Part shown: positions 1-64,000 of the stretch, one piece after another | Layout: every line of letters starts with the position of its first letter | Position numbering within the stretch: the first letter of the stretch is position 1 | From: Lachnospiraceae bacterium | GTDB taxonomy: Bacteria > Bacillota > Clostridia > Lachnospirales > Lachnospiraceae | DNA length: 64,000 nucleotides | Assembly (NCBI GenBank): GCA_022800815.1 | Contig: JAAWRC010000011.1 | Span: 13,587-77,586 of the forward strand | Direction of reading: 5' to 3' | The notes under the pieces: generated by a model | What the model was told of the DNA's origin: nothing | What the model saw: only the letters and a program-made list of their open reading frames with translations | The model's database searches: none | Program-made: the position numbers and the translations under genes

Positions 1-728
1 TCTGCAACATCGACTCTTTCATATCTATATAAAAGATCCTCATAATCTACAAAGCCAATTTTATCAGCCTCCAGCCAATAGTCACCTCCACTTTGTACCC
101 ATTCACCACGCACAGTAACAGTAGTACCACGTTCAGGAATCTTTTCCAATGCCCTCCCATCCACAATCACCCAGTCAGAATCGTGGGATGGCGTGTCGTA
201 AACCAAGAAAAACCCATCCTCTTTTGATCTCACCACCCATCCCTCAACATAAATTTCATCTCCCACATAAGCCCCAGAAAAATTGACCAAATTTCCGATA
301 ATCGCCTCTTGATATCTGTTTTTTAGATATCCATATACCACAATACAAACTATTGACAAAACCAACAGTGAACTTACCACCACAGCCTGTTTATCTTCCG
401 ACCATTTCCTCTTCCAGAAGTCTTTGAATCTGCTCTGCCATGCAGCAACAGACGTGTTCTGAACAGGTGTTTGCTCGACTGTTTTTGAAGGAATTGCCCG
501 CTCTGCACTACCGCAATAAGGGCAAAAGGCACTATTCTCCCCTATCGCTTTTCCACAATTAGGACAAAACTTAAATACTTTGGAGCCATTCTTCTTTACA
601 GAAACAGAGGTATCTTGAACTGGCGTTTGCTTGACTGTCTCTGAAGGAATTGCCCTCTTTACAACACCGCAATAAGGACAAAAGTTACTGTTATCCCTGA
701 TTTCTTTTCCGCAATTAGAACAAAACAT
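1..728 (-). CDS. Double zinc-ribbon membrane protein, partial (runs off the window start)
   Basis: Not in the ORF track; translated by hand from ATG at 728: MFCSNCGKEIRDNSNFCPYCG...FCPNCGKAIGENSAFCPYCG, then a hydrophobic helix (VVVSSLLVLSIVCIVVYGY). Frame stays open to base 1. Confidence 0.85.
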   Translation of the reverse strand, partial: MFCSNCGKEIRDNSNFCPYCGVVKRAIPSETVKQTPVQDTSVSVKKNGSKVFKFCPNCGKAIGENSAFCPYCGSAERAIPSKTVEQTPVQNTSVAAWQSRFKDFWKRKWSEDKQAVVVSSLLVLSIVCIVVYGYLKNRYQEAIIGNLVNFSGAYVGDEIYVEGWVVRSKEDGFFLVYDTPSHDSDWVIVDGRALEKIPERGTTVTVRGEWVQSGGDYWLEADKIGFVDYEDLLYRYERVDVA

Positions 729-805
729 AAATGTTATCCCCCTTGTATCTCCCTCATTGTATTCAGGCCAGACATGATACTGGCATTCTCTCTTCCCCTG
801 CCGTT

Positions 806-1831
806 TCACCATCCAAGAGCATTTTCAAGCTCATTATAATCCAGCTTTTTCAAATCCTCCTCTGTGAGGTCCATATTATCCAATTCCTTCCAAAAGCTGC
901 GCATTTGTGCCCTTACGACTTCCATTAAGCCATAATCCTGCATATACCCCACAAATTCATCTGACGGTTCATAATACTGCCCATCTACCAACAGATAAAA
1001 TTCTCCCTGATCCATGCTATAAACAACTGCATTCAGTTCCCCTTCCGGAAGCCGGACGTCATAAAATCCGAAGACAATGGTTTCTTCGTTCGGGTTATAG
1101 CTAAAGGAATCCGCATTTCCCTCATTCCCGCCGAGAATCTGGTCAAAACAGTCCTTGATGTTATCATCCGACGGGAAGTTCACAGACAACTGCCCTTCTC
1201 TAATCAGAATCCACCAATAACCACTGTCAAATACATAAGCTTCCTTCTTATGATCTCTGGAAGTCCCGCTCGACAGTTTCTCAGTAATTTCCCCTAATTC
1301 TATAAACGGCAGGAGACGGATCATCCCGTCTTCCCCGACGATAAGACCTTCTGCACAAACGGATCCGTCATACGGGTAACCGTTTTCAAGGCAAACATAC
1401 TCAGAATACTCGTCCAGCGCATTACCATTCCGGTCTACAACCATTGCGTCACGCACAAAAAGCTGTTGATTTTTTACATCCTCATAGATATCGCCTGTAA
1501 TCACAATGTCTTCCGTCGTCTCTTCAGGCTCCGGCATGAACCCCGCCTCTTTTTCCGCTTCCGATATCGAAGCCATTTTATCTTCTGAAGCGGCCTTTTC
1601 GGCTTCGATTTCTGTCTGTGTATTTTCTTTTGCTGTTTCCGCCGCAGGAGCCCTTTCCGTTTCCGCTGCAGAATCCCTTTGCTGGGACATGTATAACTCC
1701 CGGATTGATTCTATGTCACTGTCATCTACTGCTTCTTTTCTCCCCGAAGCGGAATCCGACCCGCAGGAAGTGACCGACATTGCCATGAGGACAAAAATTG
1801 TCACAATCATTATTTTTTTCATTCTCTGCAT
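806..1831 (-). CDS. Uncharacterised lipoprotein with acidic low-complexity linker
   Basis: Signal peptide with lipobox VTSC. AGGAGG RBS favours the start at 1831 (MQRMKKIM) over the track start at 1918. Confidence 0.75.
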   Translation of the reverse strand: MQRMKKIMIVTIFVLMAMSVTSCGSDSASGRKEAVDDSDIESIRELYMSQQRDSAAETERAPAAETAKENTQTEIEAEKAASEDKMASISEAEKEAGFMPEPEETTEDIVITGDIYEDVKNQQLFVRDAMVVDRNGNALDEYSEYVCLENGYPYDGSVCAEGLIVGEDGMIRLLPFIELGEITEKLSSGTSRDHKKEAYVFDSGYWWILIREGQLSVNFPSDDNIKDCFDQILGGNEGNADSFSYNPNEETIVFGFYDVRLPEGELNAVVYSMDQGEFYLLVDGQYYEPSDEFVGYMQDYGLMEVVRAQMRSFWKELDNMDLTEEDLKKLDYNELENALGW

Positions 1832-1859
1832 ATTCATCCTCCTATTGATCCCCACCCGA

Positions 1860-2861
1860 TCAAAATTGACTCTCCGTAAAATAAACTCTCTCCTGATAAG
1901 TATTATCCTGATAATCATCCGATACGATCAGCGTGATCTTCTCCGTGTGATTTTCGAGAACCTGTGGAATCTCCCCGCTCCCCTTCTTTTTCAGATGATA
2001 ATACCCGGCGATCCCCCTGGCATCCGCCTGAGCCAGTCGGTCAATTTTATCAGAATCCGCAAAAAACGCCTGGTAATCTGCTTCATTGTCAAGAAATGCA
2101 TGCTCCACGATAATCCCCGGAATCCCGGCCTTCACCGAATTCCGGACAATGCTGTAATAGTCGCAGAGGGAACCGTCGTCATAATACAGTTCGTCCTGGG
2201 TCACCCGGAACATCAGTCCCTGATTTTCGCTCCCCGCCTTTTCCAGCTCTTTCAGAATATAACAGCCGAGCTCCTGGGTAATCTCTGCAAGCTCCGGGTT
2301 CCCGGCGCCCCTGGCTGCTAAGACCGTACAGCCATTGTAGTAATCGCAGATACTTCCGGCCGCATTGTTATGAAGGCTGATCAAAACATCCGCCCCATCG
2401 TCCACGGCTTTTTTGACCCGGTCCGTAAGCTCCACGTCAAGGGCTCCATCCCTTGTCAGATACACCGTGACATTCTCATAGGCTTCCAGCTCTTCTTTCA
2501 GTTTCAATGCGATCTGCAGATTCACATCCCGCTCCAGGACTCCGTGCTTCTCATTTTCCGCCCCACCTGTTTTCCCGTGCCCGGCATCCAGCTCAATAAC
2601 AAGCGGCTCTTCCCGGAACACATAGTCGGAAGCTGTCTCCCCATCCTCCTCCGTGGTCGGTGTCAGGGGCTCCTTCGCAGTGGCTGGTTCCAGGGCTCCT
2701 TTTGCCTCTGCCTTTTCTGTCTCCGTCTTTTCTGCCGTTGTCTCTGTAACTGCCCTGTCCGCTTCCGTGGCTCCTGCAACCTCCGTTTTCTCACTGCATC
2801 CGGCAACCAGACAGAGAGCCGCCAACATGCCCGCAGCCACCTGATATGCCCGCTTCTTCAT
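1860..2861 (-). CDS. N-acetylmuramoyl-L-alanine amidase (Amidase_3), lipoprotein
   Basis: Lipobox VAGC. Amidase_3 motifs LDAGHG, E(R)DVNL, ISLHNNA, IIVEHAF. Confidence 0.9.
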   Translation of the reverse strand: MKKRAYQVAAGMLAALCLVAGCSEKTEVAGATEADRAVTETTAEKTETEKAEAKGALEPATAKEPLTPTTEEDGETASDYVFREEPLVIELDAGHGKTGGAENEKHGVLERDVNLQIALKLKEELEAYENVTVYLTRDGALDVELTDRVKKAVDDGADVLISLHNNAAGSICDYYNGCTVLAARGAGNPELAEITQELGCYILKELEKAGSENQGLMFRVTQDELYYDDGSLCDYYSIVRNSVKAGIPGIIVEHAFLDNEADYQAFFADSDKIDRLAQADARGIAGYYHLKKKGSGEIPQVLENHTEKITLIVSDDYQDNTYQERVYFTESQF

Positions 2862-3943
2862 TACGATTCCCCCGGCTTCTTCGAGCCCATGTCGTCCGCC
2901 AGGTATTGGTCATAGGTCCGGATCGCATAGGTCGAGCCGCTGAGGGACCACCCCCGGTACAGGCAGTCCAACAGATATCCGGTCTGCGTGAAGTCCACGC
3001 CGATTCCGATATAGTCTTCCGTCGGATACACCACCTGCATCATATAAGTGGTCGTATCATTGGACACGACGCAGCAGTATTTCGCCTGGGACGGATCACC
3101 GGCCAAAGGGCCTCCGATGATCATCCTGGAATAGCCGTCGTCGGCAACACCTTTGCTTTCATGGACATACGGGCATTTTTCCCCTTCCAGAAAATCCCCT
3201 TTCAGGGCCTCGCATATTTCGTTTGAGCACCTATAGGGATCCCCCTGAACAGGAGAGTCCATTTCAGTAAAGGAAAGGGTAACACTGCCGTCCGATGTCG
3301 CAAGCTCATAACCTTGTCCCTCTTCATCGTAAACAGCTTTATAAAAGTAGTCCTCCGGATACATAAAACTATAGGTACCATCCGGTCTGGCGGCCATAAT
3401 GAAATCATCTTCGGAGTACAGGTCTCTCGGCGATCCGGCCAGGGCGCCCTCCAGCTCCTGCAGTTTTTCCGGTTCCGTTTCCTCTGGTGTGGGCTCTGTT
3501 ACAGGCTCTGTCGTTTTCTCACTTTCTTTGGTCGTTTCTGCAGCCGCAGGGCTGCTCTCCGTCCGGTATTCATTCTTCGTCTCCCCCGGCGCTTCTTCTG
3601 ATGACTCCTGAACTTCCGCCACGACATCCGCAGGCGGGCCTGTTTTCTTCATCCGGGAAGGCTGTTCGGTTTTGTCATTTTCACCCAAAATCCGAAATCC
3701 GAGAACCGCCGCTGTCACTGCCAGCGCAGCAACGAAAAAGATCATGGCAATAACCAGAACATTTGGCTTATTCTTCTTTTCCGGCCTCCCGGCCGTAAAC
3801 GAATGTTCCTCCGGTATCGCCACTTTCACCGGGTCACTCTCATCCTCCGAAAAGGACGACACCTCCGCCCCGCAATATTCACAGAATCTCGTATCATCAT
3901 CTAATCGTTCTCCACAGTTTTCGCAATACATACATACCTCCAC
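2861..3943 (-). CDS. Zinc-ribbon domain membrane protein with extracellular C-terminal domain
   Basis: N-terminal CENCG...CEYCG, one TM helix, E/T/P-rich linker, folded C-terminal domain; GGAGG RBS. Confidence 0.8.
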   Translation of the reverse strand: MEVCMYCENCGERLDDDTRFCEYCGAEVSSFSEDESDPVKVAIPEEHSFTAGRPEKKNKPNVLVIAMIFFVAALAVTAAVLGFRILGENDKTEQPSRMKKTGPPADVVAEVQESSEEAPGETKNEYRTESSPAAAETTKESEKTTEPVTEPTPEETEPEKLQELEGALAGSPRDLYSEDDFIMAARPDGTYSFMYPEDYFYKAVYDEEGQGYELATSDGSVTLSFTEMDSPVQGDPYRCSNEICEALKGDFLEGEKCPYVHESKGVADDGYSRMIIGGPLAGDPSQAKYCCVVSNDTTTYMMQVVYPTEDYIGIGVDFTQTGYLLDCLYRGWSLSGSTYAIRTYDQYLADDMGSKKPGES

Positions 3944-4026
3944 ATTTTAATTATTCAGACACACCTGACCCATAGGACAGAAGCAGGTACTCCTTCGGTT
4001 TCTATACGCATTTATCGAAAAAGTTA

Positions 4027-4779
4027 TTAGCTCCCCCGTCTTTCAAATAGTGCGCCAACATGCTCTTCTCCCAGAAACAGGGTATCACCCCTGCATTCCC
4101 CCATCACATTTCCTTCGACATCCATTAAAATAAGGGCCGTCCCGTCATAGTTCCAACTTCCCTCTGTGCGTTCATTCTCTGCATCTATATAATAAGTCCC
4201 GTCTGCCTCAAGTCTCTAGGTTCCTTCTCCGGCCACTCCCAGAAATGTATCTATAGAAAGAGTTCCATCCGCTTTAAATGTCAGTTCCAATTCGCCGATG
4301 TTCACGCCGTATATGCTCAAATATTCCTCAGTCGGGAAAGAAAGGCCCCCGATCTGGATCTCCGTCAGTTCCCAATGTCCGACCAGGATCCGCTCTGCCT
4401 CCCGCCGCATCTGCAAGATCTGAATCTCTTCCAGGGTCGCCTGCACATAATCATCGTCCCAAAAATCCCCCCTCGCTTTCAGGTTCTTTTCCGCATCCTG
4501 GTATGTCATGGATTCAGCAATGTACGCTTCCCTTAACGTATCTACGGCTTCATACAAAGTTTCATTCGCCCGTTCTTCTCTTTTTTCATTTCCTTTGATT
4601 CGTTTTTCCCACAGTTTCCCTGTAGCTGTCCAGTCTCTTTTCTCGACATATCTCGTAAAATTTTTTTCCCAGTTTAAAATAGACAAAAAAATACATATGG
4701 CCACCATCAACGCTGCAGTTATGCTGCCCAGCACGATAAGCGGTATTTTATCTTCCTTTCGGAATATCCGATCCATCAC
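4027..4779 (-). pseudogene. Membrane-anchored protein with lipocalin-like beta C-terminus, interrupted by an in-frame TAG at 4216-4218
   Basis: Frame continues for 62 sense codons after the TAG (RLEADGTYY...ERRGS) to TAA at 4027-4029. Context GEGT*RL fits a lost Trp codon. Confidence 0.7.
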
Positions 4780-5570
4780 CTAAAATCCCCCCTTATGAAA
4801 CAAACGCCATCTTTCTTGTGTTTTTCACGCACGATCGTGAGCAATCCAATGACAAAGACAACAATACTGATCACCTGCGATGTGGAAAACAGATAGAAAC
4901 TTCCACGCACAGAATCCCCCCGCAAATATTCCAAGAAAAACCTCATGATGGAATATAAAACCATATACATGGCGATTGCAGAGGCTCCGTTTCGCCTTTT
5001 ACAGGAATACAATAAATAAAATCCGATCATAAATTCACCAAATGCTTCCAGTAATTGAACCGGAAATAGCCGAATATCATTTGGAGCGTATAAAGAATTG
5101 GAATAGATCACTGCAAACCTTCCATTATATGGAATCCCATGACAACATCCCACCAAATGGCAGCCGATCCTTCCAAAGCCATGTACGATCGGGATACAGC
5201 CTGTACCATATTGGAGATATTCCGAAACATGAATCTTAAATTTCTTCCGGCAAAAATACAGCGCCGGAAAGATCCCCAGAAAGCCTCCATAGAAGACAAA
5301 GCCTCCGCTCATAAGCATGCCGATGTAAGAAAGATCATTTAACCTGGCAAAGTCAATGGTATGGATGGAAACGAGCAGATAAAGAATTTTGGCTCCTGCC
5401 ATGCCAAATAATCCTGACATTGCGCTGAGGATCACAAAATCGTTCCAGTCCAAATGAAACCGTTTCACCTGGACATATGCGATACCTGCCGCAGCCATGA
5501 TGCCAATGACGATCATGAAACCATAATATGGTACAAAACGAGAAAATAAATGGAATCCCAATGCCCCCAT
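4776..5570 (-). CDS. lgt: Prolipoprotein diacylglyceryl transferase paralogue
   Basis: Multi-TM protein with GGFVFYGG, GRIGC..GCCHG, PVQLLE and RFFLEYLRGD motifs. Confidence 0.88.
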   Translation of the reverse strand: MGALGFHLFSRFVPYYGFMIVIGIMAAAGIAYVQVKRFHLDWNDFVILSAMSGLFGMAGAKILYLLVSIHTIDFARLNDLSYIGMLMSGGFVFYGGFLGIFPALYFCRKKFKIHVSEYLQYGTGCIPIVHGFGRIGCHLVGCCHGIPYNGRFAVIYSNSLYAPNDIRLFPVQLLEAFGEFMIGFYLLYSCKRRNGASAIAMYMVLYSIMRFFLEYLRGDSVRGSFYLFSTSQVISIVVFVIGLLTIVREKHKKDGVCFIRGDFR

Positions 5571-5618
5571 GTAAACTTGACCCTTTTTAAGATGAACAGC
5601 CTCCGTTTTACCGTCCCC

Positions 5619-6587
5619 TTAAACCTGAGAAGCTACCGCACCTGCACATGCGATACACGCAACATAAAACAGGAGATTTAAAGAGGTACCAATAATAGAA
5701 CATATCCAACCGGCCTTTGCAGTCCCGCTTTCTCCTCCCAGTGAATTTTTTCTGTCATTTGCCCCAAGAATAATCCCGATAATCCCAACGATCGCACCGG
5801 CCCATCCCAGTATTGCAGCACTGAAAACGGCAATAACAATAGAGATAATGCCTAATACTAAGGATGCGGTTCCTGTCGGCCCTCCTTTTTCCGGTACTTG
5901 ATTCACTACCGGTGGAATATAATTTTCTGTATTTCTTTTTTGTTCTGGCGCATCTAAATCACACCGCTTCCCACAATATGGACAAAATTCTTCCGTTCCT
6001 TTTAGTTCTTTGCCACATACACGGCAGATCTTTTTTGGGGCATTTTCTTTTGAATCCTTCGTTACGTCTGCTCCGCACCGTGGACAGAATCTCATATTCT
6101 CTTCCATTTCGAAATTGCATTTTATACATTTAACTCTGCCATTTGACGTCACCATGTTTTGGTTAAGATCATCACCGTTATATTCCACTGCATCTTTCTC
6201 CTTTTGATTATTTAAATTCACATGATCCCTTCCTGTGCCATAAAAAATTTTATAGCTATCTTCTTCCTCTGATTGATAATTTTGAGTTGTATACTCCCGC
6301 CCCACGTCCGACACATCGGCAGCTTCCAGACGTCTTTCCTCTTGAACATTGGAATTTACGCAATCTTTCCCTACATCCGGCATATCGGCAGCCGCTACTT
6401 GTTCGGCATCTTGAACGTTGGAATTCATGCGATCCTGGTCTGCATCTGATACCTCAGTATTTGTCACACTTTCCACATTTTGAACACTCCGCTTCACAGG
6501 CACTCCGCATGTAGCACAAAATAAAGCTCCCGAATCCAACGGGCTTCCACAGTACCTGCAAAATTTAGGAATCTTTTTCTCCTCCAT
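5619..6587 (-). CDS. Triple zinc-ribbon protein with DUF4190-like C-terminal membrane domain
   Basis: Three CxxC...CxxC pairs. C-terminus ASLVLGIISI...GIILG...AKAGWICSIIG matches the DUF4190 pattern. Confidence 0.78.
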   Translation of the reverse strand: MEEKKIPKFCRYCGSPLDSGALFCATCGVPVKRSVQNVESVTNTEVSDADQDRMNSNVQDAEQVAAADMPDVGKDCVNSNVQEERRLEAADVSDVGREYTTQNYQSEEEDSYKIFYGTGRDHVNLNNQKEKDAVEYNGDDLNQNMVTSNGRVKCIKCNFEMEENMRFCPRCGADVTKDSKENAPKKICRVCGKELKGTEEFCPYCGKRCDLDAPEQKRNTENYIPPVVNQVPEKGGPTGTASLVLGIISIVIAVFSAAILGWAGAIVGIIGIILGANDRKNSLGGESGTAKAGWICSIIGTSLNLLFYVACIACAGAVASQV

Positions 6588-6894
6588 ACTCTTCCCCCAT
6601 ACAATTACCTCCAGATAACATTTCTGAAAGCTTCTAATTTTCTTTTTGCTCTTTTGAAATCCACTACATCACCTTCGAACTACTTTTATAACTAATATTA
6701 TTATATCTATAATAAATATTACCATGGCTATAATTATATTTCAATCAGTAAAGTTTCATTTTTCGACTTTTTCTGGCATAATTATTTTTTTACGTTAAAG
6801 TCTCTATTACTAATAGTTTTATATTGATAGATTATTCCTCTGACGCTATATGAATTTTACAATTAAAGCGATTTTATTAGAAAGGAATCAGTCT

Positions 6895-7215
6895 ATGAAG
6901 AATCTGGATTTTGTGAAGATCGGAAGGAAGTTAAAGGAAATCCGTATTTCCAGAGGCTTAACCCAGGAATATGTCGCCAACATGGCCGATGTAAACACCA
7001 GCCATATCAGCAACATCGAGAACAACCGGGTCAAGATCTCCCTGTCCACGCTGGTGCATGTGTGCAATGCCTTGAGCACCACCGTCGATTACATCCTCGC
7101 CGATGAATATGTCTCCCCTTCCTCCGTTCTGGAGCAGGAGATCCTACATGAACTGAAATCTTGTTCCGACGGGACGAAGGAGCAGATCTTGAAGATTGTC
7201 AAGGCTCTGCAGTGA
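6895..7215 (+). CDS. XRE-family helix-turn-helix transcriptional regulator
   Basis: IGRKLKEIR...GLTQEYVA...SHISNIENN pattern; RBS GAAAGGA before ATG 6895. Confidence 0.9.
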   Translation: MKNLDFVKIGRKLKEIRISRGLTQEYVANMADVNTSHISNIENNRVKISLSTLVHVCNALSTTVDYILADEYVSPSSVLEQEILHELKSCSDGTKEQILKIVKALQ

Positions 7216-7501
7216 ATCCCTGACCGGACAAGGCCATTTCCATGACCAGGATGGCCCCATAGCGGAATCCCTTTACAAAGCCTTCCTCCTCCGCCACGGA
7301 AGCGGCAGAAAAGAGCTTATCCCTGAGGGCCTCATACTTCTTCCTGTCTAAGACGTCCTCTTCTTCTTTTAACAGCTCTCTTGTCTCTTCCTCCACCCTG
7401 CGGTTTGCCTCCTCCATGTATCCGGTCCCCTGGATGATCTCATGATAGATTTCCCTGATCCTCTTATCCATGTCTGTTTTTGGAGCGTCCCCACGCCCCA
7501 T
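7199..7501 (-). CDS. Small acidic hypothetical protein typical of clostridial mobile elements
   Basis: 100-aa ORF ending in E(E)GFxxGFRYG; start codon uncertain. Confidence 0.6.
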   Translation of the reverse strand: MGRGDAPKTDMDKRIREIYHEIIQGTGYMEEANRRVEEETRELLKEEEDVLDRKKYEALRDKLFSAASVAEEEGFVKGFRYGAILVMEMALSGQGFTAEP

Positions 7502-7852
7502 TCCTCCTTTCTTGGTGCTTTCTTTTTTGTGATTCTGCGTTTCGACTGTCTGTACTTCTTCAAAGACCTGCCTGTGTTATGGTTCTCTTCATCTGTCGTC
7601 CATGGAATGTCCTCCTTTCCCGTAAGGGATCCGGTCTAAACGGCCCTTTATAAAACACTGCAGCATACCTTCTGCACAGAGATACATTTTAATGGTTTCT
7701 CCACAAGAAAGAAGACGACAGGTTCTCTTCCCTGTCGCCTTCTTTAATATAATATACAAGTCAAAATGACAATTTTTTCTTTGGGGGAGCTGTTGCAGGC
7801 TCCCCTGTCCGGATCAAAATGTGCCTTGTTTTGTCAACTTTGTTTTCTGTCC

Positions 7853-8191
7853 TCACTCATCCAGAAACTGGAGTAATTCTTCGTTCACTTTTTCCATATG
7901 TGTGAGAAGCTTCGCAACCTCAAGCGGGTTTCCCGATTCTGCGGCGGAGAATGCTCTGAACTCTAAAAGGCTTGTGTAAAGGTCATGGAGACTGTTGAAA
8001 AATTTACTGATGTTCGAGAACAGGTAAACACGGCCTACCTCGCCGTCCGGCAGCTTCATGTAGACATACCCATCCTTCTGTTCCTCTATTTCCTGTTCTG
8101 CCACCCCCTGATTTGTAAAATTTTCTGTTCCCTCATTGGTATCCGCCTTTTTGATTTTGTGCATTACTTTTGCGTTGGTGATTTTGCTCAT
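7853..8191 (-). CDS. Hypothetical protein
   Basis: 112-aa ORF preceded by a GAAGGAGG RBS. Confidence 0.65.
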   Translation of the reverse strand: MSKITNAKVMHKIKKADTNEGTENFTNQGVAEQEIEEQKDGYVYMKLPDGEVGRVYLFSNISKFFNSLHDLYTSLLEFRAFSAAESGNPLEVAKLLTHMEKVNEELLQFLDE

Positions 8192-8542
8192 GCCTGTTCC
8201 TCCTTCAAATTTGGTCTTTCCGCTGTTACTATTCCTTCACGGTTGCCTGCCGCAATCTCTGCGATCAGGAACTGTCCATTTCTTTCATCTCCTGAGCCTC
8301 CCTCCATAAATCGTGCTGCAATCTTTCGATTACTTCTTGGTTGCCTGCCCGGTAATTTTTTATTTTGCCGAGGAAAACTGCACTTCGATAGAATCAGAAA
8401 CCTTGCACGGATACCAGCCGATGGCATGAATCTTCAATCCATAATTTTTACCGTTCTTTATAAAAAGACCTTGAGAAGCACCGAAGTCCGTCCAGCATTA
8501 TTTCCTTTTTTCGGACATTTTGATATGATCTTACAGAAAAAA

Positions 8543-8800
8543 CTATCCATATAAAAAAGAAAAATCAGGAGGGATTTCATCATGACAGAAGAAGTTTACG
8601 AAAGCCTGATAAGCCGTCCAGAACGTTTCTTTAAACTCTATCGTGAAATAAAGTTTGTTTTTTGTCACTTTAAACGTATATGGATTTGCTTTCAGCAGTT
8701 TCATTTCCCTTGCCGTATACTCCTTCATCACATCCTCTCCAATCTGCCATTTATTGTATCAGATGTCCTTTGGCTTGGAATCATCCAAATGTCCACTTTA
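8543..8800 (-). pseudogene. Truncated IS3-like OrfA (HTH) with probable IS left end
   Basis: MKEYTAREMKLLKANPYTFKVTKNKLYFTIEFKETFWTAYQA resembles the N-terminus of clostridial IS3-family OrfA, then breaks off near 8602. TAAAGTGGAC (8800-8791) resembles an IS end. No transposase follows. Confidence 0.55.
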
Positions 8801-9082
8801 CACTTCTTACACCCTTCACTGCTGTCTACTTTCAGGGATTTCATACCTTTTTTGTATGTCTACTTTTCGGGTACTTCCCCTTTCTCTATCTGTCCACAGT
8901 CTGGTAAGCAAGCCATTCTCCTATTTGTCCATTTCTTTGGATTTATCCCTTTTACAAAGTGTCTACGGTCTGGGATTCCTTCTGTTATTTCAGGCCTAGC
9001 ATTCATATAGTATTTCCCCTGGCGGTAACTAACATTTCAGGCAATCCCTTTCTCTTGCCGTGTCCACCTTATAGGGTACATT
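8790..9082. repeat. Degenerate ~34-bp-period array of TGTCYAC-led units
   Basis: Motif starts at 8790, 8823, 8857, 8891, 8926 (TGTCCAT) and 8960, with spacings 33/34/34/35/34. A further copy sits at 9061. Confidence 0.8.
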
Positions 9083-9389
9083 ATATTTGGAGGCGATCCA
9101 GCGGGAGGAGGCGATTCTGTGGGATGAGGCTCATTACTTTATTCCGGAGACTGTGTTGCGTTCAGCGTGTGCGCCCTTGCTGAAAACGGTATCATTTCCG
9201 GCGATCAAGAGGGAACTCCACGAGACAGGGATACTTTCCTGCAACGATGGAAAACGCATGAATTTTACAACGAAAAAGTTATTGACGGATGTGTACGGCC
9301 AAAGCTTTCGGGCGAGATTTTTAAAAATCAAAAGGGAATTTTTCCAGACGGAGGTTTCGTTTGGATTAGAAGAAAGGAGAGGATTGTGA
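9075..9389 (+). pseudogene. C-terminal remnant of a larger element protein (possibly primase/replication-associated)
   Basis: Protein-like ~100-aa frame with no RBS, closed upstream by TAG at 9072. Its stop overlaps the ATPase start (TGATG), showing it was a translated gene. Confidence 0.45.
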
Positions 9390-10420
9390 TGTATGTAGGA
9401 CGATTCATTGGAAACTGGTGTTATACGGCCGAAAAATCCCCTAATAGCTCCGTATGTATCACCGGATTATCCGGGAGCGGAAAAACGTGCCGGCTGAACC
9501 AGATCGAGCTGGAGGAAGTGAGACTGGGGGCTACGGTTCTGGTCTTTGACCTTCACAGAAGCCATGCGGAAGATCAGGTTTTTGGCGAAATACGAGAGCG
9601 ATATTTGCCGTATGTAAATCGGATTTCAGTCCTCCGGGACGGACTGGCGCTGCCTTTGTTTACGCCGCTCCGTGATGCTTATGGGCGGGAGGAACCCTAT
9701 GTTCACCTGGTAAATTCGGCGGTCCAGGCGCTGGGCGGTACGTTCCGGTCAGCGTCACGTCAGATCGGTGCATTGCGGTCAGCGGTTGAACAGGTGGTGA
9801 AATCGCCTGACGGACGGTATAACCCGGCGGAGGCTTTGTCCTTCTTTCTGGCTGCGCAGGAGACTCAGGCTGCGGATGCCGTCTATGAGAAGTTGTGGAC
9901 GGTGCTCAACTGTAATGCACTGCGTCCGGGTACAAAAAAGATAGAAAACGGAAAGATTAATATCCTGGATTTTTCGGAGGGGGATATGCTCACGCAGAGT
10001 GTCCTCGCAAAATTGACGCTGGCCTGTATCTGGAGGTATGCGCTGTACTCGAGGACCATGGAGGAAAAGCCGAATATTGTTTTGGCACTGGATGAGTTTC
10101 AGCACCTGTCCTTAAAGCCGGATTCCACCCTTTGCCATCTGCTCAGGGAGGGACGGAAGTTCGGGATCAGCTTGTTGCTGGCGACTCAGACGCTGGAGGC
10201 ATTTTCTAAGGAGGCGAAGACCCTGTTAAATCAGACCGCCACAAGGCTGTATTTCCGGCCGACACTTGAAGAAATCCGGAAAATAGCGAAGGGGATCGAC
10301 CAGGAGAAGGTGACGGAATGGGTGAAGATTTTGCAGAGGCTCCAGGTCGGAGAATCACTGGCGGTTGGCAATTTATGTATTGGCGGACGGGATGTCATTC
10401 GCCCGGTCGTGTTGAAATGA
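9389..10420 (+). CDS. HerA/VirB4/TraG-like P-loop ATPase
   Basis: Walker A GLSGSGKT, Walker B LALDEFQ, REGRKFG..LLLATQ motif; RBS AAAGGAG. Confidence 0.85.
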   Translation: MYVGRFIGNWCYTAEKSPNSSVCITGLSGSGKTCRLNQIELEEVRLGATVLVFDLHRSHAEDQVFGEIRERYLPYVNRISVLRDGLALPLFTPLRDAYGREEPYVHLVNSAVQALGGTFRSASRQIGALRSAVEQVVKSPDGRYNPAEALSFFLAAQETQAADAVYEKLWTVLNCNALRPGTKKIENGKINILDFSEGDMLTQSVLAKLTLACIWRYALYSRTMEEKPNIVLALDEFQHLSLKPDSTLCHLLREGRKFGISLLLATQTLEAFSKEAKTLLNQTATRLYFRPTLEEIRKIAKGIDQEKVTEWVKILQRLQVGESLAVGNLCIGGRDVIRPVVLK

Positions 10421-10452
10421 AACCCGAAATAAAAACGAAAAGGAGAAAAATC

Positions 10453-10653
10453 ATGAAAATCGAAGTACCCGTTTGGCAAAAGTATACCTTATCAATTGAA
10501 GAAGCTGCAGAATATTTCCGAATCGGTCAGAAGCGTCTGCGTTGTCTTGCGGATGAAAATCCGGAGGCGGACTTCCTGCTGTTCATTGGGAATCGCGTGC
10601 AGATCAAACGGAAGTTGTTTGAAAAATATATTGATGCCGCAAACGTTGTTTAA
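10453..10653 (+). CDS. xis: Tn916-type excisionase
   Basis: VPVWQKYTLSIEEAAEYFRIG..KLR pattern; RBS AGGAG; lies directly upstream of the integrase. Confidence 0.9.
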   Translation: MKIEVPVWQKYTLSIEEAAEYFRIGQKRLRCLADENPEADFLLFIGNRVQIKRKLFEKYIDAANVV

Positions 10654-10760
10654 GTGAAAAATGAATAGCATAAGAAAATCTGCATGACACAGAGGCCCCG
10701 ATATGGTACACTGGAAGAGTCATGTCGGGGCCTTTCCAAAATGGAAAGGAGTTCGATATT

Positions 10761-11957
10761 TTGTCTGGAAAGAGAAAGGATAAGAGAGGACGAGTTTTAC
10801 GCAATGGGGAAATCCAGAAGTCCGATGGCCGATACCGTTATAAGTATACGGACGCTTTTGGTGAGGTACGGTATGTTTACTCCTGGAGATTGGATAAAAA
10901 TGACCGTATCCCGGTAGGGAAAAAGTGGGAGCCCTCTTTGCGGGAAAAGGAGAAGCAGATCACGGCGGACATGTTTGACCGAATCGTGCCGGAGGGCGGG
11001 GGACTGACCGTCATAGAGCTGGTAAAGAAGTATGTGTCTTTGAAAACCGGAGTGCGTCCCACGACAGAAATGGGATATCAGACTGTCATCAATCTGTTGG
11101 AGCGGGAACGCTTTGGGTGCCAGCGGATTGACAAGGTGAAGCTTTCGGATGCCAAGGCATGGCTGATACAGCTCCAAAAGGATGGGAGAGGATTCAGCTC
11201 GATCCGTACCATCCGGGGCGTACTGCGGCCGGCCTTCCAGATGGCGGTGGATGACGACCTGATCCGCAAGAATCCATTTGGCTTTGAGCTGGCCTCGGTG
11301 ATCTATAACGACAGCGTCACGAGGGAGGCGCTTACCAGAGATCAGGAGCGGAGATTTTTAAAGTTTGTAAAAGAGGATCCACATTTTAAGCGGTATTATG
11401 ACGGGATTTACATTCTTTTTCATACGGGGCTTCGGATTTCTGAATTCGTGGGGCTGACAAAGGCGGATATTGACTTTAAGAACAGAAAGATCCATGTGGA
11501 ACGTCAGTTACAGCGGTATGTAAGGATTGGGTACTGTGTGATTGGGCCGAAGACAGAAAGCGGAGTGCGGCAGGTTCCCATGACCGAAGAGGTGGCAGAA
11601 TGTTTCCGCCGGATCCTGAAAGAGCGGAAGGATCCGAAGGTGGAGCCGATGATTGACGGCCACACAGGATTTTTGTATCTGGATAAAAACGGAATGCCCA
11701 TGGTGGCCTTGCACTGGGAAAAGTATTTTCAGCACATCTGCCAGAAATACAACAGCATTTATAAGCTGCAGATGCCAAGGGTCACTCCCCATGTATGCCG
11801 CCATACCTTCTGCAGCAGGATGGCAGCGGCCAGGATGAATCCCAAGACGCTGCAGTACATCATGGGACATGCGGATATCGGTGTCACGCTGAACACCTAT
11901 ACACATTTTGAATTTGAGGAAATCAGTGAAGAGATGTACAGGGTGTCGGGCGAGTAG
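10761..11957 (+). CDS. int: Tn916-family tyrosine integrase
   Basis: TTG start after GAAAGGAG. N-terminal arm-binding domain KRKDKRGRVLRNGE; catalytic TGLRISE, PKT, HVCRH, GH, TYTH all intact. Confidence 0.95.
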   Translation: MSGKRKDKRGRVLRNGEIQKSDGRYRYKYTDAFGEVRYVYSWRLDKNDRIPVGKKWEPSLREKEKQITADMFDRIVPEGGGLTVIELVKKYVSLKTGVRPTTEMGYQTVINLLERERFGCQRIDKVKLSDAKAWLIQLQKDGRGFSSIRTIRGVLRPAFQMAVDDDLIRKNPFGFELASVIYNDSVTREALTRDQERRFLKFVKEDPHFKRYYDGIYILFHTGLRISEFVGLTKADIDFKNRKIHVERQLQRYVRIGYCVIGPKTESGVRQVPMTEEVAECFRRILKERKDPKVEPMIDGHTGFLYLDKNGMPMVALHWEKYFQHICQKYNSIYKLQMPRVTPHVCRHTFCSRMAAARMNPKTLQYIMGHADIGVTLNTYTHFEFEEISEEMYRVSGE

Positions 11958-12149
11958 CCGAAGAGAAGGGGTGGAAATTCCGGGTGCACGGCCGGGGTGC
12001 ATGCACCTGGATTTACACCTTTCCGGGAATGGGATATGCCGCAGGCTGCCGCTTTATACCAGAAATAGAAAAAGCGATAGCTTCTGCCAAAAGCCAGAGA
12101 GAACAGGCTTTGCAGGGCCATGAGAAAGAATGAAAGGATAGGAAAAAGG

Positions 12150-12620
12150 ATGATAAAAGTATTGTTTGTCTGTCATGGCAACATTTGCCGTTCCCCAATG
12201 GCCCAGTACGTGTTACAGTACATGGTAGGTAAGCGGGGCCTTTCGGACCTGTTCGAGATCGACTCGGCGGCGACCAGCTACGAGGAGATCGGGAACGGGA
12301 TCCATCACGGGACCAGAAGCAAGCTGCGTTCCCTGGGAATTCCCGTGGGAAACCACAGGGCCAGGAGGATGGAGAGGGGCGACTATGAGAGATATGACTA
12401 TCTGATCGGGATGGAGAAATACAATATCTCCAACATGTACCGGATCCTGGGGATGCGGCCGGAGGAGGACGAGGAACACAAGGTTTGGAGGCTGCTGGAT
12501 TTCGGGCGGCGGCCCAGGGACATTGCGGACCCATGGTACACGGGGAATTTTGACGTGACCTACGAGGATATCGTGGAAGGGTGCGAGGCCCTTCTCGAAT
12601 ACGTTCTCAGGGATGCCTGA
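12150..12620 (+). CDS. Low-molecular-weight protein-tyrosine phosphatase
   Basis: P-loop CHGNICRS and DIADPWY motifs. Confidence 0.95.
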   Translation: MIKVLFVCHGNICRSPMAQYVLQYMVGKRGLSDLFEIDSAATSYEEIGNGIHHGTRSKLRSLGIPVGNHRARRMERGDYERYDYLIGMEKYNISNMYRILGMRPEEDEEHKVWRLLDFGRRPRDIADPWYTGNFDVTYEDIVEGCEALLEYVLRDA

Positions 12621-12705
12621 CCGAAAGGATGTCTGTATGGTCTGCGGCCGCTTTAAGGAAATCCGAAAGGATACCTGTATGGCCGTGGAGCCGTATTAAG
12701 GAAAT
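12621..12705 (+). repeat. Imperfect 42/43-bp tandem duplication
   Basis: ccgaaaggatgtctgtatgg...taaggaaat (12621-12662) followed by ccgaaaggatacctgtatgg...taaggaaat (12663-12705). Confidence 0.8.
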
Positions 12706-13041
12706 CTTAAGGGAAAAAGTACGTCATGTAACGGGCGGGAAAGGCCCGGAAACGGAGATTTCATGCGTGGCTTGAAGGAAGCGATGCATGGAATCTTTAT
12801 TTTTTGGAAAAAAATATTAAGAAAGGATGGAATGTGGCAAGGAAATTTTAAAACTTTGGACACATAATGGACATAACCTTTTTCGTATACTGGCAGGAGA
12901 CGAAGGGGGAAAGGGCGAGGACGAGGGAGCCGAAACGGAGAATCCGGGACGGGGCCGGGACAAGACGTCCGGAGTGACGGAGTGAAAAAGCGACGGAGTG
13001 AAAAGCGGAGGATGGAATGACAGGAAAGGAATGGACAGCTT

Positions 13042-14298
13042 ATGATGGGATGGATTCGGGGCTTTAACTTTGCGGTGCTGGCGCTTCTCAGCCTCTCTTA
13101 CTTTTATCAGATCGTTTACGTGTTTGTCCGGTGGTTTTCCCGGACGAAGGAATTTGGGGCGGCGAAGCCCGGGCGCTATGCGGTGGTGATCTCTGCGAGG
13201 AATGAGAGTGCGGTGATCGGCGAGCTTCTGGAGAGCGTCCGGAAGCAGGATTACCCGCAGGAGCTTTTGGATGTCTACGTGGTGGCGGACAACTGCACGG
13301 ACAATACGGCACAGGTGGCGAGGAACCACAGGGCCGTCGTGTTCGAGCGTTTTGACCGCACGCAGGTGGGAAAGGGCTACGCCCTCAATTACCTGTTCGC
13401 CCAGATCGAGACCATGACCGGAATCGAGGCCTATGACGGGTATCTGGTGCTGGATGCGGACAACGTGCTGGACGAGAATTATATGAAGGAGATGAACAAG
13501 GTGTTTGCGGAGGGATATCCGGTGGTGACCAGCTACCGGAATTCCAAGAATTATGGCTCCAACTGGATTTCCGCCGGCTACGCCCTCTGGTTCCTTCGGG
13601 AATCGAAATACCTGAACGGGGCGAGGATGCAGTGCAAAACGAGCTGCGCCATTTCGGGCACGGGTTTTCTCATGTCCAGCAAGATCGTGCGGGCCAACAA
13701 CGGCTGGAAGCATCATCTCCTCACCGAGGACATTGAATTTTCCGTGGACAATGCCATCCGGGGAGAGGTGATCGGCTACTGCGAGAAGGCGGTGCTTTAC
13801 GACGAGCAGCCGGTGAATTTCAGGGAGTCCTGGCATCAGAGGATGCGCTGGACCAAGGGCTTTTATCAGGTGTTTGGCAAATACGGCGGGGAGTTGATCC
13901 GCAGCGCCATAAAAGAACACTGTTTTTCCAGCTATGACATGCTGATGACGGTGGCGCCGGCCACGCTGCTGACCCTTTTGACGCTCCTCGGAAACGGAAT
14001 GTTTGCTTTGGCGGGGATTCTTGTCGGGAGGCCCGCATGGACGGGGGCGACCCTGGCGGCCATGGGCGGCAATTTTTTCGGAATCTACCTGTCGTTGTTT
14101 TTCTTCGGGCTGGTCACGACTGTCAGCGAGTGGAGGCAGATTCACTGTGGAACGGGAAAAAAGCTGTTTTACATGTTCACGTTTCCGGTCTTCATCTTTA
14201 CCTATATTCCGATTGCGGTGGCGGCCTTGTTTCAGAGGGTCACCTGGGTGCCCATTCATCATACGATCGTAAAGAGCGTGAGCCAGATCAGGGGATGA
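13042..14298 (+). CDS. Processive family-2 glycosyltransferase (membrane-bound polysaccharide/glycolipid synthase-like)
   Basis: ARNE, DADN (DxD), TED and QRMRW (QxxRW) motifs plus C-terminal TM helices. Confidence 0.9.
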   Translation: MMGWIRGFNFAVLALLSLSYFYQIVYVFVRWFSRTKEFGAAKPGRYAVVISARNESAVIGELLESVRKQDYPQELLDVYVVADNCTDNTAQVARNHRAVVFERFDRTQVGKGYALNYLFAQIETMTGIEAYDGYLVLDADNVLDENYMKEMNKVFAEGYPVVTSYRNSKNYGSNWISAGYALWFLRESKYLNGARMQCKTSCAISGTGFLMSSKIVRANNGWKHHLLTEDIEFSVDNAIRGEVIGYCEKAVLYDEQPVNFRESWHQRMRWTKGFYQVFGKYGGELIRSAIKEHCFSSYDMLMTVAPATLLTLLTLLGNGMFALAGILVGRPAWTGATLAAMGGNFFGIYLSLFFFGLVTTVSEWRQIHCGTGKKLFYMFTFPVFIFTYIPIAVAALFQRVTWVPIHHTIVKSVSQIRG

Positions 14299-14373
14299 GG
14301 ATGTGCCTTTTTGAAGCGTGGAGAGAAAGAACCTGTGCGATTTCGGTCCCGAAAAATTTCGGGCCCAAATATA

Positions 14374-14422
14374 TTGACATATGCCAATAATTGCGGTAAA
14401 CTGTTTATAAGCATATGCCAAT
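14374..14422 (+). promoter_or_regulatory. Sigma70-type promoter with two CATATGCCAAT boxes
   Basis: TTGACA 14374-14379, 17-nt spacer, TAAACT 14397-14402. Identical 11-mers at 14378 and 14412. Confidence 0.7.
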
Positions 14423-14439
14423 TATAAGAGAGGATTCCC

Positions 14440-15225
14440 ATGCCAAGACCAAGCAAGAGCAAGTGCGTCAGCCGGATGCCCCGGTTCCGAAGATTTCAGC
14501 CTGCCGAACGGGAGGCACCGTCCGCAGACCGGAACAGGATTATCTTAAATGTGGAGGAATACGAGGTCCTGCGGCTTCTGGATTACGAGGGGCTTACCCA
14601 GGAGGAGTGTGCGGCGCGGATGGACGTGGGCAGGGCCACGGTGCAGGCTCTCTATGCGGAGGCCAGGAAAAAGATGGCCCGCTTTCTGGTGGAGGGCTCC
14701 TGCCTTCAGATCGAAGGGGGAAGCTACCGTCTGGCGGAAATGGGAAGGGCACGGGCGAAAGGAGAACAGGTTATGAAGATTGCGGTAACTTATGAAAACG
14801 GACAGATTTTCGGACATTTCGGGCACACGGAGCAGTTCAAGATCTATGAGACGGAGGACGGAAAGATTCTGTCATCCGAGATCGTGGACACCAATGGAAC
14901 GGGGCACGGAGCCCTGGCCGGATTTTTGAGGGAACACGGGGTGGAAACCCTGATCTGCGGCAACATCGGGGGCGGTGCGAGGAACGCCCTTGCGGAGGCA
15001 GGGATCCGCCTGTTCCCCGGCGCAGCGGGCGATGCGGATGCCCAGGTGGAATCTTTCCTGGCAGGCTCCCTGTCCTACGACCCGGATGCCATGTGCAGCC
15101 ACCACGGAGCGGACCACGTCTGCGGGGACCATGATCATCACGGAGAAGGGCATGGCGGCTGCGGCGGACACGGCCATCACGGAGAGGGGCATCATGGCGG
15201 ATGTGGCGGCCACGGCTGTCACTGA
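14440..15225 (+). CDS. DUF134 HTH fused to a NifB/NifX-family domain with His/Cys-rich tail
   Basis: MPRPSK...EEYEVLRLLDYEGLTQEECA (DUF134); MKIAVTYENGQIFGHFGH...LICGNIG (NifX-like); tail CSHH...CGGHGCH. Confidence 0.88.
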   Translation: MPRPSKSKCVSRMPRFRRFQPAEREAPSADRNRIILNVEEYEVLRLLDYEGLTQEECAARMDVGRATVQALYAEARKKMARFLVEGSCLQIEGGSYRLAEMGRARAKGEQVMKIAVTYENGQIFGHFGHTEQFKIYETEDGKILSSEIVDTNGTGHGALAGFLREHGVETLICGNIGGGARNALAEAGIRLFPGAAGDADAQVESFLAGSLSYDPDAMCSHHGADHVCGDHDHHGEGHGGCGGHGHHGEGHHGGCGGHGCH

Positions 15226-15240
15226 GACGGATAAAAGTAG

Positions 15241-15266
15241 GGGGCTGTCGAGAAAGAGACAGCCCC
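15241..15266. terminator. Hairpin between convergent genes
   Basis: ggggctgtc / gacagcccc 9-bp stem. Confidence 0.65.
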
Positions 15267-15287
15267 TGAATTGCGTGTGTCAGCCCG

Positions 15288-15926
15288 TTATTTTAAAAGC
15301 TCCTGCATGGAATCTGCGATGGAGGTCAGCATCAGGTAGCAGCTGGTGGCGCCTGCGTCCAGCACGCCCCGGCTTCTCTCGCCCAGACGGCTCGCACGGC
15401 CGATCTTTGCCACCATGTTCTCCGTGGCCTGCCAGCCCTCTTTGGCGGCTGCCTTCATATCGTCCAGGGCGGCGGCGAAATCCTTGCCGTCCTCCAGGGC
15501 CTTGCAGAAGGCGTCCCTTGCTGGAACCATGGCGTCCAGGAGGCATTTGTCGCCGGGTTTGGCGCCGCCGATGTCCATGACGCCGTCCACGGCGTTGCAG
15601 ATCATCTCCTTGAACACGTTCTCGTCGATGTCCTCCGCATCCTCGCAGGCCATGGACATCTCATCGAAAAACACGCCGTACAGAGGTCCCATGGAGCCGC
15701 CGATGTCCTCCATCAGGGTGGAGCTGAGGACGCTCAAGCCCTCGGACATGTTGTATTCTTTTCCGGCCAGCTTGTCGCCGGTCATGGTGAAGCCCTTGTT
15801 CATGTTGATGCCGTGGTCGCCGTCACCGATTTTTCCGTCGACCTCGCTCAAAAAGTCCTTGTTGGTCTGGATGGTCTTTATCAGGCCCGTTACGACCGAG
15901 GCGGCCGCACTGTTTTTAAATGACAT
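15288..15926 (-). CDS. dhaL: Dihydroxyacetone kinase family, L subunit
   Basis: GDGDHG, GGSMGPLYG, KIGRASRLG, DAGA motifs. Confidence 0.92.
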   Translation of the reverse strand: MSFKNSAAASVVTGLIKTIQTNKDFLSEVDGKIGDGDHGINMNKGFTMTGDKLAGKEYNMSEGLSVLSSTLMEDIGGSMGPLYGVFFDEMSMACEDAEDIDENVFKEMICNAVDGVMDIGGAKPGDKCLLDAMVPARDAFCKALEDGKDFAAALDDMKAAAKEGWQATENMVAKIGRASRLGERSRGVLDAGATSCYLMLTSIADSMQELLK

Positions 15927-15953
15927 AGTCGTTCTCCTTTTCGTCTCTTTCCC

Positions 15954-16952
15954 TTAAAGCTGCTTTAACCCAACGGAATCGGCGGGCATGTCGATGCACT
16001 CCTTAAGCTCGTCGTCCAGCTTCATGACGGTCAGGGTGACGCCCATCATCTCCAGGGAGGTGAAGTAATTGCCCACGTAAGCCTTGTAGACCTTGATTCC
16101 CTTTTCCGCCAGAAGCTCTTCCACCTTATTGTATACGATGTACTGTTCCATGACGGGGGTGGCGCCCAGTCCGGACAGGAGAACCACGACCTCGTCGCTG
16201 GAGGTGAAGGGCAGGTCGGGGAGAATGATGTCCACCATCTCCGCCGCCATCTCGTCGGCCGTCTTCAGAGGTTCCACCTTGATGCCGGGCTCGCCGTGGT
16301 GGCCGATGCCGACCTCCATGTTGCCGTCCTCAATGGTGAAGTTGGGATGTCCCACGGCGGGAATGGTGCAGGGGGCTGTGCCTATCCCTACGGAACGGGT
16401 GTTGTCAATGGCCTTCTGGGCGGCCGCAATGACGCCGTCCAGGTCCGCACCCATGGCGGCCTTGGCACCGCCGACTTTCCACATCAGGACCTCGCCGGCC
16501 ACGCCGCGCCGCTTCTCCAGCTCCGTCTTGGGGGCGGAAGCGCAGTCGTCATTGGCGACCACCGTCTTCACGGTGATGCCCTCCTTCTTTGCGCTGCGGA
16601 TGGCCATCTTGACATTCATGTTGTCGCCGGCATAGTTTCCGTAGAGGCAGGCAACGCCCTTTCCGGAGTCGGCGGCCTTCATGGCGTCCAGGAACGCCTT
16701 GGCGGTGGGGGAGGAGAAGATCTCCCCGGCGGCCACGGCGTCACAGAGGTTTTTGCCGATATAGCCGATGAATGCGGGCTTGTGGCCGGAGCCGCCGCCG
16801 GTCACGATGCCGACCTTGCCCTCCACGGGAGCGTTCACGTATTTCAGCACTCTGGGGTTGTCCGTGGCGGCAACCAGATCCTTGTTGGCCTTCACAAAGC
16901 CCTTTAACATATCCTCAACCACGAAATTGGGGTCGTTCACGATTCTGTTCAT
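15954..16952 (-). CDS. dhaK: Dihydroxyacetone kinase family, K subunit
   Basis: GGGSGH, GEIFSSP, NYAGD, RRGVAG, GHHGEPG; start MNRIVN at 16952. Confidence 0.92.
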   Translation of the reverse strand: MNRIVNDPNFVVEDMLKGFVKANKDLVAATDNPRVLKYVNAPVEGKVGIVTGGGSGHKPAFIGYIGKNLCDAVAAGEIFSSPTAKAFLDAMKAADSGKGVACLYGNYAGDNMNVKMAIRSAKKEGITVKTVVANDDCASAPKTELEKRRGVAGEVLMWKVGGAKAAMGADLDGVIAAAQKAIDNTRSVGIGTAPCTIPAVGHPNFTIEDGNMEVGIGHHGEPGIKVEPLKTADEMAAEMVDIILPDLPFTSSDEVVVLLSGLGATPVMEQYIVYNKVEELLAEKGIKVYKAYVGNYFTSLEMMGVTLTVMKLDDELKECIDMPADSVGLKQL

Positions 16953-16974
16953 AGATAAACTCCTTTTGTCAATG

Positions 16975-17427
16975 TTATTTCCGATAAGAAGCGTCCACCT
17001 CGTTGATTCTGGCGACCTTGGGAGTGGAGCCGCCGCCGGCGAAGTCACACTTTAACCAGATGTCCACCAGATATTTCGCCAGTTCCACGCCGATCACCCG
17101 CTCGCCCATGCACATGATCTGGGCGTCGTTGCTCTTTCTGGAGCGCTCGGTGGAGAAGGGGTCGTGGCAGACGGCCGCCCGGATGCCGGGCACCTTGTTG
17201 GCCGTAATGCACATGCCGATGCCGGTTCCGCACACCAGGATGCCCCGATCGTATTCCCCCCTGGCCACGGCTTCCGCCACCTTCTGCGCCACGTCGGGAT
17301 AGAGGATCACCTCGCCCTCGTCCGCTCCAAAGTCATGGTATTCAATGTCCTCTTTCGTATCCAGGTGTTTCATGACGGCCACTTTCAAAGCGTAAGCGGC
17401 CTCGTCACAGCCGATAGCAATCTTCAT
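16975..17427 (-). CDS. rpiB: RpiB/LacA/LacB family sugar-phosphate isomerase
   Basis: IAIGCD, CGTGIG, SRKSNDAQIMCMG motifs. Confidence 0.9.
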   Translation of the reverse strand: MKIAIGCDEAAYALKVAVMKHLDTKEDIEYHDFGADEGEVILYPDVAQKVAEAVARGEYDRGILVCGTGIGMCITANKVPGIRAAVCHDPFSTERSRKSNDAQIMCMGERVIGVELAKYLVDIWLKCDFAGGGSTPKVARINEVDASYRK

Positions 17428-17535
17428 TGTCAGATCTCACTTTCCTTTTGATGGGGACGAACCGTCCCCGCATATTTTGCGATGCATTTTGAAATGGCCC
17501 GCAGCGTCCCGCGGGCCGTAATAGCTTCCTATCAT

Positions 17536-18393
17536 TTACATGGCGTCGGCGATGGCTTTCAGGTTGGCCAGACCGTCCCGGGCCAGGTCCTCACCGGTGG
17601 GGGCGAAGCTGCGCCAGATCGCACAGTTGCCGGAAAGCTCCTCGAAGCTGGGATCGAAGGACTCGATGACCAGGGGGCCGTCGTAGCCGACCTCGTGGAC
17701 CGCCTGGAAGAATTCCCTGAAAGGAACCAGGCCGGTACCGGGAATGCCCCTGTCGTTCTCGTTTACATGGATGTAACCCAGATATTCCTTGCCGCAGGTC
17801 TTCACTGCACCCGCAAAGCTCTTCTCCTCCCGGATCATGTGGAAGCAGTCCAGATGAACCTTGATGTTGTCGCCGCCCACGTCCTTGCAGAACTTCACGG
17901 CATCCTCTGCGATGTTGAGGAAATGGGTCTCAAACCGGTTGACGCATTCCACGCAGATGGTCACGTTTCCGGTCTCTTTTGCGTAAGCCGTGTTCTCCTT
18001 CATGCATTCCACGGCCCAGGCCCACTCCTGCTCCGTGCGGGGTTTCTTGGTGAGATATCCCCACCCCGCATAGTTTACGCCGCCCAGAATGGGAGCGCCC
18101 AGGTAATTGCAGATGTCCACGCATTTCTTCATGGCGGCCACGGAAGCTTTCCGGATTTCCGGGTCGGGAGAAATGGGGTTGGTCTCCGGCGTCAGGGTCG
18201 TCGTGCACACGCAGTCGATGCCGACCTTGTCCAGTTCCGCCTTGACGGCTTCCGTGGGGAAGGTGAAGGGATTGGAGATGGCGAAGTCGATGACCTCAAA
18301 GCCCATCTCCTTGGCCTTGGGGATGACCCAGAGGTCCTTCTCGCTGAAGCTTTCCGCCCAGATAAAGCTGTCCACACCAAATTTAAAATACAT
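17536..18393 (-). CDS. Ketose 3-epimerase family (D-psicose/D-tagatose/L-ribulose 3-epimerase-like) TIM-barrel enzyme
   Basis: Metal ligands in ECVNRFE, LDCFH, HVNEND, IESF; GGAGG RBS before 18393. Confidence 0.85.
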   Translation of the reverse strand: MYFKFGVDSFIWAESFSEKDLWVIPKAKEMGFEVIDFAISNPFTFPTEAVKAELDKVGIDCVCTTTLTPETNPISPDPEIRKASVAAMKKCVDICNYLGAPILGGVNYAGWGYLTKKPRTEQEWAWAVECMKENTAYAKETGNVTICVECVNRFETHFLNIAEDAVKFCKDVGGDNIKVHLDCFHMIREEKSFAGAVKTCGKEYLGYIHVNENDRGIPGTGLVPFREFFQAVHEVGYDGPLVIESFDPSFEELSGNCAIWRSFAPTGEDLARDGLANLKAIADAM

Positions 18394-18457
18394 AAAATAT
18401 CCTCCATATGATTGACGGGCCGGTTCGCATTCGACGCACCGGCCCGTGCGCTGCGGA

Positions 18458-19660
18458 TTAAACGGTTGCAGGTACGTCAGGATTGTTGTTGGCAAAGTTC
18501 TGCAGGACGACCAGGGGTTCGTAGGAGCTTCCGTTGGTGATCTTCACACCCTTCTTTGCGGCCGCTTCGGAGACGAAGAACTCGTCCGCAGTCAGATCCT
18601 CGTAACGGACCATCTCGGGAGCCTGGCACTCGAATTTGCCGAAGGTCCCGTGGCCTTGGGAGATCACCGCACAGTAGCAGGCGGCATCCGTGAGCACGTA
18701 GCTCTGTCCCGGAAGGACGGTGACTTCCTTTGCGGCGACCCACTCGTTGGCGTAGGCGACCCATTTCTCGACGGCCGCTTCGGACTCGCAGCGAACCTTC
18801 GGTGCCCGGAAGTAGGTCTCCTTGTAGTCGGGACGGGTGCTCTCCTCCCAGTCGATCTGATTGAAGATGGCCTCCAGGTCGTCCTTCTCCTCCTCGGGAG
18901 CGCAGTCGGTGAGCATGTTGTGGGGGTTCACCTCGCCCATGGTGACGTTCTCCATGATGGTGTTCACGTCGCTGTTCCACTGGGGCTCGTAGGTCACCAG
19001 GGAGGCGGGGGCGTGAATGACGCCGGCGGGGGTGTACCAGCCGGTACCAAGCTGGATCCGGTAGGCTCTGGAAAGCTCGGTGATCCTGGTGTCCTTCACG
19101 TCATAATTCTTCAGGCATTCCATGACCTCTTCCTTGGTGGTGGAGGGGTCGAAGCCGAAATAGGTGAGCGGGAATCTACCCAAATAAGAGGCATTGTACT
19201 GGGGCGGGAAGTAATAAGCTTCGGGCTTTCCGTGCATGCCGATCTTATTGGCCTTCTCCTCCGTCAAATGAAGGTGATGAAACAAAGGCTTGTCATAGTC
19301 ATACAGCTTGGCGAAGGTGGGCCAGGTGCCGTACTTCTCCATCAGGGAATCGCCGATTAAATCAGCACCCAGCTCTTCCACGAAATCCTTGAAAAGCTGT
19401 TTCGCCTTGGAGGTGCGGTCCACGAGGACGTAGCTCATGCCCTCCGTCTCACCGGTCTTGGGACCGTTTAACGCCTTGGCGAGGGAGCCAAGCCACCGCT
19501 CGCAGATGCCGCCGCGGTCCATGCCCAGGGCAAAATAATCATCGGGATGCAGTCTCAGCCTGCGGCCGGGCTCGTTGAATCCACGGGGAACCCAGGTGGG
19601 GGTGAGCTGAAGGACGCCCTCACCGTCTTCAAACACTTTGCGAATCGTTTCTTTTGACAA
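18458..19660 (-). CDS. Cupin-fold phosphomannose-isomerase-like protein
   Basis: HHLH...KPEAYYF...GVIHA metal-binding pattern; TTG start after AAAGGAGG. Confidence 0.65.
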   Translation of the reverse strand: MSKETIRKVFEDGEGVLQLTPTWVPRGFNEPGRRLRLHPDDYFALGMDRGGICERWLGSLAKALNGPKTGETEGMSYVLVDRTSKAKQLFKDFVEELGADLIGDSLMEKYGTWPTFAKLYDYDKPLFHHLHLTEEKANKIGMHGKPEAYYFPPQYNASYLGRFPLTYFGFDPSTTKEEVMECLKNYDVKDTRITELSRAYRIQLGTGWYTPAGVIHAPASLVTYEPQWNSDVNTIMENVTMGEVNPHNMLTDCAPEEEKDDLEAIFNQIDWEESTRPDYKETYFRAPKVRCESEAAVEKWVAYANEWVAAKEVTVLPGQSYVLTDAACYCAVISQGHGTFGKFECQAPEMVRYEDLTADEFFVSEAAAKKGVKITNGSSYEPLVVLQNFANNNPDVPATV

Positions 19661-19948
19661 AACAGTACCCTCCTTTATTGATGAAAAGTTATATTGTGAA
19701 CATTGTGAACGGAAAAAACAGACGGCTGTGCGGTTTGTTGATACCATGGGCCGATCTACCTATAGATTACACTCTCAAAAAAAATTTGTCAAGGCAAAAC
19801 TGTCATTTTTCACATGAAACAGATGAAAAAATTGGTGATTATGACCATTATTATTAATGAGAATTTTACTTGCCTAAAACAGTTTTTAGGAGTATTCTAA
19901 ATATGTAAGTAACAGATCGGGAAGAGCGTTCAGAGGGGGAAGAGTAAA

Positions 19949-20383
19949 ATGGTAAGATGGTTGGTAATTGGAATTGTCAGTGCGATGGCGGTCGGAATGG
20001 AAGCGGCGGCACCCCGGGAGGAGCCCCGGACGGAAATCAGGGCGGAGACGCCGACGGAGGCCGACAGGGAGGCTTCGGCGGCACCCCGGCTTGTCGATTC
20101 GGAAGAGGCGCCTGCGGAGATTCCGGAGGTGCCTTCCGCAGAGGCCGTGGAGACGCCGGCGGAAGTCCCGGTGGAGGCTGTTGCGGAAGTCCCGGTGGAA
20201 GTTCCGACGGAGCCCCAGGTCGCCCCGGGCGGCTGCTATAACGGCGGCCCCGGTTACTGCGTGAACCACTGCGACTACAATTACGACGGATACTGTGATT
20301 ATTGCAATATCGCATGGGGGTCCGCAGGTCAGGGATGGCATCATTCCGGACACCATGGACATGGTGGAAGGCATTGCAGATGA
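19949..20383 (+). CDS. Small exported protein with E/A/P linker and Cys/His-rich tail
   Basis: Hydrophobic N-terminus, AEVPVE repeats, tail CYN..CVNHCDYNYDGYCDYC...HHSGHHGH. Confidence 0.7.
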   Translation: MVRWLVIGIVSAMAVGMEAAAPREEPRTEIRAETPTEADREASAAPRLVDSEEAPAEIPEVPSAEAVETPAEVPVEAVAEVPVEVPTEPQVAPGGCYNGGPGYCVNHCDYNYDGYCDYCNIAWGSAGQGWHHSGHHGHGGRHCR

Positions 20384-20568
20384 GAGACTGGAAACGATGA
20401 ATGCGGCAGAAAGGGCCGGGTCTTCGACGGTGAAGGCCCGGTCCTTCACGTCGAAAACGGTCTGTTTCGTGAAGCGGATCATGGAAATTGACTCTTGTCA
20501 AGAGGTAAGTTATAATTATTAGTATTGTATCTTAAGCCTTAAAATGAGGGGCCCGACGGGAGAGACAT

Positions 20569-21273
20569 ATGAAGGAAATACAGAGAATATCGATTACGGA
20601 CGCGGTTGTGGAGACGATCAAAGAGGCTGTTGAGACAGGAGAGTACGCACGGGGGCAGAAACTGCCCACGGAGGCGGTTTTATGCAGTGAGATGAAGGTG
20701 AGTCGTACCAGCGTCCGGGAGGCACTGCGGGTGCTTCAGGCGTTGGGATATGTCACGATTAAGCCGGGAAAGGGGGCCTTCGTGTCCGAAACGGCGGCGG
20801 AGACGCAGACGATCAGGCCCTGGTATGGGTCGGAGGGGGCTCAATATGACGATTTCATGGAAGTGCGGCTCGTGCTGGAAACGCTTGCGGTGCGCCTTGC
20901 TGTGGAACGGGCGACTTCCAAACAGGTGAGAGAATTGGAAGAGGTTCACTCTTCTTTCTGCGAGGCCTGCGAAAACCACGATCTGACGAAACTGATCATG
21001 CTGGATGAAACCTTCCATCTGAAAATCATGGCCTGTACTGGAAACTCTCTCCTTGTCAATATGAACAGGCAGCTTTTGAAGGCGTACCGGGTTTACAGGG
21101 GCGAATCCTTCGTCAACGAAAAATTGTATGACAGGGCCGTGGAACCACATGGGAGGATATTGGATTGTTTTCGAAGCGGGGATGCGAATCAGGCGGTGGC
21201 GGAGATGGAACGCCATATGAGAATCACCCGGCAGGACATGGTGGAGCTGCACAGGCTGCCAAGTGAGAAATAG
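20569..21273 (+). CDS. FadR/GntR-family transcriptional regulator
   Basis: LPTE...VSRTSVREAL wHTH plus FCD domain. Confidence 0.93.
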   Translation: MKEIQRISITDAVVETIKEAVETGEYARGQKLPTEAVLCSEMKVSRTSVREALRVLQALGYVTIKPGKGAFVSETAAETQTIRPWYGSEGAQYDDFMEVRLVLETLAVRLAVERATSKQVRELEEVHSSFCEACENHDLTKLIMLDETFHLKIMACTGNSLLVNMNRQLLKAYRVYRGESFVNEKLYDRAVEPHGRILDCFRSGDANQAVAEMERHMRITRQDMVELHRLPSEK

Positions 21274-21286
21274 AAGACGTTTTCCC

Positions 21287-22081
21287 TTACCGCAGCCTCC
21301 GCCATTCAGAAACCATGGCGTCTGTCAACGAATAGATGACGCCATCCCCCGCATAGATCCAAAATTCCTGATTTTTGACCGTAGATGGATGTTCCGGATA
21401 ACGGAAGGTTAAAAGGGGGCAGCCCGTATAATCCCTGAGTTTAAAATCCGTATCTGCAAAATACTCCTCATCTCCTGCGGACCAATCCGCAAAATCCACA
21501 GAACCCCCGTCCGCATCAAATTCTTTCCCCCACCTCCTGTTCATTTCTTCCAGAACCTCCTCGGTCAGAACTGATGCGGTCAATACGGGCCGTGATTCCT
21601 GAATCAGGTGTTCATATTTATAATCTGCAAAGATTTCCGCCTGATACTTCCGGTCAACGCCTGAATACCGGTATACCGATTCCGGTGTCAGCGAAACGAT
21701 TTCTTCCTTTTCCAAACGGATCCGATATTCCAATTGCTCATGATCAGGGCACGGCGTATAATTCTGATGCGGACGGACATATCCGACAAATTGATAATCG
21801 CCATACCAGTCTTCAAGATCGTTCATTGTTTCTGGAAACACGGCCTCCGCCTCTTCCGAACATACCGATTCATACCGTTCATCCGGATCGTCCCGCCGTG
21901 TCTGTTCAGTTTCCGACGTCTCTTCGATGCATGCTCCGGACGAGCCCGGGGCGGTGCTGCCGTGTTCCGGGCGGGCAGCTTTGCCGTCCTCGGTCTTTTC
22001 GGCTGTGCAGGCGCAGAAAACTGTCAGCAGGACGGTGACGAGGCATAAAATTGTTTTTTGGGATCCATACGGTTTTTTCAT
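21287..22081 (-). CDS. Uncharacterised lipoprotein
   Basis: Signal peptide with lipobox-like FCAC; acidic mature region. Confidence 0.7.
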   Translation of the reverse strand: MKKPYGSQKTILCLVTVLLTVFCACTAEKTEDGKAARPEHGSTAPGSSGACIEETSETEQTRRDDPDERYESVCSEEAEAVFPETMNDLEDWYGDYQFVGYVRPHQNYTPCPDHEQLEYRIRLEKEEIVSLTPESVYRYSGVDRKYQAEIFADYKYEHLIQESRPVLTASVLTEEVLEEMNRRWGKEFDADGGSVDFADWSAGDEEYFADTDFKLRDYTGCPLLTFRYPEHPSTVKNQEFWIYAGDGVIYSLTDAMVSEWRRLR

Positions 22082-22288
22082 GGTTTTTCCTCCAACCGCT
22101 GATTGTTTCTAAAACACGTTCAGTAATCTCGGAACCTGCCAGCTACATCATATCATAGTTCTAAAAAAGGGACAATAAATAATGTTGAATTTTAGCAGCG
22201 CTATCAACGGACCGCTGCACGACGGGGAGGGAAGCGAGCTCTTATGGCGGCAGCGCACACAATGCTGGCAGCAATCTGTCATATGGGA

Positions 22289-22314
22289 ATAAGCCCGCCA
22301 AAAGGCGGGCTTAT
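22289..22314. terminator. Hairpin downstream of the malic enzyme gene
   Basis: ataagcccgcc / ggcgggcttat perfect 11-bp stem. Confidence 0.65.
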
Positions 22315-22369
22315 CAAAGATGCATATTTATAATTTGCCATTAAAATTCCGGAAATCGGAGGCTTCCGG

Positions 22370-23545
22370 TCAGATCCTGGCGACCCCGGTGTCCCTGGCG
22401 GCCTTCGCCACGGCGGCGGCCACGGTTTTGCCCACCCTGGGGTCGAACGCCCTGGGAATGATGTAGTCCGCGGACAGCTCCTCCTCGGAGATCAGTCCGG
22501 CCAGTGCATAGGCGGCGGCCAGCTTCATTTCGTCATTGATGTCGCTGGCCCGCACGTCGAAGGCGCCCCGGAACACGCCGGGGAAGGCGAGGACGTTGTT
22601 GATCTGGTTGGGGAAATCGCTTCTCCCGGTGGAGACCACCTTTGCGCCGCCGGCCTTTGCGTCATCCGGGAAGATCTCGGGGGTCGGGTTTGCGCAGGCG
22701 AAGACGATGGCGTCCCGGTTCATGGTCCGCACCATGTCCGTCGTGACCATGCCGGGGGCGCTCACGCCGATGAACACGTCCGCACCCACCAGCATGTCGG
22801 CCAGGGTTCCGGCTTTCTTATCCAGATTGGTGATCTTCGCCATCTCGTCCTTGATGGCGTTCATGCCTTCCTTTCTGCCCTCGTAAATGGCGCCGTGCCG
22901 GTCGCAGAGGGTGATGTCCTTGATGCCGTCCTTTAAGAGAAGGCGGGCGATGGAGATGGCGGCGGCACCCGCGCCGTTCATCACGACCCGGATCTCCTCC
23001 TTCTTCTTGTCCACGACCTTCAGTGCATTGGTAAGCCCCGCCAGGGTGATGATGGCGGTTCCGTGCTGGTCGTCGTGGAAGATCGGAATGTCGCACTTTT
23101 CCTTTAATTTTTTCTCAATCTCGAAGCAGCGGGGGGCGGAAATGTCCTCTAGGTTGACGCCGCCGAAGGAGCCGGAGATCATGTAGATGGTGTTGACAAT
23201 CTCGTCCACGTCCTTGCTCTTAATGCAGAGCGGGAAGGCATCCACGTCCCCGAAGGCCTTGAACAGCACGCATTTTCCCTCCATGACCGGCATGCCGGCC
23301 TCCGGGCCGATATCACCGAGGCCCAAAACAGCGGTTCCGTCCGTCACCACCAGGCACATGTTGTGGCGGCGAGTCAGTTCATAGCTTTTTTCCACGTCTT
23401 TCTGAATCTCCAGGCAGGGTTCGGCGACACCGGGGGTGTAAGCTAAGGACAGGTCGTCCTTGGTCTTCACCGGCACGGTGGCGACCACCTCGATTTTTCC
23501 TTTCCATTCGCCGTGAAGGCGCAGAGACTCTTTTGCGTAATCCAT
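22370..23545 (-). CDS. NAD(P)-dependent malic enzyme
   Basis: YTPGVA, DGTAVLGLG, EGK, LEDI, FHDDQHGT, GAGAA, NNVLAFPG. Confidence 0.95.
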   Translation of the reverse strand: MDYAKESLRLHGEWKGKIEVVATVPVKTKDDLSLAYTPGVAEPCLEIQKDVEKSYELTRRHNMCLVVTDGTAVLGLGDIGPEAGMPVMEGKCVLFKAFGDVDAFPLCIKSKDVDEIVNTIYMISGSFGGVNLEDISAPRCFEIEKKLKEKCDIPIFHDDQHGTAIITLAGLTNALKVVDKKKEEIRVVMNGAGAAAISIARLLLKDGIKDITLCDRHGAIYEGRKEGMNAIKDEMAKITNLDKKAGTLADMLVGADVFIGVSAPGMVTTDMVRTMNRDAIVFACANPTPEIFPDDAKAGGAKVVSTGRSDFPNQINNVLAFPGVFRGAFDVRASDINDEMKLAAAYALAGLISEEELSADYIIPRAFDPRVGKTVAAAVAKAARDTGVARI

Positions 23546-23614
23546 AATATCCTCCTTTTATTTGAGTAATCCCGGGCAATTGCCCGAAGCAATCCTGTTG
23601 ATCAGATGCCGCAG

Positions 23615-24508
23615 TCATTTGACGGAGTCCAGATACCGGATGAGCACCTGGCGGCATTGGGCCTTCTGGGCGTCGCCGGGACGCAGGCCGAAACAGAAAT
23701 CGTAAATCTCCGTCATCTGGGAGATCATCATGTCCAGTCCGTGGACGAGGGGCAGACCGCATTCCCTTGCCTTTGCGAGAAGCGGGGTAAATCTCGGGTT
23801 GACGACGGCGTCCATGACGAGGCAGGATTTCCTCATTTTTTCCACAAATCCCAGATAGGCGTGGGTGGCGGGGAAGCCGTACATGCCGAGGGGGGAGGCG
23901 TGGATAAAAATGTCGGCCTGGGCCGCATAGAGGTCCAGAAGCTCCGGGACCGCCTCATAGGTCTCCACGGAAAAGCCCCAGTGCTCCCTGATGAGGGCGG
24001 CTACCTTTTCCCCGTTGGCGAGGGTCCTGTTTAACAGGATGATCCGTCCGGCCTTTCTCTGCACCAGCTCGTAGATGATGGCGCCGCTGATGCTTCCGGC
24101 TCCATAGAGGACGATGGTGCTGCCCTCAATGACGGCTCCGGCGCCGAGAAGGGCGCCGATGCAGCCCTTCCCGTCCATGCCGGCCCCGTAGGTTTCCCCA
24201 TCGACCGTTTTCACGATGTTGACGGAATGGAAGGTTCGGGAACAGGGTTCCACATGGTCCAAAAGAGGAATGACCGCCTTTTTCAGGGGCATGGTGAGGC
24301 AGAAGGTATCAATTTTAAACAATTTTGCGGCCGCCATGAAATCAGGAAGTTCCTCCGGTTGAATCTCGATGGGGAACATGATGCGGTTGAGGCCGTAGAT
24401 TTCAAACAGCTTGTTGTAAACTTGGGCGGAACTGGACTGCGCCATGGGATATCCGATAATGGGCATCAGCCGGGTTTCCACATTGCAGATTAAATTAGAA
24501 AATGCCAT
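23615..24508 (-). CDS. Shikimate dehydrogenase-like (AroE-family) oxidoreductase, divergent
   Basis: IIGYP, TMPLK, GAG, LLNRT, GLDMM; start MAFSN at 24508. Confidence 0.8.
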   Translation of the reverse strand: MAFSNLICNVETRLMPIIGYPMAQSSSAQVYNKLFEIYGLNRIMFPIEIQPEELPDFMAAAKLFKIDTFCLTMPLKKAVIPLLDHVEPCSRTFHSVNIVKTVDGETYGAGMDGKGCIGALLGAGAVIEGSTIVLYGAGSISGAIIYELVQRKAGRIILLNRTLANGEKVAALIREHWGFSVETYEAVPELLDLYAAQADIFIHASPLGMYGFPATHAYLGFVEKMRKSCLVMDAVVNPRFTPLLAKARECGLPLVHGLDMMISQMTEIYDFCFGLRPGDAQKAQCRQVLIRYLDSVK

Positions 24509-24536
24509 AAAAACCTCCCTGAAAACGTGTTTCCGA

Positions 24537-25751
24537 TCAATAGCGGCAGGGGACCACCTGACGGGGGTTCTGATAATTGAAGAACAGCGTGCCCTCCCGG
24601 TGTCCGACGCATTCGGCCAGAACGGGCCTTCCGGAGCAGGTCTCACACACCAGCCCCCACAGACGGTCGGCGGTCTCCTCCTTCGTCTCCTCGCCGGAGA
24701 GTACGCTGCCGGCCAGAAAGTCGATGTCCTCCTTCAGTTTGTCGTAGACCTCCCGGTTTCCGGTCAGCTTGAGGACCGGTGCGACTGGCGTGCCGCCCAC
24801 GTGGCCGCGTCCCGTGTTGAACAGGAGAAGGTGGCAGCCGCAGGCAATCTGGTCGAGGAGCCCGGTGGTGTCGCCGCCGTAGAGGAAGGCTGGCTCCACG
24901 GCATAATCCGGGATGACGTCGAGGATCCAGAAACCGCTGCGGGAAGGGCGCTGGGCAATCTTCAGGACGCCTTCGATGCGGCAGTTCCCCATCTTGACGA
25001 CGGCACCCATGCTTTTTTCTTCGATGGTGGTGAGGCCGCCGACGAAGTTTCCGGGAGAAATCGAGTAATGTCCCAGCTGCTTGCAGAAGGCGACGGTCTT
25101 GTCATAGGTCATGGCGATATCCTTGGCGGCCTTTTCGTTGGCGGTGCGGGACACCAGATGTTTTTTGAGGCCGATCGCCTCGGCCATCTCCTCCATCATG
25201 GCAGTGCCGCCCTCCTCCACATGCCGTTCAAAGAGACAGCCGATCACCGCGTTCCCCGCCAGGCCGGAGGTGAAATCAGAACCTCCGCACTTGGCACCGA
25301 TGATCAGCTCGTGCCGGTACATGGGCCCCCTCGGCGTAAGGGAGAGCTCCTCAAGCATTTCCGTCACCAATTTTTTCCCCAACTCAATGCCGGAGATGGT
25401 TCCACCAACCTCCTGGAGAAGAAACGACTCCGCCATCCTTCCGTGCTCCCTCGCAAAATCACGGATTTTGGCGGCTTCAATGTATTCGCAGCCGTGGCCG
25501 ACGACCAGCACGGCCCCCACGTTTGGATGGACGCAGAAAGCCAACAGCCGGTGCACGACGGCCTGATTGTCCAGACAGGCCAGGGAACCGGTCACGTCCA
25601 CGTCTTTCTTCCGGTCCTGAAAGTACCGGGCGATGGATTCGGCGGCGTGTTTGCTGCATTCCACGGTGTATATGATCAGAATTTTGTTGCGAATGCCTTT
25701 CCCCCCGTCGGGACGCAGAAAAGCCTGACAAATGGGTGTCTCGCCGTTCAT
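24537..25751 (-). CDS. UxaA/GarD-family dehydratase, large subunit
   Basis: GIRN, GHGCE, KCGGSD, TIEEKS.G, FNTGRG motifs. Confidence 0.88.
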   Translation of the reverse strand: MNGETPICQAFLRPDGGKGIRNKILIIYTVECSKHAAESIARYFQDRKKDVDVTGSLACLDNQAVVHRLLAFCVHPNVGAVLVVGHGCEYIEAAKIRDFAREHGRMAESFLLQEVGGTISGIELGKKLVTEMLEELSLTPRGPMYRHELIIGAKCGGSDFTSGLAGNAVIGCLFERHVEEGGTAMMEEMAEAIGLKKHLVSRTANEKAAKDIAMTYDKTVAFCKQLGHYSISPGNFVGGLTTIEEKSMGAVVKMGNCRIEGVLKIAQRPSRSGFWILDVIPDYAVEPAFLYGGDTTGLLDQIACGCHLLLFNTGRGHVGGTPVAPVLKLTGNREVYDKLKEDIDFLAGSVLSGEETKEETADRLWGLVCETCSGRPVLAECVGHREGTLFFNYQNPRQVVPCRY

Positions 25752-26110
25752 ATGGAATCCTCCCCAAAGCTGTGAAGCCGGTATTCGATATCGGTGGGGA
25801 CGGCGCTCTCCACGTCCAAGGTGCCTGAGCGCTCGTCAAAATCGCTTGACATGTTATGCAGGTGAACGTGGGCCCCCTTCCTGATCTCTACCGTGGCAGT
25901 ACCGATCCGGGCCCCGTATTTTAAGATTGCGTCCCCCGCATGGATGTCGGTCAGGGCGAATTTGTGGCCGCGGGGGATGTCCTGCAGCGCACAGGCACTG
26001 AGATCTTTTGCGGAGCCGAGGAGCCGGATGGGGCCGGGAATCAGGTTTTCCAGTGCGGTCCCCACGTTGTCGGTGTCGTAGACCACGTATCCGGGTTGCT
26101 GCAAGGCCAT
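25748..26110 (-). CDS. UxaA-family dehydratase small (SAF) subunit
   Basis: DNVGTAL, IPRGHKFAL, KYGARIG, HVHLHN. Confidence 0.88.
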   Translation of the reverse strand: MALQQPGYVVYDTDNVGTALENLIPGPIRLLGSAKDLSACALQDIPRGHKFALTDIHAGDAILKYGARIGTATVEIRKGAHVHLHNMSSDFDERSGTLDVESAVPTDIEYRLHSFGEDSI

Positions 26111-26155
26111 GGAAATTGTCACCTCCTGCCATATATTTTTCCAAAAACCAATTTT

Positions 26156-26202
26156 AATATAACAAAGTATCATATATTTGTCAATGCTTATTGTATGATG
26201 TC
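26156..26202 (-). promoter_or_regulatory. Promoter of the uxaA operon with ATGAT-core operator-like boxes
   Basis: Minus strand: TTGACA (26184-26179), 17 nt, TATATT (26161-26156). ttgtatgatgtc at 26191-26202. Confidence 0.6.
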
Positions 26203-26250
26203 GTTAAATATGATATATTAGCGTCAAACAAGACTGGGAGGGTGCCTATT

Positions 26251-27177
26251 ATGCTGAACAATATTTTGACAACGGGAAATCAGGTGTTGGTTCTGCTCGT
26301 TTTGATCGGGGTGGGATTCGTGTGCGGGAAGATTCATATGTTCGACGAGAAGTCCATCAGCCACCTGTCGGCTTTTCTGTTCAAGGTGGTGGCGCCCTGT
26401 GCGATCATCGATTCCTTCTGCCGTCCCTTCGATGCGGGGATGCTCCGGACCATGGCGGCCATTGCCGGCTCGGCCTTCTGCTATTATGTGGTCGGGGCGT
26501 TTCTGGCGAGGCTTTTGATCCGGAAGGGGGAGGCGCCCACGAGGCGGGTGATGCGGTTCGGGGCCATGTTCGGCAACTGCGGGTACATGGGACTGCCGTT
26601 GCAGCAGGTTTTGTTCGGGGATTACGGCGTGTTCTGCGGCGCCATTTTCATCGCCGTGTACAATATCGTGCAGTGGACCTACGGGCTGGTCCTGATCAGC
26701 GGCGATAAAAAGGAGGTCTCGGTTCGCAAACTGATCAATCCGGGAATCGCAGGGGTAATTGTCGGCATGTTCATTTTCTTTTTTTCGGTGGAGCTTCCGC
26801 CGCTGATCGGAAGTCCAATCACGTATCTTGCCGGTCTGAACGTCCCGGTGCCGATGGTGATCAGCGGATATTTTCTGTCGAAGGCGGACTTGAGGACGAT
26901 CTGGAGGCATGCCAGCTATTACAAGACGATCCTGCTGCGGCTGGTCGTGCTGCCGCTCCTTGGAATCCTGGCCTTTTCTTTTACGAACTGGGATTCCACC
27001 CTCTTAGCCTGCTACGTCATCGACATGGCGGTCCCTGTCGCGGCGGCGACCACCATGTTTTCCACCCAGTACGGGCAGGACAGCGAGACTGCGGCAAACC
27101 TGGTGTCCATCAGCACGGTGTTGTCCGTGGTCACCCTGCCCCTGATGGTGGCGCTGGCGCAGAGTCTGTTTTCCTGA
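26251..27177 (+). CDS. AEC-family (malate permease-like) transporter
   Basis: Multi-TM protein with NCGYMGLP and P(V)AAATTMF motifs. Confidence 0.9.
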   Translation: MLNNILTTGNQVLVLLVLIGVGFVCGKIHMFDEKSISHLSAFLFKVVAPCAIIDSFCRPFDAGMLRTMAAIAGSAFCYYVVGAFLARLLIRKGEAPTRRVMRFGAMFGNCGYMGLPLQQVLFGDYGVFCGAIFIAVYNIVQWTYGLVLISGDKKEVSVRKLINPGIAGVIVGMFIFFFSVELPPLIGSPITYLAGLNVPVPMVISGYFLSKADLRTIWRHASYYKTILLRLVVLPLLGILAFSFTNWDSTLLACYVIDMAVPVAAATTMFSTQYGQDSETAANLVSISTVLSVVTLPLMVALAQSLFS

Positions 27178-27224
27178 AAAGGACATGAAAGTTGTATACA
27201 TTATTAAGAAAGAGAGATAGAAGC

Positions 27225-27787
27225 ATGAAGAGAGAAAGCGTGACGCACGTATTGGCGACGGGCCGTCAGGGGAATCCGGAATTTTTTGGGTCGCTGGAAC
27301 GGCTTTTGGAGGGGGATCCGGAGAAGGGGAGCGTGGTCATGGTCGGGCCGCGCAGGGAAACTGGTCGGCGGCGGACGTATTCGCCCTGTCCAAACTGCAG
27401 CTTGCTCATGTGCGGGCGCAACAAGTTTTTTGCGGAACGGAGCGGACTGTGCGGACGGCTCGACGTATCGGAAGAAGGGACGGGGCGGGCGCATGGGAGA
27501 CCCTGAACATTTTCAGGGAGATGAGCGGAAGGGAGCCGTTGGAAAGAGGGAAGCTCGATTTTTCCAGGTTTCCTTTTTGGGGAATCCCCCTGGAAAAGGA
27601 ACGGGTGATCAAGACGCCGGACGTATGGTTCTGGGAGGGACGACTTCCGGAAAAAGAAGGAGAGCTCCCGCAGTATTTTGCATGGGCGCCGGGAATGGAA
27701 CACTGCCTGTACTATGGTTATGCCTCTCTGGTGTGGGAATTCTTTCGCCGCTTCAGGAGAACGGAGGGAACTGGTGAAGTTATATAG
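27225..27787 (+). pseudogene. Possible frameshifted esterase/PHB-depolymerase-like gene fragment
   Basis: Two overlapping frames (27225.. and ..27787). The C-terminus GMEHC...SLVWEFFRRF resembles esterase C-termini. Confidence 0.35.
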
Positions 27788-27888
27788 ATAATGATGTGGG
27801 AACAGGGAAAAAATCAACAGAAAAACGAATTTGAGCATAACTGACAAAAAATATTTGTGTAATTTGTGCAAAACAACGATTTTGGAAT

Positions 27889-27938
27889 GATATCATACAA
27901 TATGTTGACATAACTAAGAAATTAGGATATCATACAAT
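27889..27938 (+). promoter_or_regulatory. Promoter flanked by two identical GATATCATACAAT boxes
   Basis: 13-mers at 27889 and 27926; TTGACA 27905-27910, 17 nt, TATCAT 27928-27933. Confidence 0.75.
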
Positions 27939-28058
27939 CGTAACAGGGGAGCGGGAGAGGAAATCTTTCTTTTCGGACCCGGAAACTAAAAAACGCCCTT
28001 CGGGCAAAATAAAACAGCCGGCATCTGTGCAGGATAAGCAGAAAAGACGGTCGGCGGA

Positions 28059-28973
28059 ATGGAGAGTAAAATGAGAGAGTTCAAGAAGGCTTATGGTATC
28101 TGCCCCGCAGCCAGAACGATTTGGAATGCGGACGAGAGCTACAACAAGAAAGGGATGGAAGCGTATCTGACATGGCTGCTTGATAACGGTGCACAGTCCC
28201 TGTCCATCGTCGGATCCACCGGTGAGAACATGGCCATGAGCGAGGTGGAGCAGAAAGAGGTGCTCGGCCACGTGGCGAGCTTCATTGACGGACAGGTTCC
28301 GCTGGTCGGCGGCACGGGCAAGTATGACACCCATACCACGCTGGACCTGAGCAAGTATGCGGAGAGCGTTGGATACGATGCGCTGCTGGTTCTGCTTCCT
28401 TTTTATTATACCCCTCATAAGAAATCCGTGCTTCAGCACTATCGCAATCTGAGAAAAGAACTGGAAATCCCCATGTTCATCTACAACAATCCTTGGTTTG
28501 CGGGCTACGAGCTCAACACGCAGGAAGTGAAATCCCTGATCGACGACGGGACCATTTCCGGCATCAAGGCGGCCCATGGCGATCCCAACAGAGTCCATGA
28601 CCTGAAATATTACATGGGCGACAAGATCACCGTGTTCTACGGACATGACTACTGTGGTCTGGAAGCTTACTGTGCGGGAGCGGACGGCTGGCTGTCCGGG
28701 ATTCCGGCGATCCTTCCGAAGCAGTGCCGGGCGATCCAGGATGCGGTGCAGGCGAAGGATCTGGATGCGGCGAGGAAGGCGCAGAACAACATCATTCCTT
28801 TCCTGAATTACTTCCTGTATGACAAGGAGAACGGCGTGCCCCATTGGCTCGAGATCTGCAACTACACGCTGGAGGCCCAGGGCCTGAACGTGGGACTTCC
28901 CAGAAGACCTGCGGGAGAGCTGGATGCCGCCAATAAGAAGAAGGTCGAGAAGCTGCTTGCCGACATGGACTGA
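28059..28973 (+). CDS. DapA/NanA-family class I aldolase or dehydratase
   Basis: GSTGE, IYNNP and Schiff-base Lys in GIKAA. Confidence 0.88.
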   Translation: MESKMREFKKAYGICPAARTIWNADESYNKKGMEAYLTWLLDNGAQSLSIVGSTGENMAMSEVEQKEVLGHVASFIDGQVPLVGGTGKYDTHTTLDLSKYAESVGYDALLVLLPFYYTPHKKSVLQHYRNLRKELEIPMFIYNNPWFAGYELNTQEVKSLIDDGTISGIKAAHGDPNRVHDLKYYMGDKITVFYGHDYCGLEAYCAGADGWLSGIPAILPKQCRAIQDAVQAKDLDAARKAQNNIIPFLNYFLYDKENGVPHWLEICNYTLEAQGLNVGLPRRPAGELDAANKKKVEKLLADMD

Positions 28974-29027
28974 CTTGAAGGTACGAGCGGTGGCACAAAA
29001 CAAGAAAAATAAATTGGGAGGCGTTTT

Positions 29028-30287
29028 ATGAAGATTAAAAAAGCGTTGGCAATGTTATGTACGGCGGCGTTGATCGGATCCCTGGCCGGATGCGGAGGCT
29101 CTGCGGAGGAGACGAAGGCACCGGAGAAGGAGACGGAGAAGGCAACCGAGGCTGCGAAGGAAGAAACCACGGGCGGCTCCGGGGAGCAGGAGACGGGCGG
29201 CGGTTCCGAGGCGGCTTCCGGCGACACGATTTATTTGGGACTGAGTGCAAAGATTACCGGGGCGGACGCCGCCAACGGCGACCGCATGGTGAAGGCGGCG
29301 ACCATGGCCGTGGACGAGATCAACGCCAACGGCGGCCTTCTGGGCGGACGGAAGGTGGAGCTGGTGATCGAGGATGACCAGACGGACAATGCGGCCGCCC
29401 TGAACGTGGCGAACCTGTTCATCGCCAATGACGACATCTGTGCGGTTGTCGGCCCTTGGAACAGCGGACAGATCCTTGCGGTGGAGGAAGCTTACGAGAC
29501 GGCGGGGATTCCCTTCATGGGACTGGGAACCAATCCTTCCCTTCTGGAACTGGACAACGAGTACTGCTTCCTGGTCCGCGCCAACGACACTATCATGGCG
29601 AGCGCCGCGGCAAACCTGATCATCAATGAGATCGGTGCCAAGAAGGTCGGCATCATGTACACCACCAACGAGTTCGGTACCGGCGCCATGGAGATCGTGA
29701 AGGCGGCCTGCGAGGCGGAGAATATCGAAGTGCTTCCGGAGGCGATCAATCTCGGAGATACGGACGTGACCGGACAGATCCTGGAGCTTTCCACGGCGGG
29801 CGTCGACTGCATGGTCGTGTGGGCCAGCGATGCGGAGTACGTGATCACGGCGCGCCAGGCATATGAGCTTGGGCTGGATGTGGAGGTGGTGGCTTCCCCC
29901 GCAGTCACCATGGACCAGGTGAGGGAACTGTGCGAGCCGGAGTGGGTGGAAGGCTGGTATTCCGTGACGGACTTCGTGTCCCAGCAGGACGATGCCACTG
30001 TTAAGGAATTCTGTGAGAGATACGCTTCTGATTACGGCGAGGGCCAGAATGCGGAGCTCTACGTGGCTGACGTCTACAGCTCCGTGATGCTCATGGCCGA
30101 CGCCATCGAGCGGGCGGGCAGCACGGACCGGGCCGCCATCAAGGATGCGCTGGCTGAAACAAAGGGCTTTGCCATGCTCCAGGGCGTTGCCAACTGCGAC
30201 GACAGCAATGCGTTTATCCACTCTGCGGCCGTTGCCCAGATCAAGGATTACACCCCTACCATGTACAAGACGGTGGAGGCGGAATAA
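29028..30287 (+). CDS. livK: LIV-type ABC transporter substrate-binding lipoprotein
   Basis: Lipobox LAGC; EINANGG..G and EDDQ motifs. Confidence 0.88.
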   Translation: MKIKKALAMLCTAALIGSLAGCGGSAEETKAPEKETEKATEAAKEETTGGSGEQETGGGSEAASGDTIYLGLSAKITGADAANGDRMVKAATMAVDEINANGGLLGGRKVELVIEDDQTDNAAALNVANLFIANDDICAVVGPWNSGQILAVEEAYETAGIPFMGLGTNPSLLELDNEYCFLVRANDTIMASAAANLIINEIGAKKVGIMYTTNEFGTGAMEIVKAACEAENIEVLPEAINLGDTDVTGQILELSTAGVDCMVVWASDAEYVITARQAYELGLDVEVVASPAVTMDQVRELCEPEWVEGWYSVTDFVSQQDDATVKEFCERYASDYGEGQNAELYVADVYSSVMLMADAIERAGSTDRAAIKDALAETKGFAMLQGVANCDDSNAFIHSAAVAQIKDYTPTMYKTVEAE

Positions 30288-30414
30288 TTCCGGCGCAGTA
30301 TCATGCAGATTTTCTGAATTAAAAGACGCCGCAGGACCGGAACTACCTGGTTGGTTGATGGTTCTGCGGTGTTTTTATCAGAAATTCGTCCATAAAGAAA
30401 GAAGGGAGAAGATC

Positions 30415-31284
30415 ATGCTTCAATCGATCATTCAGCTTTTGGTGACCGGAGTGGCGCTTGGCTTCGTATACGCTCTGGTCGGAGTGGAGTACACGTTGAT
30501 TTGGCAGTCTTCCGGCCTCCTGAACGTTGCCCATAACATGCTTATCACCACGGCGGCGTACGTGTTTGCCGGGACGTTCATCCTGGGTCTCGGCTGGCCG
30601 GTCTGGCTCGGCGTCCTTGCGACGTTGGTCGTCATGTTTATTCTTGGCTATCTGATTTCGGCAATTATTTTCAATCCGCTGCGCAGCATGCCCCTGACCA
30701 TGTATTCCATCGTCGGCACGATGATTTTCGCCAAGGTCATCAACGAGGCCCTGCGTCTGATTTACGGACCTTATACATTTACCATCAACGGATTCATGAC
30801 GGGGGTGATCCGCCTGGGCAACGTGGTTTTTGCCAAGGCATACGGCGTGATCATCGTGGTGGCGGTCGTCATCATCGTCCTGCTGCAGTCTTTTTTGAAG
30901 CTGACGAAACCGGGCAAGGCGATCCGCTGCGTCTCGCAGAATAAGAATGCCGCCTCCATCATGGGGATCAACGTGGACGTGAGCATCAACGTCTCCACGG
31001 GCTTAAGCTGCGTCATCTGCGGGATCATCGGCATCCTGGTGATTCCCCTCTACACGGTCAGCCTGACCATGTCCAACATGATCGGCCTGAAGGGATGGGC
31101 GGCCGGCATCGTGGGCGGCTTTGGCTATATCCCTGGAACGATCGTGGGCGGTCTGTTGATCGGCATCGTGGAATCCATGTCGGTGCTTGCGATTCCCAGT
31201 ACTTACAAGGATATCGTGGCATTCGTGCTGCTGATCGTTGTCCTGTTGATTCGTCCCGGCGGCATCATGCGGCACCGCATTTGA
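30415..31284 (+). CDS. livH: LIV-type ABC permease
   Basis: YALVGV...LN.AH, TKPGKAIR, A..MGIN. Confidence 0.88.
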   Translation: MLQSIIQLLVTGVALGFVYALVGVEYTLIWQSSGLLNVAHNMLITTAAYVFAGTFILGLGWPVWLGVLATLVVMFILGYLISAIIFNPLRSMPLTMYSIVGTMIFAKVINEALRLIYGPYTFTINGFMTGVIRLGNVVFAKAYGVIIVVAVVIIVLLQSFLKLTKPGKAIRCVSQNKNAASIMGINVDVSINVSTGLSCVICGIIGILVIPLYTVSLTMSNMIGLKGWAAGIVGGFGYIPGTIVGGLLIGIVESMSVLAIPSTYKDIVAFVLLIVVLLIRPGGIMRHRI

Positions 31285-31298
31285 TAAGGAGGGAGTGT

Positions 31299-32291
31299 AT
31301 GAATACGAAAAAAAGAAACAGTACTTCCCTTATTCTGGCGGCAATCTGCCTGGCTGCGGCGATCGTCCTGCCGCTTGTCTACAGTGCGACCTATTTCGTT
31401 CAGCTTTTCAGCCAGACGCTGATCAACCTGATCGCAGTCCTCGGCCTGAACGTGGTCATGGGCATGGCCGGGCAGTCGAACCTGGGAACCATCGCACTGG
31501 TGGCCCTCGGCTCCTACACGACGGCGATCATTGCGGACAGGACCGGTTCCACGACGATCGTCGGGCTTCTGGCGGCGCTCGTGGTGGCACTGATCGTCGG
31601 GCTGATGCTGGGCTATCCCAGTCTGCGGGTAAACGGCATCTTCCTGTCGCTTACGACCATGGCCTTTGCGCAGATCGTCTATTCGCTGGCCAATAACATG
31701 GGATGGCTGACGGGCGGCTCCATGGGAATCAAGGGATATCCGAAACCGAACCTCTTTGGATGGGAGATCGGCTCCCAGCGGCAGCTATACTATCTGATTC
31801 TGGTAATCGCAGTCTTGCTCGTCGTCTTGTCGGCCCGTCTCGCAAAATCAAAATACGGGCGCGCGATGAAGGCGGTCCGGGACAACCCGGAAGCGGTGGA
31901 GTCCATCGGGCTCAGCGTGACGAAGCTCAAGATGATGGCGTTTTTGATCGCCACGGTCTTAGGCTGCCTGGCGGGCGTGTTTTACGCTTGGGTCATGCAG
32001 TACGTGGGCCCAACGACCTTCACGACGGATCAGGGAACCAAGTACGTGGTCATGCTGATGCTCGGAGGGATCGGCTCCACGGCCGGCATGGTGATCGGGG
32101 CGATCCTCGTGACCTGCCTGCCCGAGATCCTTCGTTTCATGGGTGATTACTATCAGCTGGTATTTTACAGCATTACCCTGATCATCCTTCTGGTGTATCC
32201 GAAGGGACTCGCAAACCTGTTCATGGAAATCAAGGAAAAATTCAGGCTGCGGGGAACGGCGGGCGCGGCCGGGAAAGGAAAGGAGGACTGA
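31299..32291 (+). CDS. livM: LIV-type ABC permease
   Basis: GLNVVMG.AGQ, SKYGRAM.AVRDN, LGGIG...G..IGA. Confidence 0.88.
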   Translation: MNTKKRNSTSLILAAICLAAAIVLPLVYSATYFVQLFSQTLINLIAVLGLNVVMGMAGQSNLGTIALVALGSYTTAIIADRTGSTTIVGLLAALVVALIVGLMLGYPSLRVNGIFLSLTTMAFAQIVYSLANNMGWLTGGSMGIKGYPKPNLFGWEIGSQRQLYYLILVIAVLLVVLSARLAKSKYGRAMKAVRDNPEAVESIGLSVTKLKMMAFLIATVLGCLAGVFYAWVMQYVGPTTFTTDQGTKYVVMLMLGGIGSTAGMVIGAILVTCLPEILRFMGDYYQLVFYSITLIILLVYPKGLANLFMEIKEKFRLRGTAGAAGKGKED

Positions 32292-32293
32292 GC

Positions 32294-33067
32294 ATGTCTG
32301 TATTACGGTTAGAGCACGTGACAAAGCGCTTCGGCGGCCTTGTCGCGGTAAACGATCTTTCCTTTACCGTTGAAGAGCGTTCGATTCATGCCCTGATCGG
32401 GCCCAACGGGTCGGGGAAATCCACTTCGATCAACATGATCAACGGTTCGTTCCAGGCCACCTCCGGCAAGATTTATTTCAACGACCAGGACATTACCACC
32501 ATGTCCATGCATAAGATCGCACGGGCCGGCATGGGGCGCACGTTTCAGAACCTGAAGCTGTTCCACTCCATGACGGCGCTTGAGAACGTCATGCTGGGCG
32601 GGCAGCTTCACACGAAGGTCGGCTTTGGCAGGTTCGTGGTGGATCCTTTTAAAACCCGGAGGGAGGAGGAGGAGCTTAGAGAAAAGGCCCTCGGCATCAT
32701 GAAGTCCATCGGCATTGAAAAATATGCGGACCGAAACGTGGCCAACCTTCCTTACGGCCGTCAGAAGATGACGGAGCTTGCGAGGACGCTGATGATCGAT
32801 CCCTCCCTGATTCTTCTGGACGAACCGGCGGCGGGCCTCAATCCCAGCGAGCGCGCAGAGTTCGTGGAGATCATCAAGCAGGTGTACGAGTCCGGAAAGG
32901 ACATCCTGCTCATCGAGCACAACATGGACATCATCATGAACATCAGTCACAGGATTACCGTGATCAACCATGGCGCCAAGATTGCGGAGGGGGAACCTGC
33001 GGAGATACAGAACAACCCGGACGTCATTCGGGCATATCTTGGCGACCGGTATAAAATCGGCATGTAG
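32294..33067 (+). CDS. livG: LIV-type ABC ATP-binding protein
   Basis: GPNGSGKS, RTFQN, LPYG, LLDEP. Confidence 0.92.
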   Translation: MSVLRLEHVTKRFGGLVAVNDLSFTVEERSIHALIGPNGSGKSTSINMINGSFQATSGKIYFNDQDITTMSMHKIARAGMGRTFQNLKLFHSMTALENVMLGGQLHTKVGFGRFVVDPFKTRREEEELREKALGIMKSIGIEKYADRNVANLPYGRQKMTELARTLMIDPSLILLDEPAAGLNPSERAEFVEIIKQVYESGKDILLIEHNMDIIMNISHRITVINHGAKIAEGEPAEIQNNPDVIRAYLGDRYKIGM

Positions 33068-33081
33068 GGAGGGAGATAATC

Positions 33082-33795
33082 ATGTTTTTTGAAATGGAAC
33101 ATTGTGATACCTACTACGGACAGATCCAGGCGTTGTATGATATCTCCATCAGAATCGAGGCGGATGAGATCATTTCCATCATCGGCGCCAACGGCGCCGG
33201 GAAAACCACCCTGATGAAGTGCATCATGGGGCTGGTCCCTGCCAAAAAGGGAAAGGTCCTGTATCTGGACCAGGAGATCCAGGCCCTGAAAACGCATCAG
33301 ATCGTCCAGAGAGGAATCAGTTACGTGCCGGAGGGCAGAGAAATTTTTCCCAATATGACGGTCCTTGAAAACCTGGAGATGGGGGCTTACACGTTAAAGC
33401 TTTCCGCAAAAGAGAAGGGGAAGAAGCTGGAGGAGATGTACGAGCTTTTTCCCAAATTGAAGGAGAGGAAGGGACAGAAGGCGGGGACCCTTTCCGGCGG
33501 GGAACAGCAGATGGTGGCCATCGCCCGGGGACTGATGCTGAGTCCCAAGCTGCTCATGCTGGACGAACCGTCCCTCGGCCTTGCGCCGGTGATCGTGGAC
33601 GAGGTTTTCGACACGATCGTACATGTAAATAAGGAAGCGAACATTCCGGTTCTCCTGGTGGAGCAGAACGCTTACATGGCGTTGACGGTATCGAACAGAA
33701 GTTACGTCCTGGAAAACGGCGTGATCGTGGACCAGGGGGACAGCAAGGTGCTGCTGGAGAGTGATTCCATCCGCACGGCGTATCTGGGTAAATAA
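33082..33795 (+). CDS. livF: LIV-type ABC ATP-binding protein
   Basis: GANGAGKT, VPEGR, LSGGEQQ, LDEPS. Confidence 0.92.
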   Translation: MFFEMEHCDTYYGQIQALYDISIRIEADEIISIIGANGAGKTTLMKCIMGLVPAKKGKVLYLDQEIQALKTHQIVQRGISYVPEGREIFPNMTVLENLEMGAYTLKLSAKEKGKKLEEMYELFPKLKERKGQKAGTLSGGEQQMVAIARGLMLSPKLLMLDEPSLGLAPVIVDEVFDTIVHVNKEANIPVLLVEQNAYMALTVSNRSYVLENGVIVDQGDSKVLLESDSIRTAYLGK

Positions 33796-33818
33796 ATGGA
33801 AATGGAGGCTTGGACCCT

Positions 33819-34949
33819 ATGGGAGCAAAAGACAGTTACACGAGATATCAGTACAAAAGGCTGAACGAGCTGGCGGTGGAGGTGTTTCGCCGTTACGGTT
33901 TTTCCGACGGGGACAGTGAAAAGATTGCGGACGTGATCCTGACGTCGGACAGACTGGGGATTGAATCCCACGGCGTGAACCGGCTGACCCTGTATCCCTT
34001 TGGCCTTGACATCGGCAGGATCAAGAAGGACGTGAAGATGGAAGTGGTCGAGGACCGCTTAAGCTGTGCGGTGATCGACGCAAAGGACGGCATGGGACAA
34101 CTGGCCGGCATCATGGGAATGGAGCTGGCGATCAAAAAGGCGAGGCAGTACGGAGTCGGAATGGTCAGCGTCCGCAATTCCAACCATTTCGGCATTGCGG
34201 GGTATTATTCCAGGATGGCGGCGAAGGAAGGCCTGATGGGCGTCTCCATGACCAACGCAGAGGCCCTCGTGGTTCCGACCTTCGCCAAGGAGCCCATGTT
34301 CGGCACGAACCCGATTGCGATCACGATCCCCGCAGACCCGCACCCCTTCCACATGGACTTTTCCACCTCGGTCATGACCTGCGGGAAGATGGAGGTGTAT
34401 GCCAAGATCGACCACGAGCTGCTTCCGGGCATGCTGGTGGACGAGAGGGGCGTGTGTTCCACGGACCCCAACAAGTTCCTGACGATCCGGGACAATAAGT
34501 CCAATCCCGCCTACACGGAAAAAACCCTGGGCGGCATCATGCCCATGGGCGGGGAGGGGATGAATTTTGGCGGACACAAGGGCTACGGCATGGCCCTCCT
34601 GGTAGACATTATGTGCGGGATCATGTCCCACGGAGCCGTCTCCAAGGGCGTCCGGGTGACGAAGGACAAGGAAAAATGCTGTCATTTCTTTGCCGCCATC
34701 GATTACAGCCTGTTCGGGGACAAGGCCGAGACGACCCGTCTTCTGTCGGAATACCTGCAGAGCATGCGCGACGCGGAGTCGGCGGAGGGCCAGCCCAGGG
34801 TGTACGTGCACGGGGACAAGGAGGCGGAAGCCGAGAAGGATGTGCTGGCCCACGGCGTCGGCATCAATCCGGCAACCTTTGCGGAGATCGAAAAATACTG
34901 CACGAAGCTTGGAATCAACGCCCACGAATATCTGATTCCGGCGGAGTGA
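33819..34949 (+). CDS. Ldh_2-family (malate/L-lactate/2-hydroxyacid) dehydrogenase
   Basis: GIESHG, RNSNHFG, GTNPIA, GGHKGYG motifs. Confidence 0.9.
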   Translation: MGAKDSYTRYQYKRLNELAVEVFRRYGFSDGDSEKIADVILTSDRLGIESHGVNRLTLYPFGLDIGRIKKDVKMEVVEDRLSCAVIDAKDGMGQLAGIMGMELAIKKARQYGVGMVSVRNSNHFGIAGYYSRMAAKEGLMGVSMTNAEALVVPTFAKEPMFGTNPIAITIPADPHPFHMDFSTSVMTCGKMEVYAKIDHELLPGMLVDERGVCSTDPNKFLTIRDNKSNPAYTEKTLGGIMPMGGEGMNFGGHKGYGMALLVDIMCGIMSHGAVSKGVRVTKDKEKCCHFFAAIDYSLFGDKAETTRLLSEYLQSMRDAESAEGQPRVYVHGDKEAEAEKDVLAHGVGINPATFAEIEKYCTKLGINAHEYLIPAE

Positions 34950-34970
34950 TTCCGGACAGGAGGGAAAAGG

Positions 34971-36248
34971 TTGAATATTTTTGACGAGCTTTTGGAGGAC
35001 AATAAAATTCCGAGATTTTTCCGGGTCCGCCATGAGATGGACCATTCCCACGTCGAGGACATTCCCGCAGCCGTGGCGAAGGCCCTGGAACGGGAAAGCA
35101 CCCTGGACCAGATCCGCCCCGGCGACACGGTATGCGTGACGTCCGGAAGCCGGGACGTGGCCAACGTCGACGTGATCACCAGGGCCGTCTGCGACCAGGT
35201 GAAGGCCGTGGGCGGGAAACCGTTCATCATTCCCGCCATGGGAAGCCATGCGGGGGCCAACGCCGAGGGCCAGAAGGGGATCCTTGCAGGCTACGGCATA
35301 ACGGAGGAGACCATGGGAGTCCCCGTCAGGGCCAGCATGGAGACGGAGGTCCTGGCTTACTCGAAGGACGGTCTGGAGATTCGCATTGACAAATACGCCA
35401 ATGCGGCGGACTACATCATTGCCGTGGGGCGCATCAAGGCTCACACGGATTTTCGCGGCCCGGTGGAGAGCGGCATCTGCAAGATGCTCGTGATCGGGAT
35501 GGGGAAACAGCACGGGGCTTACCAGTGCCATAAGCTGGGATTCAAGAGCATGGCGGCAAACGTGATGGAGTTTGCCGGGGCTATCATTGAAAAGAAGCCG
35601 AACCTGTTTGCGCTGGGACTCATCGAGAACGCCTATCACGAGACCTGCAGGATCGAGGCCGTTCCCGCCGCAAGGATTCTGGAGGAGGAGCCTGGGCTTT
35701 TGGAATATGCGAAATCCCGCATGGCGAGGATCCCTTTTGAGCAGGCGGACATCCTGTTCGTGGATGAAACCGGGAAGGACATCAGCGGTGCGGGGATGGA
35801 CCCCAACATCACGGGGCGCTCCCCGGTTCTCGGCATAAGCGCTCCCTATTTCCAGCGGATCGCCGTGTTTGACCTGACGGATAAGTCCCACGGAAACTTC
35901 GGCGGTCTGGGCAGCGCCGACGTGACGACGAGACGGCTATATGAAAAGGTGGACTTTGAGCAGACCTACCCCAACGGGATCACCTCGGCGGAACCGATTT
36001 CCGTGAAGCTGCCGGTCATCATGCCGAACGACAGAAACGCCATGCAGTTTGCGCTGCGGACGGCCACGGACTGTGACTGGAATAGGGGGCCGAGGATCGT
36101 CTGGCTGAAAAACACCCTCTCCCTCTCGGAGTTTTACATCTCGGAAGCCCTGAGGGAGGATGCGGAAAAGCTGGAGAACGTGGAAATCGTGAGCGGCCCC
36201 CTGGAGGTGGTGTTTGACGAGGAGGGAGCGGTAAAGGGATTTATTTGA
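34971..36248 (+). CDS. LarA/DUF2088-like 2-hydroxyacid racemase/epimerase family protein
   Basis: GSR, PAMGSH, RIK.HT.F, GMD.NI.GR patterns. Confidence 0.75.
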   Translation: MNIFDELLEDNKIPRFFRVRHEMDHSHVEDIPAAVAKALERESTLDQIRPGDTVCVTSGSRDVANVDVITRAVCDQVKAVGGKPFIIPAMGSHAGANAEGQKGILAGYGITEETMGVPVRASMETEVLAYSKDGLEIRIDKYANAADYIIAVGRIKAHTDFRGPVESGICKMLVIGMGKQHGAYQCHKLGFKSMAANVMEFAGAIIEKKPNLFALGLIENAYHETCRIEAVPAARILEEEPGLLEYAKSRMARIPFEQADILFVDETGKDISGAGMDPNITGRSPVLGISAPYFQRIAVFDLTDKSHGNFGGLGSADVTTRRLYEKVDFEQTYPNGITSAEPISVKLPVIMPNDRNAMQFALRTATDCDWNRGPRIVWLKNTLSLSEFYISEALREDAEKLENVEIVSGPLEVVFDEEGAVKGFI

Positions 36249-36301
36249 CATGTCTTGCCGTCATTATAGGAAATTAATTTAAATAAAAAGGAGAAAACAT
36301 C

Positions 36302-37219
36302 ATGACATTTGTGGAAAAGTATGGAAAAATTTTACTTCCCCTGATCACGCCGTACAAGGAAAATGAGGACGTGGATTACGACAGATATGCGGAACTGATC
36401 GAGTACGTGGTGACGAAGGATCTGTGTGACTCCCTGATCGTGACGGGGACGACGGGGGAGGCTTCCCTTCTGACCTTTGACGAGAGGGTGAAGCTGATGG
36501 AGACCGCAGTAAAGGCGGCGGCGGGCCGCAAGCCGGTCATCGCGGGTACAGGCTGCGCTTCCACCAAGGAGACCGTCATGCTGACGAAGAAGGCGGAGGA
36601 GCTTGGCATCGAGCTCTGCCTGATCGTGTGCCCCTTCTACAACAAGCCGACGCAGGAGGGCCTGTATCTGCATTACAAGGCGATCGCAGAGAGCGTGAAG
36701 GTCGACATCATGCTGTACAACATCCCGATCTTCGTCGGTGTCAACCTGGAGGCAGAAACGGTCGGCAGACTGGCGGCCATTCCCAACATCGTCGCCGTCA
36801 AGGACGAGGCCGGCGTGAATCCGACGCAGGTGACGGACTTCATTCTGGCGGCCAGAGCCGTGGACCCCGACTTTGCGGTCTATAACGGCGACGACGTGAT
36901 GCTTCTTCCCACGATCGTTCAGGGGGCCCAGGGACTGGTTTCCGGAGGATCCCACATTTTCGGCCACGAGGTGCGGGCGATTTTTGAAGCTTTTGAAAAG
37001 GGAGACAACGAGAAGGCGAAGGAGCTGTTTGTCCCGATGTACCGTTTCTGCAAATCGACCGGGCAGAACGGCAGGATTCTGCCGAACTCCATTCTGAGGC
37101 CGGCCATCGAGGCGGTCACCGGCGTGAAACTCGGAAACGCCCGTCTGCCCCTGGCACCGCCGACGGAGGACGAGATGAAGGTCACGCTCGGGATCCTGAG
37201 AGAGATTGGCAAGCTGTAA
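36302..37219 (+). CDS. Second DapA-family class I aldolase
   Basis: GTTGE, LYNIP, AVKDE. Confidence 0.88.
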   Translation: MTFVEKYGKILLPLITPYKENEDVDYDRYAELIEYVVTKDLCDSLIVTGTTGEASLLTFDERVKLMETAVKAAAGRKPVIAGTGCASTKETVMLTKKAEELGIELCLIVCPFYNKPTQEGLYLHYKAIAESVKVDIMLYNIPIFVGVNLEAETVGRLAAIPNIVAVKDEAGVNPTQVTDFILAARAVDPDFAVYNGDDVMLLPTIVQGAQGLVSGGSHIFGHEVRAIFEAFEKGDNEKAKELFVPMYRFCKSTGQNGRILPNSILRPAIEAVTGVKLGNARLPLAPPTEDEMKVTLGILREIGKL

Positions 37220-37270
37220 ATACATAGGTTTGGTGGCGGGAGAGCGGCGGTTGCCGCATGCTCCGGAGGT

Positions 37271-37315
37271 TCTGCGGTCAATGTTCGGACAAGGAAAATT
37301 GACCGCAGATTTTTT
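37271..37315 (+). terminator. Intrinsic terminator
   Basis: tctgcggtcaat / attgaccgcaga stem followed by a T-tract. Confidence 0.7.
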
Positions 37316-37460
37316 AAACTTCGATTTTGTTGCGGTGGATGCGGCGGTACACGGCAAAACATTGACAATTTAACCGTGGTATGTGATAATCAACTTGTTG
37401 CCGTCAGAATGTATGATTGTCTGTGTACATGGCCGGGTAGATCATGGATGGAGAATTGGG

Positions 37461-38225
37461 ATGAACATGTTAAATAAAAGACTGGCTGACGGCCGTTTTC
37501 TTCTGGGTGCGCATGTCAACGGGTGCGACCCCTCCCTGACGGAGCTCATGGGCCAGTGCGGTTTTGACTATTTGTGGATCGACACGGAACACACGGCGAT
37601 CGATTATCATACGCTTCAGATGCACTTGATAGCGGCGAAGGCGGCGGGATGTCCGGCGATCGTTCGCGTGCCGTGGAACGAGACCTATCTGGCGAAGCGG
37701 GTGCTGGAGCAGGGGCCGGACGGGATTGTCTTTCCCAGCATCAATTCCGCCGAGGAGGCGAAACGGGCGATGGACGCCTGCTTCTATCCGCCGACGGGGA
37801 TGCGCGGCTATGGCCCGATCCGTGCGACAGGGTACGGGCTTACGCCCATGGCGGAGTATATCGCAAAAGCGGACGACTTCTGCAGGTTTATCCAGGTGGA
37901 GCACGTGTCTGCGGTCTCGCATCTGGAGGAAATTCTGGAGGTGCCGGGGATCGACGGGGTGATCCTGGGACCCTGCGACCTTTCCGGTTCGATCGGAAGG
38001 CTCGGCGAGACGGAATGCTTCGTGATGCGGGAGCTCATAGACCGGACGATCAAAATCTGCGGGGAGAGAAAGGTGCCGGTGGGGGTGTCCCTCGGCCTCT
38101 GCGGTGCGGAGGAGATTTTGGACTGGAGACGCCGGGGCATACAGTTTTTGTCCGCAGGTTCCGAGTACAGTTATATTTTGCAGGGGGCTTCCAGGCTGGC
38201 GGCCTGTGTGAAAAAAAATCTTTAA
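37461..38225 (+). CDS. HpcH/HpaI-family class II aldolase
   Basis: WIDTEH, VRVP, IQVE, GPCDL. Confidence 0.88.
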   Translation: MNMLNKRLADGRFLLGAHVNGCDPSLTELMGQCGFDYLWIDTEHTAIDYHTLQMHLIAAKAAGCPAIVRVPWNETYLAKRVLEQGPDGIVFPSINSAEEAKRAMDACFYPPTGMRGYGPIRATGYGLTPMAEYIAKADDFCRFIQVEHVSAVSHLEEILEVPGIDGVILGPCDLSGSIGRLGETECFVMRELIDRTIKICGERKVPVGVSLGLCGAEEILDWRRRGIQFLSAGSEYSYILQGASRLAACVKKNL

Positions 38226-38244
38226 ATGATTATGGAGAAGCGGA

Positions 38245-38961
38245 ATGAAAGAAATACAGCGAATCTCAGTGACAGACGCAGTGGTGAACAGTATCCGTGA
38301 AATGATTGAGTCGGGGCAATACGAAGTGGGGCACAAACTTCCGGCGGAGGCCGCTTTCTGCGAGCAGATGAAGGTCAGCAGAACCTGCGTCCGGGAGGCC
38401 CTCCGGGTGCTCCAGACGCTCGGATACGTGGAAATCCGGCCCGGAAAGGGCGCCTTTGTCGGAAATTTTCGTCAAAAACAATCGGAAGAAAAGTGGTACG
38501 AGGGAGAAGACGCAAAGTTTTACGATTTCATGGAGGTGAGGATTGCGCTGGAGAGCCTGTCCGTGCGGCTGTCCGTCGAGAGGGCCACGGACGAACAGAT
38601 CAAGGAGCTTGCGGAGGTACATCATGCGTTTGTCGCGGCCACGGAGAAACAGGAGATCGAGCAGATGATCATGTTGGACGAACTGTTCCACTCCCAGATT
38701 GCGCTTTTCAGCAATAACCAGCTGCTGATCAACATCAACCGCCTGCTGTTGAAGGGATTCCGCGCATACCGGGGCAGTACTTTTACCAACAAGGACGTGT
38801 ATCGGAATGCGATAGAGCCTCATGCGAAAATTGTGGAATGTTTTCAAAGGCGCGATTCCGTACAGGCGGTGGCCGAGATGAACCGCCACCTGGGCATTTC
38901 CAAAAATGACATGGAGATCATACATGCGAAGGCGATAGAAAAAGGGGAAGCCGAGGTGTAA
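38245..38961 (+). CDS. FadR/GntR-family regulator (close paralogue of 20569..21273)
   Basis: MKEIQRISVTDAVV...VSRTCVREAL plus FCD domain. Confidence 0.93.
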   Translation: MKEIQRISVTDAVVNSIREMIESGQYEVGHKLPAEAAFCEQMKVSRTCVREALRVLQTLGYVEIRPGKGAFVGNFRQKQSEEKWYEGEDAKFYDFMEVRIALESLSVRLSVERATDEQIKELAEVHHAFVAATEKQEIEQMIMLDELFHSQIALFSNNQLLININRLLLKGFRAYRGSTFTNKDVYRNAIEPHAKIVECFQRRDSVQAVAEMNRHLGISKNDMEIIHAKAIEKGEAEV

Positions 38962-38999
38962 AGGAGAAAAAGAAGAATTTGGCCTGCCTTGCGGTGTGC

Positions 39000-39028
39000 G
39001 AGTAGGGGAAGACACTCCTCCCCTACTC
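39000..39028. terminator. Hairpin after fadR
   Basis: gagtagggga / tcccctactc 10-bp stem. Confidence 0.65.
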
Positions 39029-39040
39029 AATTAAATTTCC

Positions 39041-39247
39041 TTGACAATTCTGGACAAAGAGACTAAAATAAAGCTACATATCCGGGAGCACATCTGAACC
39101 GTTCGGTTACTGATTCCCTGTATGAAATAATAGAAACTATAGCGGAACAGAAACGAAAGGACGTCCCGGTTGGAAGTGTACGCACAGGTAAAGAATAGCC
39201 ACAAGGTATTTTCCTTTCATCTCTGTCCGCAGAAATGGGAGGAGAAT
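39041..39247 (+). promoter_or_regulatory. Near-consensus promoter followed by a ~175-nt structured 5' leader of the rpn gene
   Basis: TTGACA 39041-39046, 17 nt, TAAAAT 39064-39069; two crossing complementary segment pairs in the leader. Confidence 0.65.
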
Positions 39248-40096
39248 ATGTCAAGAAGAACATTACAGGAACTAAACTTGCTGGATGATTTTCTGTTTGG
39301 GGAGATCATGAGGAACCAAAAATGGGGAGAGCTTTTCAGTCGGTTTTTGCTGGAAACGATTTTTCAGAGGAAATTCGGGCCCCTCAGGGTGGTGCCGCAG
39401 AAAGTGTATGGCGGAAAGGATACGGGCCTGCACGGGGCCAGGCTGGATGTGTTCCTGGAAGAGGCGGAGGAAGAAGGGGCGTCCTGCCGGGCTTCGATCT
39501 ATGACGTGGAGCCGGACCAGAAGAAGATGAGTCCCGGGGACATCTCCCGTCGCACCCGTTTCTATCACGCATTGATCGATGCGGATTGTCTGAAATCAGG
39601 GGCGGACTACGAGAGCTTGAAGGACGTGATCGTCATATTTATCCTCTCCGACGATCCATTTGGGGCAGACCGGATGATCTACACGATCCGCAGCATGTGC
39701 AAGGAAGATCCGGAGATGTCTTATGACGACGGGGCGCAAACGTTGTTTCTGTACACAAAGGGGACAAAGGGACAGGCTCCGAAAGCCCTTGGCCAGCTTT
39801 TGCGCTACATGGAAGCGAGTATCGCGGAAAATGCGGTGAATCCGGAGCTTGAGAAGATCCATCACATTGTTGAGTCCGTGAAGCGGAATAAGGAGGTGGA
39901 GATCAGTTATATGAAATCCTGGGAAAGAGATCAAGAATTGGTTAGGCAGGGCCGGGAGGAAGAGCGGGAAAACACGGAGCGGGAGCGGCGCAGGGCGGAT
40001 CAGGCAGAGCGGGAGGCAGAACAGGAAAAACGGAAAGCAGAGGCAAAAATATTGGCATTAGAGGCGGAACTGAGAAAATATAGAGAGAAGGTATGA
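39248..40096 (+). CDS. Rpn / PD-(D/E)XK_2 family nuclease (putative transposase)
   Basis: LNLLDDFLF, RLDV, DVE, RTRFY...ID, VIFI...DPFG, LFLYTKG; coiled-coil tail. Confidence 0.9.
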   Translation: MSRRTLQELNLLDDFLFGEIMRNQKWGELFSRFLLETIFQRKFGPLRVVPQKVYGGKDTGLHGARLDVFLEEAEEEGASCRASIYDVEPDQKKMSPGDISRRTRFYHALIDADCLKSGADYESLKDVIVIFILSDDPFGADRMIYTIRSMCKEDPEMSYDDGAQTLFLYTKGTKGQAPKALGQLLRYMEASIAENAVNPELEKIHHIVESVKRNKEVEISYMKSWERDQELVRQGREEERENTERERRRADQAEREAEQEKRKAEAKILALEAELRKYREKV

Positions 40097-40108
40097 CGAT
40101 TGAAGACA

Positions 40109-40157
40109 TCTGTCAAACGGGATCGGAGTCCCGTGGCAGATGTCTTCGTTTTTTTAT
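40109..40157 (+). terminator. Long intrinsic terminator after rpn
   Basis: gaagacatctg...cagatgtcttc stem followed by a T7 tract. Confidence 0.7.
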
Positions 40158-40269
40158 AAACGTCCTCTATATATTGTTCGAATTTCCGTATTGGTATTTG
40201 GGGCGGAGGAATGTTAGGATGAAAAAAACAGATTCCAGAGGGGGATCGGTGGAGAAGGAGGAGAGAGCG

Positions 40270-41247
40270 ATGAGCCAGACTGTGAAAGAGATGCCGGCGG
40301 GGATCCGGAACCTGTTCACGTCCATCACCCATTACAAAGAGGGAGAAAGGATATTGATCATCACGGACGACAACAAGCTGGAGATCGGGCGGCTGGTGTA
40401 CCGGTATGCGAAGGAGGTGGCGAGGGACGTGGCGATGGCGGTCATGGAGCCGAGAAAGGGGCACGGTTCCGAGCCGCCCCAGGCGGTCGCACAGGCGATG
40501 CTGGCCTGCGACATCTGCCTGGGGGCGACCACCATGTCGCTGTACCATTCCCAGGCGAGGAACATTGCCTGTAAGGAGAGGGGCATGCGCTGGGTCGGCC
40601 TGCAGGACTTCGTGCCGGAAATGTTCGAGCGGGGCGGAATGACGGCGGATTTTGACGAGATCCACAGGGAGATCGACCGGGTCGCCCACCTGTACGAGGG
40701 GAAACGGTTCCGGCTGACGGCGCCCGGCGGGACGGACATGACCTGCAGCGTGGAGGGCAGGAAGGTGGTGGTGGACTACGGGACGGCCATCACGCCCGGT
40801 GCCGCCTGCGGCACGCCCAATGCGGAGATTGCCCTGGGGCCGGTGGAGGGGACGGCGGAGGGCGTCCTCGTCATAGACGGGAGTATTCCCCATCCGCTGC
40901 TCAACGTCATCGAGGAGCCGATCACCTGCAGGGTGGAGAAGGGTTATATTACGGAGATCACGGGGGGACGCCAGGCGGAGATTCTGAGACGGATACTGGA
41001 GGAGTATCACGATCCCACGGTCTATAACGTGGCGGAGCTGGGCCTGGGAATGAATCCTCTCAATGAGATCATCGGGCACATGGCTCCGGACGAGGGTTCC
41101 TACGGAAACATCCATGTGGGGATCGGGAAGAACACGGGTTTTGGCGGCCATGTGACGTCGCCGCTTCACCTGGACATGGTGGTGAAAACCATTACGGCGG
41201 AGATTGACGGGAGATATTTCATGAAAGACGGGGTTTTGATGGTTTGA
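40270..41247 (+). CDS. M29-like (aminopeptidase T / leucyl aminopeptidase-type) metallo-hydrolase
   Basis: EPP, P.AE, DGSIP, AELGLG.NP, HVGIG. Confidence 0.78.
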   Translation: MSQTVKEMPAGIRNLFTSITHYKEGERILIITDDNKLEIGRLVYRYAKEVARDVAMAVMEPRKGHGSEPPQAVAQAMLACDICLGATTMSLYHSQARNIACKERGMRWVGLQDFVPEMFERGGMTADFDEIHREIDRVAHLYEGKRFRLTAPGGTDMTCSVEGRKVVVDYGTAITPGAACGTPNAEIALGPVEGTAEGVLVIDGSIPHPLLNVIEEPITCRVEKGYITEITGGRQAEILRRILEEYHDPTVYNVAELGLGMNPLNEIIGHMAPDEGSYGNIHVGIGKNTGFGGHVTSPLHLDMVVKTITAEIDGRYFMKDGVLMV

Positions 41248-42377
41248 AAAAGTGCATTGTGATTTCGGATTCGTTTAAGGGAACTCTCTCCAGTGTGGAA
41301 ATCTGTGCCATCGCAAAGGAGAGCATTCCCCGCTTCTTCCCGGAGTGCGAGGTGGATGCGATCCCGGTGGCGGACGGCGGGGAGGGGACGGTGGCCTGTT
41401 TTGTGTCGGCCCTCGGCGCAGAGCTGGTGGAGACCACGGTGAGCGGGCCGTATTTTGAGAAGGTCCGGGCTTCCTATGCCAGGATCGGTTCCCGGGCCGT
41501 GATTGAGACGGCGGCGGCCGCCGGGCTTCCCCTGGTGGGGGAGCGGAGGAATCCGGCGGCGACCACCACCTACGGCGTGGGGGAATTGATCCGCCATGCA
41601 CGGACCCACGGGTGCGGGGAAATTTTCCTCGGAATCGGGGGGAGTGCCACCAACGACGGGGGCTGCGGGTGTGCGGCGGCCCTCGGGGTCCGGTTTCTTG
41701 ACCGGGAGGGGAGGGCTTTCGTGCCGACGGGGGAATGCCTTTCCCGGATTGCTTCCATTGACTGCGGGGAGGCGGAACGGCTTCTGGGAGGGGCGAGGAT
41801 CACGGTGATGTGTGACGTGACCAATCCTCTGCACGGGGAACATGGGGCGGCCTTCGTGTTCGGCCCGCAAAAGGGGGCGGACCCGGACATGGTCCGTATG
41901 CTGGACGGAGAGCTGAGGGCCTTCGGCCGGGTGCTCCGTGAGGGTCTTGGCAGGGATGTCTCCGCCCTCCCCGGAGCCGGGGCCGCCGGAGGCATGGGGG
42001 GCGGGATGGCGGCTTTGTTCGGAGCGGAATTAAGGTCCGGCATCGAGGCGATTCTGGACATGGTGGATTTTGACAGACGGCTTTTGGGTGCGGATTTGGT
42101 GATCACCGGGGAGGGCCGGGTCGACGGCCAGAGCATGCAGGGGAAGGTGCTTTCCGGGGTTGCCGGGCGGACGAAAAGGGCCGGAGTGCCCCTGGTGGTC
42201 ATCGCCGGGGGAATCGGTGACGGTGCGGAGGCGGCCTATGAAATGGGGGTGACCGCCATGTTCGGGATCGATCGGCCGGCGGTGGCCTTTGAGGATTACG
42301 GGGCGGAGTCAGGGCGGCATTATCAGGCGGTCCTGGAGGATGTTCTGCGGCTTGGGAAGGCGGCGGGGAAGTGGTGA
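41244..42377 (+). CDS. glxK: Glycerate kinase
   Basis: DSFKGTL, ADGGEGT, GGSATNDGG, GAAGG, TGEG. Confidence 0.93.
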   Translation: MKKCIVISDSFKGTLSSVEICAIAKESIPRFFPECEVDAIPVADGGEGTVACFVSALGAELVETTVSGPYFEKVRASYARIGSRAVIETAAAAGLPLVGERRNPAATTTYGVGELIRHARTHGCGEIFLGIGGSATNDGGCGCAAALGVRFLDREGRAFVPTGECLSRIASIDCGEAERLLGGARITVMCDVTNPLHGEHGAAFVFGPQKGADPDMVRMLDGELRAFGRVLREGLGRDVSALPGAGAAGGMGGGMAALFGAELRSGIEAILDMVDFDRRLLGADLVITGEGRVDGQSMQGKVLSGVAGRTKRAGVPLVVIAGGIGDGAEAAYEMGVTAMFGIDRPAVAFEDYGAESGRHYQAVLEDVLRLGKAAGKW

Positions 42378-42398
42378 AGGGCATCCCGGGCGGGAGGT

Positions 42399-43295
42399 TC
42401 AGAGGTTGTCCGTGAGGTCGGAGTTCAGGATAAATTGGTAAAAGGCTTCGCTGGGTTTCGAGAGTTTTTTGCTTTTGGCCTTTACCAGGTAGAGTTTTCT
42501 GTCCTGGTCGATGTCGGAAAAGGGGATTCGCTTTACCGGGCTGTGGTCCAGAATGGAGACCTCCGGGACGATGGCCACGGCCTGGCTGCCCTCCAGCATG
42601 GCGGCGATGGAGGATTCTTCTTCGAATTCGTAAATGATGTTGGCTTTCACGTTGGCGCCGGAGATGATCTCGTCTACCAGGCGCCTGCTCTCCCCCGTAA
42701 AGCTGTTGTAGGTGATTAACGGGTAGGAGAGGGCTTCCTTTGCGGAGACCTGGGGGCGGGAGGCCAGCGGGTGGTCCGGGGAGACGATGAGGATCAGCCG
42801 CTGCCTGATGATGGGGACGAATTCAATGTCGTATTCTTCCCGGACGAAGGCGCAGATGCCGAGGTCGTAGGTCCCGTTCTTGATCCCCTCGATGATGATG
42901 CGGCTGTGGGCCTGGCCGAAAATAAAGTGGTATTTGCTGTGCCTGGGAAGTTCGATAAAGCTGTTCACCAGCCGGGGGACCAGGGAATGGCCGAGAATGT
43001 ACAGGTAGGCGAAATGGATGATGTCCGGTGTCTCGGTGGAAATCTGCTTCAGAAGCTCCACGCCGGAATTGATCTGTGTGAGGGCGGGGGCCACGTGGTC
43101 GTAAAAGATCTGTCCGTACTGGGTGAGCTTCACGTTCCGGCCGTTTTTCATGAACAGGGAAACGCCCAGTTCTTCTTCCAGCTTCGCAATGGCGTAGCTT
43201 AAGCTGGGCTGTGAAATGTACAGGGCTTCGGAAGCCTGGGTATAATGCTCCAACTGGGCAAGTTTTACAAAATAGGAAAGAAAATTATAAGTCAT
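42399..43295 (-). CDS. LysR-family transcriptional regulator
   Basis: ASEALYISQPSLS..I..LEEELG..LF.K.GR..LT. Confidence 0.93.
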   Translation of the reverse strand: MTYNFLSYFVKLAQLEHYTQASEALYISQPSLSYAIAKLEEELGVSLFMKNGRNVKLTQYGQIFYDHVAPALTQINSGVELLKQISTETPDIIHFAYLYILGHSLVPRLVNSFIELPRHSKYHFIFGQAHSRIIIEGIKNGTYDLGICAFVREEYDIEFVPIIRQRLILIVSPDHPLASRPQVSAKEALSYPLITYNSFTGESRRLVDEIISGANVKANIIYEFEEESSIAAMLEGSQAVAIVPEVSILDHSPVKRIPFSDIDQDRKLYLVKAKSKKLSKPSEAFYQFILNSDLTDNL

Positions 43296-43446
43296 CTGTC
43301 AAAACACCTCGTCTAACCATGATTTTTCTGGATGTTCCCATTATACCATAAAAAAAGAAATGGATTCATTTAGTTTCTCTATGGCTTTCTGGAAAATATG
43401 TATTGGTGTGGAGGGTGTCGGCGGATGCGGGAAGGGGGATTCAGGG

Positions 43447-44214
43447 ATGGAATCAAAAATGGAATCTGAAACGGAACGGGGAGGGTGGAGGCGGCACTTG
43501 CTTTCTCTTGCGGCGGCCGCACATGACGCAGAGGAAATTCGGGCAGAATATTACAGAAGTAAGGCGGAGACGGCGGTCAAAAACCTAAGAAGGAATCTGT
43601 TTGAGGCGCATTATGCCGACTCGCTGGGCCAGGCAAAGGAGCTTCTCCTGAGCCTGATCCCGGAGGGGGCCGTCGTGGGCTGCGGGGATTCCCACACGCT
43701 GTTTGCCATGGACCTGGAAGGGAGTCTTTCGGAGAAGGGGTGCACGGTGATTCCCCATGTCTGCGTCAACCGTCCTTTTATGGAGGAGAACGGAGGGTTC
43801 CGGGACCGGGAGGAGGCGAGACGGGTCACACGGGAGATTATACGGAATTATCTGGCCAGTGACGTGTTTCTTCTGGGGGCCAACGCCATTACCATGGACG
43901 GACAGATCGTCAACGTGGACGGGAGGGGAAACCGGATTGCCGGGAGTCTTTACGGGCCGGAGCGGGTTATCGTTCTGGCCGGGGCCAACAAGCTGGTGCC
44001 GGACGAGCGGGCGGGCCGGGAGCGGGCGGGCTTCGTGTCCGCAGCCATGAACCATGTGAAGTACGGGAAGGGGGAGATGCCCTGCATGAAGGCGGGGGTC
44101 TGTCTGGACTGCCGTCATCCGGAGCGCTCCTGCAGCATCACGACCGTCATCCACAGGAAGCCCCACGATGCGGATTTCCACGTCATTCTGGTGGGGGAGG
44201 AGCTGGGCTTCTGA
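43447..44214 (+). CDS. LUD-domain (LutC/YkgG-like) protein
   Basis: NAITMDGQIVNVDGRGNR, GP..VI..AG.NKLV, Cys cluster PC...G.C.DC....C. Confidence 0.82.
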   Translation: MESKMESETERGGWRRHLLSLAAAAHDAEEIRAEYYRSKAETAVKNLRRNLFEAHYADSLGQAKELLLSLIPEGAVVGCGDSHTLFAMDLEGSLSEKGCTVIPHVCVNRPFMEENGGFRDREEARRVTREIIRNYLASDVFLLGANAITMDGQIVNVDGRGNRIAGSLYGPERVIVLAGANKLVPDERAGRERAGFVSAAMNHVKYGKGEMPCMKAGVCLDCRHPERSCSITTVIHRKPHDADFHVILVGEELGF

Positions 44215-44236
44215 CTGCCTTGCAGGAAAACTCAGC

Positions 44237-44455
44237 CCCGGCAATTGCGCAGCCACGAAACTTGATAAAGATTCTGACGACTGCTTCCAGGAAAAGCCCT
44301 CTGCGCCGTGGAAGCAAGACCAGAGAAGACAGGAGGGATTCTTTCCCGAGTGGCTTCTGCGGTTCTGGGCTTGCTGGAACGCTTGGCGCAGCAGGCTTTG
44401 GATGGACGCAGTCGTCAGAATCTGTTCTGCGATTCTGAGTTGTGCAATTGCCGGG
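44237..44455 (+). repeat. Palindromic intergenic element, copy 1 (candidate structured RNA or REP/MITE-like element)
   Basis: 117-nt core 44291-44407 matches the reverse complement of 50515-50630; perfect 15-bp inner IR plus an outer IR. Confidence 0.85.
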
Positions 44456-44571
44456 AACTCATATAGAATCTCTATGGATTCTTTGTAAGATATGTATTGG
44501 AATTTTGAAATGGGAACGGGTAAACTATTAAAAACAACCAAAAGAAGCAAGACGGTCAGGAGGAAATAACG

Positions 44572-45765
44572 ATGAATGATTTGTATGGGGCGGCCCGCAG
44601 GCTGGATCTGGTGCAGTTCTCGCCGGTCCGCAGGGTGCTGGAGCGGGCCAACGAGCTGGCGGGGCAGGGCAGGGACATCCTGCATGTGGAGATCGGGGAG
44701 CCGGATTTTGATACTCCCTCTGATATCGTGGAGGCGACGGTGCATGCGCTCGCCGTCGAGAAAAGGACCCACTATCCGCCGAACCGGGGGGTCCTAAAGC
44801 TCCGGAACGCCATTTCGGACATGCTTAAGGAGCAGTTCCATGTATCTTATGACGGCGCTTCGGAGGTCCTGGTGACCTGCGGGGCGGCGGAGGCGATCTT
44901 CGACGCCGTCATGGCGTTGGTGAACGAGGGGGACGAGGTGATCGTTATGACTCCCGCTTACATGAATTATGAAAACTGCATCCGCATGGCCGGGGCGTCC
45001 TGTATGAAGGTGGAGCTTTTGGAGAGTACCGGCTACCAGGTGGACGAGGCGGCCCTGGAGGCGGCGGTGACGGAGCGGACCAGGATGATCGTCCTCACGA
45101 ACCCGAACAATCCCACGGGCACGGTCATGAACCGGGAGAGCCTTCAGAAGATTGCGGCGGTGGCCAGGGCCCATGACCTGGTCGTGTTGTCGGACGAGAT
45201 TTATGCGGCCATGCACTACGGGGGGGAATACGTTTCTTTTGCGTCTCTTCCGGGCATGAAGGAGCGCACGGTTCTGGTCAGTGGGTTTTCGAAATGCTTT
45301 GCCATGACCGGGTGGCGGATTGGCTACGTGGCCTGTGATGCCAGGTTCTATTCCCAGATTCTCAAGGTCCATCAGTACGCCACCAACTGTATTCCCACGT
45401 TTATCCAGGAGGGGCTGGCAGCCGGGATGCGGACGGAAAAGACGGCGATGGACGTGAAGGCGATGGTGCTCACCTTTGACGAGAGGCGGCGGATGGTGCT
45501 GGAAATGCTTTCTCAGGTTCCGGGGGTGTCTTGCAGCGGGGCCGATGGCGCTTTTTATGTGTTTGTCAATGTCTCCGGGACGGGCCTTTCTGGAACGGAA
45601 TTTGCCGAACGGCTTTTGGAAGAGCAGGGGGTGGCGCTGGTTCCGGGGGCGGCTTTCGGGGATGGCTGTCGAAACTGTGTCAGGATTTCTTACGGGACTT
45701 CCATAGACGTGCTTGACAAGGCCCTGCAGAGGATCCGGGAATTCGCTGCGGCGCTTTGCAAATAA
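44572..45765 (+). CDS. Class I/II PLP-dependent aminotransferase
   Basis: IGEPDF, NPNNPTG, DEIY, GFSK.FAMTGWRIG. Confidence 0.93.
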   Translation: MNDLYGAARRLDLVQFSPVRRVLERANELAGQGRDILHVEIGEPDFDTPSDIVEATVHALAVEKRTHYPPNRGVLKLRNAISDMLKEQFHVSYDGASEVLVTCGAAEAIFDAVMALVNEGDEVIVMTPAYMNYENCIRMAGASCMKVELLESTGYQVDEAALEAAVTERTRMIVLTNPNNPTGTVMNRESLQKIAAVARAHDLVVLSDEIYAAMHYGGEYVSFASLPGMKERTVLVSGFSKCFAMTGWRIGYVACDARFYSQILKVHQYATNCIPTFIQEGLAAGMRTEKTAMDVKAMVLTFDERRRMVLEMLSQVPGVSCSGADGAFYVFVNVSGTGLSGTEFAERLLEEQGVALVPGAAFGDGCRNCVRISYGTSIDVLDKALQRIREFAAALCK

Positions 45766-45786
45766 AAAAACGAAGGAGGATTCACA

Positions 45787-47127
45787 ATGAAAAAGGTACT
45801 TGCAGTGCTTCTTGCGGCGGCCATGACGTTTTCCCTCGTCGGCTGCGGGGGCGCAGGAGGGGAAGGGAAAGGAACGGAGAAAAAAACGGAAGACGTGGGG
45901 ACGGAGACGGCGGACGTGCCCGGAGACACGAAGGCGGAGTCCTCCGGTCAGGAGGCGGGGGAGACGATCCGGGTCGGCGTCCTCTACCCTCTCACCGGGA
46001 ACAACGCCACGGCGGGAATGGAGTCCGTGAAGTGCCTGGAAACGGCGGCGGAACTGATCAACGGTTCCTATGATATCGACTTCCCGGGGGCGAAGACGGA
46101 GGGTATCCAGAGCATGGGCGGTGCGAAAATCGAGATCATTGCGGCGGACTCCCAGGCCAGTGCGGAGGTTTCCGCCACGGAAGCGGAACGGCTGATCACC
46201 GAGGAGCACGTGGACGCCCTGATCGGCTGTGACATTTCCAGTTGTACCAAGACGGCCAGTGCGGTGGCGGAGCGCTACGGGGTTCCGTTCATCAACGGGG
46301 AGTCTTCCTCCGACAGCCTGGTGGGGCGGGGGCTGGATTATTTCTTCCACGTGGGCCCCAACGACAGTCTTCTGGTGGCTTCCTCCTTTGATTACCTGGA
46401 CAAGATCCGGGAGTCGGCGGGGATCGAGTCGGTGGCGATCTGCGGTGCGGACGACGACTCCGGCACCAATTTCGTGAATTTCTGTGAGAAGGAGGCCAAG
46501 GAGAGGGGCTATACCATTGCCACCCAGTTCACTTACACCCAGGATGCGGCGACCCTCTCTTCGGAGTGCATGAAGCTCAAGGCTTCGGAGGCGGACGCCC
46601 TGATGATCTTTGCCCTGACGGGACCGGCCATCTTGTTCCTCCAGACCATGCAGGACATGGATATCAATTTTAAGACCATGATCACCGCCAGGGGAGGTTT
46701 TATCGCCACGGAGTTCTTTGACACGGTGGGGGATGCGTCTGAGTACATCATGACGGAGAACACCTGGAGTCTGGACAGCGTGTCGGACAAGGCTTTTTCT
46801 GCGGCCATCAATGACCTCTGCATCGAGAAGGCGGGCTGCGGCATGAACGGGAATTATGCCAGGGCCATGCAGGCGTTCTTCGTGCTCTGTGACGCCCTGG
46901 AACGGGCCGGAAGCAAGGACGGGGAAGCCCTTAAGGATGCGCTCTGGGCCACGGACATGGATGGCTCCGCACTGATCTGCCCCTGGGAGGGTGTGAAGTT
47001 TGACGAGGACGGGCAGAATATTTATGCGGGAGGTATCATGACCCAGGTCCAGAACGGGCAGTACGTGACCATTGATCCGGAGGTGGAACAGGCGGTGGTG
47101 CCGGTGCCTGCCTGGAAGGACCGCTGA
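45787..47127 (+). CDS. livK: LIV-type ABC substrate-binding lipoprotein (second system)
   Basis: Lipobox LVGC; PLTG..A..G and periplasmic binding protein type-1 pattern. Confidence 0.86.
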   Translation: MKKVLAVLLAAAMTFSLVGCGGAGGEGKGTEKKTEDVGTETADVPGDTKAESSGQEAGETIRVGVLYPLTGNNATAGMESVKCLETAAELINGSYDIDFPGAKTEGIQSMGGAKIEIIAADSQASAEVSATEAERLITEEHVDALIGCDISSCTKTASAVAERYGVPFINGESSSDSLVGRGLDYFFHVGPNDSLLVASSFDYLDKIRESAGIESVAICGADDDSGTNFVNFCEKEAKERGYTIATQFTYTQDAATLSSECMKLKASEADALMIFALTGPAILFLQTMQDMDINFKTMITARGGFIATEFFDTVGDASEYIMTENTWSLDSVSDKAFSAAINDLCIEKAGCGMNGNYARAMQAFFVLCDALERAGSKDGEALKDALWATDMDGSALICPWEGVKFDEDGQNIYAGGIMTQVQNGQYVTIDPEVEQAVVPVPAWKDR

Positions 47128-47152
47128 GCGCAGACGAAAGGACGGTTGGAGT

Positions 47153-48013
47153 ATGTTAGCATTATTGCCACAGGTGCTCCTCGAGGGCGTTTTTACGGGA
47201 ATGATCATTGCGCTGATCGCCATGAGCGTGTCCCTGACGTGGGGCGTCATGTACATTATCAATTTTGCCCAGGGAGAGATCTTGATGCTGGGAATGTTTT
47301 TGTCCTACTATTTCACTTTGGCGACCGGGCTGGACCCGCTGGTCTGCCTGCCGCTCTGCGGGGTGGTCATGTATTTCTTCGGGGTGCTGATTTATAAGCT
47401 CTTGATCAGGCGGGTCATGAAATCCAGTACTTTGAGCCAGCTTCTTGTCACTTATGCGCTCAGCATCGTGCTGGTGAACGTGGCGCAGATCGCCTTCGGG
47501 CCGGCCTACAAGACGGTGGACACCCAGGTGTTTCAGGGTTCCATCCAGGTGGGAAATGTGCTGATCGCCTGGTCCAGGCTGGTGCCGCTTCTGATCTGTG
47601 TTTTCACGGCCCTGGCCCTCTACATTGTGATCAACAAGACCAACATCGGGCGTTCCATCAAGGCGACCGCCCTGAACCGGGATGCGGCGTCTTTGGTGGG
47701 TGTCAATGCGGAGCGGGCCTACACGGTCTGCATGGGCCTGGCGACGGCGGCTTCCGGCATCGGCGGGGTGGCCCTCACCTATTATTTTTCCATCTATCCC
47801 AGCGTGGGCTCGGTGTTCATGAATTTTGGCTTTACGGCCTGCTGCATCGGGGGGATGGGAAGTATTCCGGGCGCGGTCATCGGAGGGATCCTGATGGGTT
47901 TGATCGACAGCATCGTAGGTACGTTTTTCAATGTGTCGCTCAAGTACGTGGCGGTGTTCGCCCTGTTTATCCTTGTGGTTTATAAACGTCCCAAGGGGCT
48001 GTTTGGGTGGTGA
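47153..48013 (+). CDS. livH: LIV-type ABC permease
   Basis: INFAQGE, TNIGRSIKA, GGMGSIPGA. Confidence 0.88.
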   Translation: MLALLPQVLLEGVFTGMIIALIAMSVSLTWGVMYIINFAQGEILMLGMFLSYYFTLATGLDPLVCLPLCGVVMYFFGVLIYKLLIRRVMKSSTLSQLLVTYALSIVLVNVAQIAFGPAYKTVDTQVFQGSIQVGNVLIAWSRLVPLLICVFTALALYIVINKTNIGRSIKATALNRDAASLVGVNAERAYTVCMGLATAASGIGGVALTYYFSIYPSVGSVFMNFGFTACCIGGMGSIPGAVIGGILMGLIDSIVGTFFNVSLKYVAVFALFILVVYKRPKGLFGW

Positions 48014-48019
48014 TGAGAG

Positions 48020-49039
48020 ATGAATAATTTGATGAAAAAGATGAAGGGGAGCCTGAGGGCGAGCGGGGTCTCGCCGGCCGTTCTGACTGTCTGTGCCGTC
48101 GTGGTCCTGGCTTATCCCCACGTGTTTTCTTCACCGTTTCAGAGAAATCTGGGGATCTTGATCCTGATGTGGGGCTGTCTTGGCAGTGCGTGGAATATTT
48201 TCGGCGGGTACACGGGACAGGTCTGTCTGGGGACGGCCATGTTTTTCGGCATGGGGGCTTACGGCGTGGTGCTTCCTTATTATTACTGGAACGTCACTCC
48301 CTGGCTGGGTATCCTGATCGGCATGGTTCTGGCGGTGGTCCTGGCCCTCCTGGTGGCGATTCCAATCTTTAAGCTGAGCGCCCAGTATTTTTCCATTGCG
48401 ACCATGGCCCTGGGCGAGACGGTGCGGATCATCATGGTGAATCTTCCGTTCACCAGGGGAATGCAGGGGATTGATTTTCTCAACATGAAGGACAGTTTTT
48501 GGTTTACTTTGCAGTCCAGCAGCAAGCTTCCTTATTATTATATGTTTGCGATTCTAATCGGGGGCGTGTTCGTCCTCATGTGCTGGATCAACACCTCCAG
48601 GCTGGGGTATTATTTCCGCACCATCAAGGCGAACCCGACTTCGGCGGAGAGTATCGGCATCAATGTCAGGAAGTATAAGACGTATGCCCTGGTGCTGTGT
48701 GCGGTCATCGCTTCTCTCTGTGGCTCTGTCTACGTGGTCTACCAGGCATACGTGGACCCGGCGACGGTGCTTCTGGGGGCGCTCTCCACCAGGATGATCA
48801 TCATGGCGGTCATCGGGGGCATCGGCACGGTGTACGGTCCCATGGTGGGGGCGCTGATCCTGGTGCCCCTGGGTGAGTATATCCGTGCGGCCAACAGTGG
48901 TTCTCTGCCGGGGATCGATCTGGTCATTTACGGGGTGCTGATCATTCTGGTGATCATGTTCCAGCCGGACGGCGTCGTGGCCATGGGGAGGAAGGCGGCG
49001 GAGCGGATTGGCAGGAGATTCAGAAAGGAGGCCGCCTGA
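48020..49039 (+). CDS. livM: LIV-type ABC permease
   Basis: WNIFGGYTGQ, SRLG, GGIGTVYGP. Confidence 0.88.
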   Translation: MNNLMKKMKGSLRASGVSPAVLTVCAVVVLAYPHVFSSPFQRNLGILILMWGCLGSAWNIFGGYTGQVCLGTAMFFGMGAYGVVLPYYYWNVTPWLGILIGMVLAVVLALLVAIPIFKLSAQYFSIATMALGETVRIIMVNLPFTRGMQGIDFLNMKDSFWFTLQSSSKLPYYYMFAILIGGVFVLMCWINTSRLGYYFRTIKANPTSAESIGINVRKYKTYALVLCAVIASLCGSVYVVYQAYVDPATVLLGALSTRMIIMAVIGGIGTVYGPMVGALILVPLGEYIRAANSGSLPGIDLVIYGVLIILVIMFQPDGVVAMGRKAAERIGRRFRKEAA

Positions 49040-49749
49040 TGGGGATTCTTGAGGTGAAGAACGTGACAAAGCATTTTGGCGGCCTGGTGGCCAACAGTGA
49101 CGTGTCTTTTTCCGTGGAGCGGGGACAGGTGTACGGCATTGTCGGGCCCAACGGCGCCGGAAAGACAACCATGTTCAACATGATCAGCGGGACTTTCCAT
49201 CCCACGTCGGGGCAGATTTTGTTTAAGGGCGAGGACATTACGAGGAAGCCGGCCTATGAGATCTGCAAGCGCCACATCGGCAGGACGTTCCAGATTCCGC
49301 TGGCCCTGGACAAGATGACGGTGCTGGAAAACGTGACCGTGGGCGCCATGGTCCACACGCCGAAGACGGAGACGGCGAAGGAGTTTGCGGCGGAGATTTT
49401 GGCCTACGTGGGCATGGAGGGGCAGCGGGATTTGATGGCGGAGTCCTTGAGCGTAATCCAGAAAAAGAGGCTGGAGATTGCGAGGGCCTTAAGCACGAAG
49501 CCGGAGTTGATTCTTCTTGACGAGTCCATGGCGGGCTTAAACGGCCAGGAGCGGGACGACGCCATAGCCCTGATCAAAAAGATCAACGGGGACGGGATCA
49601 CGGTCCTCATGATCGAGCATGTGATGCGGGTGGTCATGAGTGTCTGTGACCAGGTGCTGGTGCTGCAGAACGGCATGAGGATCGCTGAGGGGACGCCGGA
49701 GGAGATCACGCGGGACGAGAGGGTCATTGCGGCCTATTTGGGGGATTGA
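49039..49749 (+). CDS. livG: LIV-type ABC ATP-binding protein
   Basis: GPNGAGKT, RTFQ, LLDE. Confidence 0.92.
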   Translation: MGILEVKNVTKHFGGLVANSDVSFSVERGQVYGIVGPNGAGKTTMFNMISGTFHPTSGQILFKGEDITRKPAYEICKRHIGRTFQIPLALDKMTVLENVTVGAMVHTPKTETAKEFAAEILAYVGMEGQRDLMAESLSVIQKKRLEIARALSTKPELILLDESMAGLNGQERDDAIALIKKINGDGITVLMIEHVMRVVMSVCDQVLVLQNGMRIAEGTPEEITRDERVIAAYLGD

Positions 49750-49751
49750 TT

Positions 49752-50459
49752 ATGCTGAAAGTATCGAACATAGTGACCGGCTACAACAGCTCCCTGGCAG
49801 TGCTTGGAGGGGTCAGTTTTGACGTGAAGGAGGGGGAGATCGTGGCGATTTTGGGCTCCAACGGGGCGGGGAAGTCGACCACCCTCCGGACGGTGGCGGG
49901 ACTTATGAGACCCTGGGAGGGGAGCGTGGTGTTTTCCGGCGAGGACATTTCCGGGGTGCCGGCCCACGAGGTGGTGAGAAAGGGACTCTCCCTGGTGCCG
50001 GAGGGGCGGCTCCTCTTCGGCAAGCTGACGGTGCACGAAAACCTGACCATGGGGGCGTTCACCAGGAAGGACAGGGCGGAGATCCAGGATTCCCTGGACA
50101 TGGTCTACACCCTGTTTCCCAGGGTGAAGGAGCGGATGCACCAGAAGGCGAACACCCTCTCCGGCGGCGAACAGCAGATGGTCGCCATCGCCAGGGGGCT
50201 GATGTCGAAGCCCAGGCTCCTGATTCTGGACGAGCCTTCCCTGGGGCTGGCGCCGAAGCTGGTGAAAGAGGTGTTCGCCTTCGTGAAGGAGATCAACCGG
50301 AAGGGGATCTCCGTGCTGATCGTGGAGCAGAACGTGAAGGAGACGCTGCTGCTTTCCGACCGGGCCTTTATCATCCAGGACGGAAAGACCACCTTTGACG
50401 GAAGGTCGGAGGAGCTTATGGACGACGACAACGTGCGCAAGGCGTATCTTGGGATGTAA
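49752..50459 (+). CDS. livF: LIV-type ABC ATP-binding protein
   Basis: GSNGAGKS, PEGR, LSGGEQQ. Confidence 0.92.
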   Translation: MLKVSNIVTGYNSSLAVLGGVSFDVKEGEIVAILGSNGAGKSTTLRTVAGLMRPWEGSVVFSGEDISGVPAHEVVRKGLSLVPEGRLLFGKLTVHENLTMGAFTRKDRAEIQDSLDMVYTLFPRVKERMHQKANTLSGGEQQMVAIARGLMSKPRLLILDEPSLGLAPKLVKEVFAFVKEINRKGISVLIVEQNVKETLLLSDRAFIIQDGKTTFDGRSEELMDDDNVRKAYLGM

Positions 50460-50471
50460 GGTGATGGGACA

Positions 50472-50680
50472 GGTAATTGCGGGACCCAAAGCTGAGGGAA
50501 TATTCTGGCAATATGTCCGTCCAAAGCCTGCTGCGCCAAGCGTTCCGGCAAGCCCAGAACCGTAGAAGTCACTCGGGATTCGTCCCTCCTGCCTTCTCTG
50601 GTCTTGCTTCCACGGTGCAGAGGGCTTTTCTCGGAAATATTGCCAGAATATTCAATAAAGTTTTGAGTCCCGCAGTTACC
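50472..50680 (-). repeat. Palindromic intergenic element, copy 2 (inverted relative to copy 1)
   Basis: Same core; perfect 17-bp inner IR gaatattctggcaatat / atattgccagaatattc plus an outer IR. Confidence 0.85.
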
Positions 50681-50743
50681 CATGGGCTTCGGGTGCGGGA
50701 AGCATCCTATAGGAACATATTTGATTGAGAAAAGGAGAATGAA

Positions 50744-51622
50744 ATGAAGATTGGATTTATTGGATTGGGAATCATGGGGACTCCCATGGCGAAAAACCTG
50801 CTGGGGGCGGGACATGAGCTGGTGGTGTACGACAGGTCTGAGGAAAAGATGGGCGAGGTCGTGAAGGCGGGGGCCAGGGGCGCCGCTTCTTCCAGGGAGG
50901 TGGCGGAGAAGTGCCGCCTGGTGATCACCATGGTTCCCAACTCGCCCCACGTGAAGGCGGCGGTCCTCGGGAAGGACGGCGTGCTGGAGGGGGCGAAGGC
51001 GGGGGACATCCTCATTGACATGAGCTCCATCGCCCCCCTGGCTTCCCAGGAGGTTTACAAGGCCTGCCGGGAGAAGGGGGTCCGCATGATCGACGCCCCC
51101 GTGTCCGGCGGGGAGCCGAAGGCCATCGACGGGACGCTCTCCATCATGGTGGGCGGTGACAGGGAGACTTTTGACGAGGTGTATGACGTGCTGATGGTCA
51201 TGGGCGGGAGCGCCGTGTACTGCGGGGACAGCGGGGCCGGAAACATGACGAAGCTGGCCAACCAGATCATCGTGGCCGTGAACATTGCGGCCGTGTCGGA
51301 AGCTTTCATGCTGGCCTCCAAGGCGGGGGTGGACCCGGAGAAGGTCTTTGACGCCATCCGGGGCGGCCTGGCGGGTTCCACGGTCATGGAAGCCAAGGTT
51401 CCCAAGATCCTCGGAAGGGATTTCTCTCCCGGCTTCCGCATTGACTTACATATCAAGGACTTGAACAACGCCATCGAGACGGGCCACGGCGTGGGCGCCC
51501 CGCTGTTTCTGACCACGCAGGTGCAGGAAATGCTGGAACGGCTTCATTTCGACGGCTGCGGCTCCGACGACCACAGCGCCATTGTGAAGTACTATGAGAA
51601 GCTTTGCGGGAGCGAGATTTAG
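50744..51622 (+). CDS. garR: 2-hydroxy-3-oxopropionate (tartronate semialdehyde) reductase
   Basis: GFIGLGIMG, DAPVSGGE, KLANQ, PGFRIDLHIKDL. Confidence 0.9.
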   Translation: MKIGFIGLGIMGTPMAKNLLGAGHELVVYDRSEEKMGEVVKAGARGAASSREVAEKCRLVITMVPNSPHVKAAVLGKDGVLEGAKAGDILIDMSSIAPLASQEVYKACREKGVRMIDAPVSGGEPKAIDGTLSIMVGGDRETFDEVYDVLMVMGGSAVYCGDSGAGNMTKLANQIIVAVNIAAVSEAFMLASKAGVDPEKVFDAIRGGLAGSTVMEAKVPKILGRDFSPGFRIDLHIKDLNNAIETGHGVGAPLFLTTQVQEMLERLHFDGCGSDDHSAIVKYYEKLCGSEI

Positions 51623-51704
51623 GCAGTTGCGAAACGCAAAAACAGAATCCGCTTTGCAATTTCGAGTTTCGCAATTGCCTATGAGTACAAATAAAAGGTG
51701 AGAG

Positions 51705-52508
51705 GTGGTCAGAATGTTAAAGAAGGACGAGGTTTTATTTAACAAAGTAAAATGGATGTTAAAGGAGGGGAAGCGGACCGTCGGCTCCTGGCTGCAGCTT
51801 GGAAGCCCGATTTCTGCGGAGATCTTGGCGAAGGCGGGGCCGGACTGGCTGATGGTGGACTGTGAGCACGGGCCCTACGACATCCCGACGCTGACGAGCG
51901 AGCTCCAGGCCATGGCAAAATATGACGTGGTGCCCCTTGCGAGGGCGCCCTGGAATGACTTTGTGATGATCAAGCAGATCCTGGACACGGGCGTCATGGG
52001 GATCCTGGTGCCCTACGTGAGCACCAGGGAGGAGGCGGAGCGGGCGGTGAAAGCCTGCAAGTATCCGACTCTCGGCATCCGGGGCGTGGCGGGAAGCCCC
52101 AGGGGTTCCGGCTACGGGATGGACGGGAAGCGGTATCTGGCGAATGCCAACGACCAGATTTTGGTCATGACCCAGGTGGAGACTCCGGAGGCGGTGAGGA
52201 ACATCGAGGAGCTGGTGACGGTGGAGGGGCTGGACGGCATCTTCATCGGGCCCATGGATCTGAGCTGTTCCATGGGACACTTCGCCGATCCCGGCGCACC
52301 TAAGGTGCAGGAGGCGATCCACCATGTGGAGGAGGTGGTATTCGCCAGCGACAAGTTCCTGGGGACGGTGGCGGCGGACATGGAGGCGGCCAGAAAGCTT
52401 TATGACAGGGGCTATGGCCTGGTGGTGCCCATGTCCGACAGCACGGCCCTCGGGAAGCTGGCGAAGAATACCTTCGACCGGTTCCGAGAGCTGTATCCGG
52501 AAGGATAG
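51705..52508 (+). CDS. HpcH/HpaI-family aldolase (GarL-like)
   Basis: WL.VD.EH, QVET, FIGPMDLS.S.G; adjacent to garR. Confidence 0.88.
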   Translation: MVRMLKKDEVLFNKVKWMLKEGKRTVGSWLQLGSPISAEILAKAGPDWLMVDCEHGPYDIPTLTSELQAMAKYDVVPLARAPWNDFVMIKQILDTGVMGILVPYVSTREEAERAVKACKYPTLGIRGVAGSPRGSGYGMDGKRYLANANDQILVMTQVETPEAVRNIEELVTVEGLDGIFIGPMDLSCSMGHFADPGAPKVQEAIHHVEEVVFASDKFLGTVAADMEAARKLYDRGYGLVVPMSDSTALGKLAKNTFDRFRELYPEG

Positions 52509-52660
52509 GAAATCGGTTTTGGTTGTAAGCGGGCAGGGGAGGATTCTTTTCCCCTGCCTGTGCATTTTTTGTCGAAAAATGACAATTTATGCTTTTTATA
52601 GCATAAAATTGATTATTTCGAAAGTTTATGCTATGATAAGGGCGACGGGAGGAATGCGCC

Positions 52661-53980
52661 ATGATCGGATCACATGAACTTAAGAAACGGGATCAATACT
52701 TGAGAAAGCTGATCGGCTTTCGGGACACACAACCGGTAAAGGTTATTACCGGTATCCGCCGCTGCGGAAAATCCAGCCTGTTAAAGCTGATGGTCCGGCA
52801 TTTGCAGGAAACGGGCATCAAACCGGAGCAGATCGTGGAGATGAACTTTGAGTCCCACGATTTTCGGAATATGACCTCGGATGAGATATATCATTATGTA
52901 AAGGAACGGATCGTCCCGGGCAAGCGGACGTACCTTTTTTTTGACGAGCTGCAGAGGATCCATGCGTGGGAGGATGCGGTCAATTCCTTCCGTGTGGACT
53001 TTGACTGCGACATTTATATCACCGGGTCCAATGCCTTCCTGCTGTCCTCCGAGTATTCCACCTACCTTTCGGGCCGTTGCGTGGAGATCAAAATGCTGCC
53101 GTTATCGTTTCGGGAATTTCTTGATTTCCACGGCTTTCACCTGCGGGAAACCGGCAGCGTCCTGGGCGGAATGCGCCGGCAGGCATTTGATCAGAATGGA
53201 GAGCGCTATGACATGCGGAAGGTGTTTGAAGCCTACATGCGTTTTGGAGGGATGCCGGGAATTGCGGATCTGGGGCTGGATCAGGAAAAAGCCCTGGCTC
53301 TCCTGGACGGCATTTACTCCACGGTAGTGGTGCGGGACATCCTGGAGCGTGAAAGACGGCGAGGACAGAGACAGATTACCGACTCTGCGCTTCTGCGCAA
53401 GATTGTTCTGTTCCTGGCAGACAATATCGGCAGCAGCGTTTCCGTTTCTTCGATCGGCAATACGCTGATGAACGAGGGGCTTCTGGAGGGGGGGAAGCGA
53501 AAGGGGACGCCCAGCACTCACACGGTTCAGGCATATATCGGTGCACTGCTGGAGAGCTGCTTCTTCTATGAGATCAAACGTTTTGACATCAAGGGAAGGG
53601 AGTACCTGCGCACCCTCGGCAAGTATTATATCGTGGACATCGGGCTTCGGAATTATCTGCTGGGTTTCCGCAACCGTGACAGCGGCCATGCCATTGAAAA
53701 TGTGGTCTACTTCGAATTGCTCCGCAGGGGGTATGATGTGGCCATTGGAAAGATCGACAACCAGGAAGTAGATTTTATCGCCACGACTGCGGATGATAAA
53801 CAGTATATCCAGGTCACGGAATCCATGCGGAGTGAGGATGTCCGCCAAAGGGTGCTTTCCCCCCTTCGGAAAATCCGGGACAACTACGAGAAGAGCGTGC
53901 TGTCGCTGGAACCCGGCCTCGATTCCTCCTATGACGGCATCAAGTCGCTGAACCTCATTGACTGGCTGCTTGCCGATTGA
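52661..53980 (+). CDS. AAA_14 ATPase with C-terminal DUF4143 (restriction-endonuclease-like) domain
   Basis: GIRRCGKS, FDELQ, ITGS, KYY.VD.G, EN.VY.EL, EVDF, QV. Confidence 0.9.
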   Translation: MIGSHELKKRDQYLRKLIGFRDTQPVKVITGIRRCGKSSLLKLMVRHLQETGIKPEQIVEMNFESHDFRNMTSDEIYHYVKERIVPGKRTYLFFDELQRIHAWEDAVNSFRVDFDCDIYITGSNAFLLSSEYSTYLSGRCVEIKMLPLSFREFLDFHGFHLRETGSVLGGMRRQAFDQNGERYDMRKVFEAYMRFGGMPGIADLGLDQEKALALLDGIYSTVVVRDILERERRRGQRQITDSALLRKIVLFLADNIGSSVSVSSIGNTLMNEGLLEGGKRKGTPSTHTVQAYIGALLESCFFYEIKRFDIKGREYLRTLGKYYIVDIGLRNYLLGFRNRDSGHAIENVVYFELLRRGYDVAIGKIDNQEVDFIATTADDKQYIQVTESMRSEDVRQRVLSPLRKIRDNYEKSVLSLEPGLDSSYDGIKSLNLIDWLLAD

Positions 53981-54026
53981 CCAACGCTTTGCCGGGCCGA
54001 CGGCGCCTGGGAGACGTGGGAGACCG

Positions 54027-54240
54027 TCAGAACTGACACTTTGAAAAGTCGATTTCCAGACGGTCATAAATGTCGACTTTGACGACGTCGGAAAAGGAGT
54101 AAATGGCGGGGGCTGCAGCCTGTTCCATGTTGTACACGAGGACGGTCTGCTTCATCGGGTCAACGATCCAGTATTCCCGGACGCCGGCTTCCCGGTACAG
54201 GGAAAGCTTCGTGTAGTAGTCCATGGCTCTGCTTCCGGAG
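54027..54240 (-). pseudogene. C-terminal fragment of a Uma2 (DUF820) endonuclease
   Basis: SGSRAMDYYTKLSLYREAGVREYWIVDP is the C-terminal third of Uma2 proteins; the N-terminal part is absent. Confidence 0.8.
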
Positions 54241-54783
54241 ACAGAAGAGGAAATGTATGAGGTTTACGGAAGGTATGGGAATCAGTTGATTTATAGGATT
54301 GTCTCAAGGGAGGATGGACATGGGATTCTGGAAAGCCTGAATTTGGAGACGGGGGAGATTACCAGGCCGCTTGGCGAGAGGAACGTGAACAGCCGCATAA
54401 GCATGGACGGGGATCTGGCGGCATGTGCCATTCTGGAAAACGGAGACCGCAGAGTGGTAGAACTGGGTTTGGATACCGGGGAATGGCGTGAGACTGCGCC
54501 GGAGCTCGGGGAGGCGGCGATACTTTTCTGGAGTTTGGAAATGAAGACGGCGACGGTGTACGAGGACGGAGGCCGCTACAAAGTCTATCAATACCTGGAC
54601 GACGGTACCTGCAGACTGGTCCGGGACGAAGATGATTCTTCTTACCGGGAGGTGATCGCAGTAAAAGACGGCCGGGGCGTCGGAGTGTCATATAAAGATA
54701 TGGGAGCGCAGTTTCGTATGGCGTTTCAGGAGAAAGAGGATTATCTTGCCGGGAAAAATAACTGGACGGTGATGGAGTATTAG
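54235..54783 (+). pseudogene. 5'-truncated gene, possibly a beta-rich surface protein
   Basis: Protein-like frame fused head-to-head with the Uma2 fragment, with no intergenic or promoter space. Confidence 0.5.
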
Positions 54784-54800
54784 GAGATTCCGGGGAGAAC

Positions 54801-54920
54801 ATGAAGAGAAAAGTGATTGTTGTTTTTATGATATTACTGTTTGCACTGTTTGACGGTTTGATATCTGGCTGCGGGACGAAAAAAATTACTCTGACCTGGG
54901 CTCTATTCAATGCTCTTTGA
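54801..54920 (+). pseudogene. Lipoprotein signal-peptide stub (39 aa)
   Basis: GGGGAG RBS; MKRKVIVVFMILLFALFDGLISGC lipobox followed by a stop 15 codons later. Confidence 0.5.
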
Positions 54921-55049
54921 TGTGACTGGATTGTCAAGACATGTATTTTTATACCTGATATCGGATAAGCATGGCACTTCCGAAGTGCAAAGCTTCGGGC
55001 GTTATAGAAAGCGAGGAGGGGAAAGCCCCTCCTCGAATTTTTGGTAACC

Positions 55050-56306
55050 TTATTCGTGTCGTAGTGCGTCAATCGGATTTAGGTTGGCTGCCTTCACCGA
55101 GGGGATGATCCCGAAGATGATCCCGATCAGGGTGGAGAACACCACGGCGATGATGATGGCCGGGACGCTGATGGCCACCGGTGCCTGGGAGATCCGGGAG
55201 ATCGCATAGGCCAGGCCGATGCCGCCCCCGATGCCCAGGATACCGCCCATGCCGGTCAGCACCGCCGCCTCGGTCAGGAACTGTCCCAGGATACGGGTCT
55301 TTCTGGCGCCGAGGGCTTTTTTCAGGCCGATCTCCCGGGTGCGCTCCGTGACAGACACCAGCATGATGTTCATGACGCCGATGCCGCCCACCAACAGGGA
55401 GATGCTGGCGATCCAGATGAGCTGCTGGTTGGTGGAGGAGGAGAGTTCCTGGAGCTTGGCGGCCTGTTCCAGAAGGTCCTCGCCCTTGTACTTGATGGTC
55501 TCGTCGGAGACCGTCAGATAGCTGTTGAGGATGTCTGCGGATTTTTCACCGGCGGCGGTCATATCGTCGGTGGTGACGGCCCGGACCACCAGGTTCTGGG
55601 GCTCGTCGAAGCGGTACAGGATGGGCCAGACGCTGTCCGGCACGCAGATCATGCCGCTGGAATTGTTGGCGGCGTAGCGCTCATAATCCTCCAGGGAGTT
55701 GATGACCGGCTCGAAACCCGCTTTCTGGGCGATGGTGCCGATGACCGTGAAGGGCTCGCCCTTGATCTCGATGGTCTTGCCGATGGGGTCCTCCCCCTGG
55801 AACAGGTTGGATGCGGCGATCTTGTCGAGGAGCGCCACCTTCCTGTTGCCGGAGAAGTCCTTCTCGGCGAAGCCCCGTCCGCTGGTGACCTGGTAGCCGT
55901 AGACGTTGCAGTAGTGGGCGTCGATCCCCAGGATGTTTCCGCCGTTTAAGGTCTTGTTGCCATTGAAAACGGCGTCGTACTCATTTCTCGTGTAATAGAG
56001 GGAGGCGTCGGCCACCTCCGAGAGGTTCTTGATCTCCTCCAGCACGTCTCCGCTGATGACCGGAACTCCGTCCGGGGGATTCTGCCAGGTCATGTCAAGA
56101 GGCCAGTCGCCCTGGTAAAGCTGAATGTTCACCGCATTGTTTCCGGCGCCCACCAGATTCTGCTTAATCTGTTCGTTGGTGCCCTTGATGGTGGACACGA
56201 TGGCGATGATGGAGCCGATGCCGATGATGATGCCCAGCATGGTTAAAATGGAACGGAGCTTGTGAGCCCAGATTCCCTGAAAAGACAGTCTTATATTTTC
56301 AAGCAT
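55050..56306 (-). CDS. MacB/FtsX-like ABC permease
   Basis: KLRSILTMLGIIIG, GGIGVMNIM, ERTREIG, QFL.EA. Confidence 0.92.
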   Translation of the reverse strand: MLENIRLSFQGIWAHKLRSILTMLGIIIGIGSIIAIVSTIKGTNEQIKQNLVGAGNNAVNIQLYQGDWPLDMTWQNPPDGVPVISGDVLEEIKNLSEVADASLYYTRNEYDAVFNGNKTLNGGNILGIDAHYCNVYGYQVTSGRGFAEKDFSGNRKVALLDKIAASNLFQGEDPIGKTIEIKGEPFTVIGTIAQKAGFEPVINSLEDYERYAANNSSGMICVPDSVWPILYRFDEPQNLVVRAVTTDDMTAAGEKSADILNSYLTVSDETIKYKGEDLLEQAAKLQELSSSTNQQLIWIASISLLVGGIGVMNIMLVSVTERTREIGLKKALGARKTRILGQFLTEAAVLTGMGGILGIGGGIGLAYAISRISQAPVAISVPAIIIAVVFSTLIGIIFGIIPSVKAANLNPIDALRHE

Positions 56307-56317
56307 GAGCCCACCTC

Positions 56318-58309
56318 CTAGAATCCATAATTATAAAGCGTGTCAGTCGGTTCCGTCTTGGCGCCTTCCTTCACGTCCCTGCCGTAGGGGAAGGCGATCT
56401 CGTCGTCCTGGGTCAGGCCGGAGGTGATCTCCAGGCTGCCGTAGACGATCTTGCCCACGTCCACATATTGCTTGGTCAATCTGTCATCCTCGCCCTTTTT
56501 GTAGACGTAATAGCGGGCGCCCTCCTCCCGGACGAAAGCTTGGGAGAGATAGATGGCGTCGGGATCATAGGAGGAGGAATTTAAGCCCTCCACGGAAAGA
56601 TCCACGCCCTCGCCGTTGGAGAGTTCCGCATCTTCCCGGATCACGGCGGTGAAGGGATAGTAGGACATGTTGGGATTGCCGCCGTAATAATTGCCGGAGG
56701 AGGGGGAGTTGCTGATGCTGGTGATCTCCGCCTCGTAGCTCATCCCCGTATTCCAGGAGCTCACGTTGACGGCCATGCCCTTCTCAATTTTGTCCAAAGC
56801 CGTCTCCGCCACGGAGCCGGTGATGTAGAAGCCTTCCTCTCCCGTGACCCGGATCAGGGGGGAGCCCTCCAGCTTGGCGGTATCCTCGTCCAGCACGGAT
56901 TTCACGGTGCCGTCCACGGTGCTCTCGATGACGCCGTCGTCCACCTGCCGCTTCAACTGTTTTAACTCCAGCTCCGCCGTCCGTTTGTTCAGTTCCAGAT
57001 TTTTGAGGGTCTCTTCCTTTTCCTTGATCTGCTGGGTGAGTTCCTCCTTGGTGGGGCCCGTGGGGATCTCCAAGCCGGGATCGACGAATCCCGGGTCATC
57101 CATGCCGGGATCTTCGGGGTCCTCCACCACGGCGCCGTTTAAAAGCCAGGAATGGCGGATATAATTGGGAGCGCTTCTGTCGTCCACCACGTCAAACTGG
57201 TATACGAGCTGGCTCTCCAGGGCAGCCTCCAGGAAGCTTCGCTCGATCGCCGCACCCTGAATGCAGAGGATTCGGTAAGGGCTTTCCTTGCTGCCGTCCC
57301 CGGCGGGAATTCCTGCGACCTCCTCCAGGTTGTAGGGGACGGTATTTTCGTCGATGGTGTCGTAGACCGTCTCTCCCCGCAGCTCTTCCGGAAGCCTGGT
57401 TCCGCCGGTGCCTTCCATGATTTCGGCAATGGAATTCCAATCCATCTGGAAGCTGCTCACGATGGCGGCAGGGGCGGACGGATTGTCGACCGTGTCAAAA
57501 ATGGAATAGGCTCGGTTCTCAAGGCAGAGAGCCAGATATCCGTGGCTGGCCATAACCGGCTTTCCGTCCATGGGATAAATATAATACCGGAAGGGATTTT
57601 CCTTGGAGCCGTCACCTGTGTAGGGCTCCGACGCCTCTGTGATTTCTCCGTAAACCTTCCCGTTGGGATCGATGACGGTCGGAGGCTCCGTATTTCCCGG
57701 ATCTGTAGGCTCCGTCGGATTTGTGGGCTCTGTCGGATTTGCAGGCTCCGTCGGATTTGTGGGCTCCGTCGGGTCCGCAGGCTGGTCGGGGACACTGGGA
57801 CTTTCCGGGGCCGTGGGAGCCGCAGGGCTTTCCGACGGAGAGGCTTCTCCCGTGGCCAGTGCCATTCCGGAAAGGGCGTTAGGGGAAGCCGAAGCCACGG
57901 GCTTGGTCTTCTTTAGCTGGTCAAGCTCCGCCTGAACGTTCTGGATGTTCAAGCCGATGCCCTCAACTTCCATCTCCTTCATCTCCAATTCCAGGGAGGC
58001 CAGGGTGGTGTCGTAGGCGATCAGGGGATCCCCCACCTTGACGGTGTCCCCCTCCTTCACGTAGATTTCGGTGATGACCAGGCTTTCGTTGTAGGCGATC
58101 TCCTGGTTCAAATTGGTGGTCACGTTGCCGTAGGGGGCCAGGTCGGAGCCGTTATCCCAGTAACCGCCGTTGTTCATGTTGCTGACGGGGGCCACTTTCA
58201 CAGGCTTTCCGCTGTTTTTAACGGCATAGGAAATCCCGCCGGCGGCCAGGGCGATCACGAGAACGATCGAGACCAGGGCGATGATCAGCTTTTTTTTCGA
58301 GGATTTCAT
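56318..58309 (-). CDS. Efflux periplasmic-adaptor (HlyD/MacA-like) protein with a large internal insertion
   Basis: Lipoyl halves VKEGD.VK.GD.L and I.STVDG.V flank a coiled coil interrupted by Pro-rich repeats and a duplicated module. Confidence 0.8.
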   Translation of the reverse strand: MKSSKKKLIIALVSIVLVIALAAGGISYAVKNSGKPVKVAPVSNMNNGGYWDNGSDLAPYGNVTTNLNQEIAYNESLVITEIYVKEGDTVKVGDPLIAYDTTLASLELEMKEMEVEGIGLNIQNVQAELDQLKKTKPVASASPNALSGMALATGEASPSESPAAPTAPESPSVPDQPADPTEPTNPTEPANPTEPTNPTEPTDPGNTEPPTVIDPNGKVYGEITEASEPYTGDGSKENPFRYYIYPMDGKPVMASHGYLALCLENRAYSIFDTVDNPSAPAAIVSSFQMDWNSIAEIMEGTGGTRLPEELRGETVYDTIDENTVPYNLEEVAGIPAGDGSKESPYRILCIQGAAIERSFLEAALESQLVYQFDVVDDRSAPNYIRHSWLLNGAVVEDPEDPGMDDPGFVDPGLEIPTGPTKEELTQQIKEKEETLKNLELNKRTAELELKQLKRQVDDGVIESTVDGTVKSVLDEDTAKLEGSPLIRVTGEEGFYITGSVAETALDKIEKGMAVNVSSWNTGMSYEAEITSISNSPSSGNYYGGNPNMSYYPFTAVIREDAELSNGEGVDLSVEGLNSSSYDPDAIYLSQAFVREEGARYYVYKKGEDDRLTKQYVDVGKIVYGSLEITSGLTQDDEIAFPYGRDVKEGAKTEPTDTLYNYGF

Positions 58310-58992
58310 ACAAGCACCTCCCCTTTGGTATTGCTTAAGATGCCGTCCCGGATCAACACGGTGCGTCCCGCATGGGCGGCAATTTCTGAGTCATGGGTGA
58401 TCATGATCACGGTCATTCCCTCGTCGTTTAGCTGCCTGAAAAGGTCCATGACCTGGAGGCCGGAGGCCGAATCGAGGGCGCCGGTGGGCTCGTCGGCCAG
58501 CAGAATGTCCGGCTCCCCCACGATGGCCCGGGCGATGGCGACCCGCTGCTTTTGGCCGCCGGAAAGCTGGGTGGGTTTGAAGTTCATCCGCTCCTCCAGG
58601 CCTACTTTCCTGAGGGCCTGCGCCGCCCGCTCTTTTCTCTCTTTCCTGGAAACGCCGGCATAGAGCAGGGGAAGGGCCACGTTGTCCAGGGCGCTCTGCC
58701 TGGGCAGAAGGTTGAAGCTCTGGAACACGAAGCCGATGGAGCGGTTCCGCACCCGGGACATCTCCTTGTCCTTGTGGTGGAGCAGATCGTTCCCGTTGAG
58801 TTTGTAGGTGCCGGAGGTGGGAACGTCCAGGCAGCCGATGATGTTCATCAGTGTGGTTTTTCCGGAGCCGGAAGGTCCCATGATGGCGACGTATTCGCCC
58901 TTTTCCACATGGAGGGTTACATCCTTTAAAACAGGAACCGTCAGTTTTCCCTGTAAATAATCTTTAAAAATATGGTCGAGTTCAAGAATCAT
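58306..58992 (-). CDS. LolD/MacB-type ABC ATP-binding protein
   Basis: GPSGSGKT, LSGGQKQR, ADEPTG. Confidence 0.93.
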   Translation of the reverse strand: MILELDHIFKDYLQGKLTVPVLKDVTLHVEKGEYVAIMGPSGSGKTTLMNIIGCLDVPTSGTYKLNGNDLLHHKDKEMSRVRNRSIGFVFQSFNLLPRQSALDNVALPLLYAGVSRKERKERAAQALRKVGLEERMNFKPTQLSGGQKQRVAIARAIVGEPDILLADEPTGALDSASGLQVMDLFRQLNDEGMTVIMITHDSEIAAHAGRTVLIRDGILSNTKGEVLV

Positions 58993-60434
58993 GAAGCAGC
59001 CTCCGTTTCCGGCGCCCCGTCTGCGGGAGCCTCTCCTGCGTCGCCGGGAACAGTTTCATCTGCGCCGCCGGGAATTTCTTCATCCAGGGGAGCAATATTT
59101 TCCTCGTCGCCCATCATGTCTCCCTCACCGCCTTCCGGCAGCAGGTCCTCACCGCCGTCAGGGGTAATGATGTCCTCGTCGAATCCGTCCGGTGAGATGG
59201 GCTCTTCGCCGCCCATGGGGATCATATCCACGTCCCCGCCCGTCATGCCGCCGGAGACGCCGCCGATGTTTTTCTGAACGGGAGCGCCTTTCCTGCAGTC
59301 GTCGCTGGGCCAGACGATGTAATCGGAAGCTTTTAAGCCGTCCGTGATCTCCCAGGTGTCGGAGTCCTCGTCGTAGCCGCCCAGGGTGACCGCCCGTTTT
59401 TCCAGCTTGTCGCCTTCCCCGGCCGCCCACACGTAAGGGTCGCCGTCGCCCTGAACGATGTAGGGAGACATGAGCCACATGCCCTCCTTCTTCTCCAGGC
59501 CAAGATCCGGCTCCAGGTAGACGTGCTGGCCCAGCATCAGGCCGTCGCTGGAATCCAGGGTGACGTAGAAGGGATATTTGGAAGCCTGGGCGCTGCTGTC
59601 CATGCCGTCGATCATTACCCCGCTGTTATTGCCGGAAATGGGTTTCTCCGTGTCGATGCTGTCCACCGTGCCGAGCCAGGTAAGGTCCTCGTCCACCCTG
59701 GAGTGGACCACGATGGGAGTGCCGGGAGTGAGGTTCTGCATGTTCTGCTCGCTGATGGTTCCCTTGACCCGGTATTTCCCAACGCCCAGGATGCTCATAA
59801 AGGGCTGCATCTCCCCGCTATAATTGTCATAGGAGGGTTTTTCGTTGATCTCCTGGACAATGCCCGCAATGGTGGAGGTCACCACCGAGGACTCCATGGA
59901 TTTTTGCAGCCGTTCGATCTCCAGCTGCTTCACCTTATAATTATATTCCTCCTGCTTGGCACTCATCTGGGCTTCCTGAATCTGGGTCGTGTAGGAAAGC
60001 TGCTCGCTGGACGGAGCCTTTTTCTTGGCCTTGGTAAGCTCGTCAATCTGGGCATTAATGGTATCAATGCTGTTGGAAATTTTCTCCAGCTCCAGATTGG
60101 CCTGTTCCAGCTTTAAGCTCATGTCCTCGGTGTCATATTCAAAAAGGGGCGTGCCGACCTCCACGGCCTGTCCCTTCTCCACCAGGATGTCCTTGACCGT
60201 CTGGTCGGATTCCAACTGGATTTTCAAGGTGTTTTGCGCCTCGACCACGCCGGAGAATCGGTTCTGGGCACCGAGTCCGGTGCCGGTCAGAAGGCCTACG
60301 GAATCTGCATAAAGCATGGTCTCCTCGCCGCTTGCGGAGCTTTCGTCTGAGGAAGAAAATTTCCAGACGACCCCGACGACTATGGCGGCGATCACAAGGA
60401 TGCAGACCACTGCCGTAATAATCTTTTTCTTCAT
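58989..60434 (-). CDS. Second efflux periplasmic-adaptor (MacA-like) protein
   Basis: TM anchor, VEKGQ.V..G..LF, coiled coil, V.S.IAG.V, acidic tail. Confidence 0.85.
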   Translation of the reverse strand: MKKKIITAVVCILVIAAIVVGVVWKFSSSDESSASGEETMLYADSVGLLTGTGLGAQNRFSGVVEAQNTLKIQLESDQTVKDILVEKGQAVEVGTPLFEYDTEDMSLKLEQANLELEKISNSIDTINAQIDELTKAKKKAPSSEQLSYTTQIQEAQMSAKQEEYNYKVKQLEIERLQKSMESSVVTSTIAGIVQEINEKPSYDNYSGEMQPFMSILGVGKYRVKGTISEQNMQNLTPGTPIVVHSRVDEDLTWLGTVDSIDTEKPISGNNSGVMIDGMDSSAQASKYPFYVTLDSSDGLMLGQHVYLEPDLGLEKKEGMWLMSPYIVQGDGDPYVWAAGEGDKLEKRAVTLGGYDEDSDTWEITDGLKASDYIVWPSDDCRKGAPVQKNIGGVSGGMTGGDVDMIPMGGEEPISPDGFDEDIITPDGGEDLLPEGGEGDMMGDEENIAPLDEEIPGGADETVPGDAGEAPADGAPETEAAS

Positions 60435-60660
60435 GGTTACCCTCCAATTTGTTTGACATTATCTATATTTTAGCAAATATGGGCGAAGATATAAACAGGG
60501 AAATTCTTAAGAATTCTTGAGGAAATTGTAACGTTTGTGAAGACCGGGGAAATTTGATATTTTTTTGGCAAAAAATAACCGAAGGAGGGCAGTGGGAGAT
60601 TGCCATCGGTGAAAAAAAATGCTATGATAGAACCAACTACAGAAAACGGAGGGGATACCC

Positions 60661-61572
60661 ATGGAAGAGCGTGTGGAAACGATGGATGATTACAAGAAGG
60701 AACTGGATGCTTCTTTTAAGAAAGCAGAGGTCGGCGATGTACTGACAGGGACGGTGATCGGAGTCGATGACGATCAGATTACCGTGGACCTGCAGTCCTA
60801 TGCGGAAGGCATTATCAAGAAAGAGCATTTCAGCAACAACCCGGACTGCGTGCTTAAAGACGAGGTTCAGAAGGGCGACGAGGTCACGGCCACGGTTATA
60901 AAAGCAGATGACGGCCATGGACACGTATTATTGTCGAAGAAAGAGGCCAACGACATGGCGGCCTGGGACCGGATGGAGAAATGTCTGGAGGATAAGAGCG
61001 CCATTGAGGTGAAGGTGGACGGCGTGGTCAAGGGCGGCGTGGTCGCTTATGTGGATGGACTTCGGGGCTTTATTCCGGCCTCCAAGCTGGATGTTTCCTA
61101 TGTGGAGAATCTGGAGGACTGGCTTGGAAAGGAGCTTTCCGTGCAGGCGGTCACCGTGGACCGTGAGGCGAAGAAGCTAGTGCTCTCCGCCAGGGACCTG
61201 GCCTTTGCAAAGCGGCGGGAGGAGAGGAAGAAGAAGATCGCCGCCTGCGAGGTGGGAGCCGTCGTGGAGGGCGTGGTGGAGACCATCCAGGATTACGGAG
61301 CTTTTGTGAAGCTGGACAACGGCGTGACCGGCCTTCTTCACGTGTCTCAGATCAGCGATAAGCGGATTAAGACGCCGGCGGCAGTCTTAAGCGAGGGACA
61401 GAAGGTCACGGTGAAGATCACGGCGGTGAAGGACAGCCGTGTCAGCCTCAGCATGAAGGCGCTTCTCGGCAGGGGCGAGCCGGAGGAGGCGGGAAGCCAC
61501 GGCGATTATATTGAAGAAGGCAGGGCGTTTACAAGCCTGGGCTCCCTCCTCAAGGGGATCAAACTGGATTAA
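60661..61572 (+). CDS. rpsA: S1 RNA-binding domain protein (ribosomal protein S1-like, three S1 domains)
   Basis: Three S1 repeats (GD.L.GTV, GFIPAS, YGAFV...GLLHVSQIS). Confidence 0.82.
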   Translation: MEERVETMDDYKKELDASFKKAEVGDVLTGTVIGVDDDQITVDLQSYAEGIIKKEHFSNNPDCVLKDEVQKGDEVTATVIKADDGHGHVLLSKKEANDMAAWDRMEKCLEDKSAIEVKVDGVVKGGVVAYVDGLRGFIPASKLDVSYVENLEDWLGKELSVQAVTVDREAKKLVLSARDLAFAKRREERKKKIAACEVGAVVEGVVETIQDYGAFVKLDNGVTGLLHVSQISDKRIKTPAAVLSEGQKVTVKITAVKDSRVSLSMKALLGRGEPEEAGSHGDYIEEGRAFTSLGSLLKGIKLD

Positions 61573-61599
61573 GGCGGACAGTCTGGGGGAAAAGCTTTT

Positions 61600-62247
61600 A
61601 TGGACATACCGAATTTACCGGAAGAGTACGACCAGCTGGACCAGTGGAAGACGCTGATGCTTCTTTATAATGCGGCTCTTCAGGAGGTTCAGGCGAGGGT
61701 TAACGTGCTGAATGATGAGTTTCATCACATCAATAATTACAATCCCATTGAGCATGTGAAGGCCAGGATCAAGTCGCCGGAGAGTATTGTGAAAAAGCTG
61801 AAACGACTGGGGTTTGAGGCGACGATCGACAATATGTACCGGGAGCTTCACGACATCGCCGGCATTCGGATTATCTGTTCATTTACGTCGGACATCTATT
61901 ATCTGGCGGCGGCCATTGCCAGGCAGGACGACATGCAGGTGGAGATGGTGAAGGACTACATCGCAAACCCCAAGCCCAACGGTTACCGCAGCTACCACAT
62001 GGTGGTCGTGGTGCCGATCTACCTGTCCAGCGGCCGGGTGCAGATACGGGTGGAGATTCAGATTCGGACCATCGCCATGGATTTCTGGGCCAGCCTGGAG
62101 CATAAGATCCATTACAAATTTGAGGGGGCGGCTCCGGCGCACATGCAGGAGCGCTTAAAGGAATGCGCCGACATGGCGGCTCTTTTGGATGAACAGATGC
62201 TGTCGCTGAATGAATCGTTACAGAGAGCGGAGGAGAAGGGGAAATGA
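61600..62247 (+). CDS. Small alarmone synthetase (RelA/SpoT synthetase domain)
   Basis: RIKS, DIAGIR, GYRSYH, EIQIRT, WASLEH. Confidence 0.92.
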   Translation: MDIPNLPEEYDQLDQWKTLMLLYNAALQEVQARVNVLNDEFHHINNYNPIEHVKARIKSPESIVKKLKRLGFEATIDNMYRELHDIAGIRIICSFTSDIYYLAAAIARQDDMQVEMVKDYIANPKPNGYRSYHMVVVVPIYLSSGRVQIRVEIQIRTIAMDFWASLEHKIHYKFEGAAPAHMQERLKECADMAALLDEQMLSLNESLQRAEEKGK

Positions 62248-63101
62248 ACGGATTGAGCATATGGATCGCAGGTGCCGGGGGGCAGCTCGGCAGTGCGGTT
62301 CATGAGATTCTGCGTCAGGATGCGGACGTGCGCATCCTGACCTCGGACCAGGACGTGGACGTGACCAGTCTGGAGGCGGTGGTTTCCTTTGCGGAGGAGA
62401 ACCGGCCGGACGTGGTCGTAAACTGTGCGGGGATGACGGATCTGGCGAAATGCGAGAGGAACGAGGAGAAAGCTTATCGGGTCAATGCATTGGGCGCCAG
62501 GAATCTTGCCCTTGCCGCCAGGAAGGTAGATGCCAAGCTCATTCATCTCTCGACGGATGATGTCTTTGACGGCACGGCGAAGCGGCCTCTGACGGAGTTC
62601 GACCAGGTGAATCCCCGTACCGTGTACGGAAAGTCCAAGCTGGCCGGCGAGAATTTCGTCCGGGAACTGGCGCCCCGGCACATGATCGTGAGAAGCTCCT
62701 GGCTTTACGGAAAGACAAAAAATAATTTTGTCAGTTATATTCTGGAAGGTCTCCTGACGGAGGACACCATTTACGTGCCGGTGGACCAGATCAGCACGCC
62801 CACCAGTGCCCTGGAGCTGGCCAAGTTTATTGTGAAGCTGATCGATTCGGAGGAATATGGCGTTTACCACGCTTCCTGTGAGGGCATGTGCAGCCGTTAT
62901 GAATTTGCCAAGGAGATTGTGAGGCTGTCGGGGAAAAAGGTGAATATTGAGCCCCATGCGGCGGGAGAGAATCCGTCTGTGGTCAATCGGCCCAGATATA
63001 CGCTTCTGGACAACTTTATGCTGCGGGTGTCCGGTATGTATCAGATGCCGGAATGGAAGGAAGCCCTCGCCGCCTTTATGGCAGAGCGGGTGTCCGAATA
63101 A
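62244..63101 (+). CDS. rfbD: dTDP-4-dehydrorhamnose reductase
   Basis: GAGGQLG, STD.VFDG, YGKSK. Confidence 0.88.
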   Translation: MNGLSIWIAGAGGQLGSAVHEILRQDADVRILTSDQDVDVTSLEAVVSFAEENRPDVVVNCAGMTDLAKCERNEEKAYRVNALGARNLALAARKVDAKLIHLSTDDVFDGTAKRPLTEFDQVNPRTVYGKSKLAGENFVRELAPRHMIVRSSWLYGKTKNNFVSYILEGLLTEDTIYVPVDQISTPTSALELAKFIVKLIDSEEYGVYHASCEGMCSRYEFAKEIVRLSGKKVNIEPHAAGENPSVVNRPRYTLLDNFMLRVSGMYQMPEWKEALAAFMAERVSE

Positions 63102-63135
63102 GAGCGGGACAGGATAAAAACCGAACAGAATAGAA

Positions 63136-63180
63136 AAGGAGCCACTTAACAATCTATGGTTTAGGTGGCTCTTTTTTTAT
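63136..63180 (+). terminator. Intrinsic terminator
   Basis: gagccac...gtggctc stem followed by a T-tract. Confidence 0.7.
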
Positions 63181-63341
63181 ATTCTTTCGTCGAAATTACC
63201 AAAAAGTGTGTTTTTTTTGAAATACACTTTGGGTGTTGACAGACGGGGGATTCTGCGAAATAATGAGGACAGACGGTAACGCTACATGGGGGTGTAGAGG
63301 ATACCTGATACTACTAAATTCCTTAAAAGGAGGATCTTGTT

Positions 63342-64000
63342 ATGGGAAATTATAATCCTTATGACAACGTGCTGCAGGTTGTGGAAAATGCAGCGAAGGT
63401 ACTGGGATACGATGAGACCGAGTATGAGGCGCTCAAGTATCCGGAGAGAGAATTAAAGGTTGCCATCCCGGTGCAGATGGACGATGGAAGTGTTAAGGTA
63501 TTCGAGGGCTTCCGTGTACAGCATTCCACCAGCCGCGGCCCGGCCAAGGGCGGTGTCCGCTTCCATCCGAATGTAAACCAGGACGAGGTGAAGGCCCTGG
63601 CCGCATGGATGACCTTCAAGTGTGCCGTGGTGAACATTCCTTACGGCGGCGCCAAGGGCGGCGTGATCTGTGATCCCACGACCCTGTCCGAGGGCGAGAT
63701 GAGAAGGATTACCAGAAGGTTTACAGCCATGATCGCTCCCATCATCGGGCCGGAGCAGGATGTTCCAGCTCCCGACGTAGGAACCAATCCCAAGGTCATG
63801 GGCTGGATGATGGATACATACAGCATGTTAAAGGGTCACTGCGTACCCGGTGTCGTGACCGGCAAGCCCATCGAGATCGGCGGAGCTCTGGGCCGCAGCG
63901 AAGCCACCGGCCGGGGCGTAATGATCACCACCAAGAACACCCTTGCAAAGCTCGGCATGGAGATGGCCGGAACACCTGTTGTAGTACAGGGTATGGGTAA
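63342..64000 (+). CDS. gdh: Glu/Leu/Phe/Val (glutamate) dehydrogenase, partial (runs off the window end)
   Basis: Hand-translated from ATG 63342 after AAAGGAGG: RVQH...GPAKGG.RF, GGAKGG, PAPDVG, VVTGKP. Confidence 0.93.
   Translation, partial: MGNYNPYDNVLQVVENAAKVLGYDETEYEALKYPERELKVAIPVQMDDGSVKVFEGFRVQHSTSRGPAKGGVRFHPNVNQDEVKALAAWMTFKCAVVNIPYGGAKGGVICDPTTLSEGEMRRITRRFTAMIAPIIGPEQDVPAPDVGTNPKVMGWMMDTYSMLKGHCVPGVVTGKPIEIGGALGRSEATGRGVMITTKNTLAKLGMEMAGTPVVVQGMG

What the first reader, a model, noticed from the sequence alone, without database searches (positions are those of the whole stretch)
44237..50680. Two copies of a ~215-bp palindromic element: conserved core, arms fully re-written yet still perfectly paired
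Seen: the core 44291-44407 and the reverse complement of 50515-50630 differ by only six substitutions, all transitions, plus a variable loop in a GGGA/TCCC stem. The core folds into a long branched hairpin (aaagcc/ggcttt, ctgcgcc/ggcgcag, gcaag/cttgc, ccaga/tctgg, gaag/cttc). The flanking arms share no sequence, yet each is a perfect IR: gattctgacgactgc/gcagtcgtcagaatc (44270-44284, 44408-44422) versus gaatattctggcaatat/atattgccagaatattc (50498-50514, 50637-50653). Each copy also has its own outer IR containing an AATTGC/AGTTAC-like motif. Both copies sit between co-directional genes without disrupting them. Inference: wholesale helix covariation means structure is selected or actively regenerated. 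This is a dispersed structured RNA or ssDNA element (REP/REPIN-like HUH substrate, MITE or orphan ncRNA) with no cognate enzyme in this window. It is the best candidate for an undescribed system here.
Basis: partly seen in the sequence, partly recalled or inferred. Interest (0 to 1): 0.8.

Follow-up and report, generated by a model that had tools for sequence, protein, structure and literature searches.

The report
Hairpin mini-transposon landing beside ribosome-binding sites
The two "palindromic elements" belong to a family of more than 70 gene-less mini-transposons (MITEs) in this mouse-gut Lachnospiraceae genome; this is an ordinary kind of selfish DNA, except that the MITEs and their parent insertion sequence land almost always about 20 bases upstream of a gene's ribosome-binding site.

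Summary
The sequence facts hold: both copies, the six transitions and the paired arms are at the stated coordinates. The reading as a rare orphan system does not hold.

- **Copy number:** the genome has at least 72 complete copies. There are about 35 long (~210 bp) and about 25 short (~61 bp) forms, plus an in-place deletion series. A third, short copy lies in the window.
- **MITE features:** all copies share 16-bp terminal inverted repeats, YAGGYRATTGCGAAAC. Recent copies have 11-bp target-site duplications. Related genomes show filled and empty sites.
- **Parent element:** the same repeats end a 1.7-kb insertion sequence with a DUF772/DDE (IS1182/IS5-like) transposase, present in this genome and in other Lachnospiraceae.
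- **Arms:** the "re-written" arms are three subfamily variants, not per-copy rewrites.
- **Hairpin:** compensatory change along the whole hairpin is real (33 of 66 pairs). Pairing is better on one strand.
- **Unexpected result:** 75–79% of MITE copies, and about 26 of 30 independent insertions of the parent IS, sit with a GGAG-type Shine-Dalgarno motif 17–23 nt from one end. The figure is 18% for random intergenic positions.

Verdict: a new MITE family of a known kind, with a probably undescribed preference for translation-start regions. RNA-seq was unavailable.

The parts
44238..44454 (+). MITE copy 1, long form (GG..CC = 44240-44452; arm subfamily B). Core hairpin 44291-44407. Lies between the LUD-domain gene (43360-44214) and the aminotransferase gene (44572-45765).
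   Evidence: The orthologous site is empty in G016:C219. The target duplication is decayed (core AACTCA at 44229-44234 and 44456-44461). This copy is one of the minority not placed next to an SD.
50470..50682 (-). MITE copy 2, long form (GG..CC = 50472-50680; arm subfamily A), in reverse orientation. Core 50515-50630. Lies between the ABC ATPase gene (49746-50459) and the dehydrogenase gene (50744-51622).
51620..51681 (.). Third family member: a short (58-bp GG..CC) form with both TIRs, having lost the core and most of the arms. Its terminal TAG serves as the stop codon of gene 50744-51622. An SD-like AAAGGTGAGAGG plus a start codon follow 13-32 nt after its right end.
44240..44255 (+). Left terminal inverted repeat of copy 1 (GGCAATTGCGCAGCC; family consensus YAGGYRATTGCGAAAC).
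   Evidence: Same motif as the TIRs of the IS at G000:C34:2256-3948.
44437..44452 (-). Right terminal inverted repeat of copy 1.
44270..44284 (+). Left arm of copy 1, pairing with 44408-44422. This is a subfamily-specific variant, not a per-copy rewrite.
   Evidence: helix 4: 10 of 17 pairs with compensatory changes.

Best explanation
The element is a miniature inverted-repeat transposable element (MITE). It is a ~210-bp, non-coding, almost fully self-complementary DNA transposon.

Shown:
- It is bounded by 16-bp terminal inverted repeats (YAGGYRATTGCGAAAC) identical to those of a 1.7-kb insertion sequence. That IS encodes a DUF772 + DDE (IS1182/IS5-like) transposase.
- Integration uses cuts staggered by 11 bp, giving an 11-bp target duplication.
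- After insertion, the long palindrome decays in place by internal deletion to ~61-bp and shorter forms.
- The target is not random. The 11-bp site lies about 5-9 bp upstream of a GGAG-type purine motif. Most copies therefore sit between a stop codon and the next gene's Shine-Dalgarno sequence, roughly 31-35 nt before the start codon.
- The parent IS does the same, always with its IRL end (the transposase 5' side) facing the motif.

Inferred:
- The transposase moves the MITE in trans.
- The transposase or its target-capture complex reads the GGAG-type motif on DNA.
- The two window copies differ in their arms because they belong to different subfamilies.
- Pairing along the hairpin has been kept through subfamily divergence by one of two routes. 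One is hairpin-templated correction of the palindrome. The other is selection for a self-contained, inert hairpin when the element is transcribed within operon mRNAs just 5' of an SD.
For: Copy number and anatomy: 42-57 core matches. 72 TIR pairs with length modes at 208-215 and 61 bp, plus intermediates.

Target duplications: flanking direct repeats scoring >=8 occur in 25% of copies versus 1% of shuffled pairs. The register equals 11 bp plus 2 element bases. One case is an exact 11-bp duplication, ATAATGTTATT, with a matching empty site in G000.

Filled/empty and in-place deletions: the window copy-1 site is empty in G016. Several sites are filled in a MAG and empty in G000. At other orthologous sites, 211 bp stands against 61 bp, 156 against 211, 209 against 159, and 209 against a 10-bp remnant.

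Parent IS: G000:C34:2256-3948 carries an intact 483-aa ORF. It matches Pfam DUF772 at 44 bits and DDE_Tnp_1 at 20.6 bits, and the NCBIfam IS1182 model at 62.8 bits. Homologous ISs in five other genera have the same TIRs. Thousands of homologues occur in gut Lachnospiraceae and Blautia.

SD-proximal placement:
- 57 of 72 copies have an SD plus start codon at a fixed offset from one end, versus 18% of 5000 random intergenic positions.
- Across four genomes the figure is 105 of 140. The SD offset peaks at 18-22 (70 of 104 copies).
- The placement holds where at least 45-1394 bp of free spacer lay upstream.
- All four clear recent insertions are SD-adjacent.
- About 26 of 30 independent IS sites have the motif at +17 to +23 from IRL. 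Two of these have GAGG inside a terminator-like hairpin with no start codon.

Distribution: 5 of 17 genomes of the genus and 0 of 44 other genera carry the core. The pattern scan found only three mouse-gut Lachnospiraceae MAGs.

Covariation: 96.8% of cells are paired. 33 of 66 pairs have double changes, versus 17.2 +/- 2.0 in shuffles and 6-11 in slid controls.
Against: - Only the 12-17-nt TIR is shared between MITE and IS. The arms and core have no counterpart in any IS copy examined.
- The transposase was found in G000 only. It is absent from the other four MITE-bearing assemblies. These are fragmented MAGs, so the absence is weak evidence, but the mobilising enzyme is inferred and not shown.
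- The G000 IS copy itself has no clear target duplication.
- Only 25-40% of MITE copies keep a recognisable duplication.
- Both long window copies belong to the ~25% that are not next to an SD.
- SD-adjacency could be partly a survivorship effect.
Confidence: 0.88

Rival explanations
1. The conserved core is a functional structured RNA (a cis-acting mRNA element or small RNA) that rides on the transposon. The hairpin is kept by selection at the RNA level, for example as an RNase III site, a 5' stabiliser of the downstream cistron, or an insulator that stops the insert from pairing with the SD.
For: - Compensatory changes occur in the core helices as well as in the arms (helices 6-8).
- There is a strand asymmetry. 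Consensus folding energy is -53.9 on the core-sense strand versus -24.4 on the opposite strand. Six frequent G.U sites stand against 0-1 A.C sites. In a strand-neutral pair set, sporadic G.U outnumber A.C 42 to 23. The sense strand folds better in 69 of 83 copies.
- In long copies the core-sense strand is co-directional with the SD-side gene 44 times versus 19.
- No promoter or terminator consensus lies inside the element, so read-through transcription is expected.
Against: - There is no Rfam match.
- Short forms without the core persist at the same kinds of site and arise by deletion in place, so the core is dispensable.
- Chimeric copies with arms from different subfamilies exist.
- One third of copies, including window copy 2, are antisense to the flanking genes.
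- G.T is also the most tolerated mismatch in single-stranded DNA hairpins. The frequent G.U sites are inherited from a common ancestor, so they represent few independent events.
- The orientation bias can come from asymmetry of the transposase ends, since the IS is always oriented IRL-to-SD.
- No expression data are available.
Confidence: 0.2
2. The position next to ribosome-binding sites is only a survivorship effect. Insertion is near-random in AT-rich DNA, and selection removes every copy that breaks a gene, an SD or a promoter.
For: - Most host intergenic spacers are short. Only the stretch between the stop codon and the SD is free.
- An outward promoter at IRL could also explain the fixed orientation of surviving IS copies.
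- About 25% of MITE copies are elsewhere.
Against: - The offset is sharp, +18 to +22 in 67% of copies, inside a permitted search range of +9 to +32.
- The offset is kept in 11 of 14 copies that had 45-1394 bp of free spacer upstream.
- Recent polymorphic insertions already show it.
- IS copies from different genera and metagenomes show the same offset and one orientation.
- Two IS insertions lie next to GAGG motifs that are parts of terminator-like hairpins, not RBSs (L144, L146).
Confidence: 0.2
3. It is a REP/REPIN-type element moved as single-stranded DNA by a RAYT/HUH (Y1) transposase.
For: It is a dispersed, extragenic, palindromic repeat. A Y1_Tnp trace exists in the genome.
Against: - The 11-bp target duplications and DDE-type TIRs shared with an IS are not features of REP/REPIN.
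- The Y1_Tnp match is a broken fragment at the end of contig C27 and is not flanked by the repeat.
- At ~210 bp with TIRs, the element differs from 20-40-nt REPs.
Confidence: 0.02

Closest known systems
Bacterial MITEs that form long hairpins and are co-transcribed with neighbouring genes (Correia/NEMIS of Neisseria, ERIC/IRU of enterobacteria, RUP of Streptococcus pneumoniae; from my own knowledge of the literature)
   Same: Small, non-coding, TIR-bounded and multi-copy. Intergenic within operons, able to fold into a long hairpin, and mobilised in trans by an IS transposase. Length variants arise by internal deletion.
   Different: The TIR sequence and an 11-bp target duplication differ (Correia and RUP duplicate TA). 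The host range is restricted to a few species of one mouse-gut Lachnospiraceae genus. The element is placed at a fixed distance upstream of Shine-Dalgarno motifs. Compensatory covariation between subfamilies is unusually complete.
IS1182 family insertion sequences, e.g. IS1272 of Staphylococcus (PMC5678879)
   Same: The parent IS is of similar size (1.7 kb) and has one ORF with the DUF772 N-terminal domain plus a DDE domain. Its best NCBIfam match is the IS1182 model. The family is known for non-random targets: some members target palindromes or stem-loops.
   Different: The NCBIfam score (62.8 bits) is far below the curated cut-off (270), so membership is not established. IS1272 replaces target hairpins and makes no duplication. 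This IS makes exact 11-bp duplications and sits next to GGAG motifs.
REP/REPIN elements with RAYT transposases
   Same: Dispersed extragenic palindromes, often between convergent or tandem genes.
   Different: REPs have no TIR/TSD architecture and depend on a Y1 HUH enzyme. None is associated with the element here.
SD- or start-codon-homing mini-elements noted earlier in this scan for IS6-like and IS110-like families (AI notes e1-2090362, e1-1359952, e1-2310886; unchecked leads)
   Same: Miniature derivatives and their full-length ISs sit in one orientation a fixed distance upstream of an SD or start codon.
   Different: The transposase family differs (DUF772/DDE rather than IS6 or IS110). The offset differs (11-bp target 5-9 bp from the SD core). 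The element carries a long covarying hairpin.

Membership tests
MITE (non-autonomous DNA transposon) | Short (<~500 bp) and without a transposase gene | tested here: met
   Elements are 50-215 bp with no conserved ORF.
MITE (non-autonomous DNA transposon) | Terminal inverted repeats conserved across copies | tested here: met
   YAGGYRATTGCGAAAC at both ends, over 90% conserved at most positions.
MITE (non-autonomous DNA transposon) | Target-site duplication, with filled versus empty sites | tested here: met
   11-bp duplications: 25% of copies versus 1% of controls, with an exact case plus its empty site. The window copy-1 locus is empty in G016.
MITE (non-autonomous DNA transposon) | TIRs shared with an autonomous IS that encodes a transposase | tested here: met
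   The IS at G000:C34:2256-3948 and its homologues in five genera end in the same TIR. They also share the 11-bp duplication and the SD offset.
MITE (non-autonomous DNA transposon) | Mobilisation in trans by that transposase | not testable with these tools
   Needs a transposition assay. The transposase was not found in four other MITE-bearing MAGs.
IS1182 family (for the parent IS) | Transposase passes the curated family model | tested here: not met
   NCBIfam NF033551 scores 62.8 bits against a cut-off of 270. Pfam DUF772 scores 44 bits and passes. DDE_Tnp_1 scores 20.6 against a cut-off of 23. I call it IS1182/IS5-like, not a member.
REP/REPIN-RAYT | Cognate Y1 (RAYT) gene flanked by the repeats, and no target duplication | tested here: not met
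   Only a broken Y1_Tnp fragment at the end of C27, not next to a copy. Duplications are present.
Described RNA family (Rfam 15) | Match at the gathering score | tested here: not met
   No match in the window at gathering thresholds. Nothing overlaps the element at E<=10.
Intrinsic terminator | GC-rich hairpin followed by a U-tract | tested here: not met
   No terminator-like site in or at either long copy.
Structured functional RNA (generic) | Compensatory covariation beyond controls | tested here: inconclusive
   Covariation is strong. However, it comes from few subfamily splits and can equally arise at the DNA level. Strand asymmetry is suggestive only. No expression data.

The most novel reading that the evidence does not exclude
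This DUF772/DDE (IS1182/IS5-like) transposon family, abundant in gut Lachnospiraceae, would home to translation-initiation regions. Its transposase complex would read a GGAG-type motif on double-stranded DNA and integrate 5-9 bp upstream, with 11-bp staggered cuts and in a preferred orientation. The family thereby finds thousands of 'safe' sites between cistrons. Its MITE has evolved into a fully self-paired hairpin so that, once embedded in the mRNA about 18 nt before the SD, it does not disturb translation and may act in processing or stabilisation. I found no description of SD-directed target choice for this family in the searchable literature.
Probability: 0.55. Interest if true: 0.65.

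Novelty: new member of a known kind. Interest (0 to 1): 0.45.

Why it matters
As a MITE it is ordinary selfish DNA, and it explains a set of repeats that fragment assemblies of these gut bacteria. Three points go beyond that.

1. Target rule. A precise, oriented rule of about 20 nt upstream of GGAG, shared by the MITE and a very abundant gut-Lachnospiraceae/Blautia insertion sequence, would be a simple protein-based way of finding harmless sites. It could be tested directly and perhaps exploited for insertion upstream of genes.

2. Effect on operons. These elements put a hairpin of roughly -100 kcal/mol into the intercistronic mRNA of dozens of operons. They are therefore natural experiments on how 5'-proximal structure affects translation and mRNA decay.

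3. Palindrome maintenance. The near-perfect compensatory divergence of subfamilies is a clean data set for asking how long palindromes are kept in bacterial DNA.

Tried and rejected
- **Rfam:** searched at gathering thresholds over the window and at E<=10 over 44000-51000. Nothing lies on the element. The best hit, sR2 at 48006-48058, is inside a coding region and far below threshold.
- **Riboswitch or leader of the downstream transporter/aminotransferase operon:** rejected. The two copies have opposite orientations, and more than 70 copies lie next to unrelated genes.
- **REPIN/RAYT:** rejected.
- **Core derived from the IS interior:** rejected. Only 12-17 nt of the TIR match.
- **Short 61-bp forms as the primary element with the core as a nested second insertion:** considered. 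Orthologous sites carrying long versus short forms, and boundaries at short direct repeats (GAATATTCT, GACAATT), favour deletion in place. The reverse is not excluded.
- **Promoter or terminator inside the element:** none by consensus scan.
- **Transposase co-occurrence with the MITE across the genus:** uninformative, because the IS is seen only in G000 and the others are fragmented MAGs.
- **Literature:** searches for SD-directed IS targeting, IS1182 targets and Lachnospiraceae MITEs gave only the IS1272 hairpin-target paper.
- **Gene calls:** those used for context are from my own crude codon-usage ORF picker. Large distances may reflect missed small genes.
Full report

Yes at the level of sequence. 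Copy 1 (GG…CC 44240-44452) and the reverse complement of copy 2 (50472-50680) align end to end.
- The cores differ by six transitions and the apical loop.
- Copy 1 folds into one long imperfect hairpin. The minimum free energy is -126.5 kcal/mol, against -76 ± 5 for shuffles (z = -10.3). The opposite strand gives -110.1 kcal/mol (z = -9.4).
- Both copies lie between co-directional genes. The neighbours are a LUD-domain protein and an aminotransferase, and an ABC ATPase and a 3-hydroxyisobutyrate-dehydrogenase-like protein.

Two statements do not hold.
- The arms are not unrelated. They share ATTCTG.C.A / T.G.CAGAAT.
- The "private outer inverted repeat" of each copy is a family-wide terminal repeat.

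**2. It is a large repeat family, not a pair.**

- The core alone matches 42-57 places in the window's own 3.4-Mb assembly, several at contig ends.
- Aligning 34 copies with flanks shows conserved ends AGGYRATTGCGAAAC … GTTTCGCAATYRCCT and unrelated sequence beyond them.
- A scan for facing pairs of this motif finds 72 bounded elements. About 35 are 208-215 bp, and about 25 are 50-72 bp with a mode at 61 bp. Intermediates of 79-159 bp read as internal deletions of the long form.
- One short copy is in the window, at 51622-51679. Its terminal TAG is the stop codon of gene 50744-51622.
- The arms fall into three variants, each carried by many copies: GAATATTCTGRCAATAT, GATTCTGACGACTGC and GGATTCTGACAATTG. 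Some copies are chimeras with a left arm of one type and a right arm or core of another.

**3. It is a transposon.**

- Flanking direct repeats are far commoner than in shuffled left/right pairings (score ≥8 in 25% versus 1%).
- Their register corresponds to an 11-bp duplication plus two bases (YA…TR) that belong to the element.

Comparison with three related mouse-gut Lachnospiraceae MAGs gives direct filled/empty evidence.
- At C64:55410 the window's genome has …CTTTC ATAATGTTATT GCCG….
- The MAG has …ATAATGTTATT-TA[GG…CC]TA-ATAATGTTATT….
- This is an exact 11-bp duplication.
- Other sites are filled in the MAG and empty here.

The window's copy-1 locus is empty in a congener (G016:C219), where 18 bp replace the 248-bp stretch.

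Orthologous sites also carry different lengths:
- 211 bp versus 61 bp
- 156 versus 211
- 209 versus 159
- 210 versus 155
- 209 bp versus a 10-bp remnant, GGCAATCGCC

So the short forms arise in place by deletion. The deletion boundaries lie at short direct repeats inside the palindrome.

The core occurs in 5 of 17 genomes of the genus and in none of 44 other genera sampled.

**4. The parent insertion sequence.**

- One TIR pair in the genome is 1693 bp apart (G000:C34:2256-3948). It encloses an intact 483-aa ORF.
- The ORF matches Pfam DUF772 at 44 bits and DDE_Tnp_1 weakly at 20.6 bits. Its best NCBIfam match is the IS1182 model at 62.8 bits, far below the 270-bit cut-off.
- I therefore call it IS1182/IS5-like and not a member of that family.
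- Its ends are TAGGTAATTGCGAAAC and TAGACGTTTGCGAAAC.
- Homologues at 60-85% identity in five other Lachnospiraceae genera end in TAGGCGTTTGCGAAACGCC (IRL) and TAGGTAATTGCGAAAC (IRR).
- Thousands of close homologues exist in gut metagenomes and Blautia, annotated only as "transposase".

Caveats:
- Only the TIR is shared with the MITE. The arms and core have no counterpart in the IS.
- The transposase was not detected in the four other MITE-bearing assemblies. These are fragmented MAGs.
- Mobilisation in trans is therefore inferred from TIR identity, equal duplication length and equal target choice.

**5. The unexpected part: where it lands.**

I used crude gene calls of my own. The distance from an element end to the next start codon piles up at 30-34 nt. 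The distance to the preceding stop codon is small but variable.

A gene-call-free test was also run. It looked for an SD-like motif 12-26 nt outward from an end, followed by a start codon.
- It is positive on exactly one side for 56 of 72 elements, and on both sides for one more.
- It is positive for 18% of 5000 random intergenic positions.
- Over four genomes the figure is 105 of 140 unique insertions. The first SD hit lies at +18 to +22 in 70 of 104, although +9 to +32 was allowed.
- The position is kept in 11 of 14 copies that had 45-1394 bp of free spacer on the other side.
- It is also kept in the four clear recent insertions.

The full-length IS behaves the same way.
- In this genome, in five other genera and in about 25 further independent metagenomic sites, the IRL end is followed by TA, the 11-bp duplication, a few bases and then GGAG/GAGG/AGGA starting at +17 to +23. 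Usually a start codon follows.
- The duplications are exact, for example GGAAATAGCAT and GAATATACTAT.
- The transposase gene always points away from the motif.
- Two IS insertions (L144, L146) lie next to GAGG motifs that form part of terminator-like hairpins with no start codon.

Taken together, the sharp offset, the fixed orientation and the non-RBS cases favour recognition of a DNA motif over mere survivorship. Selection surely adds to the pattern. I put target recognition at about 0.6-0.7.

The long MITE shows a weaker orientation bias. The core-sense 3' end faces the SD 44 times versus 19. This fits its nearly symmetric TIRs.

The short window copy is adjacent.

**6. The hairpin and its covariation.**

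On 36 diverse copies, the RNAalifold consensus is one long hairpin of 66 pairs.
- 96.8% of cells are paired.
- 33 pairs carry double-sided changes.
- Column shuffles give 17.2 ± 2.0 such pairs.
- Structures slid by 1-3 columns give 6-11.

The changes trace to a few subfamily splits, so the number of independent events is small.

There is also a strand asymmetry.
- The consensus energy is -53.9 on the core-sense strand versus -24.4 on the other.
- Six high-frequency G·U sites stand against at most one A·C site.
- Among pairs predicted on both strands, sporadic G·U outnumber A·C 42 to 23.
- The sense strand folds better in 69 of 83 copies.

This fits a single-stranded form of one strand. That form could be RNA read with the downstream gene, or DNA, where G·T is also the mildest mismatch.

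I cannot separate three explanations:
- (a) hairpin-templated correction of a quasi-palindrome during replication, which is established knowledge for quasipalindrome mutagenesis
- (b) host-level selection for an insert that folds on itself and leaves the nearby SD free
- (c) a specific RNA function

Against (c): short forms lacking the core persist, chimeric arms exist, and a third of copies are antisense to their neighbours. No promoter or terminator consensus lies in the element. No Rfam family matches.

**7. Comparison with what is known.**

- **MITE.** Architecture and behaviour meet every testable criterion for a MITE (see the membership table).
- **Closest analogues.** These are the hairpin-forming, co-transcribed MITEs Correia/NEMIS, ERIC and RUP (my own knowledge).
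- **Parent IS.** It resembles IS1182-family elements. Some of these target palindromes, and IS1272 replaces target stem-loops without duplication (PMC5678879). The IS here differs in making 11-bp duplications beside GGAG motifs.
- **REP/REPIN.** Excluded. Duplications are present, and the only Y1 transposase trace is a fragment at a contig end.
- **Literature.** Searches found no description of SD-directed targeting for this family or of a Lachnospiraceae MITE.
- **Earlier notes of this scan.** They report similar "RBS-homing" for IS6-like and IS110-like mini-elements in other genomes. These are unchecked leads. They made me treat the pattern as a possibly general strategy but are not evidence here.

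**8. Verdict.**

The finding is real but is not an orphan system. It is a new MITE family of a known kind, lineage-restricted and recently active, with a parent DDE insertion sequence in the same genome. What deserves follow-up is the oriented, fixed-distance placement upstream of Shine-Dalgarno motifs, shared by the MITE and a very abundant gut IS. A second point is the unusually clean compensatory evolution of a 210-bp palindrome. Interest is moderate.

Noticed in passing
window 51620-51622: The stop codon (TAG) of the dehydrogenase-like gene 50744-51622 is the first three bases of the short MITE copy. The insertion therefore redefined the 3' end of that gene.
   Followed up: partly
G000:C25:42038-42247 and 42263-42472; G000:C45:79647-79895: Two long copies lie head-to-head 16 bp apart, and one copy is nested in or abutting another. 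The elements can insert next to or into each other.
   Followed up: no
G000:C6:~59039-59050 versus L057:1012-1220: Where a related MAG has a 209-bp copy, this genome keeps only GGCAATCGCC. This is a footprint made by joining the two TIRs at the repeated GCAAT. It is either excision or hairpin-mediated deletion.
   Followed up: partly
G000:C22:2085-2294; G000:C70:2018-2226; L108:110-318: These are chimeric copies, with a left arm of one subfamily and a right arm or core of another. They point to recombination or gene conversion between copies and show that arm pairing is not always kept.
   Followed up: no
G000:C27:248065-248272: A broken Y1_Tnp (IS200/IS605-type) transposase fragment lies in two frames at the very end of a contig. 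It is unrelated to the MITE.
   Followed up: no
G000:C56:1-75 and G000:C38:64784-64839: These are extra fragments of the IS ends (95% and 88% identical). A second, diverged IS copy is probably hidden in an assembly gap.
   Followed up: no
G000:C7:11549-11652 and G000:C63:20622-20695: Tandem arrays with a 30-bp period (GACGGTTGCGAAGC…) were picked up by the loose TIR pattern. They are probably a coding repeat and are unrelated to the MITE.
   Followed up: no
L144 and L149 versus L143 (metagenomic IS copies): L149 combines the IRL flank of L144 with the IRR flank of L143. This indicates recombination between IS copies and may explain why some copies, including the one in G000, lack a target duplication.
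   Followed up: no
window 48006-48058: A weak Rfam hit to archaeal C/D-box sR2 (27.5 bits, cut-off 42) lies inside a transporter coding region. It is almost certainly chance.
   Followed up: no
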